Below the pieces are notes generated by a model. The model did not search any database and was not told the origin of the DNA. It saw nothing but the letters and a program-made list of their open reading frames with translations. Made by a program: the position numbers and the translations under genes. DNA of 60,484 nucleotides from Candidatus Giovannonibacteria bacterium. GTDB taxonomy: Bacteria > Patescibacteriota > Minisyncoccia > JACPKW01 > UBA11713. Each line of letters begins with the position of its first letter. Position 1 is the first letter of the stretch. The stretch is from contig JAHFOJ010000004.1 in the NCBI GenBank assembly GCA_023266875.1, positions 1-60,484 of the forward strand, given 5' to 3'. Of this stretch, positions 1-60,484 are shown one piece after another.

Positions 1-1229
1 TTCTCTCATGGGGAGGAGCGAATTTTGAAGACGCCATTATACTTTCAGAGAAGATGGTCAAGAAAGATACATTTTCCACGATCCATATCGAAGATTTTTC
101 GGTGGATGTGCGCGACACTAAGCTTGGTCCGGAAATCACCACGCACGATATCCCGAATGTTTCCGAAGAGAAGCTGAAAGATTTGGATGAGGAGGGTTAC
201 ATTCGAATAGGCGCGGAAGTGCGCTCGGGGGACATCCTTGTTGGGAAGATTACTCCCAAAGGCGAGGTGGAATTGACGCCGGAAGAGCGCCTGCTCCGGT
301 CGATTTTCGGAGAGAAAGCGCGTGACGTGAAAGATACATCGCTTCGCGTGCCGCACGGAAAGGAAGGGCGTGTGGTCGGAGTTAAGATATTTTCGCGCGA
401 GAAAGGTGACAAGCTGGATACGGGAGTGATTAAGAGAATCGAAGTTGAGCTTGCCCAGCTTAGAAAAATTTCCGTGGGCGACAAGCTCGCGGGGCGGCAC
501 GGTAACAAAGGAGTAATTTCAAAAATTCTTCCTGAAGAAGAAATGCCGTTTTTAGCTGACGGAACTCCGGTAGATATAATTTTGAATCCTCTCGGCGTTG
601 CTTCCAGAATGAATATCGGCCAGATTCTTGAGACGCATCTTGGCTGGGCCGCGAAAATCTTGGGATATCAGGCTATCACGCCGGCTTTGAGAGGGGCTAC
701 TGAAGAAGAAATAAGGGAAGAATTGAAAAAAGCCGGAATTCCAGAAAACGGGAAAGTGCCGCTTTTTGACGGGCGAACCGGCGAGAAATTCGGCGAAGAC
801 GTTACCGTCGGTTACATATATATGATGAAACTTGTGCATATGGTGGAAGATAAATTACACATGCGTTCTATCGGCCCCTATTCGCTCATTACACAACAGC
901 CACTTGGAGGAAAAGCGCAAGGCGGAGGACAGCGCTTTGGCGAGATGGAGGTATGGGCGCTTGAAGGCTACGGCGCGGCGTATACTTTGCAGGAGATGAT
1001 GACCATCAAATCTGATGACGTCGTTGGACGTGCCGCCGCGTATGACGCTATCGTGCGCGGTGAGCGATTTAAAAGTCCAAATCTGCCGGCGAGCTTTCAT
1101 GTGCTTGTAAACGAGCTTAAAGCATTGGGGCTCGATGTTGAACTGCGCGGGGTCAAACAGGAATTGGAACAGGATAGATTTTCAAAGGCCGAGAAAAGAA
1201 GCAGGGATGAAGTAGTAATAAGGATTTAG
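1..1229 (+). CDS. rpoB: DNA-directed RNA polymerase subunit beta, C-terminal part (5' end lies outside the window)
   Basis: The frame is open from the window edge, in phase with nt 3. The translation contains GRHGNKGV and [22 protein letters not shown], both typical of the RpoB C-terminus. rpoC follows directly. Confidence 0.95.
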
Positions 1230-1298
1230 GAATTAGCAATTGGCTTATAATAAAATTTCTAATAACCTATTTTCTAACAGACTAATAACCTAAAACAT

Positions 1299-4200
1299 AT
1301 GGAAACAAAAGTTACAGATTTCATATCAATTTTGCTCAAGCTAGCTTCTCCCGAGAAGATTTTATCTTGGTCGCGAGGCGAGGTGACGAAACCCGAGACC
1401 ATAAATTATCGGACACAGCGCGCTGAAAAAGACGGGCTTTTTGACGAGCGAATTTTCGGTCCGGAACACGACTACGAATGCTATTGCGGGAAATACCGCC
1501 GAATCCGCTATAAAGGAATTGTTTGCGATAAGTGCGGAGTCGAGGTAACGCGCTCTATCGTAAGACGTGAGCGCATGGGCCACATAAAATTAGCAACGCC
1601 GGTATCCCATATCTGGTTTTTGCGCGGGGTGCCTTCACGGATAGGCTTGATTTTGGACCTGTCCATCCCGGAGCTTGAGCGCGTAATTTATTTTGCGGGA
1701 TATGTGATAACGAAAGTTAACGAAAAAGCGCGCGACACCGCGCTAAAAGATTTGGAGAAGGAGTATAAGGCGAAAGAGAAAAAAGTTGAGCTCAAAAAAG
1801 ACAAAGCGGCGCTCAAGGAAGCTTTTGACAGCGCAAAAAAAGAACTTGAATCTATTCAGCCGAGAAAAGTGATAACGGAAGTTGAATATCACAAGCTATC
1901 GCTCCGCTACGGCGAGGTTTTTGAGGCCGGAATCGGCGCGGAAGCTCTCTATAAGATTTCCAAAGATGTCAATCTGCATGATCTAGCGCGAGAGCTTTCG
2001 GGCGCTTTGATTGACGCAAATCCGCAAAATAAGAAAAAAATAATCAAGCGCATAGGGGTCGTAAAAGCGATGGAACGCTCTGGAGTAAGACCGGAATGGA
2101 TGTTTTTAACTGTGATCCCAGTAAGCCCTCCGGCTTTACGCCCGATGGTCCAGCTGGAGGGCGGCAGGCATGCGACTTCCGACGTTAATGATCTTTACCG
2201 CCGCGTTATCAACCGAAACAACCGTTTGAAAAAACTTCTTGAGCTCAAGGCGCCCGAAGTTATTGTGCGAAACGAAAAAAGAATGCTTCAGGAAGCTCTT
2301 GATGCCTTGATAGACAATTCGATCAGGCGCGGGCAGTCTGCAGTAACTTCGCAAGCCCAGCGTCGCCCGCTTCGATCGCTTGCAGACATGCTTCGCGGCA
2401 AGCAAGGCAGGTTTAGGCAGAATTTGCTTGGCAAACGCGTCGATTATTCCGGCCGCTCAGTGATCGTTGTCGGTCCTGAACTTAAGCTCCATCAATGCGG
2501 ACTTCCGAAACACATGGCGCTTGAGCTATTTCGCCCTTTCGTTATTAATAAATTAATTGAGCGGGAACTTGCGCACAACATCCGCGGAGCAAACCGATTG
2601 ATTGATGAGGCAACGCCGGAGGTTTGGGCAATTTTGGAAGAAATAATCAAAGGCAAATTCGTCCTTCTCAACCGCGCGCCTACTTTACATCGTCTCGGCA
2701 TTCAGGCATTTCAGCCGGTTTTGATTGAAGGAAACGCGATTCAAATTCATCCGCTTGTATGCGAAGCGTTCAATGCTGATTTTGACGGCGACCAAATGGC
2801 TGTGCACCTACCTTTGACTGAAGAGGCGCAAAAAGAAGCTCGGGAAATTATGGCTTCATCGAAAAATCTACTAAAGCCGGGAACCGGAGATCCAATAGTT
2901 ACACCGCGCCAAGACATGATCCTCGGCTGCTATTGGCTGACAAAAATTCGCCCTGGCGCGATAGGTGAGGGTAAAATTTTTGGAAATCCAAACGAAGCCA
3001 TTTTGGCCTACGAGTTCGATCAGATAGACATAAAAGCAAAAATTAAAGTTCGCTCTACGACAAACAAAAAATATGAGGCGTTCGGCGAAAATATTTTTGA
3101 AACTACAGTAGGGCGGCTCTTGTTTAATTCTGTTTTGCCGAATGACTATCCATACATAAATGAGGACGTAAAGAAAAAAATTCTAGAGAAAATTGTTTCT
3201 CACGTCATTGTGGAATACGGAGTTGATCAAGTTGGCCCGATTGTCGACAAAATCAAGGCGTTTGGTTTTAGATACGCGACTGTGTCCGGAATCTCATGGG
3301 GCATGGATGATGTCGTCGTGCCACCTTTGAAAGACAAAATTATCAAGGCAGCGGAAGTGGAAGCGCGTAAAGTTTTTGAGCAATACAATGAAGGTCTTTT
3401 AACTGAAGATGAAAGATATGACAAAATTATTTCTATTTGGACTGATGTGAAGCGCAGAGTCGATGAACTGGTTCCGAAAACGCTCGACGAACATGGTGCT
3501 GTGCACTCTATGGTTTCTTCAAATGCCCGCGGCACTTGGACGCAGATTTCCCAGATGTCCGGGATGAAGGGGCTTGTGAAAAATCCTTCAGGCAAAACGA
3601 TTGAACTTCCGATCATTTCTTCATACAAAGAAGGATTGAACGTGCTCGAATATTTCATTTCAACTCACGGGGCGCGAAAAGGAACTGCTGATACTGCATT
3701 AAAAACGGCACATGCCGGATACTTGACGCGCCGCTTGGTGGACGTTGCTCAAGATCTTATAGTCCGTGAAGAGGACTGCAAAGACACGGTTGGGTTCCGT
3801 GTTACAAGAAAAGATGCCGAAGATTATGCGAAGGGATTTGCCCAGAGAATTTTCGGGAGGGTGCTTTCGGCGGACATGAAAGGGCCGGACGGTAAAATAA
3901 TTTTTAAGAAGGGGCATTTGGTTACGGTTGAAGACGCCGAGACGGCCGAAAAATCTGGAGCCGTCGAAGCCCAGTTGCGCTCTCCAATAAATTGCAAAAC
4001 TATTCGCGGCATATGCCAAATTTGCTATGGATACGATCTTGGATCAAATAAACTCGTAAATATGGGGGAAGCAGTAGGTATTGTCGCGGCACAGGCGATC
4101 GGAGAGCCAGGAACGCAACTAACTATGCGCACATTCCACATTGGAGGCATCGCGGGTGCTGCTGACATAACCATGGGGCTTCCGAGAATCGAAGAAATTT

Positions 4201-4958
4201 TTGAATTGCGGATGCCAAAAGTAGTTTCGGTTTTGTCTGATGTCGCGGGAGAAGTGATTGAAATTGAAAACAAAGGACAGGAGAAAATAGTCAAAATCTT
4301 GATTGATAAGACAAAAACTAAAGATAAGAGCAAAGAAGATCTTAAAGAATTTACGATTCCCTTCGGGCGCACTTTGGCGGTAAGCGTTGGAAGTAAAGTA
4401 AGCCCCGGGAGCCAGCTTTCGGAAGGCCCGGTTGATATCAAAGATTTATTCACTCTCGCCGGCGCCATTACAGCTCAAAACTATATCATCCGCGAGGCCG
4501 CGAGAATTTATAACTTGCAGGGAGCGGCGATTAACGACAAGCACATAGAAGTTATAGTGCGCCAGATGTTTTCTCGCTTGCGCGTGAACGATTCGGGCTC
4601 GACCCGACTTGCGATAGGGAATGTAATTGAAACCGCGGAGTTCGTAGAAGAAAATGAACGCACGAAAAGAGATGGTGGAGAGTTAGCAACAGCGACTATT
4701 TTGGTTATGGGCATCACGAAGACTGCTCTCACAACTTCGTCATTTTTGTCGGCTGCATCCTTCCAAGAGACCACTCGCGTTTTAATAAACGCGTCACTTG
4801 ACGCGAAAGAAGACCGGCTACACGGACTCAAAGAAAACGTGATAATTGGGCGTCTAATTCCAGCGGGCACCGGGTATCGCAAAGAATATGAAGCATTAAC
4901 AGAATTTCAGCAAAAGGAACTCGAGCGCGAGGAAGAAGAGGCGAGAGCTTACCAGTAA
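1299..4958 (+). CDS. rpoC: DNA-directed RNA polymerase subunit beta'
   Basis: 1219-aa ORF with the N-terminal Zn-finger CxC..CxxC, the catalytic [12 protein letters not shown] motif and the conserved C-terminal region. rpoB-rpoC synteny. Confidence 0.97.
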
Positions 4959-4981
4959 AATTGGAATAGATGCCATAACTC

Positions 4982-5010
4982 AAAAAAGCCTTGTAGAACA
5001 AGGCTTTTTT
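4982..5010 (+). terminator. Rho-independent terminator after rpoC (A-tract / stem / T-tract, could act in both directions)
   Basis: aaaaaAGCCTTGTagaACAAGGCTtttttt: 8-bp stem, 3-nt loop and a T6 run, 24 nt after the rpoC stop. A second hairpin, gtagagat-gcg-atctctac, follows at 5014-5032. Confidence 0.8.
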
Positions 5011-5037
5011 GATGTAGAGATGCGATCTCTACAGAGC

Positions 5038-5066
5038 TTGACAGAAGCTTTTTTCTCATGTATAAT
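5038..5066 (+). promoter_or_regulatory. Consensus sigma70-type promoter (TTGACA-N17-TATAAT)
   Basis: Exact TTGACA at 5038-5043, a 17-nt spacer and exact TATAAT at 5061-5066. It sits upstream of the rpoC-ftsK islet genes. Confidence 0.7.
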
Positions 5067-5140
5067 CAAGCAAGAATTGTGCTAGAACTTTGATTTGTTT
5101 TTAACCCGCCCCGACGGCCAAAATATCGGGATTGGAGGAG

Positions 5141-5500
5141 ATGATGAAGACGAAATACTGGATTTTTTCAGTAATGATCTTGCTTTCCGTGGCAATATAT
5201 TTGACGTTTCGCTCTGGCATTGAAAGAAGTAAGCTTGACTCGTTTGCTTTGGAACTTGAAAAACAGTCCAAGACAGACATCGAGAGCCAATGCAACGGTG
5301 GAATCATCAAAGAATCTTTGGGAGTTTATAGATGCTATAAAATACCAGGATTCATCTTCGAAGACAGTAATGGCTATCGAAAGTACTTGGTCATCGTGTT
5401 CCAGTACTCTTCAATGTCGCGAGCGAGAATGTCACCGCTCAATTATTCACGCGAAAGGTATGTCTACATTATGGATTTTCCAATACATACCAGGCGCTAA
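5141..5500 (+). CDS. Hypothetical small membrane-anchored protein
   Basis: ATG at 5141 is preceded by a strong SD, GGAGGAG (5134-5140). One N-terminal hydrophobic helix (YWIFSVMILLSVAIYLTF). No recognisable family. Confidence 0.55.
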   Translation: MMKTKYWIFSVMILLSVAIYLTFRSGIERSKLDSFALELEKQSKTDIESQCNGGIIKESLGVYRCYKIPGFIFEDSNGYRKYLVIVFQYSSMSRARMSPLNYSRERYVYIMDFPIHTRR

Positions 5501-5567
5501 AAGTGATTGCCACCGGGGTGCGCCCGGACGGCACAATGGGAGAGAAGGATGCTCTAATGCCTTCTCT

Positions 5568-5582
5568 CCCCTCAACTGAGTT
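5568..5582 (+). repeat. 15-nt direct repeat CCCCTCAACTGAGTT (copy A)
   Basis: The identical 15-mer recurs at 6623-6637. Copy A overlaps the 3' arm of an 11-bp hairpin (5538-5548 / 5560-5570). Confidence 0.6.
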
Positions 5583-5700
5583 TTTCAAATGAAAATTTGG
5601 AAGACTCTGAGAGGAAAGTTCTTTGAGTAATAAAAATGGTGATTCACGTCCACGGGTGCCGTAAGGCAAATTCAAACCCACGGACACGAATGGGGGAAGT

Positions 5701-6261
5701 ATGAGAAAAATAGTAGCAAGATTACAGGGAGAAAATCAGGAATTGGCAGACTCTCTTAATCGGTTAGGTTCGGTGAAAGCAAAGCTTGTGAGAGGCGGGA
5801 TTATTGCAGAGTTACCGAGATTTGCAGATACCGCTTCATACAGTTTCAGAATTCCTGATCAATTGCACTATGCTCGTTTCTCAATCGAGACAACAGAGTG
5901 TGGCGGTGGGATGACGAACACTGGACACGCAAGCATTATCTGCAGCACGATCGGCGAGAAAGTTCGTCCTTTCTATATTCCCAGGGGTGGGCATTTAGCT
6001 AACGGAGACCATGCATTTTTCTCGATGCCAATGCTGGTCGAGGTCACTGGTTATCGGAATATAGAAGGTGTAGAAATATTTCATTTCTCGATTTTCAAAA
6101 AATCCCTCGGTTCCGCTGAGATCATTATGAGGGAGATCTGGAGCGGAGATCGGGAATCTCTGCCGAGAAAATATAACTACTTTACCGAGGCAGTCAACGC
6201 TGCGTATGAAAAGGCGAACTGCTATCACTGCCGCCATGTTCATTATGCTGAAGGGCGGTAA
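5701..6261 (+). CDS. Hypothetical protein (186 aa), no recognisable family
   Basis: Long ORF with the SD-like GGGGGAAG just upstream of the ATG. C-terminal CYHCRH motif. No motif I can assign. Confidence 0.6.
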   Translation: MRKIVARLQGENQELADSLNRLGSVKAKLVRGGIIAELPRFADTASYSFRIPDQLHYARFSIETTECGGGMTNTGHASIICSTIGEKVRPFYIPRGGHLANGDHAFFSMPMLVEVTGYRNIEGVEIFHFSIFKKSLGSAEIIMREIWSGDRESLPRKYNYFTEAVNAAYEKANCYHCRHVHYAEGR

Positions 6262-6284
6262 ATCAGATTAGAAAAGGAGCAAAG

Positions 6285-6470
6285 ATGGATGAAAAGAAAG
6301 TTGGGAAGCCGGAAGATGTTCTGACGCCGTCTGAAGTGGCGGCATTACTGAAAATCCACCTTAAGACGGTTTACAAGCTGGCAGAGAGAGGAGTAATCCT
6401 CGGTGAGCGCTCGGGGCGTACCTGGCGATTCAATCGCTCCGATGTGATGAAGCTCATTTCTTCTTGCTAA
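6285..6470 (+). CDS. Excisionase-family / MerR-like helix-turn-helix DNA-binding protein
   Basis: 61 aa. LTPSEVAALLKIHLKTVYKLAERGVI..G..R.WRF matches the short excisionase-type HTH pattern. SD AAGGAG lies upstream. Confidence 0.7.
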   Translation: MDEKKVGKPEDVLTPSEVAALLKIHLKTVYKLAERGVILGERSGRTWRFNRSDVMKLISSC

Positions 6471-6622
6471 ATAAAAGTTGAAAGGAGTTTGGCACAAATG
6501 AATGTCTAATTCCCCGGGAATCGCGGCGGGATAAAAATACCGCGTCTGGCTCCAGGAGTGGGGCCATCGATAACAAGCGGCTTACCACCGCAAAAACTCC
6601 AAAGGGGCTGTCGTGATGACAC

Positions 6623-6637
6623 CCCCTCAACTGAGTT
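6623..6637 (+). repeat. 15-nt direct repeat CCCCTCAACTGAGTT (copy B)
   Basis: Identical to 5568-5582. Its first 10 nt pair with AGTTGAGGGG at 6670-6679 (10-bp stem, 37-nt loop). Confidence 0.6.
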
Positions 6638-6689
6638 CTTGAATTTGCTGGCATTGGGATCGAAAATTGAGTTGAGGGGTAATCTATTA

Positions 6690-6725
6690 GGGGAGTTTTG
6701 AGAAATCGAGCTCCTCTTTTGTTTT
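6690..6725 (+). terminator. Putative Rho-independent terminator of the islet transcript
   Basis: GGGGAG..CTCCTC stem (one G-U pair) followed by TTTTGTTTT. Confidence 0.45.
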
Positions 6726-6727
6726 GC

Positions 6728-6807
6728 CCCCGTTAGAGAATGCCCCGCGGCTGGCTACGGAATTATAATTGCGGGGCGAAGTGTCACGAGTGAGTTCTCT
6801 AACGGGG
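6728..6807. repeat. Inverted-repeat element, copy 1 (CCCCGTTAGAGAA ... TTCTCTAACGGGG)
   Basis: Perfect 13-bp terminal inverted repeats (6728-6740 / 6795-6807). They enclose 54 nt containing an internal 7-bp GCCCCGC/GCGGGGC hairpin. The same core arms occur at 21387-21505 and 49636-49726. Confidence 0.7.
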
Positions 6808-6832
6808 TTCACTAAAAAAATATCTTTATATC

Positions 6833-6841
6833 TGCTATAAT
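6833..6841 (+). promoter_or_regulatory. Extended -10 promoter element TGcTATAAT upstream of ftsK
   Basis: Exact TGCTATAAT. The same 9-mer precedes three other genes in the window. Confidence 0.5.
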
Positions 6842-6872
6842 CTTCTCATAGAGATTTAGACATCAGGCAAAA

Positions 6873-9110
6873 TTGGTAAAAAACGGCAAAAAAAATAGCG
6901 ATAAAAATAGGGGGAAGTGGCATGAAGGGCTGAAGCAAGAGACAAAGCAGTCAATTCTTGGTATTTTCTCGTTCGCGCTTGGGGTCTTATTCATACTTGC
7001 CCCGTTCGGCAAGGCCGGCGTTTTGGGCGACACTTTGCAAAAAGGTCTCAAGTTTCTTTTCGGCGGGGCTTTCTTTTTAGTCCCTTTGATGTTTTTTGTA
7101 GCCGGGCTTTCTTTTTTATTCTCGATTCGCAGACATTTTGTTTTGGCAACATTGATCGGAGCTGCAATGTCGCTTTTCTCCGCGCTCGGCTTGGTTGAAA
7201 TTATTTTAGGAACCCGCGCCGGTGGGTATGTCGGCTTCGCGATTGAGTATCCTTTTGTGAAATTATTGGATGTTTGGGTGTCGGGAATCTTACTTTCCGC
7301 GCTCGCGGCCTCCGGCATTTTGATAATGTTTAATGCGTCTTTGCAGAAGCTTGTTACAAGAAAAGAAAAGAAAGAAAATGAAAACTTGCCGGTGATAAGC
7401 GAGCAGAAGCTGCCAATGGAAGTCGTAGAGCCAAAAATAAATTTGCCGAAACGTCCGGAGCCAGCCGCTAAGGAAGAAAGGAGTATCCCAGCTCCGCCCC
7501 ATCGTGAAGAAGATTTTATTTCCGCTCCGATTAGGCGGCGCGCTGGCGGAAGCGCGCTTATCCCGCCCTTGGACTTGCTTGAAAGCGATAAGGGCGAGCC
7601 GTCATCAGGCGATATAAAGGCAAATTCAAATATTATAAAGCGAACGCTTCTTAATTTTGGAATTGATGTTGAAATGGCCGAAATTAACGTTGGGCCGTCC
7701 GTCACGCAATATACGCTCAAACCCGCGGAAGGCGTTAAGCTCGCAAAAATTACCGCGCTTCAAAACGATCTCGCTTTGGCTCTCGCGGCGCATCCCTTGA
7801 GGATAGAGGCGCCGATACCCGGGCGGTCTCTTGTCGGCATCGAAGTTCCAAACCGTTCGATTAAGCTTGTCGGGCTCAGATCTCTATTTTCTTCAGAAGA
7901 GTTTCAGAAGTCAGGCATGGTTTTGCCGTTTGCCTTAGGGCAGGATGTTTCTGGAAACGCGGTTTACGCGGATCTCGCGCGCCTTCCGCATATTTTAATT
8001 GCCGGCGCGACCGGATCGGGCAAGTCGGTCGCGATTCACTCGCTTCTGATGAGTATTCTTTATAAAAATCCTCCGGATACTCTCGGGTTTATCATGATCG
8101 ATCCGAAACGAGTCGAGCTCACGGGATACGCGAGAATCCCGCATCTTTTGGCGCCCGTCATAACTGATGCCAAAAAAACAATCATTTCGCTCAAGTGGGC
8201 AGCGCGCGAGATGGAAAGGCGATATGAAATTTTGGAGAAGTCTGGGGTCAGAGATATCAGGTCATATCACGCAAACGTGGTCGTGAAAGATCCGGAAGCA
8301 GACCCGATGCCGTATATTATTATTGTGATTGACGAGCTCGCGGACATAATGGCGACCTATCCGCGGGAGCTTGAAGCTTCTATCGTGCGACTTGCGCAAA
8401 TGTCACGAGCGGTCGGGATCCATTTAATTTTATCGACCCAGCGCCCGTCGGTTGAAGTGATCACGGGGCTCATAAAAGCGAATATCACCTCTAGGATGGC
8501 TTTGCAGGTAGTATCGGGGGTCGATTCTCGGACGATATTAGACGCGACGGGCGCGGACAAACTTCTTGGAAACGGCGATATGCTATTTTTGGCGGGCGAT
8601 TCCGCAAAACCCCGGCGCATTCAGGGGGCTTTTGTTTCCGAGCGGGAAGTAAAAAAAGTCGTATCTTGGCTTCGGGAACATTCGGATGACGCTGAATCGA
8701 AAGATATTTTTGCGTCTTCCGATAATGAAAATGAGGGTATGACTATTTCGCTTGAAGATTTTTCAGACGCGGATGAGGCGCTTTATGAAGAGGCAAAGAG
8801 AATAGCAATTGAGGCGGGAAAGATTTCAGCGTCTTTCATGCAGAGGCGTTTGAAAGTTGGATACGCGCGCGCGGCGCGGTTATTGGACATGATGGAGGAA
8901 AGGGGAATTATTGGTCCGGCTGACGGCGCAAAACCGCGGGAAGTTTTGATGCGTCCGGAAAAATTTGTTGTTCGAGACCCATCGGCCGATGAATTGGAGA
9001 AAGCCAATCTTTATGAAGCAAAAAAACGCCAAGATGCCTCGCGCGAGCGTAAGGGGGATTCGTCAGGCGCGTTTCCCGATGATGACGGCGAATTTTTTAA
9101 CAGTTTTTGA
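6873..9110 (+). CDS. ftsK: DNA translocase FtsK/SpoIIIE
   Basis: N-terminal transmembrane helices, Walker A GATGSGKS, a Walker B-like VIDELAD and a C-terminal gamma winged-helix (QRRLKVGYARAARLLDMMEERGIIGP). TTG start. Confidence 0.93.
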   Translation: MVKNGKKNSDKNRGKWHEGLKQETKQSILGIFSFALGVLFILAPFGKAGVLGDTLQKGLKFLFGGAFFLVPLMFFVAGLSFLFSIRRHFVLATLIGAAMSLFSALGLVEIILGTRAGGYVGFAIEYPFVKLLDVWVSGILLSALAASGILIMFNASLQKLVTRKEKKENENLPVISEQKLPMEVVEPKINLPKRPEPAAKEERSIPAPPHREEDFISAPIRRRAGGSALIPPLDLLESDKGEPSSGDIKANSNIIKRTLLNFGIDVEMAEINVGPSVTQYTLKPAEGVKLAKITALQNDLALALAAHPLRIEAPIPGRSLVGIEVPNRSIKLVGLRSLFSSEEFQKSGMVLPFALGQDVSGNAVYADLARLPHILIAGATGSGKSVAIHSLLMSILYKNPPDTLGFIMIDPKRVELTGYARIPHLLAPVITDAKKTIISLKWAAREMERRYEILEKSGVRDIRSYHANVVVKDPEADPMPYIIIVIDELADIMATYPRELEASIVRLAQMSRAVGIHLILSTQRPSVEVITGLIKANITSRMALQVVSGVDSRTILDATGADKLLGNGDMLFLAGDSAKPRRIQGAFVSEREVKKVVSWLREHSDDAESKDIFASSDNENEGMTISLEDFSDADEALYEEAKRIAIEAGKISASFMQRRLKVGYARAARLLDMMEERGIIGPADGAKPREVLMRPEKFVVRDPSADELEKANLYEAKKRQDASRERKGDSSGAFPDDDGEFFNSF

Positions 9111-9472
9111 CTTTAGACGAGATTTCTGTGAGAATTAGGCAGAAAAAATTTATTCTGTTCTTGGTGATTATTGGCGTATTTGCTTATGGAATTTTTCAAG
9201 CGAGAAATTATATATTAGGGCCGCACATAGTTTTGGAAAGCCCCAAAGATGGACAGTCGTTTAAAGAAACGCTTATATCTGTCAATGGTAAAGCGAAAAA
9301 TGTGAGCTATATCGCGCTTAACGGAAGGCCGATTTATATCGATAACGACGGGAATTTTAATGAAGATATTTTGCTTGCCCCCGGACTCAATATCATAGTG
9401 ATAGAAGCCAAGGACAAATTTGGAGCAAAGGTTTTGCTACGCCGGCAGGTTACGCTAATTCCCCAAATGTAG
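9107..9472 (+). CDS. Hypothetical membrane-anchored protein
   Basis: ORF with one TM helix followed by a beta-rich segment. Its start overlaps the ftsK stop. The exact start is uncertain. Confidence 0.5.
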   Translation: MTLDEISVRIRQKKFILFLVIIGVFAYGIFQARNYILGPHIVLESPKDGQSFKETLISVNGKAKNVSYIALNGRPIYIDNDGNFNEDILLAPGLNIIVIEAKDKFGAKVLLRRQVTLIPQM

Positions 9473-9512
9473 TTAAATATTTAAGATTATTTACTAATAA
9501 TTAATTTAAAAA

Positions 9513-10520
9513 ATGGCAAAAAAAACGGAGGAAAAAAATGCGAAGCGAGACGGTGTTGAGAGCGCGCTGAAGGAAATTCAGGCGAAATACGGCGAAGGCG
9601 CGATTATGAAATTAGGGGACGCGCGAAAAGTCGATGTGGATGTGATTCCAACAGGGTCATTGGGTGTTGATTTGGCGTTGGGAGTTGGAGGAGTCCCGCG
9701 AGGACGGATAATAGAAATTTATGGCCCGGAGTCTTCCGGGAAAACTACGCTTGCGCTTCATATTGTTTCTAACGCCCAGAAGAAAGGCGGATTATGCGCT
9801 TATGTTGACGCGGAACACGCGCTTGATCCGGAGTACGCCAAAAAAATCGGCGTTAAGATAAACGATCTTTTAATCTCGCAACCGGATACGGGTGAGCAGG
9901 CGCTTGAAATAGTTGAAAGTTTAGTGCGTTCGGGGTCTGTAGATGTGATTGTGGTAGATTCTGTCGCGGCCTTAACTCCGAGGGCGGAGATTGAAGGAGA
10001 TATGGGGCAGTCGCACATGGGACTGCAAGCGCGGCTTATGTCGCAGGCGCTTCGCAAGCTCACGGCTATTGTTTCAAAATCAAACACAATAGTTATTTTC
10101 ATTAATCAGATTCGCATGCAGATCGGCATTATGTTTGGAAATCCGGAGACGACTACCGGAGGCAAGGCACTTAAATTTTATGCTTCGGTTCGGATCGAAG
10201 TGAGGCGCGCGGCGCAGATAAAAAAAGGCGAGGATGTAATTGGGAACCGCGTAAAGGTTAAGATAGTAAAAAATAAAGTGGCCCCTCCCTTCCGAACCGC
10301 CGAATTCGACATTATGTATAATGAGGGAATTTCTTACGAGGGAGATTTAATTAATTTAGGAATAAAATACGAATTGATCAAGAAGTCTGGCGCGTCCCTT
10401 TCTTTCGGAGATAAGAAGCTTGGCCAAGGTTTTGAGAACGCTAAAGAATATTTGCGATCGAATCTGCCTGTTGCGAAGGAATTGGCGAACGAGATATCTA
10501 GGAAAGCTAAAGGGATTTAG
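9513..10520 (+). CDS. recA: Recombinase RecA
   Basis: GPESSGKTT Walker A, the typical [19 protein letters not shown] segment and full length (335 aa). Confidence 0.97.
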
Positions 10521-10525
10521 CTTTA

Positions 10526-10987
10526 ATGAAGCCACTTATTTTCGCGCTAATTTGTCTCGCAATTGTTTTCCTGCTTTTGTTCTTTTTTAGATATGAAAAG
10601 GGATATGAGGGCGTAAACGAGAACCAAGATAAGCTCCAAATAATTAAAATCGGAAACGCGCAAATAAGGGTTTCTTTGGCCGACACGGAAATGCTTCGCG
10701 AAAAAGGGTTGCAAAATGTAGAAAAAATGGACGGCGAGCAAGGCATGCTTTTCTTATTCGCGAATCCAAGGCCCGCGACTTTTTGGAATAAAAACACGCT
10801 GATTGACCTCGATTTGATTTGGATCAGAGATAAGCATGTTTCAGGAATCAGTTTTCTCCCGAATGAGTCGGGAGGCGGCAAAGTTTACGTTTCGTCTCCG
10901 GGTGCGATTGAATATGTGGTAGAGGCGAATGCGGGGTTCGCTTCTTCGCGCGGGATTAAAATTGGAGACAAGGTCGAAGGGATTTAG
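10526..10987 (+). CDS. DUF192-family protein (secreted / membrane-anchored)
   Basis: N-terminal TM helix. The GLQ..E.M....GMLFLF....ATFWNKNTLIDLDLIWI pattern resembles DUF192. Confidence 0.65.
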   Translation: MKPLIFALICLAIVFLLLFFFRYEKGYEGVNENQDKLQIIKIGNAQIRVSLADTEMLREKGLQNVEKMDGEQGMLFLFANPRPATFWNKNTLIDLDLIWIRDKHVSGISFLPNESGGGKVYVSSPGAIEYVVEANAGFASSRGIKIGDKVEGI

Positions 10988-11000
10988 GCGGGCTGTTTCT

Positions 11001-11009
11001 TGTTATAAT
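11001..11009 (+). promoter_or_regulatory. Extended -10 element TGtTATAAT placed 6 nt before ATG 11016 (leaderless-type spacing)
   Basis: TATAAT at 11004-11009, then AAATCC, then ATG. Confidence 0.5.
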
Positions 11010-11015
11010 AAATCC

Positions 11016-12227
11016 ATGCTTGATTATGATTATCTTATCATAGGCGGAGGGATAGCGGGGACAAGCGCGGCGGAAACCATAAGGCGCGCGGACGCAAGCG
11101 CGAGAATCGCGATTTTGGAAGCGGAGCCAGACTTTCTTTATTCAAAAGTTCTCTTGCCAGATTTTGTTAAGGGAGAGGTGGATCTAAACAAAGTTATGCT
11201 TCGCTCGATAGTTAATTATGAAAAAAATCGGATAGATTTTTATCCGGAAACAGTCGTCTCAAAAATTGATTTTGGGCGACGGGATGTTTTTGCAGACGAA
11301 CGGGTGTTTTCTTATGAAAAATTACTTATTGCTTCCGGAGGAAAAGTTAAGGTATGGAAATTCGAAGCGGGCTTCCCGGACAAGGTTTTTCGCTTGCAGA
11401 CGCTTGTGGACGCGACTCGCTTAAAAGAGTTTTTGGAGCGTAGAAAACCGGCGCGCGCGCTTGTTGTAGGAGGCGGATTTATCGCGATCGAATTTATGAA
11501 TATATTCAAGCATTTTGGCATCCAAACTAAGCTTCTTTCAAGAGACAGATTTTTTTGGGCCAATTTTTTGGACGAGCGCGGGCATTCTTTTCTCGATAAT
11601 ATTTTTGGGGATAGTAAGATTGAAATCGTTACGTCTGATGAAGTGCGTGAAATTTCCGAGCGGGAAGATGATCTCGAAGTTTTAACTCAAGGAGGGGCAG
11701 GAATAGCAACAGACATTGTTGCGGCGGGGATCGGCCTTCTGCGTAATTTTGATTTTGCGGGCGGGGTTTTGAATACGGGGCGCGGAATTTTCGTGGATGA
11801 ATTCATGTTAGCCGAATTTAAAAGCGGGCTTGGAGGAAATGTATGGGCGGCGGGGGACGCAGCTGAATATGTTGATCCTTACTCCGGTCGCAGAAAGGTT
11901 TTTGGAAATTGGACGCACGGCTTTTTGACGGGGCACGCCGCAGGTCTTAGCATGACCGGTTCGAAAAAACCCTTTAGATCCGTCGCAAGTTATTCTGTGA
12001 GCTTCTTAGGCGTTCCTGTCGCAGTTATCGGAACGGTTGATAATCAATTGGCCGAAGAAGCATTCAGCGACGCGGATAACATGGGGAGAAAATATGGCAG
12101 GTTTTTTTTGAAAGGCGGGAAATTAATAGGCGCGCTTTTGCTTGGCGCGCAAAAAGATACACCAAGAGTCATTAAAATGATCGAATCCGGAGAAATAATT
12201 GATCGCAATATTTTTAAATTTACCTAG
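11016..12227 (+). CDS. FAD-dependent pyridine nucleotide-disulfide oxidoreductase
   Basis: DYLIIGGGIAGTSAA dinucleotide-binding motif, a second Rossmann motif VVGGGFIAIEF and AAGDAAE near the C-terminus. Start taken at the ATG after the DUF192 stop rather than at ORF start 10929. Confidence 0.8.
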   Translation: MLDYDYLIIGGGIAGTSAAETIRRADASARIAILEAEPDFLYSKVLLPDFVKGEVDLNKVMLRSIVNYEKNRIDFYPETVVSKIDFGRRDVFADERVFSYEKLLIASGGKVKVWKFEAGFPDKVFRLQTLVDATRLKEFLERRKPARALVVGGGFIAIEFMNIFKHFGIQTKLLSRDRFFWANFLDERGHSFLDNIFGDSKIEIVTSDEVREISEREDDLEVLTQGGAGIATDIVAAGIGLLRNFDFAGGVLNTGRGIFVDEFMLAEFKSGLGGNVWAAGDAAEYVDPYSGRRKVFGNWTHGFLTGHAAGLSMTGSKKPFRSVASYSVSFLGVPVAVIGTVDNQLAEEAFSDADNMGRKYGRFFLKGGKLIGALLLGAQKDTPRVIKMIESGEIIDRNIFKFT

Positions 12228-12277
12228 TTATTGATATACGTTTTTTTGGGGCCGGTTTGCTGATAAGATGAGAGCGC

Positions 12278-13462
12278 ATGGAGTTTTATAAAAAAATCTT
12301 AAAGAATACAGAGGAATATAAAAAATATTTTGCGATCGGAGCGCTTTTACTCGTTTTCATCTTTTCTTTAAATCTTTTTCTCTCGACTAAATTAGGAAAT
12401 CCGATTGAATATGTTTCTTCAAAAGCCGCAAGTTCGACTTCGCAAAATGAAAAACAGGCCGCGAAAGTGAATCATTTAAAAACTCCGAAGCCGGTTCGGG
12501 GGATTTATATGACAAGCTGGGTTGCGGGCACCCCGAAATGGCGCGCGGAGCTGGTCGATTTTGTGAAAAAGACTGAGATTAATTCGATTGTGATCGACGT
12601 TAAAGATTACAGTGGGCGCGTGTCATTTGATACTGAAAACAAAAAAATAAAAGAAGTTGGATCGGAGGAAATACGAGTGCGCGATATGGCCGAGTTTATA
12701 GAAGAATTGCACGGAAACGGCATTTACGCGATCGCGCGGATTTCTGTGTTTCAAGATCCATTTTATTCGAAAGAATATCCCCAAAGCGCCGTAAAACGCA
12801 AAAACGGAGCAATTTGGAAAGACAGAAAAGGACTTTCATATGTTGATCCTTCCGCGCGTGATTTTTGGGATTATATCGCGGAAGTAGGACGCGCGAGCTC
12901 GAGAGCCGGGTTTGACGAACTTAATTTTGACTATATCCGTTTTCCTTCGGATGGCAATATGACAGACGTCGTTTTTCCTCTGTCAAATGAAAAATCAAAA
13001 GCAGATGTCCTTGATGAATTTTTCAACTATCTCGAGCGCGAGCTGAAAAGCGAGAAAGATAGCGTTCCGATTTCCGCTGATGTTTTTGGAATGACGACTA
13101 CAAATGCCGATGATCTTGGGATTGGACAGGTCTTGGAGCGTGTAGCGGAGTACTTTGATTACGTCTCTCCGATGGTTTATCCGTCGCATTATCCGCCGAC
13201 ATTTATCGGATTTAAAAATCCGGCCGACCACCCATACGAAGTTATCAATCACTCAATGTCGGCCGCGGTCTTGAGATTGTCTGCGCCTACATCCACGCCT
13301 GAAAAACTTCGTCCGTGGCTTCAGGATTTTGATTTAGGCGCGACTTACGATGCGACAATGATCCGGGAGGAGAAAAAGGCTGTTTATGATTCTGGACTTG
13401 ATTCATGGCTAATCTGGGATCCTTCGAATAAATATACGAGAGGCGCGTATGATTTGGAGTGA
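12278..13462 (+). CDS. Putative glycoside-hydrolase-like TIM-barrel protein (DUF4015/COG1306-like), membrane-anchored
   Basis: N-terminal TM helix. The RGIYMTSW.....EINSIVIDVKDYSGRVSF pattern resembles that family, recalled from memory. Confidence 0.55.
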   Translation: MEFYKKILKNTEEYKKYFAIGALLLVFIFSLNLFLSTKLGNPIEYVSSKAASSTSQNEKQAAKVNHLKTPKPVRGIYMTSWVAGTPKWRAELVDFVKKTEINSIVIDVKDYSGRVSFDTENKKIKEVGSEEIRVRDMAEFIEELHGNGIYAIARISVFQDPFYSKEYPQSAVKRKNGAIWKDRKGLSYVDPSARDFWDYIAEVGRASSRAGFDELNFDYIRFPSDGNMTDVVFPLSNEKSKADVLDEFFNYLERELKSEKDSVPISADVFGMTTTNADDLGIGQVLERVAEYFDYVSPMVYPSHYPPTFIGFKNPADHPYEVINHSMSAAVLRLSAPTSTPEKLRPWLQDFDLGATYDATMIREEKKAVYDSGLDSWLIWDPSNKYTRGAYDLE

Positions 13463-13477
13463 TTAAGTGGTTTTCCC

Positions 13478-13527
13478 AACAGGATGTACAGGATGTATTC
13501 GTACGAATACATCCTGTACATCCTGTT
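13478..13527. terminator. Perfect 50-nt palindrome (23-bp stem, GTAC loop) between convergent genes; likely bidirectional terminator
   Basis: AACAGGATGTACAGGATGTATTC-GTAC-GAATACATCCTGTACATCCTGTT. Each arm holds a tandem CAGGATGTA repeat. T-runs flank both sides. Confidence 0.7.
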
Positions 13528-13532
13528 TTATT

Positions 13533-14453
13533 TCAAAATGCGCGGCATAGACCGATTATATGACCTTTATGTTTTATTACGAATTTATCCTCAAGCGCGA
13601 TTTTGTTTTCGAGTTCAAGCGATGCAATTCGCGGGGTCAATATTTTAAAATTTCTAATCCTTATTTTTAAGATTTTTGTTTGGTCCCGCCCGCTTTTGAG
13701 AACTAAGCTATTTCCCGCAGGATTTTTTAGCCACAAGCACTCTGCGTTTGCAAATTTCGATTGCGCCTGCAATTTGCCCAGAGAAAATGGCTTATTTTTT
13801 TCCGGGCCACTCGGCTTGAAGAAACTTAGTATTGTCTCGGCTAGAGTTTTCACACCTATTTTTTTGGCAAAGCTTAAAGGTTTTAAGAGATTTGTGCCGT
13901 TATAGGCGCTGACAGGAACAATTGGAAAATTTTTAAATCCGGCCTCTTCTGCGCTTTTCTCCACAGCTGCTTTTACGTCTATGAATTTTGGGAGAGAGTA
14001 TTTGATTTTATCGCATTTGTTTATTACAGCTATAATTTTTTCTACGCCCAAAAATGTTGCGATTTCCAAATGTTTTTTTGTCTGCGGCTTAATGCTCTCA
14101 TCTGCCGCTACAATTAAGATGCCATATTTCGCGGTTGATGCGCCTGAAAGCATATTTTTTATTAATGATTTATGCCCGGGGACGTCAATAAATTCGTAGA
14201 GAAATTTTCCAATTTTGATTTTTGCGCGGGTTGTATCGAGAGTCATCTTGCGCTCGCGCTCGTATTGAAAGCTATCCATAAGATGCGCCCACTCGAAACG
14301 TTTTCCAGATTTTTGGGCGATCGCCCGAAGTTCAGCAATTCGGCTTTCCGGAACTGATTTAGTTTCATACATTATCCGTCCCAAGAGCGTTGATTTGCCG
14401 TGGTCTTTCTCACCGAGAAGAACAATAGGGATTTCGCGCTCTCTAATCATCAC
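13533..14453 (-). CDS. cysN: Sulfate adenylyltransferase subunit 1-like GTPase (short CysN)
   Basis: EF-Tu-type GTPase motifs DHGKST, DVPGH and NKCD. ATGA overlap with the upstream cysD. At 306 aa it is shorter than canonical CysN. Confidence 0.75.
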   Translation of the reverse strand: MMIREREIPIVLLGEKDHGKSTLLGRIMYETKSVPESRIAELRAIAQKSGKRFEWAHLMDSFQYERERKMTLDTTRAKIKIGKFLYEFIDVPGHKSLIKNMLSGASTAKYGILIVAADESIKPQTKKHLEIATFLGVEKIIAVINKCDKIKYSLPKFIDVKAAVEKSAEEAGFKNFPIVPVSAYNGTNLLKPLSFAKKIGVKTLAETILSFFKPSGPEKNKPFSLGKLQAQSKFANAECLWLKNPAGNSLVLKSGRDQTKILKIRIRNFKILTPRIASLELENKIALEDKFVIKHKGHIIGLCRAF

Positions 14454-15226
14454 ATATATCCTAGTGCGCGCAGACGTTCCATAACAGCTTGCGCTTCTTT
14501 GTCCTGCGCGCGGCCCATGCGTTCCGCGAGCTTAGTTTCCCCAAGCTCTTTTAAAATTTCCGGAATTGTTTTTGCTTCCGATTTAAAGCCGACCGTGCAA
14601 TGGGTGCACCCGAGCGAACGGAAGCGTTCGCCGTTTTTCGAAAAATAAAGGGGGCTTATCGGAACATCATTTTCATAAATATATTGCCAAATATCAATTT
14701 CGCGCCAATGCAATATGGGATGGATTCGGTGATGATCGGCGTTTTCGTCTATCGAATTATATCCCCAAGCTTCGAGCGGCTGATTTTTATAATTCCATTT
14801 CCATTTTTTATCGCGCGGTGAAAATACTCGTTCCTTGGCGCGAATACCATGTTCATCACGCCGTATACCCATAATCAGCCCGTCGAATTTTTCTTTCTTC
14901 ATTAAATTTTTCAATGCCTCCGTTTTATTTTGTCCGCAACAGGAAACGCCGGATATTTTGTCTTCCTTTATTATGCTTTTAGCCGCCAAAACTTTCATAT
15001 TCCATTTTTTTGCCAATTCGTTTCGAAGGGCATAGGTTTCTGGAAAATCTATGCCATTGTCAATATGTATAACTGGAAAGGGGATGCGGTTAAAAAATGC
15101 CTCGCGGCAGAGAGCGAGCATGGCAGTTGAATCTTTCCCTCCCGACCATAAAAGCGCCAAATTATTGAATTTGGATTTAGCTTCGCGGAGGATGAAGATT
15201 GATTTTTCTGCTAATAAGTTGTTCAT
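14450..15226 (-). CDS. cysD: Sulfate adenylyltransferase subunit 2 (PAPS-reductase/ATP-PPase fold)
   Basis: SGGKDS PP-loop motif and the conserved RFRSLGC segment typical of CysD. Confidence 0.85.
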   Translation of the reverse strand: MNNLLAEKSIFILREAKSKFNNLALLWSGGKDSTAMLALCREAFFNRIPFPVIHIDNGIDFPETYALRNELAKKWNMKVLAAKSIIKEDKISGVSCCGQNKTEALKNLMKKEKFDGLIMGIRRDEHGIRAKERVFSPRDKKWKWNYKNQPLEAWGYNSIDENADHHRIHPILHWREIDIWQYIYENDVPISPLYFSKNGERFRSLGCTHCTVGFKSEAKTIPEILKELGETKLAERMGRAQDKEAQAVMERLRALGYM

Positions 15227-15299
15227 TTAATTTTGAGGATAACATACGAATCAATCTTTATATAGTTTTACTTTAATTAGTTTTTTGCATAAAGAAAGA

Positions 15300-15326
15300 C
15301 AGGGAGATCGGTAATCAATCTCCCTG
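15300..15326 (-). terminator. Hairpin terminator downstream of the 15353-15994 gene
   Basis: CAGGGAGAT-9 nt-ATCTCCCTG, followed on the minus strand by a T-rich tract. Confidence 0.5.
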
Positions 15327-15352
15327 CTGGTTGTCGAAATAGGTTAGGGAAC

Positions 15353-15994
15353 CTATCTCACGGACGCTATTGGCTCTTGTTTTGGCGCTGGCTTGAGTTC
15401 TTCTTTTAGTGGTGCGCCTATCTTGTACTCCATCAGTTCAAGTTGGTAGGTTGTCCCATTTTTCCACTCAGCAGACATCTTGACTGTACTCCTAGTTTTT
15501 TTAGAAAAAAGGTATTCATATTTTCTCCAACCATCAACTTTTTGCATCGAGGCACCTGCTTTCAGTGTATCCCTACGAGTTATCGCCGTTAATTCTTCGC
15601 TTAGTGGCTTAGCTACAAAATGGGCAGACCACTTCTCTGAGTTATATTGTTTGCCACTCGTTATTGCCACGAAATTGAAATCCCAATCCCATGCACCAAC
15701 TCCTTCGAGAAATTTAAACCATGGCGGTGCCTCTGTAAGCCCGGGGACAGAAGGGATTACTGAAACGAAATAGTCTTTACCATATTCGTTCTCCATAATG
15801 GGTTTTCCGTCGAGACAGTTGATTTTGAAAATTCCAATTGCATCGTAGCTCATTTTAGCTATAGCATGCCCTCCTTTAATGTCAAACACCCAGTAATCAC
15901 CATCTCGACACATAGGTGTATCGGCCGCAAAGGTTTTGTTAAAAAACAACATAAAAACTATTATGCTTAGCATCGTTTTTCCCGCCGTTTTCAT
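15353..15994 (-). CDS. Hypothetical secreted protein
   Basis: Signal-peptide-like N-terminus (MLSIIVFMLFFNKTFA/AD). No family recognised. Confidence 0.6.
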   Translation of the reverse strand: MKTAGKTMLSIIVFMLFFNKTFAADTPMCRDGDYWVFDIKGGHAIAKMSYDAIGIFKINCLDGKPIMENEYGKDYFVSVIPSVPGLTEAPPWFKFLEGVGAWDWDFNFVAITSGKQYNSEKWSAHFVAKPLSEELTAITRRDTLKAGASMQKVDGWRKYEYLFSKKTRSTVKMSAEWKNGTTYQLELMEYKIGAPLKEELKPAPKQEPIASVR

Positions 15995-16027
15995 AAGAAC
16001 TGCCCTCCTTTTATGGATTATAGCACT

Positions 16028-17338
16028 TTAGATATATTTATCATTATTAATGAGATGTGACATCAGATAAATAGTTTTCTTTCTTGGGCGGAGGAATGGA
16101 TACCTATGAAGTTCATTTTCGAAATTCCAGCGCATTTCCTCAACAAGATCTAAGTTTTCAAACGCGATATTATTTTTTTCAGAGGGGTCATTCTCTAAAT
16201 CATAAAGTTCGTCCACGAAAAACTTTCGAGTATGATTTATAAACTTATATTTTTTGTTTTGTATACAAAATCCTTCCCGCTCTGTTTCGGCCAATGCCGA
16301 CAAAATTAGATTATTTTCTAATGTATTTAAAAGAGATGTGCCATGTAGCTGTTCATCAAGTTTTATTCCGATTGCATCCAGTATAGTAGGCATAATATCA
16401 ACGCTCCGCACTATTTGATTAGCGACTTTATGATTGAATCCAGGGATATAAATTATTAATGGCACGTGAAGGAGCTCGTTATATAGTTGTTTGTGGCCAA
16501 ATATCTTGTGCTCTAAAAATTCTTGGCCATGATCAGAGGTGAATATTATTATCGTTTTTTCCAGCAAACCCAACTTAGATAAATAATCTAATAATCTCGC
16601 AAAGAAATCGTCAACATATTTTATTGCGCCATCATATATAGCTTTATAGTACTCGATATCTTCATAATTTTTAGATCTTCGCATTGCGCTGATAAAAGAT
16701 CTATAAGATTCTACACGGATGTTTTGTAACCACTTTATTTTTTGTGGGAACCCATCGGTAATTTTAAAAGGCCCATCATATCCATCGCTGAAGAGGTTTA
16801 TGTAAGGCCAAGGTGAGTCCCATGGGTTATGTACCACGTAAGTATGAAAAAAAACGAAGAAACTTTCATTTTTAGCTTGTTCTAAGAAATATAAAATTTC
16901 TTTTTCTGGTATCGAGCCCAGGCCTCTATAATTTCCTGCATCATATGGATTGGTTGAATAGTAATCAAAGCCCCTCGAAAAACCAAATACTGGTTCTAGT
17001 TGGGCGCCGTCTGTAAAGCCAGCAGTTCGGTAATCATTTTTTTTTAAAATTTCTGCAAAAGTAGTGATGTTCTCGTTAAGCACATAAACCTTACCTCCAT
17101 TTTCAGCGTCGGCTATGCTCAATATTCCATGATATGTGGGATAACGGGCAGTCATTATGGACATAAATGATGGGGCAGTCTTAGGAGCCTGAGAATAGCA
17201 ATTTTTGAATAAAATGCTTTTTTTCGCAAAATCGTCTATTGCCGGAGAGGTTGGACGTTTGTATCCATAACACCCCAAATGATCAGCGCGGAGAGTATCT
17301 ATACCTATTAATATGACATTGTAAGGATTTTTTATCAT
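16028..17338 (-). CDS. Sulfatase-fold (alkaline phosphatase superfamily) enzyme with Thr at the nucleophile position
   Basis: IGIDTLRADHLGCYGY metal-binding N-terminus. The canonical C/S-x-P-x-R position reads T-A-P-S-F. No signal peptide or TM helix. Confidence 0.8.
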   Translation of the reverse strand: MIKNPYNVILIGIDTLRADHLGCYGYKRPTSPAIDDFAKKSILFKNCYSQAPKTAPSFMSIMTARYPTYHGILSIADAENGGKVYVLNENITTFAEILKKNDYRTAGFTDGAQLEPVFGFSRGFDYYSTNPYDAGNYRGLGSIPEKEILYFLEQAKNESFFVFFHTYVVHNPWDSPWPYINLFSDGYDGPFKITDGFPQKIKWLQNIRVESYRSFISAMRRSKNYEDIEYYKAIYDGAIKYVDDFFARLLDYLSKLGLLEKTIIIFTSDHGQEFLEHKIFGHKQLYNELLHVPLIIYIPGFNHKVANQIVRSVDIMPTILDAIGIKLDEQLHGTSLLNTLENNLILSALAETEREGFCIQNKKYKFINHTRKFFVDELYDLENDPSEKNNIAFENLDLVEEMRWNFENELHRYPFLRPRKKTIYLMSHLINNDKYI

Positions 17339-17397
17339 GCTATGCTTATTTTGTGTATAATATCATTTTTAAATTATTTTAGAATAACTAAATCCAA

Positions 17398-18168
17398 ATG
17401 GCAGAAAAATCAAGATATCTATCGAATAGTGAAAGGACGGCGCTAATAACCGGCGGCATCACAGGGATAGGTCGAGCTATTACATCACGTTTGGCAAGGG
17501 ATGGTTTTTCTTTAGCAATAAATTATAAAGGTTCGGAAAAAAATAGTTTTATTAGATCACTTAGAAAAGAATTGGAATTTCATAATGTAAAATATGTATT
17601 GATTAAGGCAGATATCTCAAAAATATTAGAGGTTGAGAGAATGATTAAAATTGTAGAAAAAAACTTTGGCAAGGTAGACGCGTTAATCAACAACGCGGGA
17701 ATAAATCAGAATCAAAATTTTAGTAATTTGGATTTTAGTAATTTTGATAAAATACTAGATGTAAATTTGCGCGGTGCTGTGATGATCACTAAATATACAC
17801 TCCCATTATTTGAAAAAGCTCTCTTGCCAAGGATAATTTTTATTTCTTCAGTAAATGCATTTGTTGGCTCTGCTGCCAGAGTAGCCTACACGGTTTCTAA
17901 AAGCGGGCTTTTGGGCTTGACCAAAGCTTTGGCATTAGAGCTCGCCCCAAAAGTTCTCGTAAATTCGATAGTCCCAGGTTATATCGATACTGACATGTTT
18001 AGAAGATTTAAATCAGAAAATCCATACACGAAAATTAAAAGGATCCCATTAAAAAGGATTGGTCTGCCGGAAGATGTTGCTGGTGCTGCGTCTTTTTTGT
18101 GTTCCCCGGACAGCTCGTATATTACGGGTCAATGTATACACGTTAATGGAGGTTTATTTTTATCGTAA
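17398..18168 (+). CDS. Short-chain dehydrogenase/reductase (FabG-like)
   Basis: TGGITGIGRA cofactor motif, NNAG and the catalytic YTVSK. Confidence 0.85.
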   Translation: MAEKSRYLSNSERTALITGGITGIGRAITSRLARDGFSLAINYKGSEKNSFIRSLRKELEFHNVKYVLIKADISKILEVERMIKIVEKNFGKVDALINNAGINQNQNFSNLDFSNFDKILDVNLRGAVMITKYTLPLFEKALLPRIIFISSVNAFVGSAARVAYTVSKSGLLGLTKALALELAPKVLVNSIVPGYIDTDMFRRFKSENPYTKIKRIPLKRIGLPEDVAGAASFLCSPDSSYITGQCIHVNGGLFLS

Positions 18169-18863
18169 TGACGAATTCTAAATTAGTGGCAGCGGTTATA
18201 TTGGCTGGCGGGCAAAGCGTACGGTTTGGGAAATCTTTTAAACAATTTGCCAAAATAAACGGGAAGCCGCTCATTTCATATTCTTTGGGTGTGTTTATTA
18301 AATGTAAATTTATACAGAATATAATAATTATTGCGCCAAAGAGAAGAATAGCTTATGCGAATAGATTAGTACGGCGTCTCAATGATTCTAGGATCCAAGT
18401 AGTCGAGGGTGGCGAATATCGCAGGCAGTCTGCGTTAAAAGCATTGATTTTTTTAAAAAGAATTTCTCCAGATTATGTAATTTTTCATGATGCTGCGAGG
18501 CCATTTATCAGTCAAGAAATGGTTAGTGGCGTTTTAGCGGAGGCTTCACGAACTGGCGGCGCAGTTATTGCTACGAAGGCTACTGATCTGGTTCTAAAGG
18601 CAGACAATCATAAATTTATAAAAAGTGTTTCTCAAAAAGAAAAAATCTTTTTTGGACACACCCCACAATGTTTTCAGTTCGATTTAATTTTAGCGGCGCA
18701 TTTAAAGTGCGCGAAAATATTACAGGATGCGGATAATATAGAATTAGTATTAAATACAAACAAACGCGCGCGAATAAACGTGGTTGAATATTCGCCTGCT
18801 GGTAGCCCGAAGCTTACCTATAAACAAGACTTGATGGCGATGAGGCTATTTCTAAGGAATTGA
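18168..18863 (+). CDS. IspD/TarI-family sugar-/alditol-phosphate cytidylyltransferase
   Basis: AVILAGGQSVRFG...K N-terminal motif of the IspD/TarI family. Its start overlaps the SDR stop by 1 nt. Confidence 0.8.
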   Translation: MTNSKLVAAVILAGGQSVRFGKSFKQFAKINGKPLISYSLGVFIKCKFIQNIIIIAPKRRIAYANRLVRRLNDSRIQVVEGGEYRRQSALKALIFLKRISPDYVIFHDAARPFISQEMVSGVLAEASRTGGAVIATKATDLVLKADNHKFIKSVSQKEKIFFGHTPQCFQFDLILAAHLKCAKILQDADNIELVLNTNKRARINVVEYSPAGSPKLTYKQDLMAMRLFLRN

Positions 18864-18866
18864 TTT

Positions 18867-20210
18867 ATGAAATCTAGGGTGATAGATAATCCAAACCCAA
18901 ATGCAACCCTCGGTTTTGTATTGTTTTATCCCTTTCATTTCTATGTTTATAAAAATGTTTATAAGAATATAAAATATAAATCAGAATTCATAGTTGATTT
19001 GGGACGTTTTTATCCGTTTGCTGATCAGCAAGTGAATCTGCTCACTAATATTATTAAATTGCTTAACAAGCATGAGGCGAATTACAGGATTATCTACTAT
19101 GAAGACTATACAAAAGAAGATTATTTAAAGATGTTTTTTTCAAAGTATTATGGGCTCGTTTCGCTTATGGAGCGCGGTTGTTTGTTGCTCTCATGTAATA
19201 GAAACAAAAGGAAAATACATATGAATTATGGGGCTGGTAAAGAGTTGACGATGTTAAGACCTAGTATGCGCTTTTATGATTTAGCTTTGGCTTACGGCAA
19301 ACGAGCTCATAAACATCTTTCTTTATACACGTATTGTAAGATCGTGGGTAATCCGAAATTTGATGATTGGTTTGCAAACGAGCTGGATAAAGAATTATCA
19401 GCTGATCTGACTTCAAAAATTGAGAGTAACAAAAAAACACTTCTTTACTTACCTACTCACGGCGACCTTACATCGATGGACGCTTTAGCGCTGCCGTTGC
19501 AGCACCTTTCTAAAATTTATAATGTTGTTGTTAAATTGCATTATTATAATGTTTACGAAGAACGTGAGCGGGTTAGCAAGTTTGAGGGTAATAATATAAT
19601 TTTATATGATGATTCAGCTGATTTGTTGCCTCTTTTAAAAATTGCTGACGTCGTTATTTGTGATAATTCAAGCGCTATATTTGATGCGATATTAGCTGAT
19701 AAGCCAGTTGTCGTGGCAGATTTACTCTCTCAAGACTACATAGATTTTGAACATAAGAAACCCGCGGCACTTCGAGGGCGCATATCTACCGCATTGACTT
19801 ACTCCGGGAGCATAGAACAATTGATCAAAAAGAATAAATTGGTGGTTACCGTTTCATCGCCATCGCAGCTTGCGGATGCAATAAAAATAGCTCTAGATGA
19901 CAAGGCGTTTTTTAAGGATGCGCGGGAAACACTAAGAAAAGAACTTTTTGCATTCAGAGATAAATATTGTGGCAAACGCGCAGCTTCGTCCATTGAGGAA
20001 TTAATGATTATGAAAAAAATGCGTCAAAAAACACCCCTCGCCCAGGCTCTTGACGCCGCCGAACAATTGCAAAAAAACAATTCGCAACACTTTATGCCAA
20101 TGTCGCAATGGCTACGAAGCGAAAACATTAAAATAAATAAAAAGATATATCTATTTGTTTTGAAAGTTCTCGAAGAAATATTTAATCGGAAGTTGTACAT
20201 AAAAAATTGA
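18867..20210 (+). CDS. CDP-glycerol/CDP-ribitol polyol-phosphate transferase (TagB/TagF/TarL family)
   Basis: C-terminal half resembles TagF-type catalytic domains (LLYLPTH...; VICDNSSAIFDAILADKPVV). Lies in an operon with the cytidylyltransferase. Confidence 0.7.
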   Translation: MKSRVIDNPNPNATLGFVLFYPFHFYVYKNVYKNIKYKSEFIVDLGRFYPFADQQVNLLTNIIKLLNKHEANYRIIYYEDYTKEDYLKMFFSKYYGLVSLMERGCLLLSCNRNKRKIHMNYGAGKELTMLRPSMRFYDLALAYGKRAHKHLSLYTYCKIVGNPKFDDWFANELDKELSADLTSKIESNKKTLLYLPTHGDLTSMDALALPLQHLSKIYNVVVKLHYYNVYEERERVSKFEGNNIILYDDSADLLPLLKIADVVICDNSSAIFDAILADKPVVVADLLSQDYIDFEHKKPAALRGRISTALTYSGSIEQLIKKNKLVVTVSSPSQLADAIKIALDDKAFFKDARETLRKELFAFRDKYCGKRAASSIEELMIMKKMRQKTPLAQALDAAEQLQKNNSQHFMPMSQWLRSENIKINKKIYLFVLKVLEEIFNRKLYIKN

Positions 20211-20253
20211 GCATTCGTCAGCTCTTTTTCCGACGCGCTTTCTATTTTGTTTT

Positions 20254-21396
20254 ATGATATATAACGAATCATTGACGAAATTTTTTTGTTTGATAAGCTT
20301 AATAAAAATGACTAATCAATTATTTCAGCCGAAAAGTCTTGTTTTGCAGTGGCATATAACCGAACGATGCAATTGGCGGTGCAAACATTGCTACCAAACT
20401 TCGTATACGACGCCGGAGATGGATTTGAAAATGATGGAAAATATATTGGCGCAATACGTCGGACTATTAAAAAAATGGAATATCCCGCGCCGGCATGCCA
20501 GAATTCAGATTACAGGAGGCGAACCTTTTGTGCGCCGCGACATTTTTCAATTTTTGGAGAAAGTTTATAAGTTATCCGACCATTTCCAATGGACACTTTT
20601 GTCTAACGGCTCTTTTTTGACAGAAGACAAGGTCAAACTGCTTAAATTATTCGGCATCCAATCATATCAGGTGAGCATGGAAGGATTGGAGAAGACTAAT
20701 GATGAGATCAGAGGAGAAGGCAGTTTCAAAAAAATTCTAAAAGCAATAGAACTTCTTGTTTGGGCGAAAATACCATCAAGGGTTTCCTTAACCTTAACCC
20801 GGAAAAACCTTCCGGAGATTAAAGGGTTGGCCGATCTTTTGGCTCCCTTGGGGGTGCGTGGCTTGGGAGTGAGAAGAATAGTTCCGTGGGGATCGGGAGC
20901 GGCTATGAAAGAATATGTTCTTGAGCCGCAGGAGCTGAGGGGGCTTTACCGAGAGATAGAAGAAATCAACCGAACCATGATCGCGAACGGGCACTCTTTA
21001 AAAGTAACCGGAGGGTGCGAAAACGGTATTTTTAATGATGAGATTTCTGGGGAAGGGCTGATGTCGCACGGAGTTTGCGGGGTGACCTACGGCAGAATAT
21101 TGATAGTATTGCCGAACGGAGATACATTGGCTTGTCGGAGACTGCCGATTATTCTTGGCAATCTTCACGAAAAATCGATGGAAGAAATTTATTATTCTCC
21201 GCTTTACGAAAGCTGGCGCCAAAAAGAAGATGTCCCTTCTGTCTGCCAAGCATGCCCAAGTTATCAGCATTGTTTCGGCGGAGCAAAATGCGTAACTTAC
21301 GGGATGACCGGCAAAACCGCTCCCGATGTCCAATGCTGGAAATTATTTAACAGCCTAGAAGAAGCCGCTCACAGAATTAAAAATGAATCCCGTTAG
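20254..21396 (+). CDS. Radical SAM enzyme with C-terminal SPASM domain (peptide-maturase-like)
   Basis: CNWRCKHC (CxxxCxxC) near the N-terminus. C-terminal CX14GX4C ... CQACPSYQHCFGGAKC ... C, a seven-Cys SPASM-type pattern. Alternative start ATG 20308. Confidence 0.85.
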   Translation: MIYNESLTKFFCLISLIKMTNQLFQPKSLVLQWHITERCNWRCKHCYQTSYTTPEMDLKMMENILAQYVGLLKKWNIPRRHARIQITGGEPFVRRDIFQFLEKVYKLSDHFQWTLLSNGSFLTEDKVKLLKLFGIQSYQVSMEGLEKTNDEIRGEGSFKKILKAIELLVWAKIPSRVSLTLTRKNLPEIKGLADLLAPLGVRGLGVRRIVPWGSGAAMKEYVLEPQELRGLYREIEEINRTMIANGHSLKVTGGCENGIFNDEISGEGLMSHGVCGVTYGRILIVLPNGDTLACRRLPIILGNLHEKSMEEIYYSPLYESWRQKEDVPSVCQACPSYQHCFGGAKCVTYGMTGKTAPDVQCWKLFNSLEEAAHRIKNESR

Positions 21397-21505
21397 AGGC
21401 CGCGATCGCCTGTAAACGCATTTATTATTAATAATAAAAAGATGATTAACTTTATAAATAACACATGCAAATTGCGGCTATATCGCGATCTGCCTCTAAC
21501 GGGAT
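21387..21505. repeat. Inverted-repeat element, copy 2 (ATCCCGTTAGAGGC ... GCCTCTAACGGGAT)
   Basis: Perfect 14-bp arms (21387-21400 / 21492-21505) with further imperfect GATCGC pairing and an AT-rich interior. The left arm contains the radical SAM stop codon. The right arm contains ATG 21504. Confidence 0.7.
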
Positions 21506-22718
21506 GAAAGTTTTATTTCTAACTAAATATCCGCCAATAGAAGGCGGCGTTTCCGCGCAGAATTATTGGCTGGCAAGGGCGTTGGGAGAAAAGGATGTTC
21601 AAATTTCCGTCGTGACGAACGCTTTGTTGGTGGAAGATGCTTACCGTGAAAATATAAATTGGCTGGATGGCGAAGTTTCAAGCAAATTTCAGCCCAAAAA
21701 TGTTTTTTTGTATTCTTTAAAAAATCAAACACCAACGCATATACCTTATTCTCCGGCGTATCTTTCTCGCCTGGTGAATTTGGGCCTAAAAGCGATAGCC
21801 GAACGAGGCGCGGATGCCGTATACGCTCATTATTTGGAGCCCTACGCCTCCGCGGGATTTATTTTAAAAAAAATAACCGGCCTTCCTTTGGTTATCAAGC
21901 ACGCAGGGTCTGATATTTGGAGGCTTTTGCGCAGTGAAGATTTTAAATATTTTTTAGGATGGGTTATAAAGTCCGCGGATGCACTGTTAACTTCAGAATC
22001 GCTTTCTCCCATGTTTAAGGAATTGGGGGTGCCGCAAAAAAAAATTAAATATATCCGGCGCGCCGTAAACCCAGCTCAATTTGCTTCAAAGGGCGCTCGT
22101 TTTGATTTTTCAAAAGCGGGCTTTGCGATCCCTCCCAATGTTCCGCTTTTGACTTACATCGGCAAGGCCAATTTAAACAAAGGGCTTTTTGAATTAATCG
22201 AGGCTCTATCCGGGATGAGTTCAGATTTCAGATTTTTATTTGTTTCTAACGGGCCGAAATTTGAAGAACTCAAGGCCAGAATAAATTCACATTCTAACAT
22301 TAAAGATAAGTTTGTTTATTTGGGGTTTGTGCCTCCATGGGAAATTCCCAATATCTTGCGCGCGACTGATTTTTTGTTCCAACTGGAAAACGATTTCCCC
22401 GTTCCAATTCACGGGCCGGTTCAGCCGTCTGAAGCAATCGCTTGCGGCACCCCCGTGATTTTAAGCGAGGAAATATTTTCCAAACTTAGGCCTCATTTTC
22501 CGAGCACGAGCGGCAAATTCATCGTGGTTAAGGACCCAAGAGATCCGCAAGCGCTTCGGGAAGTTTTGAAAAAAAGCTTAAATGCGATCGAGGCGGCGAA
22601 AAGTGATGCGGGCGAGATAAGAGAGGAGTTTTTGTCACGCAATCATTGGGATCAATATGTTTCAGATTATATCGAACTTTTCGATTCTGTTGCCGGACGG
22701 CGGTTCAATATTTTTTGA
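21465..22718 (+). CDS. Glycosyltransferase family 4-like
   Basis: MKVLFLTKYPPIEGGVS N-terminus typical of GT4 (probable true start ATG 21504). GT-B C-terminal domain with an E..AcG.PVI-like segment. Confidence 0.8.
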   Translation: MQIAAISRSASNGMKVLFLTKYPPIEGGVSAQNYWLARALGEKDVQISVVTNALLVEDAYRENINWLDGEVSSKFQPKNVFLYSLKNQTPTHIPYSPAYLSRLVNLGLKAIAERGADAVYAHYLEPYASAGFILKKITGLPLVIKHAGSDIWRLLRSEDFKYFLGWVIKSADALLTSESLSPMFKELGVPQKKIKYIRRAVNPAQFASKGARFDFSKAGFAIPPNVPLLTYIGKANLNKGLFELIEALSGMSSDFRFLFVSNGPKFEELKARINSHSNIKDKFVYLGFVPPWEIPNILRATDFLFQLENDFPVPIHGPVQPSEAIACGTPVILSEEIFSKLRPHFPSTSGKFIVVKDPRDPQALREVLKKSLNAIEAAKSDAGEIREEFLSRNHWDQYVSDYIELFDSVAGRRFNIF

Positions 22719-23545
22719 GCCCTTTCGATATCTGTCATTATCATTTCTTCAAAATTTTCTTTGAAATTATCATCGCGCTCTATAATAACGGTTTTAATAT
22801 CGCATTTTCCGGCAACATACTCAAGCAGCTGCCAAATTCCTTCGTTAATCCCATTTAATTCCTCCGAATGAGTATCATAAAACATATTATTATGCCGGTG
22901 GATTCTGCCTCCGGCGAGATGAATTTGCACGACATTTTCCAGCGGGAACCTTTCAAGCAAACGCAATGGATTTTCTTTGCGATTATGCGAATTAATATGT
23001 ATATTCGCCAAATCAAGTAAAAGGCCGCATCCGGTTCGTCTGCAAACCTCTTTAATAAATTCCGGTTCCTCGAAATCTCCCCCGGGTATTGTAAAAAATG
23101 AAGTGATATTTTCAAGCACCAATGGAAGTCTTAAAAAATTTTGCGCTTTATTTATTTTACTCACTACGATATCAAGAGTTTCTTTGGTAAACCAAAGAGG
23201 CGAGAGATGGCCAATGCTAACGCCGTCAACCTCAGTCAGGGCAAAATGGTCGCTATAATACGGCGCTTTGATGTAATGGCAAAAGCCCTCTATTTTTTTA
23301 AGATAATCAAAATTAATATTTTCGGCGGCGCCAATTGAAAGGTTGAGTCCGTGCGGGATTAGCGGAAGTGAATCGCCGATTTTTTTCAAAAGTTTGTTTT
23401 CGATTAAATTCGTGTTGATATAATGCTCTGAAGTAACTTCAAGCACATCGATTTCGTTTTTACGCTCCACAATTTCATCAACCAACTCCGCTCGCAAGCC
23501 AAGCCCGACCCCGAAGAAGGGAATTTTTTTAAGCTCGTAATTCAT
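22667..23545 (-). CDS. DUF692 / MbnB-TglH-like multinuclear non-heme iron oxidase (MNIO) family protein
   Basis: TIM-barrel DUF692 pattern: GVGLGLR, EVTSEHY, HGLNLSIG, YSDHFA and LVLENITSF. ATG 23545 overlaps the partner stop as ATGA. The ORF track offers a TTG at 23569. Confidence 0.8.
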   Translation of the reverse strand: MNYELKKIPFFGVGLGLRAELVDEIVERKNEIDVLEVTSEHYINTNLIENKLLKKIGDSLPLIPHGLNLSIGAAENINFDYLKKIEGFCHYIKAPYYSDHFALTEVDGVSIGHLSPLWFTKETLDIVVSKINKAQNFLRLPLVLENITSFFTIPGGDFEEPEFIKEVCRRTGCGLLLDLANIHINSHNRKENPLRLLERFPLENVVQIHLAGGRIHRHNNMFYDTHSEELNGINEGIWQLLEYVAGKCDIKTVIIERDDNFKENFEEMIMTDIERAQKILNRRPATESKSSI

Positions 23546-24021
23546 AATATTTTTAAATTCTTTTCCCAAAGTGTTTCTTTATTGATAAGCAAAGAAATGT
23601 TAAGAAAATCTGAAATGCCGGCGTTTTGGGCGGCAAGATAGCTTTTGAATAAATCGCTTAACATAAAGCCTTTGTCCGGAAGAGTTTTTAAGATGTTAAA
23701 AGCTCCGGTGCCGATTTCAACTTTTTTTATTTCGTCCTGATTTTTAAAAAATAACATTGGCCCGTTTATGTAGGCGGATGACGCCGCGACAATGTTTGGA
23801 TTTTTAGCTAATATTTTTTTTATCATCTTGTTTTTCTTATTGATCAGCGATTCCGCGAAAAGTTTCAGCGGCGTTTTAGGAAGGGCTGAAATCGCCTTTT
23901 TTTCGCGATCGTCCAAATTATATTTCTTATAAAAGACCTCTTTGTCGGATAAAAAGTCTGTGCGAGTTGATTTGTCTGTATAAATATCAACTAGCGCTTT
24001 TTGAAAATTTATTAAAGCCAT
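23542..24021 (-). CDS. Hypothetical protein, candidate MNIO partner (position and size analogous to MbnC/TglI/DUF2063-type partners)
   Basis: Translationally coupled to the DUF692 gene (ATGA). Start ATG 24021 lies 6 nt after a TATAAT. The function rests on genomic context only. Confidence 0.55.
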   Translation of the reverse strand: MALINFQKALVDIYTDKSTRTDFLSDKEVFYKKYNLDDREKKAISALPKTPLKLFAESLINKKNKMIKKILAKNPNIVAASSAYINGPMLFFKNQDEIKKVEIGTGAFNILKTLPDKGFMLSDLFKSYLAAQNAGISDFLNISLLINKETLWEKNLKIL

Positions 24022-24027
24022 TAGGAA

Positions 24028-24033
24028 ATTATA
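24028..24033 (-). promoter_or_regulatory. -10 box TATAAT (minus strand) 6 nt upstream of ATG 24021
   Basis: The minus strand reads TGTT-TATAAT-TTCCTA-ATG. Confidence 0.45.
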
Positions 24034-24082
24034 AACATTCAATGTCTTGCAAGCAAGAAGTAGAAACCGTAGTATTAGTAGT

Positions 24083-24376
24083 ATGAGGGGCAAGGCAGAA
24101 AAGCTGAATAGCATAAGAAAGACGCTGTTTAGGGCTGTCTCCGGTTTACTGGTGGTGGCGGCCGTATCAATATTGAGATTTGTTTATTCGGTTGGCGCGG
24201 GCGATTACCAAAACAAAGTTAGCCGGCACAATAATGCCGTAGATAAGGCCTTGAGCATTAATATCGCTAGCGCCGATGTGCCTGCCCCCGAAAGTTGCGG
24301 TGGCGGCTGTATGGCTTCTTGCGCAGGACCTAGTTGCGCTTCTTGTTCGGGCTGTAATAGTTGCGGTGGCTATTGA
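24083..24376 (+). CDS. Putative RiPP precursor: Sec-signal-like N-terminus plus a Cys-rich C-terminal core
   Basis: 98 aa from the only upstream ATG. It has a basic n-region (MRGKAEKLNSIRK), a hydrophobic h-region (LFRAVSGLLVVAAVSIL) and a C-terminus SCGGGCMASCAGPSCASCSGCNSCGGY with 7 Cys. It is divergent from the MNIO operon. Confidence 0.55.
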   Translation: MRGKAEKLNSIRKTLFRAVSGLLVVAAVSILRFVYSVGAGDYQNKVSRHNNAVDKALSINIASADVPAPESCGGGCMASCAGPSCASCSGCNSCGGY

Positions 24377-24415
24377 GCAATAAATTAAAAAAAGAGTTTG
24401 GCAACTTTATCATAA

Positions 24416-25519
24416 ATGGAGCATAATAAAAAAATACTTATTTTAGTGGTTTCCATCTTGCTTCTTGGAGCGGGTTTTTATTTTTGGCAGGCGCGCGCTC
24501 CAAAGCCGCCGGCTTATCTAGAAAATCTAAATACCGCTCGGCAACTTTTTAAAGAAGGCGATACCGATCAGTCACTTGATTACGCTAATAAAGCATTATT
24601 GGAAGCGGGATCAAATAAACAAGCTGAAGCTGTCACAAAGTTGCTAATAGCGCTTATTTACTTAAGAAAAACTGACTTGGCTGGCCAAACCAAAGCTATT
24701 CAATTAATGAAAGAAATTGCCGGGAATGCGGCGTATCCTAATTTTGAACGCGCTTTAGCTCTGCAATATATCGCCGATACCTGGGTATGGCAAAATCGCT
24801 CTCAAGAATTCGTTAATGTAATTTTTAGCGATGAACCATACGCGTCTTTTTTGTCTAAATCTACAGTCACAAGCGGTATTCGCAAGATATATGAGTATTC
24901 GATATCGCTTTATCCTTTGCCTGTCGCGGAATACAGCGTTGCCAAATGGAACAGTAATGTTCTTTGGAATGCCATAAACGCTCCAAAGGGAACTTTCAAG
25001 CTAGCCTTGCCTGAAAAAAATTATATAGACGCCGCCGAAGAACATCTCAAAAAAGGAGACGACGCATTGCCGCGTTTTATGTCGCTCAAAAAAAATAACG
25101 GAGCGGAAGTCAGCCGTTCCTATTTGCTTAAAGGCATAGCGCTAGGGCAATTGGCGGAGCTTGAAAAAAAACCTGAATATAATGCCATGGCAGAGGATGC
25201 ATTTAAAAAATCGCAAGATATTTTAAACCAAAGTTCTAATGAGCACTTTTCTCCCATAATCAGGCCATGGCTTAATTTTTATTACGCTGTTTTTCTGGAG
25301 AGAGCATACGGAAAGCAAAGGATTGCGGATATCAATAATCTTTTGACATATATGATAGCAAAAGTTTCGGAAACGAATAATATTATTGCGAAATTCATAG
25401 CACGCTGGGACGATAGCCAGCAAAGATTAGGTACTTACGAGGGCCAAGGCGCTTCGGCGTTGGCCAAAATCAATCCGGCTTTTAAAGAATTATTAAGAAG
25501 CCTGGGCTGGAAGATCTAA
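24416..25519 (+). CDS. Hypothetical membrane-anchored helical-repeat (TPR-like) protein
   Basis: N-terminal TM helix, followed by alpha-helical repeat-like sequence. Confidence 0.6.
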   Translation: MEHNKKILILVVSILLLGAGFYFWQARAPKPPAYLENLNTARQLFKEGDTDQSLDYANKALLEAGSNKQAEAVTKLLIALIYLRKTDLAGQTKAIQLMKEIAGNAAYPNFERALALQYIADTWVWQNRSQEFVNVIFSDEPYASFLSKSTVTSGIRKIYEYSISLYPLPVAEYSVAKWNSNVLWNAINAPKGTFKLALPEKNYIDAAEEHLKKGDDALPRFMSLKKNNGAEVSRSYLLKGIALGQLAELEKKPEYNAMAEDAFKKSQDILNQSSNEHFSPIIRPWLNFYYAVFLERAYGKQRIADINNLLTYMIAKVSETNNIIAKFIARWDDSQQRLGTYEGQGASALAKINPAFKELLRSLGWKI

Positions 25520-25659
25520 TATGAATAACTGGCACATCTGGGGTTCAGTAATAGAAATAATATTTTTCCCTTTTTTAATTTCCAGAAATATGCCCACAAA
25601 AATCATCTGACAAAAGCATAAAAACGCCTCATATTGTTCTGGCGCTTGCGTAAAAAATA

Positions 25660-25668
25660 TGCTATAAT
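25660..25668 (+). promoter_or_regulatory. Extended -10 TGCTATAAT, 6 nt before ATG 25675
   Basis: TGCTATAAT-TAATTA-ATG. Confidence 0.5.
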
Positions 25669-25674
25669 TAATTA

Positions 25675-25938
25675 ATGAAAACCAATGAAAGAGGCAAAAA
25701 TAACCAAATTAAATTCCGGCAGTCGCTTTTTTGGGATGTGGACCCCAAGACAATTGATCCAAAAAAGAACGCGCCATATGTGATAGAACGAATACTGGAT
25801 TTCGGTAAAGATAATGAAGTAAAGTGGTTATGGAATAAATATCAAAGAAGAACGATTCACAATGTTGTTAAAAAACGACGCGGCTTAAACAAACGAACCC
25901 GTGCTTTATGGATGCTCCTTACCGCTCCAGAGAAATAG
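25675..25938 (+). CDS. Small conserved-looking protein, putative antitoxin partner of the AbiEii-like gene
   Basis: 87 aa. Overlaps the downstream nucleotidyltransferase gene by 31 nt. The function is inferred from the pairing only. Confidence 0.5.
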   Translation: MKTNERGKNNQIKFRQSLFWDVDPKTIDPKKNAPYVIERILDFGKDNEVKWLWNKYQRRTIHNVVKKRRGLNKRTRALWMLLTAPEK

Positions 25939-26585
25939 TCTGGCGCACAGATATTTTGCCGGAAAATGCCCAGAGGGCGCTTAATTACTTGAGCGGTCAG
26001 AAATGGCTTAAGCACAGTTCTTGGTATATGGCCGGCGGTACCGCGCTCGCGCTTCAGATTGGGCACCGAACTTCCCAGGACTTGGATTTTTTTAATCCTA
26101 GGAAGTTTTCTTCTCAAATATTGATTAAGAAGTTTTCCTCCGTGGATTGGAAAACGACGATTTTTCAAGAGGGAACAATTTACGGCGGACTATTAGGTAC
26201 GAAAGTCAGCTTTATATTCTATCCTTTTTTTCTTCCAAAAGAACAGCAGCTTTTTTATGGCTCGGTTCGCGTTTTGCATGAGCGGGATATCGCGGTTATG
26301 AAAATTTTAGCAATAAGTCAGCGCGGAACCAAAAGAGATTTTGTCGATCTTTATTGGTATTGCCAAAACCGCGAACCCCTGCTTCAAATCGCGCAAAGAC
26401 TTGAGGCGCAGTATCCGAACACAAAGCATAACTATCACCATATTATTAAAAGCATGGCTTATTTCGAGGACGCGGAAGCTGATCCAATGCCTCGGATATT
26501 TTTTAAGGCGTCGTGGCCCGACATAAAAAAGTTTTTCGAGCGGGAAGTCCCGCGCGTTACCCGCGAATTTTTAGGATTGCGCTGA
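25908..26585 (+). CDS. AbiEii/AbiGii-family nucleotidyltransferase toxin (type IV TA)
   Basis: YMAGGTALALQIGHRTSQDLDFF motif characteristic of the AbiEii (DUF1814) family. Confidence 0.7.
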   Translation: MDAPYRSREIVWRTDILPENAQRALNYLSGQKWLKHSSWYMAGGTALALQIGHRTSQDLDFFNPRKFSSQILIKKFSSVDWKTTIFQEGTIYGGLLGTKVSFIFYPFFLPKEQQLFYGSVRVLHERDIAVMKILAISQRGTKRDFVDLYWYCQNREPLLQIAQRLEAQYPNTKHNYHHIIKSMAYFEDAEADPMPRIFFKASWPDIKKFFEREVPRVTREFLGLR

Positions 26586-26588
26586 ATC

Positions 26589-27329
26589 ATGAAAAACCGG
26601 CATATTTGGATTTCAGCTACCGCCATTCTTTTTTTTGTTTTTTTTATTTTACAGAGTCAAAGAGAAAAGCCCGAAGCTAAAGACGCGAAAGCGTATTTGG
26701 CATTGGGGAATTCTTATTTTAACGGATCAGCCGGATACAATGTGGCGAAAGCGGAGGAAGCGTTTAAAAAAGCCGTTCTGGCCGATCCTAAAATCACTTA
26801 CGGCCACTATCAATTGGCGCGAGTTTATTTTATAGAGAAAAAAAATTCAGAGGCGCTTTCGGCAATAAATAAGGAGCTTGAAATAAATCCGGAAAATCTG
26901 CGCTCGCTTTATGTCCGTGGCCTGATCAAGGCGGAAATCGGAGATTTGTCGGGAGCAGAAGATGATTTTAGGCGATTTGCCCAATGGATGCCGAAAGAAT
27001 GGTCCGGATGGAACGATCTCTCGTGGATTTTAATGAAAGAGACAAAATATAAAGAAGCGGAAGCTGAAGTTAGAAGCGCGTTTGCAAACGCGATAGGCGC
27101 GGATACAAATCCGTGGCTTTGGAATCATTTGGGGCTGGCTTTGCTGAACCAAAAAAAATACGGCGAAGCCGAAAAAGTATTTCTTCGCGCAAAAGAGCTG
27201 GTTGGGAAATTAACGGTTAAAGAATGGCAAGCGGCGTATCCCGGGAACAACCATAAATCCGCCGCGGATGGGCTCGGCGCTTTCGGAAGGGCTGTGGATT
27301 TTAATCTGGAGCAAAGCAGGTTAAAATAG
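26589..27329 (+). CDS. Tetratricopeptide-repeat protein, membrane-anchored
   Basis: N-terminal TM helix and several TPR-like 34-aa repeats (A..Y..LG..Y...G.Y..A...F..A). Confidence 0.7.
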   Translation: MKNRHIWISATAILFFVFFILQSQREKPEAKDAKAYLALGNSYFNGSAGYNVAKAEEAFKKAVLADPKITYGHYQLARVYFIEKKNSEALSAINKELEINPENLRSLYVRGLIKAEIGDLSGAEDDFRRFAQWMPKEWSGWNDLSWILMKETKYKEAEAEVRSAFANAIGADTNPWLWNHLGLALLNQKKYGEAEKVFLRAKELVGKLTVKEWQAAYPGNNHKSAADGLGAFGRAVDFNLEQSRLK

Positions 27330-27334
27330 ATATA

Positions 27335-30300
27335 ATGCGCGATTCAAAGAACGCGAATTTAATAGTCGTTGCCGCCTTAGCGATAGCCGGCCTTTATCTT
27401 TTTTTTGCTTCGGTCGGGAGCGACTCTGCCTCTAAAAATCAAGTTTTTCTAAAAAGCCCCAAATGGGCGGATGAAACAGGTCGGGGTCTCTCGGTTCCAG
27501 CTTGCGGATCGTCGATGGTGTGCGGAGTTAATGACACTAATGACGCCGATGATCCCGGACCGCTTGTCGCGTGCGCCTCGTGCGCCAACGGCGCGCCGTC
27601 CATAGATTTTAGTTGGATTGATAATGGAAACACCGGCGGTTATACATGTTACAGGGCGCGCCTTGATGCCAAAATCGGGTCTAATCCGGAGTTTTTGGTT
27701 AGGCGCGACTTGCCGTGCGGTACCGCACTCGCGCCAGGCAATTTTACTTGGGACAATTCAATTCTGTCGCTTTCGCCAATCTCTAACACCACTTATAATT
27801 ACTCCATCAAATACGAGAGTGTTGTGCATTCGACATGGGCTCCCCCATTCAATGGCGCAACAGCCATGGTTGCTTTGGATGCCAATCATTTAGTTTTAAT
27901 TTTTTACAGTGGCGCCTCACTTAATACATTAGTATCTAATGATGCCGGCGCGACTTGGACCCAAGGAAGGACCATTGATGGTACTGTTGGGTCAACAGGA
28001 GACTATTTGGTTTCCGCCGACTTGGTAGGCAATAATATCTTTGTAAGTTATTATTCCCGCGACGGCACCAATGATTTGAGATTTGCAAAATCCACCGACG
28101 GCGGCGTCACCTGGACGGCCCCCATTACTCTCGATGGCGATGGCATCGCCCCTCATAGTTCAAATGACAGGGGATCAAATAACTCAATAGACGCCATAGA
28201 CGCGAACAATATTTACATAAGTTATTATGACAAAACCGCCACCGATCTTTATTTTATAAAATCTAATGGCGGAGGATTGGCTGGAACTTGGAGTGCGCCG
28301 AAGCTTGTTGATGTAAGTGGTTCTACAATTTTAGGCATACAAAGTTCAATAAAAGCATTTAATTACGGTGTCAATACCAGTGTTTTTATTGGTTACTACG
28401 ACGCCACCGCCGCTAATCTAAATGCAAAATTTGCGAGATCAATCAATGGTGGCGATACTTGGCTTGTTGGCGATATCGTAAATGTTGAGACGTCCGGCAA
28501 TGTTGGGGCATCTCCTTCTGTTGATACGCTTGACGGTATTACAGTTTATTTTGCTTACGAGAAGGTTGGTTTATTTCCTTCAAGACTTGCAAAGACAACA
28601 AATTGCAACACGAGCTGTAGTTGGGGGGCGCCTGTTAATATTAGTAACCTTTCTGGCTCTGTTTCAATTCGTGAAATAAACGCATCCACTGTTTACGCGG
28701 CTATTAGGCATAGCGACGACCCAGTCGAAATTTATTTTGCAACAACGTCCAATTCTGGAACAAGTTGGGCGTCTCCGGTGCTGGTGCCAGCCGGACTCGA
28801 TACAAAATTACTTGCCGTTGATCCATTAAATCTATATACATTCGGTATAGGTGATCCAGGTGGGGTCAATGGTGCTCACTCAATCAACGGCGGGGCAAGT
28901 TGGACTAATTTTAACTTGGGTACTACCATCTCCGGTTTCCCGAGCAGTTCTTTTTACGACAATTTTGACCAGGCCGGGAACGCGACAACAAACGGCTGGA
29001 CGCTGGACGCCGGGTCGTCCGCCGATCCGCATCGCTGGCTAGGCGCTGACAGCACGGGAATGATTGCTGGCACCGGGGGCACCAAGGGCTATTTATTGCG
29101 CGGCAGCAGCGCGAGTAATCCCGACGACGGAGTTCGGCTTACGATATCTGGAGGAAATTTTAATCCTTTCACGATTCAATACGACAGAACCACTAAACTT
29201 AGTTCGGGCACGGGGCAAACCTTTGTCGCGGAGTATTCTTTAAATGGCGGCACGAGCTGGACGCCTCTCGAGGCGCCACTTGCCGGCACAAACGGATATT
29301 CCACAAAGATTGTTTCCAATTTACAAAATCCGAATAACGCGCCGGTCACTATCCATTTTTATGTTAACGGCGGCTCGACGGTTGATTTCCGCGCGGCCGT
29401 TGATAACGTTTATATTACCGGAAGCGGAACGCCCGGGCACGTTATAAAAAGCGGAACGTTTTCAACTCCGGCTTTCTGCCCGGCTGTAGATTATATTGTG
29501 GACGGACTTGATACTTCCCCCCCAGGTTTAATCGCGGGGCAACAGGTAACATTCGCCGCGACTGTTCAAAATTCCGGAGCGCTTGCGGCTTCAGCTGTTT
29601 CCCAGACCCGCCTTAGGCTCGATATTGGAAATGACGGCACGTATGATGTTACAACCCCGCCTTTTGCAGACCAGACTACTGGGGCGCTCGCCGCAGGCGC
29701 TTCAGAAGTTGAGAATTGGACAAACGCATGGACTGCCATTGTCGGAGACCACAAGTTTGAGGTTTGCGCCGACACCACGCACGCAATTATAGAATCTAAC
29801 GGCGAGAATAATTGTACGACCCGGACGTTTAATGTTGGCGCGGGGACGAATGTGGTGTCGCTTGCGGCAAACCCGACAAGCGGCTCCACCCCTCTCACAT
29901 CGGCGCTGACGGCGAGTGTCAGCGGCACAGCTCTTGGTACGATTAATTATTCTTTCTGGTTTAATTGTTCAAATGTGACCACAAGTATTGCGGCGGCGGA
30001 AACTTCTTGCGGTACTTTGCCCGCGCCAGTTTTGGGAAGCTGTGTTTCAAATTCAGTTGGCGCGAAATGCAATGGAATGAGCGCTTTGACTCAAGTCGTG
30101 AACAATACATATTCTTCCGTAGGCACTTATAAGCCAAAAATTATTGTGGAACGCGGTAGTGCGCCTAATGCCCAGAGTCAGGCGGATGTTACTGTAAATC
30201 CCGCCAATGTTGCGCCTTCAGTTAATGCGGGGCCAGACCAGACTATTACGCTACCTGCGTCTGCCAATCTGGACGGCACTGTATCTGACGATGGATTGCC

Positions 30301-30997
30301 AAATCCGCCGGCGACCGTTTCGACAACATGGTCCAATCCCGGAACAGTTTTTTTTGGAAACACGGCTTCGATCGATACCACCGCGAGTTTTTCTGCTGCG
30401 GGCACATACGTTCTGCGCCTTACTGCTAACGATTCTTTATTACAAAGTTCTGATACAGTCCAAGTTACGGTAAATCCTGCTCTGCCAGCCGCCGATTTTT
30501 CGCTGTCTAGCGGATCGATTTTTGTGACTATCATCCCCCCCGCCGGACAGACGACAGATTCATCGAAAACCACAGTGACTGTCAATCCTTTGCCTTTTGG
30601 TCCTCCTGCATATACTTCCAATGTGACGCTTACGTATTGTCCTCCCTCGAAAGGTGGTCTTTGCGCCCAAAGCAATGTGCCGGCTGGAACTGAATTTCGC
30701 TGGGGACCTGGAGCTGGCGTTGTTGGCACAACCACATTGACTTCAGCAAATTATTCGACCCTGTTTGGGGTGAAAATTCCTTCAAATACTCTACCCTCGC
30801 AAAATTACAGAATCATAATCAAAGGAGAAGGAACCGATGGCACAATCCATTATACAAATCCGGCATTGGAGTTAAACGTAGACAATCGTGATCCAGGCGT
30901 GATCGAGGTTATGCGCCCTATATTTGAAAAAATCGCAAGTAAATTGCGGAGTCTATTCCCAGAAGCCAATGCCTTTGATAAACCTCCGCACCAATAA
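27335..30997 (+). CDS. Large surface protein with BNR/Asp-box repeats and Ig-like/PKD-like modules
   Basis: 1220 aa with an N-terminal anchor. Repeated SxDxGxTW boxes: SNDAGATW, STDGGVTW, SINGGDTW, SNSGTSW, SINGGASW, SLNGGTSW. The C-terminal half is Thr/Ser/Ala-rich with beta-modules. Confidence 0.8.
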   Translation: MRDSKNANLIVVAALAIAGLYLFFASVGSDSASKNQVFLKSPKWADETGRGLSVPACGSSMVCGVNDTNDADDPGPLVACASCANGAPSIDFSWIDNGNTGGYTCYRARLDAKIGSNPEFLVRRDLPCGTALAPGNFTWDNSILSLSPISNTTYNYSIKYESVVHSTWAPPFNGATAMVALDANHLVLIFYSGASLNTLVSNDAGATWTQGRTIDGTVGSTGDYLVSADLVGNNIFVSYYSRDGTNDLRFAKSTDGGVTWTAPITLDGDGIAPHSSNDRGSNNSIDAIDANNIYISYYDKTATDLYFIKSNGGGLAGTWSAPKLVDVSGSTILGIQSSIKAFNYGVNTSVFIGYYDATAANLNAKFARSINGGDTWLVGDIVNVETSGNVGASPSVDTLDGITVYFAYEKVGLFPSRLAKTTNCNTSCSWGAPVNISNLSGSVSIREINASTVYAAIRHSDDPVEIYFATTSNSGTSWASPVLVPAGLDTKLLAVDPLNLYTFGIGDPGGVNGAHSINGGASWTNFNLGTTISGFPSSSFYDNFDQAGNATTNGWTLDAGSSADPHRWLGADSTGMIAGTGGTKGYLLRGSSASNPDDGVRLTISGGNFNPFTIQYDRTTKLSSGTGQTFVAEYSLNGGTSWTPLEAPLAGTNGYSTKIVSNLQNPNNAPVTIHFYVNGGSTVDFRAAVDNVYITGSGTPGHVIKSGTFSTPAFCPAVDYIVDGLDTSPPGLIAGQQVTFAATVQNSGALAASAVSQTRLRLDIGNDGTYDVTTPPFADQTTGALAAGASEVENWTNAWTAIVGDHKFEVCADTTHAIIESNGENNCTTRTFNVGAGTNVVSLAANPTSGSTPLTSALTASVSGTALGTINYSFWFNCSNVTTSIAAAETSCGTLPAPVLGSCVSNSVGAKCNGMSALTQVVNNTYSSVGTYKPKIIVERGSAPNAQSQADVTVNPANVAPSVNAGPDQTITLPASANLDGTVSDDGLPNPPATVSTTWSNPGTVFFGNTASIDTTASFSAAGTYVLRLTANDSLLQSSDTVQVTVNPALPAADFSLSSGSIFVTIIPPAGQTTDSSKTTVTVNPLPFGPPAYTSNVTLTYCPPSKGGLCAQSNVPAGTEFRWGPGAGVVGTTTLTSANYSTLFGVKIPSNTLPSQNYRIIIKGEGTDGTIHYTNPALELNVDNRDPGVIEVMRPIFEKIASKLRSLFPEANAFDKPPHQ

Positions 30998-31045
30998 GGG
31001 CTGGTTATTGCAGCTTTATTCGCGCGGGGGTAAAATCTAGGGCAT

Positions 31046-31771
31046 ATGGAAGACGAACAAAATAATAATAGCGAAGAAAAAAATCAGTTCTTAATTCCGG
31101 CGAGCATAATCGTCGCTGGAGCGATCATCGCTTTCGCTGTTTTTTATTCGCGGGGGCCTGCTCCTGTAGCAGGCGTTAAGGATAATTCGGTCGATCAGGC
31201 AAAAAATTCCGCCGCCGCGGCTGAAGTTTCAAAAATTAGTGCGGAAGATTTTGTCCTCGGGGATAAGAGCGCGAAAGTGGTTTTCATAGAATATGGCGAT
31301 TACCAATGTCCTTTCTGCAAGCAATTTTTTCAGACTGTGGAGCCGCAGATAATTGATCAATATGTAAAAACTGGCAAGGTTGCCTTTGTTTGGCGCGATT
31401 TCGCGTTTTTGGACGGATCTCCGGACGGCGAATCTCATTTGGCCGCGGAGGCGGCGCGTTGTGCAGGCGAACAGAATAAATTTTGGGAATATCATGATGA
31501 GCTCTTTAGAAGACAAGGGCAGGAAAATGGGGGCGCGTTTAAGGCTGATAATTTAAAAAAATTTGCGACCTCGCTCGGACTTAACAGAAATAATTTTGAT
31601 TCATGTCTTGATTCGAGAAAATATAAAAAAGCCGTAGCGGATTCCACTCAAGGGGGAGGAGTTGCGGGAGTCAATGGGACACCGGCATCATTTATATCTG
31701 GAAAGTTTATTTCAGGCGCGGCGGCATATTCAAGCTTTGCAAGCGAAATTGATGCCGCGCTTAAAAAATAG
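31046..31771 (+). CDS. DsbA-family thiol:disulfide oxidoreductase, membrane-anchored
   Basis: TM helix and a thioredoxin fold with the CPFC active site. Confidence 0.85.
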   Translation: MEDEQNNNSEEKNQFLIPASIIVAGAIIAFAVFYSRGPAPVAGVKDNSVDQAKNSAAAAEVSKISAEDFVLGDKSAKVVFIEYGDYQCPFCKQFFQTVEPQIIDQYVKTGKVAFVWRDFAFLDGSPDGESHLAAEAARCAGEQNKFWEYHDELFRRQGQENGGAFKADNLKKFATSLGLNRNNFDSCLDSRKYKKAVADSTQGGGVAGVNGTPASFISGKFISGAAAYSSFASEIDAALKK

Positions 31772-31792
31772 AGATTTTTTCAATAACAAATT

Positions 31793-32761
31793 ATGATCTA
31801 TGACGTTATTATCATTGGCGGAGGACCGGCCGCGGCCGCGGCGGCCGTGTATTCGGCGCGAAAAAAAATAAAAACCCTTTTAATAACTGAATCTTTTGGC
31901 GGGCAATCAATTGTTTCAAATGATATTCAAAATTGGATCGGAGAGAAACATATTTCCGGCTTTGAGCTCGCGCAAAAATTTGAAGATCATGTCCGTTCGT
32001 TTGGCGACGCAATTGAAATAAAAATGCCCGAACGGGTTACGCGAATCCGTCAGGTGAAATGCATTGATGATGAGCGAATTTGCGATTTCGAAGTCACTTC
32101 TGATTCCGGAAGCGTATATGAAGGGAAGGCATTGATTGTTGCCGCTGGCGCGCGGAGGAAGAGGTTGGGTGTTTCTGGAGAAGACGAGCTCGATGGCAAG
32201 GGTGTGGTTTTTTGTTCTACTTGTGATGCGCCTCTATTTGGCGGGAAACGAGTTGCGGTTGTTGGCGGCGGGAACGCGGGACTCGAAGCTGTTGTGGATC
32301 TTTTTCCATATGCTTCTAAAATTTATTTGCTTGTTCGGTCAGACGCGCTAAAAGGAGACCCTGTTACGGTGGAAGAAATAAAAAAACATCCAAATGTTGA
32401 GATAATTTGGGGGGTAACGCCGAAGGAAATTCACGGGAATGGATTTGTCTCGGGGCTTACATATTTAAATTCGAAGACCAATGAAGAAAAGCGTTTAGAC
32501 GTTGAAGGAGTTTTTGTGGAGATTGGATCTGTCCCAAATTCTGAAATTGTCCGCGGGCTTGTGGAATTGGATGAATACGGGCAGGTCAAAGTACACGCAA
32601 AACACTCTTCGACGAGCCGCCCGGGGATTTTTGCGGCTGGAGATATAACTGACGATCCTTATAAACAAAACAACATCTCCGCTGGCGACGGCGTAAAAGC
32701 CGCACTTGCGGCTTACAACTATTTACTCAAGCGCGAAAAACAACCTCCCGCCGCTGGCTAA
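31793..32761 (+). CDS. trxB: Thioredoxin-disulfide reductase
   Basis: DVIIIGGGPAAAAAA FAD motif, redox-active CSTCDA, NADPH motif VVGGGNAGLEA and the C-terminal AAGD motif. Confidence 0.9.
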   Translation: MIYDVIIIGGGPAAAAAAVYSARKKIKTLLITESFGGQSIVSNDIQNWIGEKHISGFELAQKFEDHVRSFGDAIEIKMPERVTRIRQVKCIDDERICDFEVTSDSGSVYEGKALIVAAGARRKRLGVSGEDELDGKGVVFCSTCDAPLFGGKRVAVVGGGNAGLEAVVDLFPYASKIYLLVRSDALKGDPVTVEEIKKHPNVEIIWGVTPKEIHGNGFVSGLTYLNSKTNEEKRLDVEGVFVEIGSVPNSEIVRGLVELDEYGQVKVHAKHSSTSRPGIFAAGDITDDPYKQNNISAGDGVKAALAAYNYLLKREKQPPAAG

Positions 32762-32767
32762 TTTCCC

Positions 32768-32792
32768 CACTTGGTAACCCGGTTACCAAGTG
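32768..32792. repeat. REP-like palindrome, copy 1
   Basis: CACTTGGTAACC C GGTTACCAAGTG: perfect 12-bp arms. It ends 17 nt before the transposase ATG. Confidence 0.85.
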
Positions 32793-32808
32793 CTATGATA
32801 TTAGGAAT

Positions 32809-33447
32809 ATGAGAAAGATCAGATTTGCTGATGGGGAATTTTATCATATTTATAATCGCGGCGTTGATAAGCGGTCTGTATTTTTGGACCAACAAGATTT
32901 TGAGCGTTTTTTACAGAGTATGCGCGAATTTAATAACCAAAAGCCTATAGGCAGTTTGTTCGAAAACTCTTTTCGCGACAAAACCAAACTTGGTAACCGG
33001 GTTACCAAGTTGGTAGATGTTGTGTGTTATTGTCTAAATCCTAATCACTTTCATTTAATACTTAAACAACGAATAGGAAACGGCCTAAGTGAATTTATGC
33101 ATCGGCTTGGCAGCGGCTATACTCGATATTTCAATATTAAAAACAAAAGAAATGGCGCGCTTTTCCAAGGAAAATTTAAAGCCATTCATGTTGATTCCAA
33201 TGAATACCTTTTGCATTTAAGTGCTTATGTAAATTTAAATAATCGCGTTCATCGCTTACAAGGCAAGGCAGCGAGGTCAAGTTGGGAAGAATATGTACAT
33301 GGCAAGAAAGCGATGTGCAGAAAAGAAATAATTATAAAACAATTTGATAAGCCTAGTGAATATAAACATTTCGCCGAAAGCGCACTACAAGATATTTTGG
33401 AGCGCAAGAAGCTGTATAAAGAAACGGAAAATATGCTGCTCGAATAG
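32809..33447 (+). CDS. REP-associated tyrosine transposase (IS200/IS605 TnpA-like, Y1 HUH)
   Basis: YHIYNRGV N-terminus, HUH motif in NPNHFHLIL and the catalytic-Tyr region SAYVNLN, all typical of RAYT / IS200-like TnpA. Confidence 0.8.
   Translation: MRKIRFADGEFYHIYNRGVDKRSVFLDQQDFERFLQSMREFNNQKPIGSLFENSFRDKTKLGNRVTKLVDVVCYCLNPNHFHLILKQRIGNGLSEFMHRLGSGYTRYFNIKNKRNGALFQGKFKAIHVDSNEYLLHLSAYVNLNNRVHRLQGKAARSSWEEYVHGKKAMCRKEIIIKQFDKPSEYKHFAESALQDILERKKLYKETENMLLE
32987..33011. repeat. REP-like palindrome, copy 2, inside the transposase CDS
   Basis: AACTTGGTAACC G GGTTACCAAGTT: perfect 12-bp arms. It encodes KLGNRVTKL. Confidence 0.85.
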
Positions 33448-33474
33448 CCACTTGGTAACCCGGTTATCAAGTGG
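33448..33474. repeat. REP-like palindrome, copy 3
   Basis: CCACTTGGTAACC C GGTTATCAAGTGG: 13-bp arms with one mismatch. It starts 1 nt after the transposase stop. Confidence 0.8.
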
Positions 33475-33562
33475 TAAATAATGCGAGCTTATTTCAAATA
33501 CTATGCTATGCTAATTTATGACTCAAAATTAAAATGGCTTCGCGAATATCGCGCTAATAATT

Positions 33563-33787
33563 TTGGCAGCTATCATTATTTGTACACTTATTTATTATGA
33601 AGCGCCATATCAATATTGGTTTGTAAAAATTTCCAGCATTATTTATCCGGGTGATGAATATGCAAGGACTCTTTACAAAGGATATGTAAAAATAGAGCCT
33701 GTTACTTTCGAAAAAATCATAAATACTATTGAAAAAGGTGATTGCAAAAAATATACTTCAAAAACTGAATTTACTTCGATATGCTAA
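33563..33787 (+). CDS. Hypothetical small protein (weak call)
   Basis: ORF only, with a non-ATG start and no recognisable motif. Confidence 0.25.
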   Translation: MAAIIICTLIYYEAPYQYWFVKISSIIYPGDEYARTLYKGYVKIEPVTFEKIINTIEKGDCKKYTSKTEFTSIC

Positions 33788-33939
33788 TTTATATACTATA
33801 AATATCAGAAACAAGACGAATAATGCGTTATTTGTTGATGTTAAAATATCGGAATCCTCTTGGACTTTAAAATCTGTGCAGTATCCAATTCCGCTAAACC
33901 TGGTTCAATAAATCAGATTATGGCGCAGGTCCTAGATTT

Positions 33940-33948
33940 TGCTATAAT
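33940..33948 (+). promoter_or_regulatory. Extended -10 TGCTATAAT, 6 nt before the gap ATG
   Basis: TGCTATAAT-AATCCC-ATG(33955). Confidence 0.55.
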
Positions 33949-33954
33949 AATCCC

Positions 33955-34926
33955 ATGGCAAAAATAGCAATCAACGGGTTTGGGAGGATTGGCAGGTCGT
34001 TTTTTCGCGAGGCATATGGAAATAAGGACCTGGAAATCGTCGCAATAAACGATTTAACCGATGAAAAAACTTTAAGGTATTTATTGAAGTATGACTCCGT
34101 CTACGGGCGTTTTGACAAAGAACCGAAAGGTGTAAAATTCTTGGCAGAAACGGATCCATCAAGGCTTCCTTGGGGCAAGATGGGAGTGGATGTTGTAATC
34201 GAGTCCACGGGATTTTTTGCGACGGCAGAGAAAGCTAAGGCGCATTTGGATGCTGGCGCAAAGCTGGTTGTCATAACTGCGCCTGCTGGCAAAGATGTCG
34301 AGACTGCGTTAATTGGCGTCAACGACGATCGGTTTAAAACAAAAAATCCGATTACCTCAAATGCATCCTGCACGACAAATTCTGTTTCGCCTGTGATGAA
34401 AATTATTTTGGAAAATTTTGGCGTCAAAAAAGCAGTGATGACGACTGTCCATGGATATACTGCGACCCAAAAATTGGTTGATGGGCCGGACGCCAAAGAT
34501 CCTAGGCGCGGAAGAGCCGCTGCGGCAAACATTGTTCCTTCAACGACAGGCGCTGCGGAGGCGGTGATTCAATCCATCCCTGAACTTAAAGGAAAATTTC
34601 AGGCGGAATCGATCCGTGTCCCTACGCTGACCGGCTCATTAAGTATTATGACGGTTATTACCGAGAAAAAAACTACAGCAGAAGAAATTAACAGAGTTTT
34701 TCGAAAAGCTGCTTCGGAACCGCGCTGGGCAAAAAGTCTAAAAATAGTTGAAGACCCGATAGTTTCAACTGATATCATCGGCGAACCGTACGGCGCGATT
34801 TTTGATACCACACTTACGCGTATGCTTGGTGATGATCTTTTGAAAGTTTTTTCCTGGTACGACAACGAAGCCGGATACTCGGCAACTTTGGTTGAGCATG
34901 TGAGAAGGATAGCGGCCAAAATATGA
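33955..34926 (+). CDS. gap: Glyceraldehyde-3-phosphate dehydrogenase
   Basis: INGFGRIGR NAD motif and the catalytic SNASCTTN. Confidence 0.95.
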   Translation: MAKIAINGFGRIGRSFFREAYGNKDLEIVAINDLTDEKTLRYLLKYDSVYGRFDKEPKGVKFLAETDPSRLPWGKMGVDVVIESTGFFATAEKAKAHLDAGAKLVVITAPAGKDVETALIGVNDDRFKTKNPITSNASCTTNSVSPVMKIILENFGVKKAVMTTVHGYTATQKLVDGPDAKDPRRGRAAAANIVPSTTGAAEAVIQSIPELKGKFQAESIRVPTLTGSLSIMTVITEKKTTAEEINRVFRKAASEPRWAKSLKIVEDPIVSTDIIGEPYGAIFDTTLTRMLGDDLLKVFSWYDNEAGYSATLVEHVRRIAAKI

Positions 34927-35414
34927 AAATTCATATCGGAGCGGATCATGCGGGATATGAATTAAAAGAAAAACTCAAGGTTTTTTTGAGTGGGCTGGGG
35001 CATGAGGTTGAAGATAAAGGCGCGTTTAAATTGGATCCAGAAGACGATTATCCCGATTTTATAAAGTTGGTCGCGGAGGCGGTTGCAGAAGATCCGGAAA
35101 ATAGCTGTGGGATTGTTATTGGCGGCTCTGGTGAAGGGGAGGCGATTTGCGCAAATCGGATCAGAGGAGCGCGAGCAATTGTTTTTTACGGAACGAGATC
35201 GCCAGTTTTGCCAGTCGACATCAAAGGCAAGAAAAGCGAAGATCCTTTTGAAATTATTAGACTTTCTCGGGCTCATGATAATGCTAATATTTTATCGCTC
35301 GGAGCCCGTTTTATAACCAGCGAAGAGGCTAAGCAAGCGGTAGAAATTTTTCTCGAAACAGAATTCGAAGGAGGGCGGCATTCGCGCCGCGTCAAAAAAA
35401 TAGATGGGGAGTAA
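34923..35414 (+). CDS. rpiB: Ribose-5-phosphate isomerase B
   Basis: MKIHIGADHAGYELKE N-terminus and the GSGEGEAICANR segment typical of RpiB/LacAB. Confidence 0.9.
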   Translation: MKIHIGADHAGYELKEKLKVFLSGLGHEVEDKGAFKLDPEDDYPDFIKLVAEAVAEDPENSCGIVIGGSGEGEAICANRIRGARAIVFYGTRSPVLPVDIKGKKSEDPFEIIRLSRAHDNANILSLGARFITSEEAKQAVEIFLETEFEGGRHSRRVKKIDGE

Positions 35415-35904
35415 ATTATCTGAAAATAAAAAATTGGAGAAGGCGACATTCGCCGCTGGGTGTTTTTGGCAAGTCGAGGAGATTTTTCGCCCGCTCAAAG
35501 GTGTTAAAGAAACTATAGTTGGCTATACTGGCGGGGATTTTCCTAATCCGACTTACGAAAATGTATGTTCTGGTAAAACTGGACATGCTGAAGCGGTCGA
35601 AGTAATGTATGATTCGGCTGAAATTTCGTATGAGGAACTCATCCGCGCATTTTGGGAGGGGCACGATCCGACACAACTTAATCGACAAGGCCAGGATGTG
35701 GGGGCGCAGTATCGTTCTGCTATTTTTTATTATACGCCCGAGCAAAAAAAGTTAGCCGAGGAGGCAAAAAACAATTTAGCGAAGTCCCGAAAGTATAAAA
35801 GCCCCATTGTCACGGAAATTGTACCGGCCTGTGAGTTCTGGAAAGCAGAAGACTGCCATCAAAAATATCTCGCGAAGCGCGGACTTTCGACCTGCCCTAT
35901 TTGA
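35404..35904 (+). CDS. msrA: Peptide-methionine (S)-S-oxide reductase
   Basis: ATFAAGCFWQVE active-site motif and the GHAEAV / HDPT segments. Confidence 0.92.
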   Translation: MGSKLSENKKLEKATFAAGCFWQVEEIFRPLKGVKETIVGYTGGDFPNPTYENVCSGKTGHAEAVEVMYDSAEISYEELIRAFWEGHDPTQLNRQGQDVGAQYRSAIFYYTPEQKKLAEEAKNNLAKSRKYKSPIVTEIVPACEFWKAEDCHQKYLAKRGLSTCPI

Positions 35905-35976
35905 TTTCTTTATGCACAGCTGATTTTTTTAATCGCTATGCTATCTTAATAAAGAGCCTTTGGTTTGCTCTCTTAT

Positions 35977-37611
35977 ATGACTAACCCAAGGTTTATTTTT
36001 GTTATTGGTGGCGTGATGTCGGGCATTGGAAAAGGCATTGCTACTTCAAGCATCGCGCGGATATTAAAGTCAAAAGGATACCGCGCCACTTGCGTCAAAA
36101 TTGATCCGTATTTAAATGTTGATGCAGGAACTATGAATCCGATTGAGCATGGGGAGGTTTTTGTGACCGATGACGGGATGGAGACTGATCAGGATATTGG
36201 CAACTACGAAAGATTTTTGGGAGAAAACATTCTCGCTTCAAATTACATGACCTCCGGGTCAGTTTATATGTCGGTTCTTTCCCGCGAACGTTCGCTCGGG
36301 TACGGCGGAAAATGCGTTCAGGTTGTTCCTCACATACCAGAAGAGGTTATTAGGCGGCTTTCGATAGTGTCTAAAAAAACGAAAGCCGATTTTATTTTGG
36401 TTGAAATCGGCGGGACAGCCGGAGAGTATGAAAATATTTTATTTTTGGAAGCTGCTCGCATGATGCATCTTCGGCATCCTAATAATATTCTTTTCATCCT
36501 TTTGAGTTATCTCCCTATTCCGGCAAAAATTGGCGAGATGAAGACCAAGCCGACGCAACATGCTGTCCGCGCCTTGAATTCCGTTGGGATTCAACCAGAT
36601 TTCATTATCGCGCGTGCGGAAGCTTCTCTTGATGAGCCGCGAAAAGAAAAACTTTCCATGTTTTGTAACGTTAGTCCGAAAGATATAATCTCTGCCCCGG
36701 ATGTCGAGAGCATTTATCAAGTACCGCTAAATTTGGAAAAGGAGCGGATTGGAGACAAAATATTGAAGAAGTTCGGGATGAAAACAACAGTCCGCGATCT
36801 AAAAGATTGGTCGCGGATGTCGCACCGCGCGTTTTTCTCGAAGAAAAAAGTTAAGATAGGGATTGTCGGTAAATACTTTCAGACAGGCAATTTTACGCTT
36901 GCCGATTCTTATATATCCGTAATAGAAGCTCTGAAGCACGCGTCGTGGTTTCTAAATTGCCAGCCAGAAATTTTGTGGCTGGATGCAGAAACATACGAAA
37001 AAGATTCAAAGAAAATGAAAATTGAACTTTCAGATGTCGCCGGAATTTTGGTGCCGGGCGGTTTTGGGGCGCGCGGAATCGAGGGCAAGATTAAAGCAAT
37101 TGAATTTGCCAGAAAAACAAAAAAGCCTTATTTCGGGCTCTGTTACGGTATGCAGCTTGCGGTTGTTGAATTCGCGCGTCATATCGCGGGAATGGCTGGA
37201 GCGAATACGACCGAGGTTAATCCAAAAACAAAATATCCGGTTATTGATGTTATGGCTGCGCAGAAAGAAAAAATTTTTGTGGGGAAGATGGGCGGATCTA
37301 TGCGGCTTGGAGCGTTTGATTGCCGTCTTAAAGAAAACACAATCGCCCGCCGCGCGTACGCGGAGCGGACAATATCCGAGAGACATCGGCATCGATATGA
37401 ATTTAATAGTGCGCTTCAGACTGTTCTTGAATCCAAAGGCCTTGTTGTCTCCGGAGTTAACCCCGAATCCAATCTTGTTGAAATTATTGAGCTCCGAGAT
37501 CATCCGTTTTTCATCGGTACGCAGTTTCATCCGGAATTTAAATCGCGCGCGCTCGAGCCTCACCCGCTTTTTATTGAATTCATAAAAGCTTGCCTGAATT
37601 ACCAGAAGTAG
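35977..37611 (+). CDS. pyrG: CTP synthase
   Basis: IFVIGGVMSGIGKG N-terminus and the glutaminase domain GLCYGMQ .. HRHRYE. Start placed at the ATG 12 nt inside the ORF-track TTG. Confidence 0.95.
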   Translation: MTNPRFIFVIGGVMSGIGKGIATSSIARILKSKGYRATCVKIDPYLNVDAGTMNPIEHGEVFVTDDGMETDQDIGNYERFLGENILASNYMTSGSVYMSVLSRERSLGYGGKCVQVVPHIPEEVIRRLSIVSKKTKADFILVEIGGTAGEYENILFLEAARMMHLRHPNNILFILLSYLPIPAKIGEMKTKPTQHAVRALNSVGIQPDFIIARAEASLDEPRKEKLSMFCNVSPKDIISAPDVESIYQVPLNLEKERIGDKILKKFGMKTTVRDLKDWSRMSHRAFFSKKKVKIGIVGKYFQTGNFTLADSYISVIEALKHASWFLNCQPEILWLDAETYEKDSKKMKIELSDVAGILVPGGFGARGIEGKIKAIEFARKTKKPYFGLCYGMQLAVVEFARHIAGMAGANTTEVNPKTKYPVIDVMAAQKEKIFVGKMGGSMRLGAFDCRLKENTIARRAYAERTISERHRHRYEFNSALQTVLESKGLVVSGVNPESNLVEIIELRDHPFFIGTQFHPEFKSRALEPHPLFIEFIKACLNYQK

Positions 37612-38372
37612 AAATTACAAGAAGAGAGCTTAAACCTTTCTTGGTCGGCAAGCGCATTTTGGGTTTAGATGGAAGAAAAATCTTAAGGCTTGAACGGAGA
37701 GGAAAGGCGATTTTGATTTATCTTTCCGGCGGAAAAATTCTCGCTTTTCATCAGAGAATGAGCGGGAAATTACTCGTTGTGGATCGTAAGTTTCAGGATA
37801 AACACATAAGATTTAGATATAAGTTATCATCCGGGAAAGATTTGATAATGCACGATGTCCGAAAATTTGGGATAAAGTGGTATGGCGCCCGGAATGAAGT
37901 ATTGGATGATAAATATTTTCTCAAACTTGGATATGATCCGCTCGAAATTAATTTTAGAAGATTTAAGGATCTTTTGGGAAAACACCAAGGCATGATAAAG
38001 CCAATGCTTTTGCGCCAAAATATCTTAGCGGGAATCGGAAATATAATTGCCGACGAGAGTTTATGGAAAGCGAGAATTAATCCAAAAAAAAGAATGGAAA
38101 ACTTCAGCGAAAAAGATTTTAGGGATTTATTTTTTGCAATTTTATTTATTTTAAGAAAGTCGATTCGCTTGGGAGGTTCGAGCATGCGCGATTGGCTGCG
38201 TCCTGACAGCTCAAAGGGCGGATATTTTAAGCGAAGGCTGGTTTATGGGAGAGCTGGGGAAAAATGCGGGAGATGCGGTAAAATGATTATAAGAACAAAA
38301 GTTGGCGGCAGGGGGACTTTTATCTGTGAATTATGCCAGCCAGACCTGCCTGCCGAAGGCAGGGGCTGGTAA
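37590..38372 (+). CDS. mutM: Formamidopyrimidine-DNA glycosylase
   Basis: (M)PELPEVE N-terminus (TTG start) and the C-terminal zinc finger CGRCG....CELCQ. Confidence 0.9.
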   Translation: MPELPEVEITRRELKPFLVGKRILGLDGRKILRLERRGKAILIYLSGGKILAFHQRMSGKLLVVDRKFQDKHIRFRYKLSSGKDLIMHDVRKFGIKWYGARNEVLDDKYFLKLGYDPLEINFRRFKDLLGKHQGMIKPMLLRQNILAGIGNIIADESLWKARINPKKRMENFSEKDFRDLFFAILFILRKSIRLGGSSMRDWLRPDSSKGGYFKRRLVYGRAGEKCGRCGKMIIRTKVGGRGTFICELCQPDLPAEGRGW

Positions 38373-38378
38373 ACCAAA

Positions 38379-39008
38379 ATGGTTGAAATAATCCCGGCGA
38401 TTAACGCCGAAAGTTTTGAAGAGGTTAAGGAAAAAACTATGCAGATTGAAGCGCATGCGAAGTGGGTCCATATTGATATTGCGGATGGAACTTTCACTAC
38501 CAATACGCTTTGGCATGAACCGCGCGACTTGGCTGGGCTCAAAACCAAACTTAAAATTGAGGTTCATTTAATGCTCGCGGACATGGACTTGCGCTGGCCT
38601 GATTGGATTTTACCGAATGTCTCAAGGGTAATTTTTCATTTGGAGGGCGCGCATGATCCGGCGTTTGTGATAAAAAAAATAAAAGAAGCAGGGAAAAAAG
38701 TTGGACTTGCAATTCGTCCTGAAACACCGTGGCAGCACGCGGAACCGTATCTAAAGCATGTTGATTTGATTCAAACGCTTGCTGTCGTTCCTGGTGAAGC
38801 AGGACAAGAATTTCGTCCCGAGATTTTAGATAAGATTTCTCACTTACGCGCGAGTCATTCAGAGGCTATAATTGAAGTAGATGGGGGGATTAATCCTAAA
38901 ACGGCGATACAGTGTATTTACGCAGGCGCGAACATCTTAGTTTCCGCGAGTTATATTTTTAATTCAGATAATATTAAAAAAGCAATTGAGGAGTTAACAA
39001 ATTTGTGA
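38379..39008 (+). CDS. rpe: Ribulose-phosphate 3-epimerase
   Basis: Rpe-like TIM barrel (HIDIADG.F..N, VDGGIN) within a pentose-phosphate gene context. Confidence 0.85.
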   Translation: MVEIIPAINAESFEEVKEKTMQIEAHAKWVHIDIADGTFTTNTLWHEPRDLAGLKTKLKIEVHLMLADMDLRWPDWILPNVSRVIFHLEGAHDPAFVIKKIKEAGKKVGLAIRPETPWQHAEPYLKHVDLIQTLAVVPGEAGQEFRPEILDKISHLRASHSEAIIEVDGGINPKTAIQCIYAGANILVSASYIFNSDNIKKAIEELTNL

Positions 39009-39865
39009 GCCATTTACACGAAGAAAAAATTAAATTTTTGGAAGAAAAAGCGAATGCGGTTCGGCAGTCGATTATTGAGATGCTGGTTGAGGCGGGGAGC
39101 GGGCATACGGCGGGGCCTTTGGGAATGGCGGATGTTTTTACAGCTTTTTATTTTCATATTTTAAACCATAATCCTAAAAATCCGGACTGGCCCGAGAGAG
39201 ATCGCCTTGTTTTATCAAACGGTCACATTTGCCCCGTGCAATATGCAACTCTTGCGCACGCGGAATATTTTCCAATCGAGGAATTAAAAACTTTGCGAAA
39301 ATTCGGAACGCGTTTGCAGGGGCATCCCCATCGCGGTTCATTGCCGGGGGTAGAAACAACCTCTGGCCCCTTAGGCTCCGGCCTTGGCCAAGCCGCTGGG
39401 ATGGCTTATGGCGCGCGCCTCGACAGCAAAAAATTCAGGACATATTGTTTTATGTCGGACGGCGAGCAGGACGCTGGTAATACATGGGAGGCGGTAATGT
39501 TTGCCGGAAAATATAAATTGAATAATTTGACCGGAATCATCGATCGCAACAATATTCAGATAGATGGGATGACTGAAGATATTATGCCACTTGAAAACCT
39601 CCGAGCAAAATACGAAGCGTTTAATTGGCATGTTTTGGAAATCGACGGGCATAATTTTGAAGAAATTGTAAATGCAGCGGAAGAAGCCAAGGCGATCTAT
39701 GAAAAACCAACTGTGATCATTGCCCATACTATTCCCGGAAAAGGTATTAAAGAGATAGAATTTAATTATCGGTGGCATGGTATGCCGCCAAACAAAGTCG
39801 AGGCTGTGAAGTTCTTGTCCGAGCTTCGCACGCTAGGCGGAAAAATTAAAAGCGAACACCAATAA
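39005..39865 (+). CDS. tkt: Transketolase, N-terminal (TPP-binding) subunit
   Basis: Split-type Tkt N-subunit: GHTAGPLGMAD, SNGH and SDGEQDAGNTWEA. Confidence 0.9.
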   Translation: MSHLHEEKIKFLEEKANAVRQSIIEMLVEAGSGHTAGPLGMADVFTAFYFHILNHNPKNPDWPERDRLVLSNGHICPVQYATLAHAEYFPIEELKTLRKFGTRLQGHPHRGSLPGVETTSGPLGSGLGQAAGMAYGARLDSKKFRTYCFMSDGEQDAGNTWEAVMFAGKYKLNNLTGIIDRNNIQIDGMTEDIMPLENLRAKYEAFNWHVLEIDGHNFEEIVNAAEEAKAIYEKPTVIIAHTIPGKGIKEIEFNYRWHGMPPNKVEAVKFLSELRTLGGKIKSEHQ

Positions 39866-39880
39866 TAGAAATTAGATGAT

Positions 39881-40093
39881 ATGAAAGGGAATGTTTTAAA
39901 TGATTCAATAAGAACGAAGTTATATTTCGTTGTTTTTTTTCTCTTCTCATCATATTTGGCGGTAATAATCTACACTGCATATTACGATGCATATGCTGAC
40001 GACTTTGTAACAATAGGAGGTATGAGAGTTTTCCGCCCTCACGCCGGACGCACGAATTCAAACTTAGCTTCGACAACGGATTTATATCAATAA
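39881..40093 (+). CDS. Hypothetical small membrane protein
   Basis: ORF with one TM helix, in an AT-rich insert between the tkt subunit genes. Confidence 0.35.
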   Translation: MKGNVLNDSIRTKLYFVVFFLFSSYLAVIIYTAYYDAYADDFVTIGGMRVFRPHAGRTNSNLASTTDLYQ

Positions 40094-40095
40094 TT

Positions 40096-40317
40096 ATGGG
40101 GCCAGATTCCCACGAAGGATTTTTAAATAAGAATTTTAGTAAGGCATCGGTCATTATCATTTTTATATCTCTGATAGTTTTTTTGATCACGGAATTCTAT
40201 ATCCTAAAAAAAGTTAATTATTATAGAAGCGTTTTACACACATATGAGACAAAAGATTATCTTGTTAATTTGCGGAATATTTTAAAAGAGGGTCATACCA
40301 AACAAAAGCAACAATGA
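40096..40317 (+). CDS. Hypothetical small membrane protein
   Basis: ORF with one TM helix, tightly packed against its neighbours. Confidence 0.35.
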   Translation: MGPDSHEGFLNKNFSKASVIIIFISLIVFLITEFYILKKVNYYRSVLHTYETKDYLVNLRNILKEGHTKQKQQ

Positions 40318-41072
40318 CGAAAGATGTCAAAAAAATTTTAATAGTATGGATTGCGGTCTTCATAGTTTTTTCGGCAATAGTTTTTCAATATGAAAAGCAA
40401 AATCCCAGCGAGAATAGGATAGTTTGCACCCAAGAAGCCAAACAATGTTCCGACGGTTCATATGTATCTCGCACCGGCCCGAATTGCGAATTTAGAGAGT
40501 GTCCCATTTTACCGAAGTCGGACTTCGGTATTTCGGATGTCTCAACATGGAAAACCTATCGCAACGAAAAATACGGGTTTGAAGTGAAGTATCCGTCTGA
40601 CTTGGTTGAATTGGTTGGCAAAGAAAGAGATAGATACGCTTATATTCCGATTTGTGATCTAAATGACGAGCTTTGTCTTTCGTATCCGTTTAAAAAATTT
40701 TTAGGAACAAATTTTGCCGGAGCCGCGTTCTCGGTAAAATCAGAAAGCATCCCTGAAGATGCTTGTAATAAATTAAGCGCGCAATGGCCTGAGAAAAAAG
40801 AAGGCATAGTTTCTGTAAACGGAATTAATTTTTCGTTTGGACGGTTCAGCGATGGCGCCACACAGCATTCTATTGCAGGCACTGAATACGCTACGTATAG
40901 AAATGGAAAGTGCCTCGAAATTTTTAATGCGGTCGAGAAAGTTTCTTATGATCCTGCAGGAGCAATTAATGAGAATAGTAAACAATTATATAGAGATTTT
41001 ACGCAAACCGAAGAGAATAATATTTTTGATGAGTTAAAAAATATCCTCTCTACTTTTAAATTTATAAAATAA
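40314..41072 (+). CDS. Hypothetical membrane-anchored protein with a Cys-rich linker
   Basis: TM helix, CTQEAKQCSDGSYVSRTGPNCEFRECP module and a beta-rich C-terminal domain. Confidence 0.6.
   Translation: MTKDVKKILIVWIAVFIVFSAIVFQYEKQNPSENRIVCTQEAKQCSDGSYVSRTGPNCEFRECPILPKSDFGISDVSTWKTYRNEKYGFEVKYPSDLVELVGKERDRYAYIPICDLNDELCLSYPFKKFLGTNFAGAAFSVKSESIPEDACNKLSAQWPEKKEGIVSVNGINFSFGRFSDGATQHSIAGTEYATYRNGKCLEIFNAVEKVSYDPAGAINENSKQLYRDFTQTEENNIFDELKNILSTFKFIK
40510..40530. repeat. GAAGTC-G-GACTTC palindrome family, copy 1 (inside a CDS)
   Basis: TACCGAAGTC G GACTTCGGTA: perfect 10-bp arms. It encodes LPKSDFG. Confidence 0.8.
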
Positions 41073-41073
41073 T

Positions 41074-42111
41074 ATGCCAATAAATCCGAAGCAAAAATTA
41101 GCAGAAAATATTCTAGATCTTGCGAAGGTGGAGCAAGCGCCAACGCGCAAGGGTTACGGGGAGGGGTTGCTTGAAGCTGGGGAGAAGAATGACAAAGTTG
41201 TGGCGCTTTGCGCCGATCTTACCGAATCCACCCAGATGCATCTTTTTGCGAAAAAATTTCCGGAGCGGTTTATTGAAATGGGCGTAGCCGAGCAAAATAT
41301 GGCTACGGTAGCTTCAGGGCTTGCGAATTATGGAAAAATTCCCTTTATCTCGAGTTATGCGATGTTTAGTCCTGGAAGAAATTGGGAGCAGATTAGGACG
41401 ACGATTTGTTATAACAATGTTCCCGTAAAAATTGCCGGATCTCATTCCGGAGTTTCCGTTGGACCGGACGGAGCAACGCATCAGGCGATCGAGGATATTG
41501 CTTTAATGCGCCCAATTCCGAATATGACAGTTATTAATCCGTGCGACGCAATTGAAGCAAAAAAAGCGACAATGTCGGCTGCGGGAATTAATGGGCCGGT
41601 TTATTTGAGATTTCACCGCGAAAAAACCCCTGTGTTTACGAGTCCAGATACGCCTTTTGAAATTGGTAGAGCAGAAGTTATGTTTGATTCTAATATCGAA
41701 GTCGGACTTCAATATCGAAGTCGGACTTCAATTAGGCTTGATGTTGCTATAATCGCGTGCGGTCCTTTGGTTCATAATGCAATTCTTGCCGCAGCAGAAT
41801 TGGAAAAAGAAGGAATGGGAATTGTTGTTGTAAACAATCACACAATCAAACCGATGGATGAGGCGACAATTATTCAAGCCGCGAAAGATGCCGGCGCGGT
41901 CGTTACCGTTGAAGAGCACCAAGTTCAGGGAGGAATGGGCTCGGCCGTCGCGGAGATTATCGCAAAAAATTACCCGGTTCCGATTGAGTTTATCGGAGTC
42001 CAAAATTGTTTCGGCGAATCCGGCGCGCCTGGCGAGCTTATTGAGCACTTCGGCATGAGTGTAAAGTGCATAAAGGATGCGGCGATGAAAGCTATATCTA
42101 GAAAGACTTAA
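41074..42111 (+). CDS. tkt: Transketolase, C-terminal (pyrimidine-binding) subunit
   Basis: Split-type Tkt C-subunit: FIEMGVAEQNM, GPDGATHQAIEDIA and TIKPMDE. Confidence 0.9.
   Translation: MPINPKQKLAENILDLAKVEQAPTRKGYGEGLLEAGEKNDKVVALCADLTESTQMHLFAKKFPERFIEMGVAEQNMATVASGLANYGKIPFISSYAMFSPGRNWEQIRTTICYNNVPVKIAGSHSGVSVGPDGATHQAIEDIALMRPIPNMTVINPCDAIEAKKATMSAAGINGPVYLRFHREKTPVFTSPDTPFEIGRAEVMFDSNIEVGLQYRSRTSIRLDVAIIACGPLVHNAILAAAELEKEGMGIVVVNNHTIKPMDEATIIQAAKDAGAVVTVEEHQVQGGMGSAVAEIIAKNYPVPIEFIGVQNCFGESGAPGELIEHFGMSVKCIKDAAMKAISRKT
41692..41729. repeat. GAAGTC-G-GACTTC palindrome family, tandem 19-nt x2 copy inside tkt C-subunit
   Basis: AATATCGAAGTCGGACTTC appears twice in tandem. It is translated as IEVGLQYRSRTS, so the two copies are read in different frames. 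Confidence 0.85.
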
Positions 42112-42180
42112 ATGATGAACAAATTTGTATTGGCCAAACTTTATTTAGTGGTTATGCATTTTCAAATGATGTCAGGGATG

Positions 42181-42186
42181 TATAAT
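42181..42186 (+). promoter_or_regulatory. TATAAT box 6 nt before ATG 42193
   Basis: TATAAT-TAATAC-ATG. Confidence 0.4.
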
Positions 42187-42192
42187 TAATAC

Positions 42193-42264
42193 ATGGATCC
42201 ATTTTCGACGGTATTTTTGCTCTCGCTTGTCGGGGGCGTAATCGCTGTAACTCTCCTAGCGTAG
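42193..42264 (+). CDS. Candidate 23-aa hydrophobic micro-protein
   Basis: MDPFSTVFLLSLVGGVIAVTLLA: a single TM-like segment with leaderless-type promoter spacing. Not in the ORF track because it is too short. Confidence 0.3.
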   Translation: MDPFSTVFLLSLVGGVIAVTLLA

Positions 42265-42273
42265 ATTTAGTTA

Positions 42274-43263
42274 ATGAAGGGTTACGATTTCATAGCTATA
42301 GGCGATACTGTAACCGACGCCTTTATTCGAATTAAAGAGGCGTCGGTTTCTTGCGATATCAATAAAGAAAATTGCCAGATCTGCATGCGGTTTGCGGATA
42401 AAATTCCTTATGAGTCGGTTACTGTTGTCCCGGCGGTCGGCAATAGCGCGAATGCCGCTGTTGCCGCGGCGCGCTTAGGGCTAAAAAGCGCTTTGGGGAG
42501 CGATATTGGCGGCGATTACTTTGGGACGGAGTGCCTTAACGCGCTTAAGAGCGAAAAAGTAGGAACGGATTTTGTCAAAGTCCATAAAGACGCTAAAACC
42601 AATTACCACTATGTTTTATGGTACGAAGATGAAAGGACGATATTGATAAAACACGAAGAGTATGATTATAGCTTGCCGGATTTCGGCGACCTAGAATGGA
42701 TTTATTTTTCTTCAATGGGGGAGAATTCGCTCGATTTCCATTTTGCGCTCGAAAAATATCTGCGAGATCATGCAAAAATAAAATTAGTTTTTCAGCCCGG
42801 GACTTACCAAATTAAATTTGGCCGCGTAATGCTCGCTGGAATTTATGAGCGAACAGAAGTTTTTATTTCCAATAAAGATGAAGCCCAGCGGATTTTAGAC
42901 ACCCGCGAGGAGGACGCAAAAAAATTGATAGCCATGATGCATGAGATCGGCCCTAAGATTGTTGTTGTTACGGATGGTCCGAAAGGAGCTTACGCTTATG
43001 ACGGTGAAACAGCTTGGTTTATGCCGCCATATCCCGATCCAAAACCTCCTTTTGAACGCACCGGGGCAGGAGATGCTTTCTCATCGACGTTTGCGGTGGC
43101 GCTCGCGCTTGGCATGAGCGTTCCTGACGCGCTTCGCTGGGCGCCGATAAATTCCATGTCTGTTGTGCAGTATGTTGGAGCTCGAGAAGGTTTACTTTCT
43201 CGCAGAAAACTTGAAGAATATTTGGCAAATGCCCCGGCAGATTATCAGCCTAAGAAAATATGA
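42274..43263 (+). CDS. PfkB-family carbohydrate/nucleoside kinase
   Basis: N-terminal GD..D pattern and the C-terminal TGAGDAF motif of the ribokinase/PfkB family. Confidence 0.85.
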   Translation: MKGYDFIAIGDTVTDAFIRIKEASVSCDINKENCQICMRFADKIPYESVTVVPAVGNSANAAVAAARLGLKSALGSDIGGDYFGTECLNALKSEKVGTDFVKVHKDAKTNYHYVLWYEDERTILIKHEEYDYSLPDFGDLEWIYFSSMGENSLDFHFALEKYLRDHAKIKLVFQPGTYQIKFGRVMLAGIYERTEVFISNKDEAQRILDTREEDAKKLIAMMHEIGPKIVVVTDGPKGAYAYDGETAWFMPPYPDPKPPFERTGAGDAFSSTFAVALALGMSVPDALRWAPINSMSVVQYVGAREGLLSRRKLEEYLANAPADYQPKKI

Positions 43264-43826
43264 ATAAAATATGGTTATTTTCCGGGATAATTATTTTTGT
43301 CATAATTTTGGCTATTGGGTATAGCGCTTATGGATATTTCAGTTTTTACAACAAAAAAAATCAGTGCATTGATAAAATTCACAATATGCCAATAAAAACC
43401 TCTATTTATATCAGTCAGAATACAAATGAGAACGATATTATAGCTTTAGAAACTAAATTGAAGCAGATAGAAAAAATGAACGTGGTTTTACAGTCGCCGG
43501 AAGAAATTAAAGAAGATTTTATCAGGAACCATAGTCAAAATAAATTAATATTAGATTCCCTTCAAGAGTTAAAGGAAAGTCCATTTTCATATACATTTCA
43601 AATTAGCTTCAATTACAAAGATGCAGATATTGTGGTTCCACAAATAAATAAGTTTATAGAGGAGAACGAATTTAAATTAGATAAGGCATTGGGGGCAGAT
43701 ATTGCTTTTTCAGAAAAAAAACGGCTCTTGGATTCGTTTTCTAAATTAAGTTTTTTTGATAAACCTACAGAATATTTAAAATTGGGTGCAAATGATAAAT
43801 TTTGGAAATCGTATTGTGGAATATAG
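43260..43826 (+). CDS. Hypothetical membrane-anchored protein
   Basis: ORF with an N-terminal TM helix. Its start overlaps the kinase stop (ATGA). Confidence 0.55.
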   Translation: MNKIWLFSGIIIFVIILAIGYSAYGYFSFYNKKNQCIDKIHNMPIKTSIYISQNTNENDIIALETKLKQIEKMNVVLQSPEEIKEDFIRNHSQNKLILDSLQELKESPFSYTFQISFNYKDADIVVPQINKFIEENEFKLDKALGADIAFSEKKRLLDSFSKLSFFDKPTEYLKLGANDKFWKSYCGI

Positions 43827-43832
43827 TTATTT

Positions 43833-44696
43833 ATGATGCTCGGTGAAATTTTTAATCAAGCTTTGGCGGAAGGCTGGTCAACCGGCCATTTTAATTTTTC
43901 GGAATCAGATCAGGCTCGTGCAATTTGCGAAGCCGCGAAAGAGGTTGGCGCCGTCGCGTTCATCGGCACATCTGAAGGCGAAGCAAGACATTTGGGTTAT
44001 GGGGTTGCAGTAGCTCTTCGCGATGCATTTCGCGCCGAGCTTGGAATTCCAATCTTTTTAAATTCAGACCATCACAAAAGCGTGGATTCGGCGAAGCGTG
44101 CGCTTGAAGCCGGATATGATTCGATTCATATCGATCTTTCTGCAAAATCATTTGAGGAAAATTTAGCTGGCACGAAAGAAATTGTGGTTCTAGCTCGAGC
44201 GAATGACAGAGAAATTAATGTCGAAGGCGAGTTGGGCTATCTCCGCGGTGATTCAAAAATCCAAAAAGAAAAAATCGAAGTAAAGCCGGAAGATTATACT
44301 GATCCAGAAAAGGCTGCCGAATTTGTTAAAAAAACCGGCGTAAACCGTTTGGCGATCGCTGTAGGGAATATCCACGGCATTTCATTAGATGAGCCGAATT
44401 TGGATATTGAAAGGATTAAGAAGATCCGCGCTGCGGTTCCGATCGGAGTGGCGCTGGTGCTTCATGCAGGTTCCGGGATTCCGGATAACCAAATCAAAGC
44501 TGCGATTGCCGCGGGCATCGCAAATATCCACATCAATACAGACATTCGGCTTGCATATGCAAAAGCGCTCCGCGATGCGCTTAAAGAAACTGACGAGACC
44601 ACGCCGTATAAATTTGATGTTCCTGCACGCGAAGCATTGAAAACAATGGTAAAAGAAAAATTAAAATTTTTCGGAGCCAGAATTAAAACGGGTTGA
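43833..44696 (+). CDS. fba: Class II fructose-/tagatose-bisphosphate aldolase
   Basis: Class II aldolase pattern: FN..n.e......A.e....a...tSeG, DH and LVLHAGSG. Confidence 0.85.
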   Translation: MMLGEIFNQALAEGWSTGHFNFSESDQARAICEAAKEVGAVAFIGTSEGEARHLGYGVAVALRDAFRAELGIPIFLNSDHHKSVDSAKRALEAGYDSIHIDLSAKSFEENLAGTKEIVVLARANDREINVEGELGYLRGDSKIQKEKIEVKPEDYTDPEKAAEFVKKTGVNRLAIAVGNIHGISLDEPNLDIERIKKIRAAVPIGVALVLHAGSGIPDNQIKAAIAAGIANIHINTDIRLAYAKALRDALKETDETTPYKFDVPAREALKTMVKEKLKFFGARIKTG

Positions 44697-44727
44697 TTCT
44701 TGCAATAATCTGTAGTATATTTCTTAA

Positions 44728-45396
44728 GTGGTTCAAATAATAGCCGAGTTAAGGAAAATAAGCGGAAAACAAGTAAGGAAAATGCGAAATGCGGGGAAGA
44801 TACCGGCAGTAGTTTATGGCATGGGCAAAGATGAAGCAATGCTCGAAATTGACGCAGCTGATTTTAGTAAAGTTTTCAGGGAAGCGGGCGAGTCAACTTT
44901 AATTGAGCTAAAAATTGGCGCCGAGACAAGAAATGTGTTGATCCACGATGTCGCGCTCGACCCGATTAAGGATAAGCCAATTCACATTGATTTTTTGGAA
45001 GTCAGGATGGATAAGAAAATTAAAGCCAAAGTGCCGATCACTTATGTTGGCGAGTCGCTAGCCATTAAAGAAGGAGGAGTGCTTGTTAAAGTTTTACATG
45101 AAATAGAAGTGGAAGCGTTACCGAAAAATTTGCCACACGAAATAAAAATCGATCTTTCGCTTTTGGAAAAACTTGAAGATCGTTTTTCTGTCGGACGCTT
45201 GAAATTGCCGGAAGGAGTAGCGGCGATTTCTGGCCTTGACGAAATCATCGCGTTGGTTGAGACTCCACGCGAGGAAGTTGAGGTTGAGGAAGCTCCATCG
45301 TTAGACACGATAGAGGTTCAAGCGAAGGGCAAAGAAAAAGAGGGCGCTCTAGAGGGCGACGGGGAAGCTGCATCAGAAGAAAAAGCTAAGAAATAA
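44728..45396 (+). CDS. rplY: Ribosomal protein L25 / general stress protein Ctc
   Basis: Ctc-form L25: R..GK..aRk.R..GkiPAVvYG and an acidic C-terminal tail. GTG start. Confidence 0.85.
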   Translation: MVQIIAELRKISGKQVRKMRNAGKIPAVVYGMGKDEAMLEIDAADFSKVFREAGESTLIELKIGAETRNVLIHDVALDPIKDKPIHIDFLEVRMDKKIKAKVPITYVGESLAIKEGGVLVKVLHEIEVEALPKNLPHEIKIDLSLLEKLEDRFSVGRLKLPEGVAAISGLDEIIALVETPREEVEVEEAPSLDTIEVQAKGKEKEGALEGDGEAASEEKAKK

Positions 45397-45399
45397 ACT

Positions 45400-45469
45400 C
45401 CCAAACCAACTTATGCCTTGAAAGATATAAATAATCTTATCTTGGTTCGTAGATATAAGTTGGTGTGGG
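45400..45469. repeat. Long-range inverted repeat (15-bp arms, one mismatch, 40-nt interior) after rplY
   Basis: CCCAAACCAACTTAT ... ATAAGTTGGTGTGGG. Confidence 0.45.
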
Positions 45470-45477
45470 GGTAAATT

Positions 45478-45486
45478 TGCTATAAT
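45478..45486 (+). promoter_or_regulatory. Extended -10 TGCTATAAT, 6 nt before ATG 45493
   Basis: TGCTATAAT-GAACAG-ATG. Confidence 0.55.
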
Positions 45487-45492
45487 GAACAG

Positions 45493-46842
45493 ATGGGCGT
45501 GAAGGTTTGGAAATACCAAATGTTTTTCGTGTTGACATTTTTTGCAGTCACTAATTCTTTAGTTTTTTTCCGCGCGTTCTCCGAGGTAAGAGCGCAGGGC
45601 ATAGATCCGTCAGTTGTAATCCAGCAGAGGGCAAATTTGCAGGCGGAACTGTCTAATTTAGAGAGTCAAATTCGCGGCTTTCAGAAACTAATTGAGACTA
45701 CGGAGAATCAGGCTCAAAGTTTGGGACGCGATATCGCGTTGCTTGATGCGCAAATAAAAAAAGCGAAGCTTGAGATTAAGGCGCGGACAATTGCAATTCA
45801 AAATCTTCAGGGTGCGATAAACGACAGATCGAAACACATCGGAGCGCTCGATGAAAAAATGGATCGCGAGCGGGAATCTATCGCGGAATTAATGAGGCGG
45901 ATTTATGAAATTGACCAGACGCCATTGATTCAAGCGATGCTTGCTTATAACTCGCTTTCGGATTACTTTTTTGAAACAGACTCCGCCGATGCGCTTCAGG
46001 AAGCCGTCCAAGATTCCTTCAACCAATTGCGTCAAGATAGGTCTGAAACTGAACAGGAAAAAAATGATCTCGAGGATCGGAAAGCCGAAGAGGCCCAGCT
46101 GAAAGCGCTTCAAGAAATTGAACAGAAAAGAATTCAGCAGGCAGAGGCGCAAAAGCAGCAAATTCTGACCGTTACAAAGGGGCAAGAAAAGGCATACCAA
46201 AAACTTTTGGCGGACAAGGCAAAAAGCGCGGCAACAATCAGGAGCCAGCTTTTCATATTAAATGGCTCGCCCTCCATTCCTTTCGAAAGAGCTCTCGAAT
46301 ATGCGCAGCTTGCCGAAAAAAATACCGGAATAAGGCCAGCATTTCTCTTGGGTATAATCACAGAGGAATCTAATTTAGGTCAAAATGTTGGTACCGGCAA
46401 TTGGAGTCTTGACCTAGCGGATGCTAGGTGCGCGAAACAGCGAACCGCATTTATGCAAATAACATCTGCTTTAGGACTGAATCCGGATTTGATGCCGGTT
46501 TCAAAAAAGGCATGGTATGGGTATTGCGGAGGAGCGATGGGACCTGCTCAATTTATCCCGACCACATGGCTTCTCTATCAGAATGGTGTTGCCCAAATTA
46601 CCGCGAATAATCCACCAAACCCTTGGGATCCGAAGGATGCACTAATCGCTTCCGCATTATTGCTTCGAGATAATGGTGGCGCCGGCGGGAATGCAGCAGG
46701 CGAAAGAAAAGCGGCTCTTAAATATTTAGCGGGATCAAACTGGGCAAAGCCGGCGTATTCTTTTTACGGTGATGACGTGATGGCGATTGCGCAAAAATAT
46801 CAGGATCAGATAAACCTTTTGAGAGAATACGCTAGCCGTTAG
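45493..46842 (+). CDS. Secreted coiled-coil protein with a C-terminal lytic-transglycosylase-like domain
   Basis: Signal/TM N-terminus, a long heptad-rich region and a C-terminal segment with GIITEES and [10 protein letters not shown] motifs resembling SLT/MltB-type muramidases. Confidence 0.65.
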
Positions 46843-47557
46843 ATGCTTCTTTTTGGAATGCCTTTGTTATAAGCTCGAGATCTCCATCGAGAATGCGCTG
46901 GATATTGTGAAAACTTTTTTTGATGCGGTGATCTGTAATTCTATCTTGGAGGAAGTTATATGTGCGGATTTTTTCCGAACGATCCGCTGTACCGATTTGT
47001 CCTCGGCGTTCCTGCGAAAGCGCCTCTGATTCCTTTCGGCGCTTTTCGTCGTAAAGCTTGGCGCGCAAAATTTGCATCGCCCGCTCTCTATTTTTAAGTT
47101 GGCTTCTCTCTTCTCTCGAAGATACAATTACCCCGGAGGGTTTATGGAGAATTCTAACCGCGGTTTCAACTTTATTCACATTTTGTCCTCCGGGCCCGCC
47201 CGCTCTTGAGAAAGTTATTTCGAGGTCGGATTCTTTTATGCCGATTTCCTTCTGTGTAACTTCCGGCAGTATGGCGACCGAAGCGGTCGATGTATGGATG
47301 CGTCCGGTTTTTTCTGTTTTAGGCACCCGCTGGATCCGATGTACACCCGATTCTTGTTTTAATTTTTCCCAAACCCCGGCGCCTTTGATTTCTGCGACAA
47401 GTTCATCGAGCGTGCTGAAATTCCAACTCTGTTTGTAGGAAAAATTTTGATACATGCGGAAAAGTTCGCGCGCAAATATGGAGGCTTCGTTTCCCCCTGC
47501 GCCAGCGCGTATTTCCATAATTACGCTGTTAGAATGCAGGCCGACGGCTCCACTCAT
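46832..47557 (-). CDS. prfA: Peptide chain release factor 1-like protein lacking the N-terminal domain
   Basis: GGQ motif (GPGGQNVNK). RF1-type tripeptide region [14 protein letters not shown] (P-x-T). The protein begins at the segment equivalent to EVRAGTGG of E. coli RF1. Confidence 0.8.
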
Positions 47558-47787
47558 TATTTTTTCTTAGAAGTTTTAGGGCTGTCTGCTTTAGCCTTGC
47601 GCGCTTTGAAGCGTTCAACGCGTCCGGCGGTATCAATCAATTTTTCGTTACCGGTAAAAAAGGGATGGCAATTCGAGCAAATTTCGATTTCTATTTTTTC
47701 TTTGACCGAACCGATTTTTATTATATTTCCGCAGGCGCACTTAATTTGCGCATTTTGAAAATATTTTGGGTGTGTATCTGTTTTCAT
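47557..47787 (-). CDS. rpmE: Ribosomal protein L31
   Basis: [10 protein letters not shown]-terminus and the zinc motifs C.C ... [10 protein letters not shown]. Confidence 0.93.
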
Positions 47788-47888
47788 GATTTATCATAAA
47801 TATTATCACGGCTAGATGCTTTAATCAATAGGAGATTTGCTTGTCTTGTAAATTGTCGTGTTCTCTTGCGCAATACGATCTTTAGAGA

Positions 47889-47894
47889 TATAAT
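47889..47894 (+). promoter_or_regulatory. TATAAT box 8 nt before ATG 47903 (rpsB)
   Basis: TATAAT-TGTCGGAT-ATG. Confidence 0.45.
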
Positions 47895-47902
47895 TGTCGG
47901 AT

Positions 47903-48658
47903 ATGGCAAATACGGAATTGAATGTATCTGCTCTCAATGAGGGCGAAGAGATTTCTATTAACGACGGGCAAATTGAAGAAATGTTTAAAGCTGGAGTTCA
48001 CTTCGGATATTCGCGTTCACGCAGGCACCCGAAAATGTCGTCTTATATATATGGAATAAAAAATAACGTAGAATTTTTTGATTTGGAAAAAGTGAAAATG
48101 GCGCTTCTCGCCGCGAGTGACTTCATTAAAAAAATAGGCGAGTCGAGGCGCAATGTTCTTTGGGTGGGCACGAAACCCTCCATTAGAAACATCGTTTCCC
48201 AAGTGGCGAAAGATGTCAGCTCTCCTTATGTGGCTGAACGCTGGCTCGGAGGAACTCTCACAAATGCAAAAGTTATTCGCGAACGGCTAAAATATTTCGA
48301 AGATTTAAAAAAAAAGCAGTCCTCTGGAGAACTTGAAAAATACACAAAAAAGGAACAGCTCGAAATCTCAAGGGAAATATCCGCGCTCGATCGCCGTCTC
48401 GGCGGGATTGAAAGCTTAAAAAATGAGATTGCGGCCATGGTAATAGTCGATCCTAAAGAAGAATCGACTGCTTTAAATGAAGCTTTGAAAATGAAATTGC
48501 CAGTGATTGCAATAATGTCTTCTGACAGCGATCCTTCTAAGATTACGTATCCCATTCCGGCCAACGATTCTTCGCCTTCAAGCGTCGCGTTAATTTTGAA
48601 ATCTTTGGCTGGATCATACAGAAAGGGCGTAGCAAGTTCGATATCAAGCGTGGAATAA
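47903..48658 (+). CDS. rpsB: Ribosomal protein S2
   Basis: MFKAGVHFGY......P.M..YI N-terminal S2 signature. The ORF track starts at TTG 47894; the ATG at 47903 is preferred. Confidence 0.92.
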   Translation: MANTELNVSALNEGEEISINDGQIEEMFKAGVHFGYSRSRRHPKMSSYIYGIKNNVEFFDLEKVKMALLAASDFIKKIGESRRNVLWVGTKPSIRNIVSQVAKDVSSPYVAERWLGGTLTNAKVIRERLKYFEDLKKKQSSGELEKYTKKEQLEISREISALDRRLGGIESLKNEIAAMVIVDPKEESTALNEALKMKLPVIAIMSSDSDPSKITYPIPANDSSPSSVALILKSLAGSYRKGVASSISSVE

Positions 48659-48673
48659 GAATTATTCTTTGTT

Positions 48674-49123
48674 ATGGAGATCTCCAAAGATCTGATACAG
48701 AAACTTCGCGATGCATCTTCTGTTTCGGTGATGGTTTGCAAGCGCGCGCTTGAAAAAGCTGGAGGAAATTATGAAAAGGCGCTCGAAATTCTAAAGGAAG
48801 AGAATGCCTTTTTAGCGTCGAAAAAGTCCGATCGAGAAACCAAATCGGGGATTATTCAAAGTTATGTTCATGGCGGGCGAATTGGTGTTATAGTCGAGCT
48901 AAAATGTGAAACTGATTTTGTCGCGCGTTCGCCTGATTTTGTTGAATTTTCCAAGGATATAGCCATGCATATCGCGGCTTCAAATCCGTTCGACGCCGAA
49001 GAGTTAAAGTTACAACCTTACATAAAAAATTCAGCCGCGACTGTTGGGGACTATATTAAAGAGGCTATCGGGAAATTTGGCGAAAATATTGAAGTAACTA
49101 AATTTTGCCGTTTTGAGCTATAA
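48674..49123 (+). CDS. tsf: Elongation factor Ts (short form)
   Basis: UBA-like N-domain LRDASSVSVMVCKRALEKAGGNYEKALEIL and the core segment GRIGVIVELKCETDFVA. rpsB-tsf synteny. Confidence 0.88.
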   Translation: MEISKDLIQKLRDASSVSVMVCKRALEKAGGNYEKALEILKEENAFLASKKSDRETKSGIIQSYVHGGRIGVIVELKCETDFVARSPDFVEFSKDIAMHIAASNPFDAEELKLQPYIKNSAATVGDYIKEAIGKFGENIEVTKFCRFEL

Positions 49124-49132
49124 AATAAAGAG

Positions 49133-49558
49133 ATGGCTTATTTCACCGTATTCATAATTTCAATTCTAGCTATAGCAATTATTTTTTCTAGACGCTATGC
49201 GTCTGTGCGGTTATTAACGGCTGACGAATTGATGGGCAGATTGATAACTTCCTCGTCAGTCCGTAGTGATTTAAGCAATAGATACGTGATTCCAGCCATT
49301 GAGAAAATAAAATCTTTTTGGTTAGGTATGTTTTGGATGTCTGCGGAGAAGATTCTCCGCGCGCTTCGTTCTATTGTGCAAAAAATTGAAGCCCGATTGA
49401 AATATCTTTCCGAAAATATGCGCGGGAGGCATGTAAATCTGGTTGTCGGAGAAAAAACGGAATATTGGCAGACATTAAACGGCGCGAGACCGGGTCGAGA
49501 GGGGGAAAAAGAAAATGTGGCAGAGGATACAAAAAATACTCCAGAAAACGGCGAATAG
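49133..49558 (+). CDS. Hypothetical membrane protein
   Basis: ORF with an N-terminal TM helix. No family recognised. Confidence 0.5.
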   Translation: MAYFTVFIISILAIAIIFSRRYASVRLLTADELMGRLITSSSVRSDLSNRYVIPAIEKIKSFWLGMFWMSAEKILRALRSIVQKIEARLKYLSENMRGRHVNLVVGEKTEYWQTLNGARPGREGEKENVAEDTKNTPENGE

Positions 49559-49597
49559 AATTCTATTTTTGGGATTCGTAGTAAAATAATAATTAAC

Positions 49598-49632
49598 GCC
49601 ACCTTAGCTCAGTAGCAGAGCAACGGTTTTGT
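49598..49632 (+). pseudogene. Orphan tRNA 5' half (acceptor 5' strand, D-arm, anticodon stem 5' strand and UUUGU)
   Basis: GCCACCT-TA-GCTCAGTAGCAGAGC-A-ACGGT-TTTGT matches the downstream tRNA-Thr from the D-stem to the anticodon. The acceptor strand differs, and no T-arm or 3' half follows. Confidence 0.6.
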
Positions 49633-49635
49633 TCG

Positions 49636-49726
49636 CCCCGTTAGAGCCGGAGTAGCTCAGCGGCAGAGCAACGGTTTTGTAAACCGTAGGTCGCGAGTTC
49701 GAATCTCGCCTCCGGCTCTAACGGGG
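49636..49726. repeat. Inverted-repeat pair, copy 3 (CCCCGTTAGA ... TCTAACGGGG) bracketing tRNA-Thr
   Basis: The arms abut the tRNA, so the acceptor stem extends into a perfect 17-bp helix (49636-49652 / 49710-49726). Confidence 0.8.
49646..49717 (+). tRNA. tRNA-Thr (anticodon TGT)
   Basis: Manual cloverleaf: GCCGGAG/CTCCGGC acceptor, GCTC/GAGC D-stem, ACGGT/ACCGT anticodon stem, loop TTTGTAA, variable AGGTC, GCGAG-TTCGAAT-CTCGC T-arm and discriminator T. No CCA is encoded. Confidence 0.9.
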
Positions 49727-49745
49727 TAAATAGACCATCGCAGAG

Positions 49746-51059
49746 GTGGCTCAAAAATATATGCCAAAAGAAAGGGTACTGAAAATAAAAAAAGTGGATC
49801 AAGTAACTGCTGGCCAGAAGAGGAAGGTTGTTATAGCTGGCGGGGGTTTTGCCGGTGTTGCATGCGCGCTTGATCTTTTAAAAAAACATCTTGATATTCA
49901 AGTTACTCTTCTTGATAAAAATAATTTTCATTCGTATAGTCCGGATTTTTATGAAGTTGCCGTGGGAATGGCGCACAAAAATCCGTCGCTCGAATTAAAA
50001 GATTTCTTAGAGTTAAAGACAACTGTTGCAATACCCTTTGAGGATATATTCAGGAGTTATAAAAACTTCGAATTTATCGCGAGCGAGGTAAAAAATATTA
50101 ATTTCAAAAAGCGTCTTGTGGAGACTGACGGTCCGGAGATTGGATACGATTACTTAATTTTAGCTATGGGGTCAGAAACTAATTTCTTCGGTATCGCGCA
50201 CATGGCCGAGCATGCGTTTGAACTGAAGCGATTAGGAGACGCGCTTAATATCCGCGCGGGCTTAAATGAATTATTCGAATCTCGCGCGAAACATGACGTG
50301 ATTTCCATAGTTATCGGCGGTGGCGGATTTACGGGGACGGAGCTCGCCGGGGAATTGGCTATAAATTTAAAACGTTTGAGCGATTTTTATGGGCACCCAT
50401 TGGAAAATGTCTCGCTTTCCATTGTTGAGGCGAGCGGCCGACTTTTGCCCTCTCTGGATAACTGGATTTCAACAAAAGCAAAGAGGCGGCTTGAGAAATT
50501 GGGAGTCGGCGTGGTTTTATGCGGGTACATTACGGAAGTAAGAAAAAACGAAATAATTTTAGAAAATCAAAAGTCTATTCCTTTTCATTTGCTTGTTTGG
50601 ACAGCTGGCGTCAAAGCGGCTTCTTGTTTGGAAAATTTTGATGGGATTGAGCTTGAAAAAAATAAGTGCGTAGCCGTGAATGAAAATTTAGAATTGTCCG
50701 GCAGAGAAAACGTTTTTGCTATAGGCGATTTGGCTCACATTGCATATGCTGAGAACAAAAAGCCAGAGCGAATGACAGCTTGGGCGGCGATTGAAGCGGG
50801 ACATTTTGTCGCAAAGCGAATCAGTTGTTTAATTTCAGGTAAAAATAAAACTGATTTTCGCCCGAAGTCCCGTGGTTTTGTGATCCCATTAGGCGGGAAA
50901 TATGCACTCGCCGATTTTGGATGGTTAAAAATTTCAGGATGGCTGGCTTGGCTTGCCAAACGGCTAATTACCTTAAAATACTTTATGTCAATTCTGCCGG
51001 CAGGCAAAGCGTTTAGGCTGTGGTTGCGGGGGATAAAAATTTTCACTAAAAACGATTAG
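49746..51059 (+). CDS. ndh: Type II NADH dehydrogenase-like FAD-dependent oxidoreductase
   Basis: VVIAGGGFAGV and VIGGGGFTGTELAGE dinucleotide motifs, plus GD near the C-terminus. GTG 49746 from the ORF track; alternative ATG at 49761. Confidence 0.85.
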   Translation: MAQKYMPKERVLKIKKVDQVTAGQKRKVVIAGGGFAGVACALDLLKKHLDIQVTLLDKNNFHSYSPDFYEVAVGMAHKNPSLELKDFLELKTTVAIPFEDIFRSYKNFEFIASEVKNINFKKRLVETDGPEIGYDYLILAMGSETNFFGIAHMAEHAFELKRLGDALNIRAGLNELFESRAKHDVISIVIGGGGFTGTELAGELAINLKRLSDFYGHPLENVSLSIVEASGRLLPSLDNWISTKAKRRLEKLGVGVVLCGYITEVRKNEIILENQKSIPFHLLVWTAGVKAASCLENFDGIELEKNKCVAVNENLELSGRENVFAIGDLAHIAYAENKKPERMTAWAAIEAGHFVAKRISCLISGKNKTDFRPKSRGFVIPLGGKYALADFGWLKISGWLAWLAKRLITLKYFMSILPAGKAFRLWLRGIKIFTKND

Positions 51060-51060
51060 C

Positions 51061-52842
51061 TTATTTTAATCCTATCTGATATTCATAGAGACGGCGGTAG
51101 ATGCCGTCTGGAATTTTTACGAGTTCGTCATGTCTGCCTGTTTCCTGTATTTCGCCGTCTTTAAGGACAAGAATATTATTCGCCTTTCGCACGGTTGAGA
51201 GACGGTGTGCGATAATGAATGTTGTGCGCCCTGTCATTAATTTTTCCAGCGCTTCCGTGACAAGCTTTTCGGAAATTGCGTCCAAAGCCGAGGTAGGTTC
51301 GTCTAAAATTAGAATTCTTGGGTTCTTCAAAATCGCGCGCGCTATGGCGAGCCTCTGTTTTTGCCCCACTGAAAGCTTAATGCCGCGCTCGCCCACGACC
51401 TGATCATATTTTTTCTCAAATTTTTCGATGAATTCATTGGCGTAAGCTTCGCTTGCCGCTTTTTTGACGGCTCCATTTGTGGCGCTGAAGTTCCCGTAGC
51501 GGATATTATTTTTGATCGTGTCATGGAATAATATTACTTCCTGCGGCACTACTGCGATTTGACGACGCAGCGTTTTTAGGTCAATGTTTTTCAATTCAAC
51601 GCCGTCAATTTTTATTTTACCTTTTGTCGGTGAAAAATAGCGCGAAATTAAATCGACTAAAGTTGATTTTCCTACACCAGATTCTCCGACAAGCGCAATT
51701 ATTTCTCCTGTATTCACATCAAAATTTATATCTTTCAATATCGAATGATGGGTTTTTTTGTATGCGAAGGAAACGTTTCTGAAGGAAATTTCGCCTTTAA
51801 TATCCAATCGTATTTTTCCAGTAACCGAGTAATCTTCCGGAGGTATTCGCAATATTTTCTCGGCGCGTTCGATTGTAATCAAACCATTTTGGATTGTGCG
51901 CCAGTTTTGAGCGAGGATGACAAAGGGGCCGAAAAGTAGCGCGGCATATCCGTTAAAGGCAACAAGTTCGCCTATAGTCATTTGCCCGCTTCGTATCAAG
52001 AAAATTGAAACTATAAATATCGTAAGCTGGGTTAAGCTCACAATTACCTTCTGAGAAAAATTGATTGATTGAGATAGGGTGATGTATTTCGTCCAGAAAC
52101 GCGCCGCTTTTTCATAATAATTTTTGTAAAGCTTTTTCTTTTCGTGTTCTTCGGCGGTTGCTTGTTTGACAGCTTGGACGTTTAGTATCGCATCATGGGC
52201 GTCGCCCCAAGCTTTTGTATAGGCTTTATTCATTGAGGAGCTTAAATCAGCAAGACGCGGCGCAATTCGTGTGAGTGCTATCGCGTAAAGTATAACTGCG
52301 CCGAGCAATATAAAAGCGAGGAGAGGCCGGATTAGAAACGTAAAAAAGAGCGCGGCTAAAATACTTAAAAATTGCGGGGCGAGACGAATTATTACTTCTG
52401 ACACAATGCTTGATATCATTCCTGACGCGCGAGCAATGCGGTTTGTTATTTCGCCCGATTTTTGGGATTTATGAACAGATATCGGAAATTCCATAATCTT
52501 TGAAAACCCGCTTATTATATACTCCGCTTCGAGTTCTCCGTTCAAAGTTTCGTTTATGGCATTTCCGCGCCAAGCGACAATGTCGGTGATAATCTTTATT
52601 AAGAACCAAAAAACCGGAATAACTAAAAATAAAGGGATTTTGTAGCTAAAAAATGAGAGCGAAATTTCTTGGTGGATGCTATCGATGATTTTTCCAGAGA
52701 GATAGGGAACCGACGCGTTCCCGAGCGCTTCAATTATGCTTAATGAAATCAAAATTAGCACCTCTTTTTTATGAGGTCTTAAAAAATCAAATATTACCCG
52801 AAGTCCGGCTTCGAATCTTTTTCGTGTAATGCGCCTTGCCAT
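51061..52842 (-). CDS. ABC exporter, fused permease/ATPase (MsbA-like)
   Basis: Six-TM N-terminal domain, Walker A GESGVGKST, signature LSVGQKQR and Walker B ILILDEPTSALD. Confidence 0.92.
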   Translation of the reverse strand: MARRITRKRFEAGLRVIFDFLRPHKKEVLILISLSIIEALGNASVPYLSGKIIDSIHQEISLSFFSYKIPLFLVIPVFWFLIKIITDIVAWRGNAINETLNGELEAEYIISGFSKIMEFPISVHKSQKSGEITNRIARASGMISSIVSEVIIRLAPQFLSILAALFFTFLIRPLLAFILLGAVILYAIALTRIAPRLADLSSSMNKAYTKAWGDAHDAILNVQAVKQATAEEHEKKKLYKNYYEKAARFWTKYITLSQSINFSQKVIVSLTQLTIFIVSIFLIRSGQMTIGELVAFNGYAALLFGPFVILAQNWRTIQNGLITIERAEKILRIPPEDYSVTGKIRLDIKGEISFRNVSFAYKKTHHSILKDINFDVNTGEIIALVGESGVGKSTLVDLISRYFSPTKGKIKIDGVELKNIDLKTLRRQIAVVPQEVILFHDTIKNNIRYGNFSATNGAVKKAASEAYANEFIEKFEKKYDQVVGERGIKLSVGQKQRLAIARAILKNPRILILDEPTSALDAISEKLVTEALEKLMTGRTTFIIAHRLSTVRKANNILVLKDGEIQETGRHDELVKIPDGIYRRLYEYQIGLK

Positions 52843-52874
52843 AGGTTATTTAATATATCATAAATTCTGCTTAT

Positions 52875-52902
52875 TTGACAGGGCATATGTTAGATTTATA
52901 AT
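52875..52902 (+). promoter_or_regulatory. Consensus promoter TTGACA-N16-TATAAT, 8 nt before ATG 52911
   Basis: Exact hexamers at 52875-52880 and 52897-52902. Confidence 0.6.
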
Positions 52903-52910
52903 CGGAGTAT

Positions 52911-53225
52911 ATGTGTCCGATTATTGAAGTCGGACTTCAATATATGCATAAACGTTTTGATTACGGATTAGTCTTGGTAGAGCGCTTAAAAAAATCTCCT
53001 GGCGAGTTTTTAGATGTGCGAGGAATTGCGAGAGAATATAAAATTCCGAGGGCTTATCTGGAAAAAATCGCGCAGGAATTTAAGCGCGCGGGGTGGATAG
53101 AATCTCGCAGAGGTGCTGGAGGTGGCTACAGAATTTTGCGAGATGTGCAAATGTCGGAACTGATTAAGTTTTTTGAGCGCCCTTATGAAATTTGTCCGAT
53201 TACCAGGATTTTAAAAGTGAATTGA
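52911..53225 (+). CDS. Rrf2-family transcriptional regulator (short, no Cys cluster seen)
   Basis: wHTH region IAREYKIPRAYLEKIAQEFKRAGWIESRRGAGGGYRI typical of Rrf2/IscR. The first 11 codons (MCPIIEVGLQY) are contributed by a palindromic repeat. The canonical-looking start is ATG 52944. Confidence 0.8.
   Translation: MCPIIEVGLQYMHKRFDYGLVLVERLKKSPGEFLDVRGIAREYKIPRAYLEKIAQEFKRAGWIESRRGAGGGYRILRDVQMSELIKFFERPYEICPITRILKVN
52923..52941. repeat. GAAGTC-G-GACTTC palindrome family, copy in the 5' end of the Rrf2 ORF
   Basis: ATTGAAGTC G GACTTCAAT: perfect 9-bp arms. TATATG occurs on both sides (52906-52911 and 52941-52946). Confidence 0.8.
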
Positions 53226-53297
53226 TGAAAAGAATTTGCCCGCCCACCAACTTTTGTCTGCATCTGTTTGTGGCGGATTTATAAAAATAAAATATTT

Positions 53298-54602
53298 ATG
53301 TTAGAAGTTGAAAATAAAAATAATAAAGTTAGTGAGCGGGTTTACCTAGATCATGCGGCGACCACGCCTGTCGATCCGCGTGTCATGAAAACAATGGAGC
53401 CTTTTTTGTCAGAGAATTTTGGCAATGCAGGAGGGCTTTATGAGGAAGGGAGGCGCGCAAAAGAATCGTTGCAAAATTCGCGAGAAATAATTGCGAAATT
53501 GATTGGCGCAAAGCCAGATGAGATAATTTTTACCTCTGGAGGAACGGAAGCCGATAATCTTGCGATTTTCGGCGTCGCTCGCGCCGCGGGTCTTAAAGGT
53601 CACATCATTACAACTGCGTTTGAACATCATGCTGTGCTTTTGCCAGCTCAAGAACTTTCACGCGATGGATTTGACGTTTCATATTTGCCGGTCGGCGAGG
53701 AAGGAATTATTAATCCGGAAGATGTTGGCCGTGCGTTACGGTCGGATACGGTTCTGGTTTCAATTATGCATGCGAATAATGAAATTGGGACAATTCAGCC
53801 GATTGCCCAGATTTCAAAAATTATCAAAAAACATCGCGAGGAAAATAAAACCAGTTATCCTTATTTCCATGCTGACGCCTGCCAGTCGGCTGGTTATCTG
53901 AATTTAAACGTTAATTCTATGTCTGGCGGATTAGGTGTTGATTTGATGAGTGTAAACGGCGGCAAAATTTACGGCCCAAAGGGCGTCGGATTTTTATACA
54001 AGCGTTCGGGCACAAGGATGCGCCCGATTATCTTCGGCGGGGGGCAGGAAGGTCGAATGCGCTCCGGCACCGAAGCCACGCCTTTAATTGCCGGCCTTGC
54101 GCGCGCTTTTGAAATTGCGCAATCCGAGCGCGAAGCTGAATCAAAACGGCTCATTGAGATTCGCGATTATTTTATATCGCGCTTGCTTAAAGAAATTCCA
54201 AAAACAGTTTTGAATGGCCACCAGACAAATCGCCTGCCGAATAATGTAAATGTTTCTATCTTAGATATAGAAGGAGAAGCGCTTGTACTCTATCTTGATG
54301 CCGAAGGAATTTCTTTTTCTACGGGCTCTGCTTGTACTTCAGAGTCGCTTGATCCTTCGCACGTTATTTTGGCCTTGGGAAAGCCCTATGAATTTGCGCA
54401 TTCATCCATGCGTTTTACATTAGGGCGATCAACTACGAAAGCGGATATTGATTATGTAATGGAGAAATTGCCGAAAACAGTCGAGTGGCTCCGCAAAGTA
54501 TCGCCGATCAGTGTAGATATGGATGCAAAATCAATGTCGCATCCCGAAGCTTTTGCTGGGGAGGGACTACGAGTTAAAGCTAAATCTAAAAGCTATAAAT
54601 GA
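53298..54602 (+). CDS. nifS: Cysteine desulfurase (NifS/IscS type)
   Basis: YLDHAATTP N-terminus, class V aminotransferase fold and the active-site loop STGSACTS. Confidence 0.92.
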   Translation: MLEVENKNNKVSERVYLDHAATTPVDPRVMKTMEPFLSENFGNAGGLYEEGRRAKESLQNSREIIAKLIGAKPDEIIFTSGGTEADNLAIFGVARAAGLKGHIITTAFEHHAVLLPAQELSRDGFDVSYLPVGEEGIINPEDVGRALRSDTVLVSIMHANNEIGTIQPIAQISKIIKKHREENKTSYPYFHADACQSAGYLNLNVNSMSGGLGVDLMSVNGGKIYGPKGVGFLYKRSGTRMRPIIFGGGQEGRMRSGTEATPLIAGLARAFEIAQSEREAESKRLIEIRDYFISRLLKEIPKTVLNGHQTNRLPNNVNVSILDIEGEALVLYLDAEGISFSTGSACTSESLDPSHVILALGKPYEFAHSSMRFTLGRSTTKADIDYVMEKLPKTVEWLRKVSPISVDMDAKSMSHPEAFAGEGLRVKAKSKSYK

Positions 54603-54790
54603 AAACATTAAATTTTATTTTTAATCAATTGTCGCTTGTGGTCGTGATTGCGGCAATTTTTATTATTCATTTTCGTTTTTACGAATTCGATTATCGTTTC
54701 ATTTTAATTTTAGTTGTGTCGCTTGCATTGATTAAAATCATGTCAGAATTTATTAATAAAAAAGCATATGGAAGAAACAAAAGCGCCTGA
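54599..54790 (+). CDS. Hypothetical small membrane protein
   Basis: 63-aa ORF with two hydrophobic segments, wedged between nifS and nifU. Confidence 0.35.
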   Translation: MKTLNFIFNQLSLVVVIAAIFIIHFRFYEFDYRFILILVVSLALIKIMSEFINKKAYGRNKSA

Positions 54791-55427
54791 GGTTATTAAT
54801 CAGTTCACGGGTGAAAAGTGGTATTACACAGATATAGTGAAAGATCATTTTTTTCATCCGCGAAATTTATTGTGGGAAAAGCCGGCACGAGATGATGAAT
54901 TTGACGCGCATGGGATGGTGGGGAGTCCGGCTTGCGGGGATATGATGGAGATGTGGATGAAAATTAATCCGGAAAATGAGAGAATAAAAGAGTTGAAGTG
55001 GAAAACATTCGGGTGCGCCTCCGCGATTGCGGCAACCTCGATGTATTCTGAGATGTTGACGGAAAATGAAGGGATGACGATGGCAGATGCGCTTAAAGTG
55101 AAGCCGCAGGATGTGATGCGCCGCCTTGGTGGGCTTCCAAACCGCAAAATCCATTGTTCTGTCTTGGCGGATAAAGCATTTCAAAAAACAGCGAATGATT
55201 ATTTTAGGAAAACCGGGCAAAATCAGAGGATTGTGATTGAAGGCGCGCGCGTGGTCGATCCGCGTCTCAATATTACCGATAAAGATATTGAGGAGGCGGT
55301 GCTTGAAGGCGCACAAACGCTTGAAGAAGTTCAGAAAAAATTAAAAGTTGGCGTCGGAGCTTCTGAAGAAGTGAAGACGGATGTCGAATCTTTGATAAGA
55401 TTCTATGCAGAAAAATATTATGGATAA
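54768..55427 (+). CDS. nifU: NifU/IscU-type Fe-S cluster scaffold protein
   Basis: IscU domain with the three conserved Cys (PACGD, FGCASAIA, HCSVLA) plus a C-terminal extension. Confidence 0.88.
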   Translation: MEETKAPEVINQFTGEKWYYTDIVKDHFFHPRNLLWEKPARDDEFDAHGMVGSPACGDMMEMWMKINPENERIKELKWKTFGCASAIAATSMYSEMLTENEGMTMADALKVKPQDVMRRLGGLPNRKIHCSVLADKAFQKTANDYFRKTGQNQRIVIEGARVVDPRLNITDKDIEEAVLEGAQTLEEVQKKLKVGVGASEEVKTDVESLIRFYAEKYYG

Positions 55428-55439
55428 ACTGGAGAAAGT

Positions 55440-55682
55440 ATGGCGGATTTGACCTCGACAAAAATTGCGAAAATTATGGTAGATCGGGAATTATGCATCG
55501 GCGCGGCTTCTTGTGTGGCAATCGCCCCGGGAGTTTTCGCTTTAGATGACGAAAACAAAGCGTATGTGCTTGACGCCGCAGGAGCGGATGACGAAACCAT
55601 TTTACTTGCTGCAGAATCTTGCCCCACTCGCGCGATTTTTTTATACGACAAAGACGGGAACCAGATTTACCCGCCCACCTAA
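55440..55682 (+). CDS. Small ferredoxin (single 4Fe-4S type)
   Basis: CIGAASC ... CP pattern of single-cluster ferredoxins. Confidence 0.75.
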   Translation: MADLTSTKIAKIMVDRELCIGAASCVAIAPGVFALDDENKAYVLDAAGADDETILLAAESCPTRAIFLYDKDGNQIYPPT

Positions 55683-55708
55683 TTTTGAAATTAGGTGGGC
55701 GGGTTTAT
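55670..55708 (+). terminator. Rho-independent terminator
   Basis: Perfect 15-bp stem CCCGCCCACCTAATT / AATTAGGTGGGCGGG with a TTGA loop, followed by TTTAT. It overlaps the ferredoxin stop. Confidence 0.8.
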
Positions 55709-55748
55709 CCTTAATTCGTATTAATTATTAATTAATTATTTAAAATTT

Positions 55749-56351
55749 ATGCCATACGAACCAAAAAATTTTGACCATCTTCTCGGCACTCCGGGATTTT
55801 CTGATCAGTTATTAAAAAATCATTTCGCGCTTTATCTGGGTTATGTGACGAATTTCAATAAACTAAACGATACTTTGGTGATGCTTGAACGAGAGGGCAA
55901 GTTTGGCGCGCCGGAATATGCCGAGCTTAACCGGCGTTTTGGCTGGGAGTTTAACGGGATGAGATTGCATGAGCTATATTTTGGCAATATGTCGAAAAGC
56001 GGCTCCGCGCCCGATCCAAAATCAGGATTTGGAGAAGCGATAACAAAAGAATGGGGCTCGCCTGAGCTCTGGAAAAAGGATTTCTTGGCAATGGGAATGA
56101 TGCGCGGAATCGGCTGGGTGGTTCTATATCACGACGAAACTACCGGGCATTTATTTAATGTATGGATAAATGAGCATGACATTGGGCACTTTGCCGGCTG
56201 CCGCCCGATTTTAGTGATGGATGTTTTTGAGCATGCATACATGCTTGATTACGGCATTAAGCGCGCAGATTATCTGGAAGCATTTTGGAAGTCAATTGAT
56301 TGGAATGAAACTGATAAACGTTTTCAACTTGGAAGTCCGGCTTCCAAGTGA
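55749..56351 (+). CDS. sod: Fe/Mn superoxide dismutase family protein
   Basis: Metal ligands are in the expected context (NH.., RLHELYF, DVFEHAYMLDY). The N-terminal helix deviates from the canonical HHxKHH. Confidence 0.78.
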   Translation: MPYEPKNFDHLLGTPGFSDQLLKNHFALYLGYVTNFNKLNDTLVMLEREGKFGAPEYAELNRRFGWEFNGMRLHELYFGNMSKSGSAPDPKSGFGEAITKEWGSPELWKKDFLAMGMMRGIGWVVLYHDETTGHLFNVWINEHDIGHFAGCRPILVMDVFEHAYMLDYGIKRADYLEAFWKSIDWNETDKRFQLGSPASK

Positions 56352-56361
56352 ATATATTCTT

Positions 56362-56589
56362 ATGATCGAAGAAAAAATAAAAAATATATTAGAGAAAGAA
56401 GTTAAACCAATGCTTGCCATGCACTTGGGTTCGCTTGATTTTGTGAGTTTTAGTGATGGCGTGCTGAGTGTGCGTCTTTTGGGCACTTGTAAGGGATGCC
56501 CTCTTTCTAATTTGACGCTGAAAGCTGGAATAGAAGAACTGTTGAGGTCTAAATTGTCGGAAGTAAAAAGCGTTCGCGCTCTAGAATAA
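56362..56589 (+). CDS. NifU C-terminal-domain (Nfu-like) protein
   Basis: 75 aa with the CKGCPLS (CxxC) motif and V.P.L..HgG...fv.f.dgvl.v.l.G.C.gC pattern. Confidence 0.8.
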   Translation: MIEEKIKNILEKEVKPMLAMHLGSLDFVSFSDGVLSVRLLGTCKGCPLSNLTLKAGIEELLRSKLSEVKSVRALE

Positions 56590-56591
56590 AT

Positions 56592-57659
56592 TTGTCAAAA
56601 AAAGAAATAGCAATTTATTTTTTGATAGCAATTATTTTTACTGCGACACTTTCTGCTCTAAGGTTTGCTGTGAGTAAAAACTATTATTTCGCGCCGATTA
56701 ATATTAATTCCGGTTTATTTAACAAGGTCCAAGAAAGTCCGAGAGTCGAAAATGATAAAAATAATAAAGCCACAGTAAGTGTTGGCACAACAAACCCTAA
56801 AGATAAGACAAAACCCACGGCGGATGAAAGTGCGGCTCTAAAGACACTTTCAAGCGAAATCGACTCGCTTAAAAGCGGCGTGGAAATTATAAAAAATAAT
56901 TTATTCTCTGCGAATAAACCTTCCATTCGCGGGGACGATCTTTATAATAAGGCGGTTTCCGGCGCGCTTATTAATATACTTTGCGAAGACCCTAAAGCTG
57001 GCAATTACATTTCGGGTTCTGGCGCCGTAGTGAGTAATGCCGGATATATTCTCACAAACGGCCACTTGGGCGTCTATTTTGGAAATACCGGGGTGACTTG
57101 CGAATTGCGCCGCGGCTCTCCCGCGCGCCCTTTTGCGAAAGCGCGTCTTGTTTTTCTTCCTGACCAGGCGAAAAAAATAGAAGGTACTTCCGTTCCGGCG
57201 AGCGATATCGCCATATTAAAAATCGAAAGGATGCTTCTCGGAGGCGCATCTTCCAGTTGGCCATATTTTGAGTTGGATCCAAACTATTCCGCAAAAGTTA
57301 ATGAATCTTTCTATTCGCTTGGCTATCCGACGGAATTTTTAGGCGCCCAAACCGCGCTTGTCGAGACCGACATATTACTAAGCGTCGGCGTGATCCGTGA
57401 ATTTGTCAGTGTTGATGGGGACTTTAAGAAGGCGGAGGGCGCGTATCTTGATGGTCAAGTTTCGGCTCAGCATGGCTCGTCCGGAGGAATTTTTCTTGAA
57501 ACAGGGAGTGGAAAGATAGCTGGATTATTCGTGGGGCTAACGGAAGGTAAAACTACTTCGGATCGGAAACAATTTATATTTTTGTCGTCTTATATAGATA
57601 GTATGGTTAGAGCCGAAAAAGGGCTCGGATTTAACGAATTTATCCAAACAAATCCTTGA
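56592..57659 (+). CDS. Trypsin-like serine protease, membrane-anchored
   Basis: TNGH, DIAILK and HGSSGG triad contexts. TTG start. Confidence 0.7.
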   Translation: MSKKEIAIYFLIAIIFTATLSALRFAVSKNYYFAPININSGLFNKVQESPRVENDKNNKATVSVGTTNPKDKTKPTADESAALKTLSSEIDSLKSGVEIIKNNLFSANKPSIRGDDLYNKAVSGALINILCEDPKAGNYISGSGAVVSNAGYILTNGHLGVYFGNTGVTCELRRGSPARPFAKARLVFLPDQAKKIEGTSVPASDIAILKIERMLLGGASSSWPYFELDPNYSAKVNESFYSLGYPTEFLGAQTALVETDILLSVGVIREFVSVDGDFKKAEGAYLDGQVSAQHGSSGGIFLETGSGKIAGLFVGLTEGKTTSDRKQFIFLSSYIDSMVRAEKGLGFNEFIQTNP

Positions 57660-57776
57660 CCATGCTAGAAGTTTCAAGTTTTGAAAAAATAAATGACAAT
57701 GCGACGATTGCATATGGCAACATATTTCTAACGTGGTTGATTTTTTAAATTTTTACAATTAAAATATCAATATAAA

Positions 57777-58997
57777 ATGGAAAATCTTACAAAAACTCAA
57801 TTTATTTTCCTAATTTTTTTAGTCTGTTTTATGACATCGATAGTGACCGGAATTGTCATCTATTCGCTCGTCTCGCAGAGTCCGCAAAGCGTTCCGCAGC
57901 TTGTCAGTGAAGTCATAAAAAGCGCGACGGGCCGTGAGCCTAAAGTTGTGTCTTTGCCATTGCCAAGCCAGGAAGAGCGGGTGGTAACGCTTGTCAAAAA
58001 CGTCACGCCTGCCGTGGTAAGTGTCATAGCTTCCAAAGATGTGCCCGTTATTGAACAATATTTTATAAATCCTTTCGGAAGCGATTTTTTTGGGTCTGAC
58101 TTTCTTGTTCCTCAATACAAGCAAAATGGAACAAAAAATCAGCAGGTTGGCGCCGGCACCGGATTTTTCGTTTCAAGCGACGGCTTGATTGTGACCAACC
58201 GTCATGTGGTTGAAGATTCATCCGCGGAATACACGGCGATTATGAACGATGGGAAAAAACTGCCCGCGAAAGTGGTGGCGAGGGATCCAATTCAGGATGT
58301 CGCTTTGCTCAAAGTCTCGGGAAATAATTTTTCTTATCTCCCGTTTGGCAATTCCGATAATCTTAATGTTGGCCAAAGCGTTGTGGCGATTGGAAATGCT
58401 TTAGGAGAATTTCAAAATACGGTATCGGTTGGCGTAATCTCGGGGCTGAGAAGGACGGTTACCGCATCGGGGGGGCAAACCGGCGCGGAAACGCTCCAGC
58501 AAGTTATCCAGACGGATGCCGCAATTAATCCCGGTAACTCTGGCGGTCCGCTTCTCGATCTTTCCGGGAAAGTTATTGGGATAAATATTGCGATAGCCCA
58601 AGGCGCTCAAAATGTCGGGTTCGCGCTGCCGGTAAATTTTATAAGGAAAGCCGTAAATGATGTTAAGAAATTCGGGAAAATTATATATCCTTTTATCGGA
58701 GTTCGGTATGTGATCGTCACTTCTGAATTGAAGCAGGAAAAAAATCTTTCAGTTGATTACGGCGCATTAATTATGGCGTCAGGCGCTAACGCCGCGATTA
58801 TGCCTGGATCTCCTGCGGAGAAGGCAGGTCTTAAATCTGGAGACATAATTCTCCAAATTAATGGAATTAAAGTTGATGAAAATAACACACTCGGGGATAT
58901 AACTTCCAAACAGAATGTCGGTGACAAAATAAATCTGAATGTCCTTCGCGACGGGAAAGAGATGGAAGTTGTTGTGACGCTGGAAGAAAGAAAATAG
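57777..58997 (+). CDS. htrA: HtrA/DegP-family serine protease with PDZ domain
   Basis: TNRHVV, DVALLKV and GNSGGPLL motifs, plus a C-terminal PDZ (GSPAEKAGLKSGDIILQING). Confidence 0.92.
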   Translation: MENLTKTQFIFLIFLVCFMTSIVTGIVIYSLVSQSPQSVPQLVSEVIKSATGREPKVVSLPLPSQEERVVTLVKNVTPAVVSVIASKDVPVIEQYFINPFGSDFFGSDFLVPQYKQNGTKNQQVGAGTGFFVSSDGLIVTNRHVVEDSSAEYTAIMNDGKKLPAKVVARDPIQDVALLKVSGNNFSYLPFGNSDNLNVGQSVVAIGNALGEFQNTVSVGVISGLRRTVTASGGQTGAETLQQVIQTDAAINPGNSGGPLLDLSGKVIGINIAIAQGAQNVGFALPVNFIRKAVNDVKKFGKIIYPFIGVRYVIVTSELKQEKNLSVDYGALIMASGANAAIMPGSPAEKAGLKSGDIILQINGIKVDENNTLGDITSKQNVGDKINLNVLRDGKEMEVVVTLEERK

Positions 58998-59058
58998 ATC
59001 TGGATTTTACTACAATTTATGCTAATATTGAACTAGTTACTAATTACATACTATTTCC

Positions 59059-60484
59059 ATGCCTCCTCCATTTCACAATTTTACAGTCAAGGCGCAAGAA
59101 GCAATAAGGCGCGCCCATGAGCTTGCAATCGAGCGCGGTCAAAATCAAATTGAACCGATGCATCTTCTTGCCGCTTTATTGCTTCAGGATGAGGGCGTGG
59201 TTACCGCAATTTTGGATAAGCTTGAAATAGATGTCGCGCTCGCGATCGATTCAGTGCTTGACCAGCTCGACGCCGGTTCGCGGTCGAATGTCATGATGCC
59301 TTCCCCGCAGATATATCTAACTCCAGAGCTTGGCAAGGCCTTGGAGGAAGCGCATAAGGCCGCCGTGTTTTTGAAGGATGAAAATATCTCACCGGAACAT
59401 TTATTTTTGGGGCTGATCGAAGCGCAAAGCCGAGCGAAAGATCTTCTCTCGCGTTTCAGAATCGACAAAGAAGCCGTGTTAAGAGTGCTCGCCGACGTGC
59501 GCGGTTCTTCTCGTGTCGCTGAAGTCGAATCCGAAGTTAAATTTCCGGTTCTCGAACGCTACGCCAAAAATTTAACGCGACTCGCGCGTCAGGATAAATT
59601 GGATCCGGTCATTGGCCGCGAAGACGAAATGCGCAGAGTAATGCAAGTTTTGCTCCGTCGCACGAAAAATAATCCTGTTTTGATCGGGGAGGCGGGTGTT
59701 GGAAAAACCGCTATAGCTGAAGGTCTTGCCAGAAAAATAGCAAAGGGCGATATCCCGGAGCTTTTGAAAGACAAGGAATTAATAGCGCTTGATCTGGGCT
59801 CGCTTGTCGCTGGGACCAAATATAGAGGAGAATTTGAGGAGCGCTTGAAGGGAGTCATGCGCGAAGTCGAAAGGGCTGCGGGCAAAATAATTCTTTTCAT
59901 TGATGAGCTTCATACCATTGTAGGAGCAGGGGCGGCCGAAGGAGCAATCGATGCTTCGAATATGCTAAAGCCCGCGCTCGCGCGAGGAGAGCTTCACGCC
60001 ATCGGAGCTACAACACTTAAAGAATATCAAAAGTATATAGAACGAGATCCGGCGCTCGCGCGCCGCTTCCAACCGGTTTATGTTGAAGAGCCATCCTTGG
60101 ACGACGCAACCAATATACTTCGAGGGCTTAAGGAAAAATATGAACTGCACCATGGCGTTAGAATCACCGATGAAGCGATTCAGGCCGCGGTTCATCTTTC
60201 AACACGCTACTTAACAGAGCGATTTTTGCCGGACAAAGCGGTTGATTTGATGGATGAAGCCGCGTCAGCGAGACGTCTTGAGCTAGACAGCATGCCAGAA
60301 GAACTTGAACGCGCTTCTGAAGAAATTATGAAGCTTGAAGTTGAGCGCGAAGCGTTGAAACAAGAGACCAAGCCGGCAGGCAAAACAAAGATCAAGCAAA
60401 TTCAGAAAGATATTGATGAATTGAAAGAAAAAACTCGGGGCGTCGAGCTAAAATGGAAAAATGAAAAAGACACGATCACAGCCA
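59059..60484 (+). CDS. clpB: ATP-dependent chaperone ClpB, N-terminal part (3' end outside the window)
   Basis: My own translation from ATG 59059 is open to the window end. It shows a Clp_N repeat, Walker [18 protein letters not shown] and the start of the middle coiled-coil. It is absent from the ORF track because no stop lies in the window. Confidence 0.9.

Follow-up and report, generated by a model that had tools for sequence, protein, structure and literature searches.

A head-to-tail dimer of a REP-like palindrome within a transketolase gene of Candidatus Giovannonibacteria and its probable relationship to RAYT-like transposases

The 60,484-nucleotide stretch analyzed here (contig JAHFOJ010000004.1 of a Candidatus Giovannonibacteria bacterium; hereafter, the window) encodes the C-terminal chain of a split transketolase (TktC; Table 1), with homologues that carry the Transket_pyr and Transketolase_C domains and with transketolase as the top NCBIfam match. 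The original prediction that the tktC gene harbors two tandem copies of a 19-nt unit, translated in different frames, holds exactly: positions 41692-41729 comprise two perfect head-to-tail copies of AATATCGAAGTCGGACTTC, Tandem Repeats Finder delineates the array with 100% matches, and the second copy is one base out of phase with the first, such that copy 1 is translated as I-E-V-G-L-Q and copy 2 as Y-R-S-R-T-S-I within the protein segment ..DSNIEVGLQYRSRTSIRLDV.. Each unit has the form ATATCGAAGTC-G-GACTTCAATAT, with one C.A mismatch, and the direct dimer can still form a long hairpin that includes one G.G mismatch. The minimum free energy of the RNA fold of the insert is -22.1 kcal/mol (z = -4.8, with 0 shuffles equally stable), and that of the DNA fold is -10.8 kcal/mol (z = -4.3). 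The scan of the window against Rfam returned tRNA only, and none of the palindromes is covered by a known RNA family.

Table 1. Palindromes and associated genes in the window
Feature	Positions	Strand	Details
IS200-like Y1 (RAYT-like) transposase gene	32809..33447	+	212 aa
Upstream palindrome CACTTGGTAACC-C-GGTTACCAAGTG	32768..32792	+	16 nt upstream of the RAYT start codon
RAYT-internal palindrome, in-frame	32985..33013	+	K-L-G-N-R-V-T-K-L, residues 60-68
Downstream palindrome CCACTTGGTAACCCGGTTATCAAGTGG	33448..33474	+	begins directly after the RAYT stop codon
Second in-ORF copy TACCGAAGTCGGACTTCGGTA, 10-bp stem	40510..40530	+	inside hypothetical ORF 40314..41072
TktC, C-terminal chain of split transketolase, host gene	41074..42111	+	345 aa
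Whole-insert hairpin with complementary flanks TCTAAT...ATTAGG	41689..41736	+	48 nt
Direct dimer of REP-like palindrome unit AATATCGAAGTCGGACTTC	41692..41732	+	2.2 copies, period 19
Variant copy CGAAGTCCGGCTTCG	52799..52813	-	minus strand GAAGCCGGACTTC, then T-rich run
Perfect copy TATTGAAGTCGGACTTCAATA	52922..52942	+	ends 1 nt before probable ATG (52944) of Rrf2-family regulator gene
Hybrid copy ACTTGGAAGTCCGGCTTCCAAGT	56327..56349	+	3' end of Fe/Mn superoxide dismutase (SOD) ORF 55749..56351

Nucleotides 41692-41736 code for an extra loop, N207-R221 (NIEVGLQYRSRTSIR), of an otherwise intact TktC in which the invariant columns are kept. Comparison with orthologues delimits this insert: compared with orthologues that lack it, for example L002, the net gain is 12 residues (36 nt), and the alignment to the solved split transketolase (PDB 6YAJ) contains a single 15-residue gap exactly at this position. 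Thus, of the earlier estimate of about 16 extra residues, the insertion itself stands and the size does not. The insertion falls in a β-turn of which 6YAJ and 48 of the 121 close homologues have a short version, and the majority of the more distant Parcubacteria orthologues have only 33-42 nt at the turn versus 78 nt in the window; the extra segment is therefore not a shared feature of all orthologues. In the AlphaFold2 model of TktC, the insert is a coil that joins two strands (201-205 and 224-228) of a confidently predicted fold; the pLDDT of residues 210-218 is below 50, against a mean of 88 for the model. The search with the TktC protein retrieved no relative above 82% identity. These observations support the conclusion that the repeat in TktC is a true insertion that is translated as an additional, predicted surface loop, and this loop of 12-15 residues, for which disorder is predicted, most likely rides along as a passenger without a catalytic role.

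The unit in tktC belongs to a dispersed family of palindromes with the consensus (N4)ATYGAAGTCSGACTTCRAT(N4'), which is present in many genomes of Patescibacteria. Members of the family are 19-29 nt long (19-23 nt for the units of the GAAGTC type), with stems of 10-15 bp and loops of 1-3 nt. In the window, the 19-mer with at most 3 mismatches is found 7 times (0.00 expected) and the 13-nt core with at most 1 mismatch yields 10 strand-matches (0.01 expected); shuffled sequence contained no chance matches to the palindrome units. The motif GAAGYCSGRCTTC occupies six distinct sites in the window (40514, 41698, 41717, 52800, 52926 and 56332), and more than 116 stretches of species genomes, nearly all of them from Patescibacteria, carry the pattern, with several copies per genome; all of the data come from metagenome-assembled genomes (MAGs). 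Accordingly, the motif extends beyond a few loci and is dispersed over both coding and intergenic sequence, and the GAAGTC-type element is multi-copy in several MAGs. The number of dispersed copies is low, with only 8 matches to the strict ACTTRG pattern in 1.15 Mb of tkt loci, away from RAYT genes.

The individual copies in the window illustrate how closely the family is intertwined with coding sequence. The copy at 40510..40530 is translated as L-P-K-S-D-F-G in a linker that differs from one homologue to another, and that at 52799..52813 lies among the opening codons of an ABC-transporter ORF (51061..52842, minus strand) when this ORF is read at its greatest length. If the Rrf2-family ORF started at 52911, the copy next to its probable start codon would also be translated, as I-I-E-V-G-L-Q-Y; the Rrf2 Pfam match begins at residue 13. 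The hybrid copy at 56327..56349 joins outer arms of the type that flanks the RAYT-like gene to inner arms of the tkt type, encodes the last 8 SOD codons (QLGSPASK) and reaches the stop codon; the Sod_Fe_C match stops at residue 191 of 200.

Of 140 copies, 51 (~36%) are positioned 45 nt or more inside ORFs of 150 codons or longer; in the window, the in-ORF examples are those in tktC, in ORF 40314, in the RAYT ORF and at the 3' end of the SOD gene. Hence, palindromic repeats of a kind known as "extragenic" routinely reside inside genes of this lineage of groundwater bacteria. Across all loci, the distinct in-ORF core copies use the three frames in a ratio of 32 : 28 : 9. In the rare frame, ATT would create a TGA stop, and ATT is found in none of the 9 copies in this frame, compared to ~75% of the copies outside ORFs. 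Both the linker in ORF 40314 and the RAYT-internal site are variable, with homologues that contain palindromes and homologues that do not.

The RAYT-like protein encoded in the window contains the HUH motif NHFHLIL (residues 79-85) and the tyrosine motif AYVNLN (residues 139-144). It matches the Y1_Tnp family (PF01797) with E = 9.9e-8 and 32.6 bits (gathering score 23), and its best and only NCBIfam match is NF047646, 'REP-associated tyrosine transposase' (E = 1.6e-7, 31.3 bits, with a cutoff of 80); a PDB sequence search with this protein gave no meaningful match. The gene is bracketed by the sister palindrome ACTTGGTAACCSGGTTACCAAGT, with one further, in-frame copy. The same bracketing was detected in nearly all of the 80 RAYT homologues, each with its own co-varying inner arm, so that there are three palindromes per RAYT gene in a fixed arrangement; in the internal linker, most homologues carry their own palindrome variant and some carry none.

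The window RAYT is associated with the ACTTGG-type palindrome, and this window does not encode the RAYT that is cognate to the GAAGTC-type unit; the GAAGTC-type element flanks and sits inside RAYT-like genes in L193, L194, L208, L213, L234, L246 and other loci. The tkt units of L011, L017/L020, L026 and L007 are identical to the RAYT-flanking cores in L113, L107/L160, L119 and L130/L160, respectively. In L001, L005 and L007, the tkt insert differs from the RAYT-flanking palindrome in the same assemblies, from which only some of the RAYT copies were retrieved. RAYT paralogues within a genome are 59-64% identical (MFIM01, LCKG01), with no near-identical copies of the gene in these two assemblies, and orthologous pairs from different genomes are 70-79% identical and share the palindrome variant. 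The GTAG/CGTC tag was found at or below chance frequency next to the palindromes of both types (3/420 and 4/420 flanks for the ACTTRG type, 4/276 and 7/276 flanks for the GAAGTC type), and the palindrome ends showed no consistent direct repeat.

One codon position of tkt is a hot spot that is taken by different palindromes in different lineages. Among orthologues whose proteins are 80-82% identical, L001 contains the same core as a single unit, L277 contains a perfect unit followed by a diverged hairpin, and L278 and L279 contain inverted doublets (arms of 15 bp and 20 bp, respectively), as opposed to the direct dimer in the window. The tkt inserts of L007, L011, L020 and L026 are likewise inverted doublets; other palindromes occupy the same codon in these four loci as well as in L017, L027, L054 and L076, and a non-palindromic repeat (CCTTCGAC..GCTCAGG) takes the same site in many genomes. 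On the tree of 119 tkt sequences, at least 26 gain or loss changes are required. The orthologues compared include no clean pair of an empty and a filled tkt site; the comparison of L001 (filled) with L002 (empty), which was considered as a source of the insertion boundaries, resembles replacement of 9 nt by 27 nt and was set aside. An exact 11-mer search for the tkt palindrome of each orthologue in its own 10-20-kb flanks was mostly empty, which bears neither way on dispersal because such flanks are too short for low-copy repeats.

Taken together, these findings indicate, with a probability of roughly 0.75, that the tktC repeat consists of two head-to-tail copies of a short REP-like hairpin, which belongs to a RAYT-associated palindrome family and persists in tolerant loops. 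Judging from the sequence associations, a RAYT-like enzyme probably moves the hairpin: it would cut and join the single-stranded hairpin, seeding copies elsewhere, and new copies would preferentially land near or beside existing ones. Given the very high coding density, many insertions strike genes, and the copies that persist appear to be those that are a multiple of three in length, without stop codons in the frame in which they are read and situated in loops or linkers that tolerate them. The TktC β-turn between the Pyr and C-terminal domains has been filled, emptied and refilled repeatedly with single units, REPIN-like inverted doublets or direct doublets. The window dimer can be derived from a state like that in L001 by a 19-nt slippage duplication combined with a 1-nt deletion six bases downstream, which would yield a net gain of 18 nt and keep the frame. 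The left-arm change from ATT to ATC is synonymous in copy 1, and it is this change that keeps a TGA stop codon out of the reading frame of copy 2.

Recurrence at a single tkt codon could instead reflect a selected role of the hairpin or of the encoded loop, for example, as an mRNA pausing or decay structure or as a functional protein loop that is maintained by compensatory changes. The recurrence in many lineages, the often constant geometry (arms of 14-15 nt and a 4-nt apex), the very stable fold and the compensatory nature of the outer-stem differences between the window and L001 all fit such a role. We nevertheless consider it unlikely because the insert is absent from ~40% of the close orthologues, from most of the more distant ones and from the solved enzyme, its place is taken by a non-palindromic repeat in many genomes, its architecture differs among proteins that are 80% identical, the loop is predicted to be disordered, and identical units are dispersed elsewhere, bracketing transposase genes. 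This dispersal also weighs against the quite improbable scenario under which the palindromes arise locally de novo, through template switching or slippage at a fragile site and without a mobile element, the similarities between loci being coincidental or convergent. The exact 19-nt tandem duplication in the window is typical of slippage, and the outer arms vary between copies yet remain complementary, as local formation would predict; however, slippage accounts for the dimerization and not for the origin of the unit, and it leaves aside the identical 19-23-nt units shared by more than 116 unrelated loci across many genomes, the fixed arrangement of three units per RAYT gene and the zero chance matches in shuffled sequence.

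The genomic context of some copies evokes an operator of a dimeric DNA-binding protein, such as the Rrf2-family regulator encoded beside 52922, in which case the tkt copies would be incidental: 3 of the 6 window copies lie in the region of the Rrf2, cysteine desulfurase, NifU, SOD and Nfu genes, one of them abutting the Rrf2 start codon and one located ~15 nt upstream of the Nfu start codon. Across genomes, however, the palindromes are found most consistently within and next to Y1 transposase genes and within unrelated ORFs, and an operator leaves the in-frame insertions and the tkt hot spot unexplained, so this explanation appears highly improbable. Misassembly is possible at palindromes and short tandem repeats, but the ORF remains open and in-frame, and homologous inserts of the same family are found in independent assemblies from different projects, which makes an assembly or sequencing artefact extremely unlikely. 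A restriction-site or uptake-sequence reading of the C(C/G)G-centred palindromes was set aside given that the cores share no single recognition site and that the link to the transposase explains more. A miniature inverted-repeat element (MITE; 50-500 bp with terminal inverted repeats and a target-site duplication) was ruled out as well, the palindromes being bare hairpins of 19-29 nt without consistent direct repeats.

The hairpin dimer in tktC and its relatives most closely resemble the REP/REPIN and RAYT systems described in Proteobacteria (Nunvar 2010; Bertels & Rainey 2011, PMC3116915; Ton-Hoang 2012; Bertels 2017, PMC5581495). The shared features include short palindromes of 20-30 nt that form stem-loops, the same palindrome on both sides of a Y1 HUH transposase gene, inverted doublets that fold as one long hairpin, several divergent paralogues per genome with their own cognate variants and no near-identical duplicates, and apparent vertical co-inheritance of the enzyme and the hairpin. 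The differences are also substantial: about one-third of the copies are intragenic and translated, and hence not extragenic; copies are found in-frame inside the transposase ORF itself, at two conserved positions; there are tens of copies per genome rather than hundreds; the window protein scores below the NCBIfam cutoff for RAYT; the host phylum is Patescibacteria; and the conserved tetranucleotide at the foot of the REP hairpin, GTAG or CGTC (PMC3733652; PMC6006769), is absent. With the IS200/IS605 elements, the system shares a Y1_Tnp (PF01797) gene of ~0.65 kb, hairpins immediately upstream and downstream of the gene and a chemistry that is expected to act on single-stranded hairpins. It differs in that both flanks consist of the same near-perfect palindrome instead of distinct left and right ends, whole elements have no near-identical copies (the paralogues being as divergent as indicated above), and the hairpin is dispersed alone.

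Rickettsia palindromic elements (RPE) are selfish palindromic repeats of ~100-150 bp that are specific to Rickettsia, insert in-frame into genes and are tolerated as extra surface segments; they were reportedly described by Ogata and colleagues in 2000 and 2002, and we know of no transposase associated with them. The tktC element had been proposed to show RPE-like behavior, and this applies to the in-frame insertion into ORFs, the translation as a tolerated segment and the small, gene-dense host genome, but does not extend to identity: the units described here are 19-23 nt long, often doubled, linked to a Y1 (RAYT-like) transposase and REP/REPIN-like, the host is Ca. Giovannonibacteria, and the two kinds of elements are set apart by size and description. 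Furthermore, a single orthologous site is refilled here repeatedly by different variants. The best reading is that the element behaves like RPE but is not an RPE. The palindromic coding repeats of Methanocaldococcus jannaschii, said to have been reported by Suyama, Lathe and Bork in 2005, are by description similar in being short coding palindromes that form in-frame protein inserts and different in sequence and in the domain of life of the host; to our knowledge, no transposase association has been reported for these repeats. A literature search for palindromic inserts or RAYT/REP systems in the Candidate Phyla Radiation (CPR) or Parcubacteria found nothing relevant, and this absence is no proof of novelty.

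A broader proposition, which we put forward tentatively and consider possible although doubtful, is that a RAYT-like/hairpin system is inherited vertically throughout the phylum Patescibacteria and that its hairpins are adapted to residence in genes, being open in five of the six frames, and are accommodated in loops and linkers of housekeeping proteins as well as at two fixed in-frame positions in the transposase. Through the transposase-internal hairpins, the enzyme may be able to control or target the gene that encodes it, and the hairpins would steadily generate differences in loop length in otherwise minimal proteomes. Should the reading of the tktC repeat hold, a small Y1 transposase and its 23-nt cognate hairpin would form a tractable model of single-strand hairpin transposition, suited also to the study of enzyme-hairpin co-evolution, including that of hairpins within the transposase gene; CACTTGGTAACCCGGTTACCAAGTG is a candidate single-stranded hairpin oligonucleotide for the 212-aa RAYT-like protein of the window.

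REP/RAYT systems are viewed as extragenic and proteobacterial, and in-frame selfish palindromes as a curiosity of Rickettsia. The two phenomena coincide here in the CPR, in genomes with almost no intergenic space. If correct, the interpretation of the tktC repeat as a RAYT-associated hairpin would account for odd low-complexity inserts in CPR proteins, such as IEVGLQ, LKSDFN, YRSRTSI and QLGxxxSKL, and for protein length variation in the CPR, and would let annotators recognize such inserts. The insertion sites would provide natural insertion-tolerance maps of conserved enzymes.

The 345-amino-acid open reading frame (ORF) at 41074..42111 (+) is the C-terminal chain of a split transketolase (TktC): its top NCBIfam matches are transketolase models, and its homologues contain the Transket_pyr and Transketolase_C domains. 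As originally predicted, it contains a 19-nt palindromic unit (GAAGTC-type) in two exact head-to-tail copies (Tandem Repeats Finder: period 19, 2.2 copies, 100% matches) that are translated (..FDSNIEVGLQYRSRTSIRLDV..) in different frames, copy 1 as IEVGLQ and copy 2, one base out of phase, as YRSRTSI. Across the window, 10 strand-matches to the 13-nt core (at most one mismatch; 0.01 expected) and 7 matches to the 19-mer (at most three mismatches; 0.00 expected) were found, and the core occupies six distinct sites. The insert folds as a long hairpin (RNA, -22.1 kcal/mol, z = -4.8; DNA, -10.8 kcal/mol, z = -4.3), which may have a side effect on translation because ribosomes have to unwind it.

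The nearest relatives come from Candidatus Giovannonibacteria (Patescibacteria), with top identities of 80-82%. In the alignment of the query with 120 homologues, nearly all length variation falls at the insert site, with a short turn (e.g. ..FDSGGKLDV..) in 48 sequences and 6-20 extra residues in all others. The anchor-to-anchor DNA spans 33-42 nt in insert-free orthologues compared to 78 nt in the window, a net gain of 36 nt (12 residues), and 6YAJ, a solved split-transketolase C chain, aligns over residues 23-344, the only gap being one of 15 residues exactly at the insert (..VLKEG---KDVTIV..). In the AlphaFold2 model (mean pLDDT 88, pTM 0.89), the insert is a coil that joins strands 201-205 and 224-228, with pLDDT falling under 50 across residues 210-218; the protein keeps the residues that are invariant in the family. 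These comparisons bear out the predicted frame-preserving insertion and place it in a surface turn; the extra loop is probably functionally neutral.

Different near-perfect palindromes are found at the same TktC codon position across orthologues, and the GAAGTC core itself appears there in five architectures among proteins that are 80-82% identical to that of the window (see the table). On a neighbour-joining tree of 119 TktC sequences, built with the insert masked, presence and absence of the insert require at least 26 changes, compared to a mean of 37 for shuffled states, and a four-state coding requires 48. The commonest filler in the homologues, of the GSPS..SGR type, is non-palindromic and derives from a repeat that is itself dispersed, 9 copies having been found outside tkt among the loci examined; hence, at least two unrelated repeat families use the site. 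Together, these data show a hot spot with turnover of its contents, and the inter-domain turn of TktC is a recurrent landing or retention site. A third family of short palindromes recurs across different Parcubacteria genomes and occupies the hot spot in one of them (L027). The tktN and tktC genes are non-adjacent in the window, where the intervening 1.2 kb contains small ORFs and encodes a hypothetical protein of 252 aa with an N-terminal Cys-rich motif; tktN and tktC abut in L278 and are separated by a single small ORF in L277 and L279.

Coordinates of repeats and other features (window positions unless a locus is named; L, loci from other genomes; P, homologous proteins)
Feature	Location	Sequence or reading
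tkt site, GAAGTC core, direct dimer	41692-41729 (41692-41732 by Tandem Repeats Finder)	AATATCGAAGTCGGACTTC x2
GAAGTC-type core	40514, 41698, 41717, 52800, 52926, 56332	GAAGYCSGRCTTC
tkt site, GAAGTC core, single unit of the window's own family	L001	CTGATCGAAGTCCGACTTCAATCAG
tkt site, GAAGTC core, perfect unit and diverged second hairpin	L277/P0007	
tkt site, GAAGTC core, inverted doublet, 15-bp arms	L278/P0002	
tkt site, GAAGTC core, inverted doublet, 20-bp arms	L279/P0047	
tkt site	L007	GCGGTTTCACCGCC-AAGT-GGCGGTGAAACCGC
tkt site	L011	GGAGGCTCGGCCTCC-CATG-GGAGGCCGAGCCTCC
tkt site	L017 and L020	GGAGGTTSAACCTCC x2
tkt site	L026	AGAAGCCTTGCTTCT..AGAAGCAAGGCTTCT
tkt site	L027	CCTGCCTGCCGG-type palindrome
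tkt site	L054	GGCCAAGTCSGACTTGGCC x2
tkt site	L076	AAAAGGTTTAACCTTTT, two direct copies
Non-palindromic repeat, tkt site	L010 2451, L014 1199, L034 4272	CCTTCGAC-N2-3-GCTCAGG, read PS..SG[RQ] or FDKLR-like
Non-palindromic repeat, elsewhere	L045 194, L046 10966, L077 5411, L163 143, L167 97, L191 (two copies), L210 2697, L216 5942, L217	
Third palindrome family	38345-38363; L007 6120; L010 10244; L013 14509 and 18842; L027 1541	CCTGCCTGCCGGCAGGCAGG
tktN	39005..39865	
Palindrome of the RAYT-like gene	32768, 32985, 33448	ACTTGGTAACCSGGTTACCAAGT
tkt unit as RAYT-flanking core	L011 and L113	TTGGAGGCTCGGCCTCCAA
tkt unit as RAYT-flanking core	L017/L020 and L107/L160	
tkt unit as RAYT-flanking core	L026 and L119	
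tkt unit as RAYT-flanking core	L007 and L130/L160	
Hybrid copy	56327	ACTTGGAAGTCCGGCTTCCAAGT
GAAGTC-type unit around and inside RAYT-like gene	L208 (3363 / 3164 / 2653), L234 (1097 / 887 / 357), L193, L213, L194, L246	
GAAGTC-type unit, Chloroflexi/Dehalococcoidia- and Thermoplasmata-labelled MAGs	L180 2928, L190 3814, L260 3538; L177 7748, L258 1484	
Second GAAGTC-type hot spot	L163 2889, L179 2372, L181 6456, L232 2870	A-I-E-V-G-L-[QR]-Y-I-A-I-T-D
Translated doublet outside tkt	L270 4733 and 4761	LSKSDFN..IEVGLRF
Perfect 50-nt palindrome	13478-13527	AACAGGATGTACAGGATGTATTCG/CGAATAC...
Convergent ORFs around it	12278..13462 (+), 13533..14453 (-)	
17-bp-stem palindrome	55669-55704	ACCCGCCCACCTAATTT-TG-AAATTAGGTGGGCGGGT
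Fe-S cluster genes	52911-56589	
REP-like copies at Fe-S gene boundaries	52799, 52922, 56327	
tRNA gene	49646-49717	

The window contains 56 perfect stems of at least 7 bp, compared to ~22 in shuffled sequence. Copies of a second palindrome family bracket ORF 32809..33447 and also sit within it. This ORF matches Pfam PF01797 (E = 9.9e-8; 32.6 bits, exceeding the gathering score of 23), contains an HUH motif (NHFHLIL, residues 79-85) and a tyrosine motif (AYVNLN, residues 139-144), and has as its sole NCBIfam match the 'REP-associated tyrosine transposase' (RAYT), at 31 bits, under the cutoff of 80; it is an IS200-like Y1 transposase. RAYT/REP systems are defined by a Y1 transposase gene that has its own palindrome on its flanks (PMC5581495, PMC3116915). 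Nearly all of the 80 homologues from species genomes (51-72% identical) share this arrangement, with (C)ACTTRG-N5-loop-N5'-CYAAGT(G) located ~40 nt upstream, a second palindrome directly after the stop codon and in-frame copies of the same variant usually near +175 and +450 nt. Across 1.67 Mb, 209 matches to the strict pattern were counted, compared to 0 in shuffled sequence. At the internal site, a variable linker, most homologues read [QK]LGxxxSKL, and some lack the palindrome (e.g. L083, L086, L101, L102, L104, L110, L111). The inner 5-nt arms differ, in a co-varying manner, from gene to gene; identity is 59-64% among paralogues of one genome, whereas orthologues paired between two genomes reach 70-79% and have their palindrome variant in common, showing that enzyme and hairpin variant are co-inherited.

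Four lines of evidence assign the tkt unit to the same system. The tkt doublets consist of units identical to the cores of RAYT-flanking palindromes found elsewhere, and the copy at 56327 is a hybrid that combines RAYT-flanking-type outer arms with tkt-type inner arms. In species genomes, ATYGAAGTCSGACTTCAAT is found in more than 116 stretches, nearly all from Patescibacteria metagenome-assembled genomes (MAGs), with many copies in several genomes; 16 of these loci carry a RAYT-like gene, 34-51% identical to that of the window, which the element both brackets and enters. These findings make the GAAGTC-type unit the cognate hairpin of one RAYT-like subfamily, whose gene was not found in the 60-kb window. 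The motif count proposed with the original prediction reveals a dispersed family, with coding and intergenic copies, that is associated with Y1 transposase genes. Exact copies were also observed inside long ORFs of MAGs labelled as Chloroflexi/Dehalococcoidia, in a protein of 566 aa (SFPIEVGLQSDIQAG), and of others labelled as Thermoplasmata; mis-binned sequences, horizontal transfer or a broader range of hosts could explain this.

The scanned loci contain 140 GAAGTC-type copies: 51 are found 45 nt or more within ORFs of 150 codons or longer, 4 are at ORF 3' ends and 85 are in intergenic regions or short ORFs. The unit is read in all three frames (IEV[GR]LQ, L[LS]KSDF[ND], YRS[PR]TSI), and a perfect unit contains a stop (AT/TGA) in just one frame per strand. 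Distinct in-ORF core copies in all loci examined use the frames in the ratio 32 : 28 : 9; ATT is present in 0 of the 9 in-ORF copies in the rare frame, compared to ~75% of arms outside ORFs, an absence that is partly true by construction because a stop is impossible in an in-ORF copy. These data show a permissive variant, under-representation of the frame that needs it and a translatability filter on in-ORF copies. Both TktC units carry ATC, a silent variant in copy 1 (Ile) that copy 2 requires in order to avoid a stop (TAT CGA, not TAT TGA); one C.A mismatch per hairpin is therefore the price of translation. The other in-ORF copies, including the RAYT-internal ones, behave alike: the palindrome in ORF 40314..41072 sits in a linker where homologues carry no palindrome, a degenerate copy or different ones, and the copy at 56327 encodes the last eight codons of superoxide dismutase, past the end of the Pfam domain and abutting the stop codon. 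A second orthologous hot spot, with the unit at the same position of a protein of ~575-600 aa, was observed in four genomes, and a doublet with units 28 nt apart is translated in two frames in a 225-aa ORF (L270).

Several other features of the window were recorded. Between convergent ORFs lies the 50-nt palindrome, which has no loop and whose 25-bp arms each carry a direct repeat of ACAGGATGTA; it could be a bidirectional terminator or another kind of element. The 17-bp-stem palindrome, unrelated in sequence to the REP-like families, occupies the gap between the NifU_N and superoxide dismutase genes. These genes belong to a Fe-S cluster group (Rrf2 regulator, cysteine desulfurase-like class-V aminotransferase, NifU_N scaffold, Fe/Mn superoxide dismutase and NifU-like Nfu) with three REP-like copies at gene boundaries, which might affect expression. 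The single tRNA gene (74 bits) is the sole Rfam match.

With respect to mechanism, the RAYT-like enzyme would move hairpins as single-stranded DNA, and new copies would land by preference beside existing ones, yielding doublets. The direct dimer in TktC probably arose by slippage: set against L001 (..TCAATCAGCACTCGAT), the window sequence (..TCAATTAGG-CTTGAT) points to a duplication of 19 nt and a deletion of 1 nt, a net gain of 18 nt that would restore the frame. Among the orthologous tkt loci, we found no clean pair of empty and filled sites that would define the insertion chemistry.

Rickettsia palindromic elements (RPEs) are selfish palindromes that are tolerated in-frame as surface segments. 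The proposed RPE-like behaviour stands in that the TktC element has all of these properties. The element itself is not an RPE: it is about one-fifth the size, comes from another phylum and is linked to a transposase. Nor is it a typical IS200 element: near-identical copies were not found in the two assemblies examined, and the same palindrome is present at both ends. The closest known kind is the REP/REPIN-RAYT systems (REPIN, inverted REP doublet), with which this one shares the short palindrome, the flanked Y1 gene, the inverted doublets and the divergent paralogues each with its own repeat. In contrast to those systems, the location is not strictly extragenic (51/140 copies deep in ORFs), the GTAG/CGTC tag is present in only 3-7 flanks compared to about 10-15 expected, the score against the curated RAYT model is low (31 bits, cutoff 80) and the hairpin copy number is modest. 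In the literature searched, neither RAYT/REP systems nor in-frame palindromes were described for bacteria of the Candidate Phyla Radiation, which is no proof of novelty. In the metagenome-assembled sequences compared here, including the source genome seen as a 60-kb window, this is a Patescibacteria-wide RAYT-like/hairpin system, the hairpins of which often lie within genes, including the transposase gene itself.

Follow-up and report, generated by a model that had tools for sequence, protein, structure and literature searches.

Tyrosine-integrase elements and phages replace only the 3' part of a tRNA gene, leaving a distant 3' duplicate; they are kilobases long and require an integrase. The Correia repeat-enclosed elements of Neisseria form hairpins that bind RNase III and can be cleaved by it (PMC2649163). 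A 2024 review of bacterial MITEs, the class to which Correia elements belong, mentions neither tRNA, nor cargo, nor GIY-YIG (PMC10969869). T4 SegB is encoded by a free-standing GIY-YIG gene located between the tRNA-Arg and tRNA-Ile genes, and no nested tRNA has been reported there (PMC2988022). In bacteria of the candidate phyla radiation (CPR), rRNA genes carry GIY-YIG-encoding insertions that are not introns, together with short insertions devoid of ORFs; inverted repeats and tRNA each have zero occurrences in the corresponding report (PMC11270868). Full-text searches of a literature collection with few subscription journals returned no description of nested bacterial tRNA genes or of GIY-YIG elements bounded by inverted repeats. 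Here we report a tRNA-Thr(UGU) gene that was probably brought in as cargo by a mobile family bounded by terminal inverted repeats (TIRs), splitting and replacing the resident gene for the same tRNA; the perfect helix in which the new gene is enclosed would be a by-product of this event.

The analysed window, i.e., the whole 60,484-nucleotide stretch of Candidatus Giovannonibacteria DNA, is contig C14 of a genome of 683,660 bp assembled in 25 contigs. The genome encodes bacterial rpoC, ribosomal protein S2 and EF-Ts, which identify it as that of a bacterium, and its size and relatives place it among the ultra-small CPR/Patescibacteria. Genes for RNase III, type A RNase P RNA (182.5 bits) and a protein of the CCA-adding-enzyme family are present. 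The sole tRNA detected by ARAGORN in the window is tRNA-Thr(tgt), at 49646-49718; the Rfam tRNA model assigns 74.3 bits to 49646-49717. This complete tRNA-Thr(UGU), on the + strand, is the only one in the assembly according to ARAGORN. It is accompanied by tsf, a small ORF and an oxidoreductase gene, and an integrase is absent from the neighbourhood. A scan for promoter and terminator consensus sequences around the locus returned nothing useful on the + strand. Three metatranscriptomes of the source study, one of them made from the same sample, and a wastewater RNA run yielded no informative coverage of 49540-49800. The EF-Ts ORF (within 48674-49558) spans only 149 residues, which correspond to the N-terminal half of TIGR00116. 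The ORF found downstream, 141 residues long, has no family match and shows 36-47% identity to ORFs in the corresponding position of G004, G005 and G006, three relatives.

The tRNA is flanked at the 5' side by CCCCGTTAGA (49636-49645) and at the 3' side by TCTAACGGGG (49717-49726). The strands of the acceptor stem are GCCGGAG (49646-49652) and CTCCGGC (49710-49716). As a result, 49636-49652 and 49710-49726 are joined by 17 perfect Watson-Crick pairs, one of which involves the discriminator T49717 and A49645, and the leader-trailer duplex reaches ~26 bp when small bulges are counted. The predicted folding energy of the 155-nt region is -76.5 kcal/mol (z = -7.98), and the 10-bp flank helix was obtained in none of 200 flank shuffles. 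The 17-bp helix, discriminator included, had been recognised in a preliminary description of the region and is confirmed here. The lack of an encoded CCA, also pointed out there, is correct (CTA is found at the 3' end) and is usual for this genome, in which most tRNA genes lack an encoded CCA and a gene of the CCA-adding-enzyme family is available. The helix/arm motif is missing from all 37 other tRNA genes of the genome, 34 of which lack any significant flanking helix. Among the 38 tRNA genes, the tRNA-Thr(UGU) gene at 49646 is alone in having more than 5 bp added directly to its acceptor stem.

The halves of an older tRNA-Thr gene flank the arms, and the tRNA and its arms therefore lie inside the anticodon loop of that gene. 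The 5' half of this original, or shell, tRNA-Thr(UGU) gene maps at 49598-49631 (+ strand) and has the sequence GCCACCTTAGCTCAGTAGCAGAGCAACGGTTTTG. It includes the acceptor strand GCCACCT, the D arm, the 5' strand of the anticodon stem (ACGGT) and the loop residues TTTTG up to nt 35, and is recognised by its match to the inner tRNA (93% identity to nt 8-35) and to the uninterrupted gene of G006, a genome of the same family (32 of 34 positions). The 3' remnant, at 49727-49751 (+ strand), reads TAAAT AGACC ATCGCAG AGGTGGC T and was delimited by comparison with the shell of G005 and the intact gene of G006. Within it, TAAA corresponds to nt 36-39, AGGTGGC is the acceptor 3' strand, which matches the shell 5' strand and is identical in G006, and the final T is the discriminator. 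The whole T arm and the 3' strand of the anticodon stem are lost. The tetranucleotide TTCG (49632-49635, + strand) marks the left junction and takes the place of the expected left copy of the target site; CTTG, CCCG, CGCG or TCCG are found at the same position in sister cassettes.

The cassette therefore separates nt 35 from nt 36 in the resident tRNA-Thr(UGU) gene, which lies downstream of rpsB-tsf. The insert measures 95 bp, TTCG included, and both halves of the old gene directly adjoin it. Compared with the empty allele, T36-T43 of the target (8 nt) have given way to YYCG at the left and TAAA-T at the right, and 3 nt are missing. In the predicted fold of the whole region, an outer acceptor stem and a D arm are followed by a long rod bearing the inner cloverleaf. 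The outer tRNA was not called by ARAGORN when introns of up to 1000 nt were allowed, and no tRNA was called at 49598-49751 after removal of the insert in silico. To judge from these losses, the resident shell gene is dead, i.e., a pseudogene, in this genome.

By sequence, the arms of the tRNA-Thr gene belong to a family of small mobile elements found in this class of ultra-small CPR bacteria from groundwater, whose terminal inverted repeats they represent. The left arm, C-CCCGTTAGA (49636-49645, + strand), forms the 5' side of the helix and the right arm, TCTAACGGG-G (49717-49726, + strand), which overlaps the discriminator base, forms the 3' side. The 9-mer pair CCCGTTAGA/TCTAACGGG bounds 11 complete elements, 48-120 bp in length, in the genome, three of which are in the window. 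All but one of the 11 carry unrelated, non-tRNA filler, among them the copies of 80 bp at 6728-6807 and of 117 bp at 21388-21504, to which no strand is assigned. The latter is located exactly on a gene start (ATGAAT-element-ATGAAAG) and is flanked by a 4-bp TGAA/TGAA direct repeat. Of the 401 genomes of the class, 125 match the pattern CCCGTTANA-N(66-96)-TNTAACGGG, and a single genome may contain as many as 27 copies; the reversed pattern, used as a control, matched two of the 401 genomes, at most once in each.

When element bounds were taken as YCCCG...CGGGR, perfect 4-bp flanking direct repeats were found in 21 of 44 elements, versus 6% on random pairing. The target of the family is TNNA, mostly TGAA/TTCA, and many copies are inserted exactly at a gene start (ATGAAT-element-ATGAAA). 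The tRNA-carrying copies do not have the clean 4-bp target duplication seen in half of the family. No such duplication was found at the tRNA-Thr copy, where TTCG at the left and TAAA at the right match at one of four positions. The preliminary description had considered that the tRNA might sit in a mobile or repeat cassette, and this view is upheld, since the arms belong to repeats that are associated with a GIY-YIG nuclease. The split tRNA-Thr gene outside the arms and the genome-wide distribution of the repeat are features absent from that description.

Pfam GIY-YIG matches gathered from the studied genome and 25 relatives include the coding form of the family. The full element is 270-280 bp long, lies between 4-bp direct repeats of TNNA, the commonest being TGAA at an ATGAA gene start, and consists of a single ORF for a ~95-residue GIY-YIG nuclease that runs from repeat to repeat (MNPVRD...SLTG-stop). 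The TIRs are the first codons (xPVRD) and the last codons (SLTG-stop) of this ORF, which starts at the host ATG copy lying upstream and ends with a TGA stop that overlaps the host start codon. Intact elements of 275-278 bp, with the same repeats as the tRNA-Thr arms, are present in G004 and G010. Their ORFs score 68.4 and 67.1 bits against the Pfam GIY-YIG model, and their nearest relatives of solved structure are the UPF0213 proteins BH0048 (1ZG2) and EF2693 (1YWL). Since the same repeats bound GIY-YIG ORFs, the arms are best viewed as the ends of a mobile family associated with a nuclease. A strict full-length pattern matched 33 of the 401 genomes (0 in the control) and had no match in a viral contig collection, in which a phage vector was looked for.

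In the studied genome, a decayed full-length copy (~272 bp) is found at C2:69671-69942. It has ATGAAT/ATGAAT flanks and features three TAA stops in the GIY-YIG ORF. The assembly contains no other nuclease-type copy with these repeats, nor any intact TIR-type nuclease. Because this nuclease survives only as the C2 pseudogene, the tRNA-Thr copy may be a fossil. In the tRNA-Thr cassette, a non-autonomous derivative, the tRNA stands where the coding elements have their nuclease ORF. From sequence we infer the nuclease activity, the mobility and the target preference of the element family.

The order rpsB-tsf-(small ORF)-tRNA-Thr(UGU) is syntenic across the class. At this locus G006 carries an uninterrupted gene, GCCACCT...ACGGTTTTGTAAACCGTAGGTCCTCGG...AGGTGGCTCCA, and the rpsB-tsf-tRNA-Thr site is likewise empty in five further loci. 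A nested tRNA-Thr is found at the rpsB-tsf locus in G005, G004, G040, G019, G017, G048, G060 and G023, and the loci of G048 and G040 contain three nested layers. Among filled loci, the arms co-vary (TTAGA/TCTAA, TTAAA/TTTAA and TTACA/TGTAA), with an outer pair that is either C..G or T..A. The design in which the arms abut the tRNA recurs in three genome families. In most sister cassettes the arms and the tRNA are separated by a spacer of 6-11 nt, and coaxial extension of the acceptor stem is therefore not conserved. Shell decay is graded: G005 and G054 retain complete shells, the shell of the studied genome has lost its T arm, and none is left in G022. Nests with differing shell acceptor stems have the same junction (YYCG ... 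TAAA-T). In G017 and G060, the T loops of the shell tRNAs hold further small hairpin inserts with ends TCCCGA...TCGGGA; these ends represent a third arm type, which is also found in the D-loop region of a tRNA-Gly shell on contig C19.

The inner tRNA, as defined by its GCCGGAG acceptor and GCGAG T stem, shares 89-92% identity with cargo tRNAs from other families, against only 83% with the resident GCCACCT type. The GCCACCT acceptor is also found in the tRNA-Thr(CGU) of the genome. A 45-nt piece, comprising the T arm, the acceptor strand, the right arm and TAAAT, is 98% identical in G060, the EF-Ts of which shows only 36% identity. The closer resemblance to the cargo of other families, and the near-identical piece shared with G060, mark the cargo as a foreign allele.

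A metagenome scan for the exact abutting arm-tRNA design of the tRNA-Thr cassette identified 37 contigs from many samples. The cargo is a tRNA-Thr in all 37 (24 CGU, 12 UGU and 1 GGU), in 27 different sequences with 10 types of acceptor. The 17-bp duplex is found in 35 contigs, a figure partly imposed by the search pattern, which leaves only the outer pair free. Traces of a tRNA shell are recognisable in 31 of the 37 contigs, and the insertion site is the D loop in at least 14 and the anticodon loop in at least 11. The left edge is CTTG in 25 contigs and the right edge is TAAA, TGAA or CAAA in 32; cassettes with CTTG and TRAA edges occur both in the D loop and in the anticodon loop. After excision in silico, five of the 37 shells were still called as tRNAs, all of them cognate Thr-CGU, and 28 gave no call. 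As all callable shells are cognate and most shells are uncallable, shells begin as a cognate gene and decay thereafter.

Nesting is not restricted to tRNA-Thr. At least six tRNA genes of the studied genome (Thr-UGU, Pro-UGG, Leu-CAA, Ser-GCU, Gly-GCC and Asn-GUU) are nested in cognate shells. In other genomes, CCCGTTAGA arms enclose Gly, Pro and Val cargo within cognate shells. The arms of the Pro-UGG nest are CCCAGCCGTATTTT, and the tRNA-Pro shell, on contig C9, still folds into a full cloverleaf around the insert. These arms belong to a second repeat family, CCCAGCCGTAsTTTT...AAAAsTACGGCTGGG, copies of which map at C10:7068-7280, C19:12512-12588, C5:152-258, C9:55462-55567, C11:19079-19182 and C9:50490-50600. 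The sites occupied by this family include a start codon, the RNase P RNA gene and the 23S rRNA gene, where a GIY-YIG remnant is found; a further copy is the tRNA-Pro(UGG) carrier. In the Asn (C20:4620-5020) and Gly (C19:43296-43720) nests, one insert contains a small GIY-YIG gene together with the intact tRNA. The nuclease of the Asn nest is 55% identical to the TIR-bounded nuclease. A third small GIY-YIG gene, at C22:23235-23459, is located 70 bp from a tRNA-Met gene. A group I intron of 231 nt, which scores 89.9 bits with Rfam RF00028, splits the tRNA-Phe gene (C15:6858-7163).

The helix could alternatively be a dedicated processing signal, by which an RNase III-type enzyme would release the tRNA before RNase P acts, as at the stems flanking rRNAs. 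A double-strand-specific cleavage ahead of RNase P was the other proposal of the preliminary description. A rod with 17 perfect pairs, or ~26 with small bulges, is of suitable length for RNase III, which the genome encodes; Correia hairpins are bound and cleavable by this enzyme (PMC2649163); and the abutting design is repeated in three genome families and in 37 metagenome contigs. Against this, the same arms are found on 10 non-tRNA elements in the genome and on nuclease ORFs elsewhere, the motif is missing from the other 37 tRNA genes, and a 6-11-nt spacer interrupts the stem in most sister cassettes. Moreover, the orthologous tRNA-Thr(UGU) genes of close relatives are armless, a finding that speaks against a dedicated processing stem in the very terms of that description. 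We hence regard a dedicated signal as quite improbable. The arms are the TIRs of the family and were not built for processing, which makes the helix a by-product of the end repeats of the element. The arms are even less easily ascribed to chance, to a local inverted duplication or to an assembly artefact. Nothing beyond the metagenomic origin of the assembly favours this view, the helix length was not reached in any of the 200 shuffles, and the architecture is repeated in independent genomes and in 37 contigs from many samples; the probability of such an origin is negligible.

A nested precursor yielding two tRNAs would require that the inner tRNA act as an intron, be cut out by RNase P and RNase Z or by an archaeal-type endonuclease, and leave outer halves to be ligated. 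The location of the insert in the anticodon loop, the usual intron site, and that of sister insertions in RNA loops (D loop, at least 14; anticodon loop, at least 11) are consistent with this scheme, as are the full cloverleaf of the tRNA-Pro shell on C9 and five intact metagenome shells. The shell at the studied locus, however, lacks the T arm and the 3' strand of the anticodon stem and is not called after excision, 28 of the 37 metagenome shells are likewise uncalled, and the one real tRNA intron of the genome is a group I ribozyme. Further, there is no bulge-helix-bulge motif, since the helix is perfect and has no 3-nt bulges, and the tRNA-splicing endonuclease domain (PF01974) has no match in the genome, while the control search was positive in four archaea. 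Two functional tRNAs from this precursor are thus highly unlikely. Finally, the cassette may be a passive allele, spread only by natural transformation and by homologous recombination via the conserved tRNA halves in the absence of nuclease or transposition, with the arms as a frozen relic. The junction shared by shells with differing acceptors looks like the product of co-conversion, the tRNA-carrying copies lack target duplications and the genome holds no intact TIR-type nuclease, all of which fit this possibility. Yet the presence of the same cassette, with CTTG/TRAA edges, in the D loop as well as in the anticodon loop calls for one or more non-homologous insertions. Moreover, two other nests of the genome contain nuclease genes, and family members with other fillers do have target duplications. 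A purely passive history is consequently quite improbable.

Archaeal-type splicing is ruled out, as the genome is bacterial and lacks an EndA domain, and the helix lacks bulges. A group I intron at the locus is excluded by the lack of a group I match within 49300-50000 at E<=10, with the tRNA-Phe intron as a positive control in this genome. Insertion mediated by an integrase is not supported, given the size of the insert (95 bp), the adjoining halves of the old gene and the neighbours devoid of integrase.

Under the reading in which a mobile cassette split and replaced the resident gene, the complete element consists of the TIRs and the ~95-residue GIY-YIG nuclease, and in short derivatives the TIRs enclose unrelated filler. 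The tRNA cassette may have been installed through a nuclease-made break followed by host repair, or recombination, via the conserved tRNA halves, or else by direct insertion. The odd junction shared across lineages would fit a spread in which the conserved halves recombine and the junction is co-converted; the occurrence of the same cassette in the D loop and in the anticodon loop nevertheless implies at least one non-homologous insertion. Transcription would presumably start at the promoter of the old gene. In the precursor, the TIRs are predicted to fold into a rod of ~26 bp, 17 of them perfect, coaxial with the acceptor stem and with no purpose of its own. RNase P would have to cut at G49646 inside the rod, either directly or once RNase III has opened it; 3' trimming and CCA addition would follow. 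Cleavage by RNase III ahead of RNase P is thus a plausible consequence of the helix rather than the reason for it.

On a broader scale, a nuclease-only element of ~275 bp may have given rise to tRNA cassettes in Patescibacteria that repeatedly overwrote cognate essential tRNA genes via their loops, across families, a generalisation that we hold to be about evenly balanced. If it holds, an essential tRNA is matured from a precursor in which leader and trailer are paired through the discriminator. Such a precursor would be a natural substrate on which to ask whether RNase P cuts a continuous leader-trailer-acceptor duplex or RNase III must act first. Single-copy essential tRNA genes of reduced genomes would be horizontally replaced by a selfish cassette, which would parasitise the translation apparatus on the principle "break it and replace it", and this would affect the reading of CPR tRNA gene trees, of tRNA identity elements and of genome completeness. 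An unusually small, nuclease-only element would also join prokaryotic mobile DNA, with the same type of element residing in 23S rRNA and RNase P RNA genes. As for annotation, tRNA finders would detect the inner gene only, leaving shells and cassettes unannotated.

The locus shares traits with each of several known systems and differs from them in others. Archaeal bulge-helix-bulge introns and split tRNAs resemble it in the interruption of a loop and in the helix formed by flanking sequences. In contrast to them, the host is a bacterium, the bulge-helix-bulge motif and the splicing endonuclease are lacking, and the outer gene has decayed. Integrative elements also break an essential tRNA gene and themselves bring the replacement sequence. 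At the studied locus, however, a whole tRNA of ~90 bp, arms included, is inserted, the old halves directly flank it and an integrase is absent. Similarly to the element described here, T4 SegB is encoded by a GIY-YIG gene lying beside tRNA genes, and a break in the element-free allele is repaired from the bearer, so that the tRNAs are co-inherited (PMC2988022). Unlike SegB, the nuclease of the present family is a bare ~95-residue domain. Seg proteins are larger than ~95 residues and have DNA-binding domains, and they are not known to carry inverted repeats.

Bacterial MITEs are likewise short, non-autonomous, bounded by TIRs and flanked by short target duplications (Correia elements, PMC2649163; review, PMC10969869). 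MITEs such as the Correia elements further resemble the family in having many copies per genome, sites at gene starts and co-transcribed hairpins cleavable by RNase III (PMC2649163). Unlike MITEs, the partner of the family is not a DDE transposase but a ~95-residue GIY-YIG nuclease that fills the whole autonomous element, and the copy described here contains a complete tRNA gene nested in the cognate one. The insertions in CPR rRNA genes are found in the same phylum, involve the same nuclease family, are not group I or group II introns and are located at the tips or bases of RNA stem-loops (PMC11270868). The 23S rRNA gene of the studied genome contains an insertion of this CPR-rRNA type with a GIY-YIG remnant.
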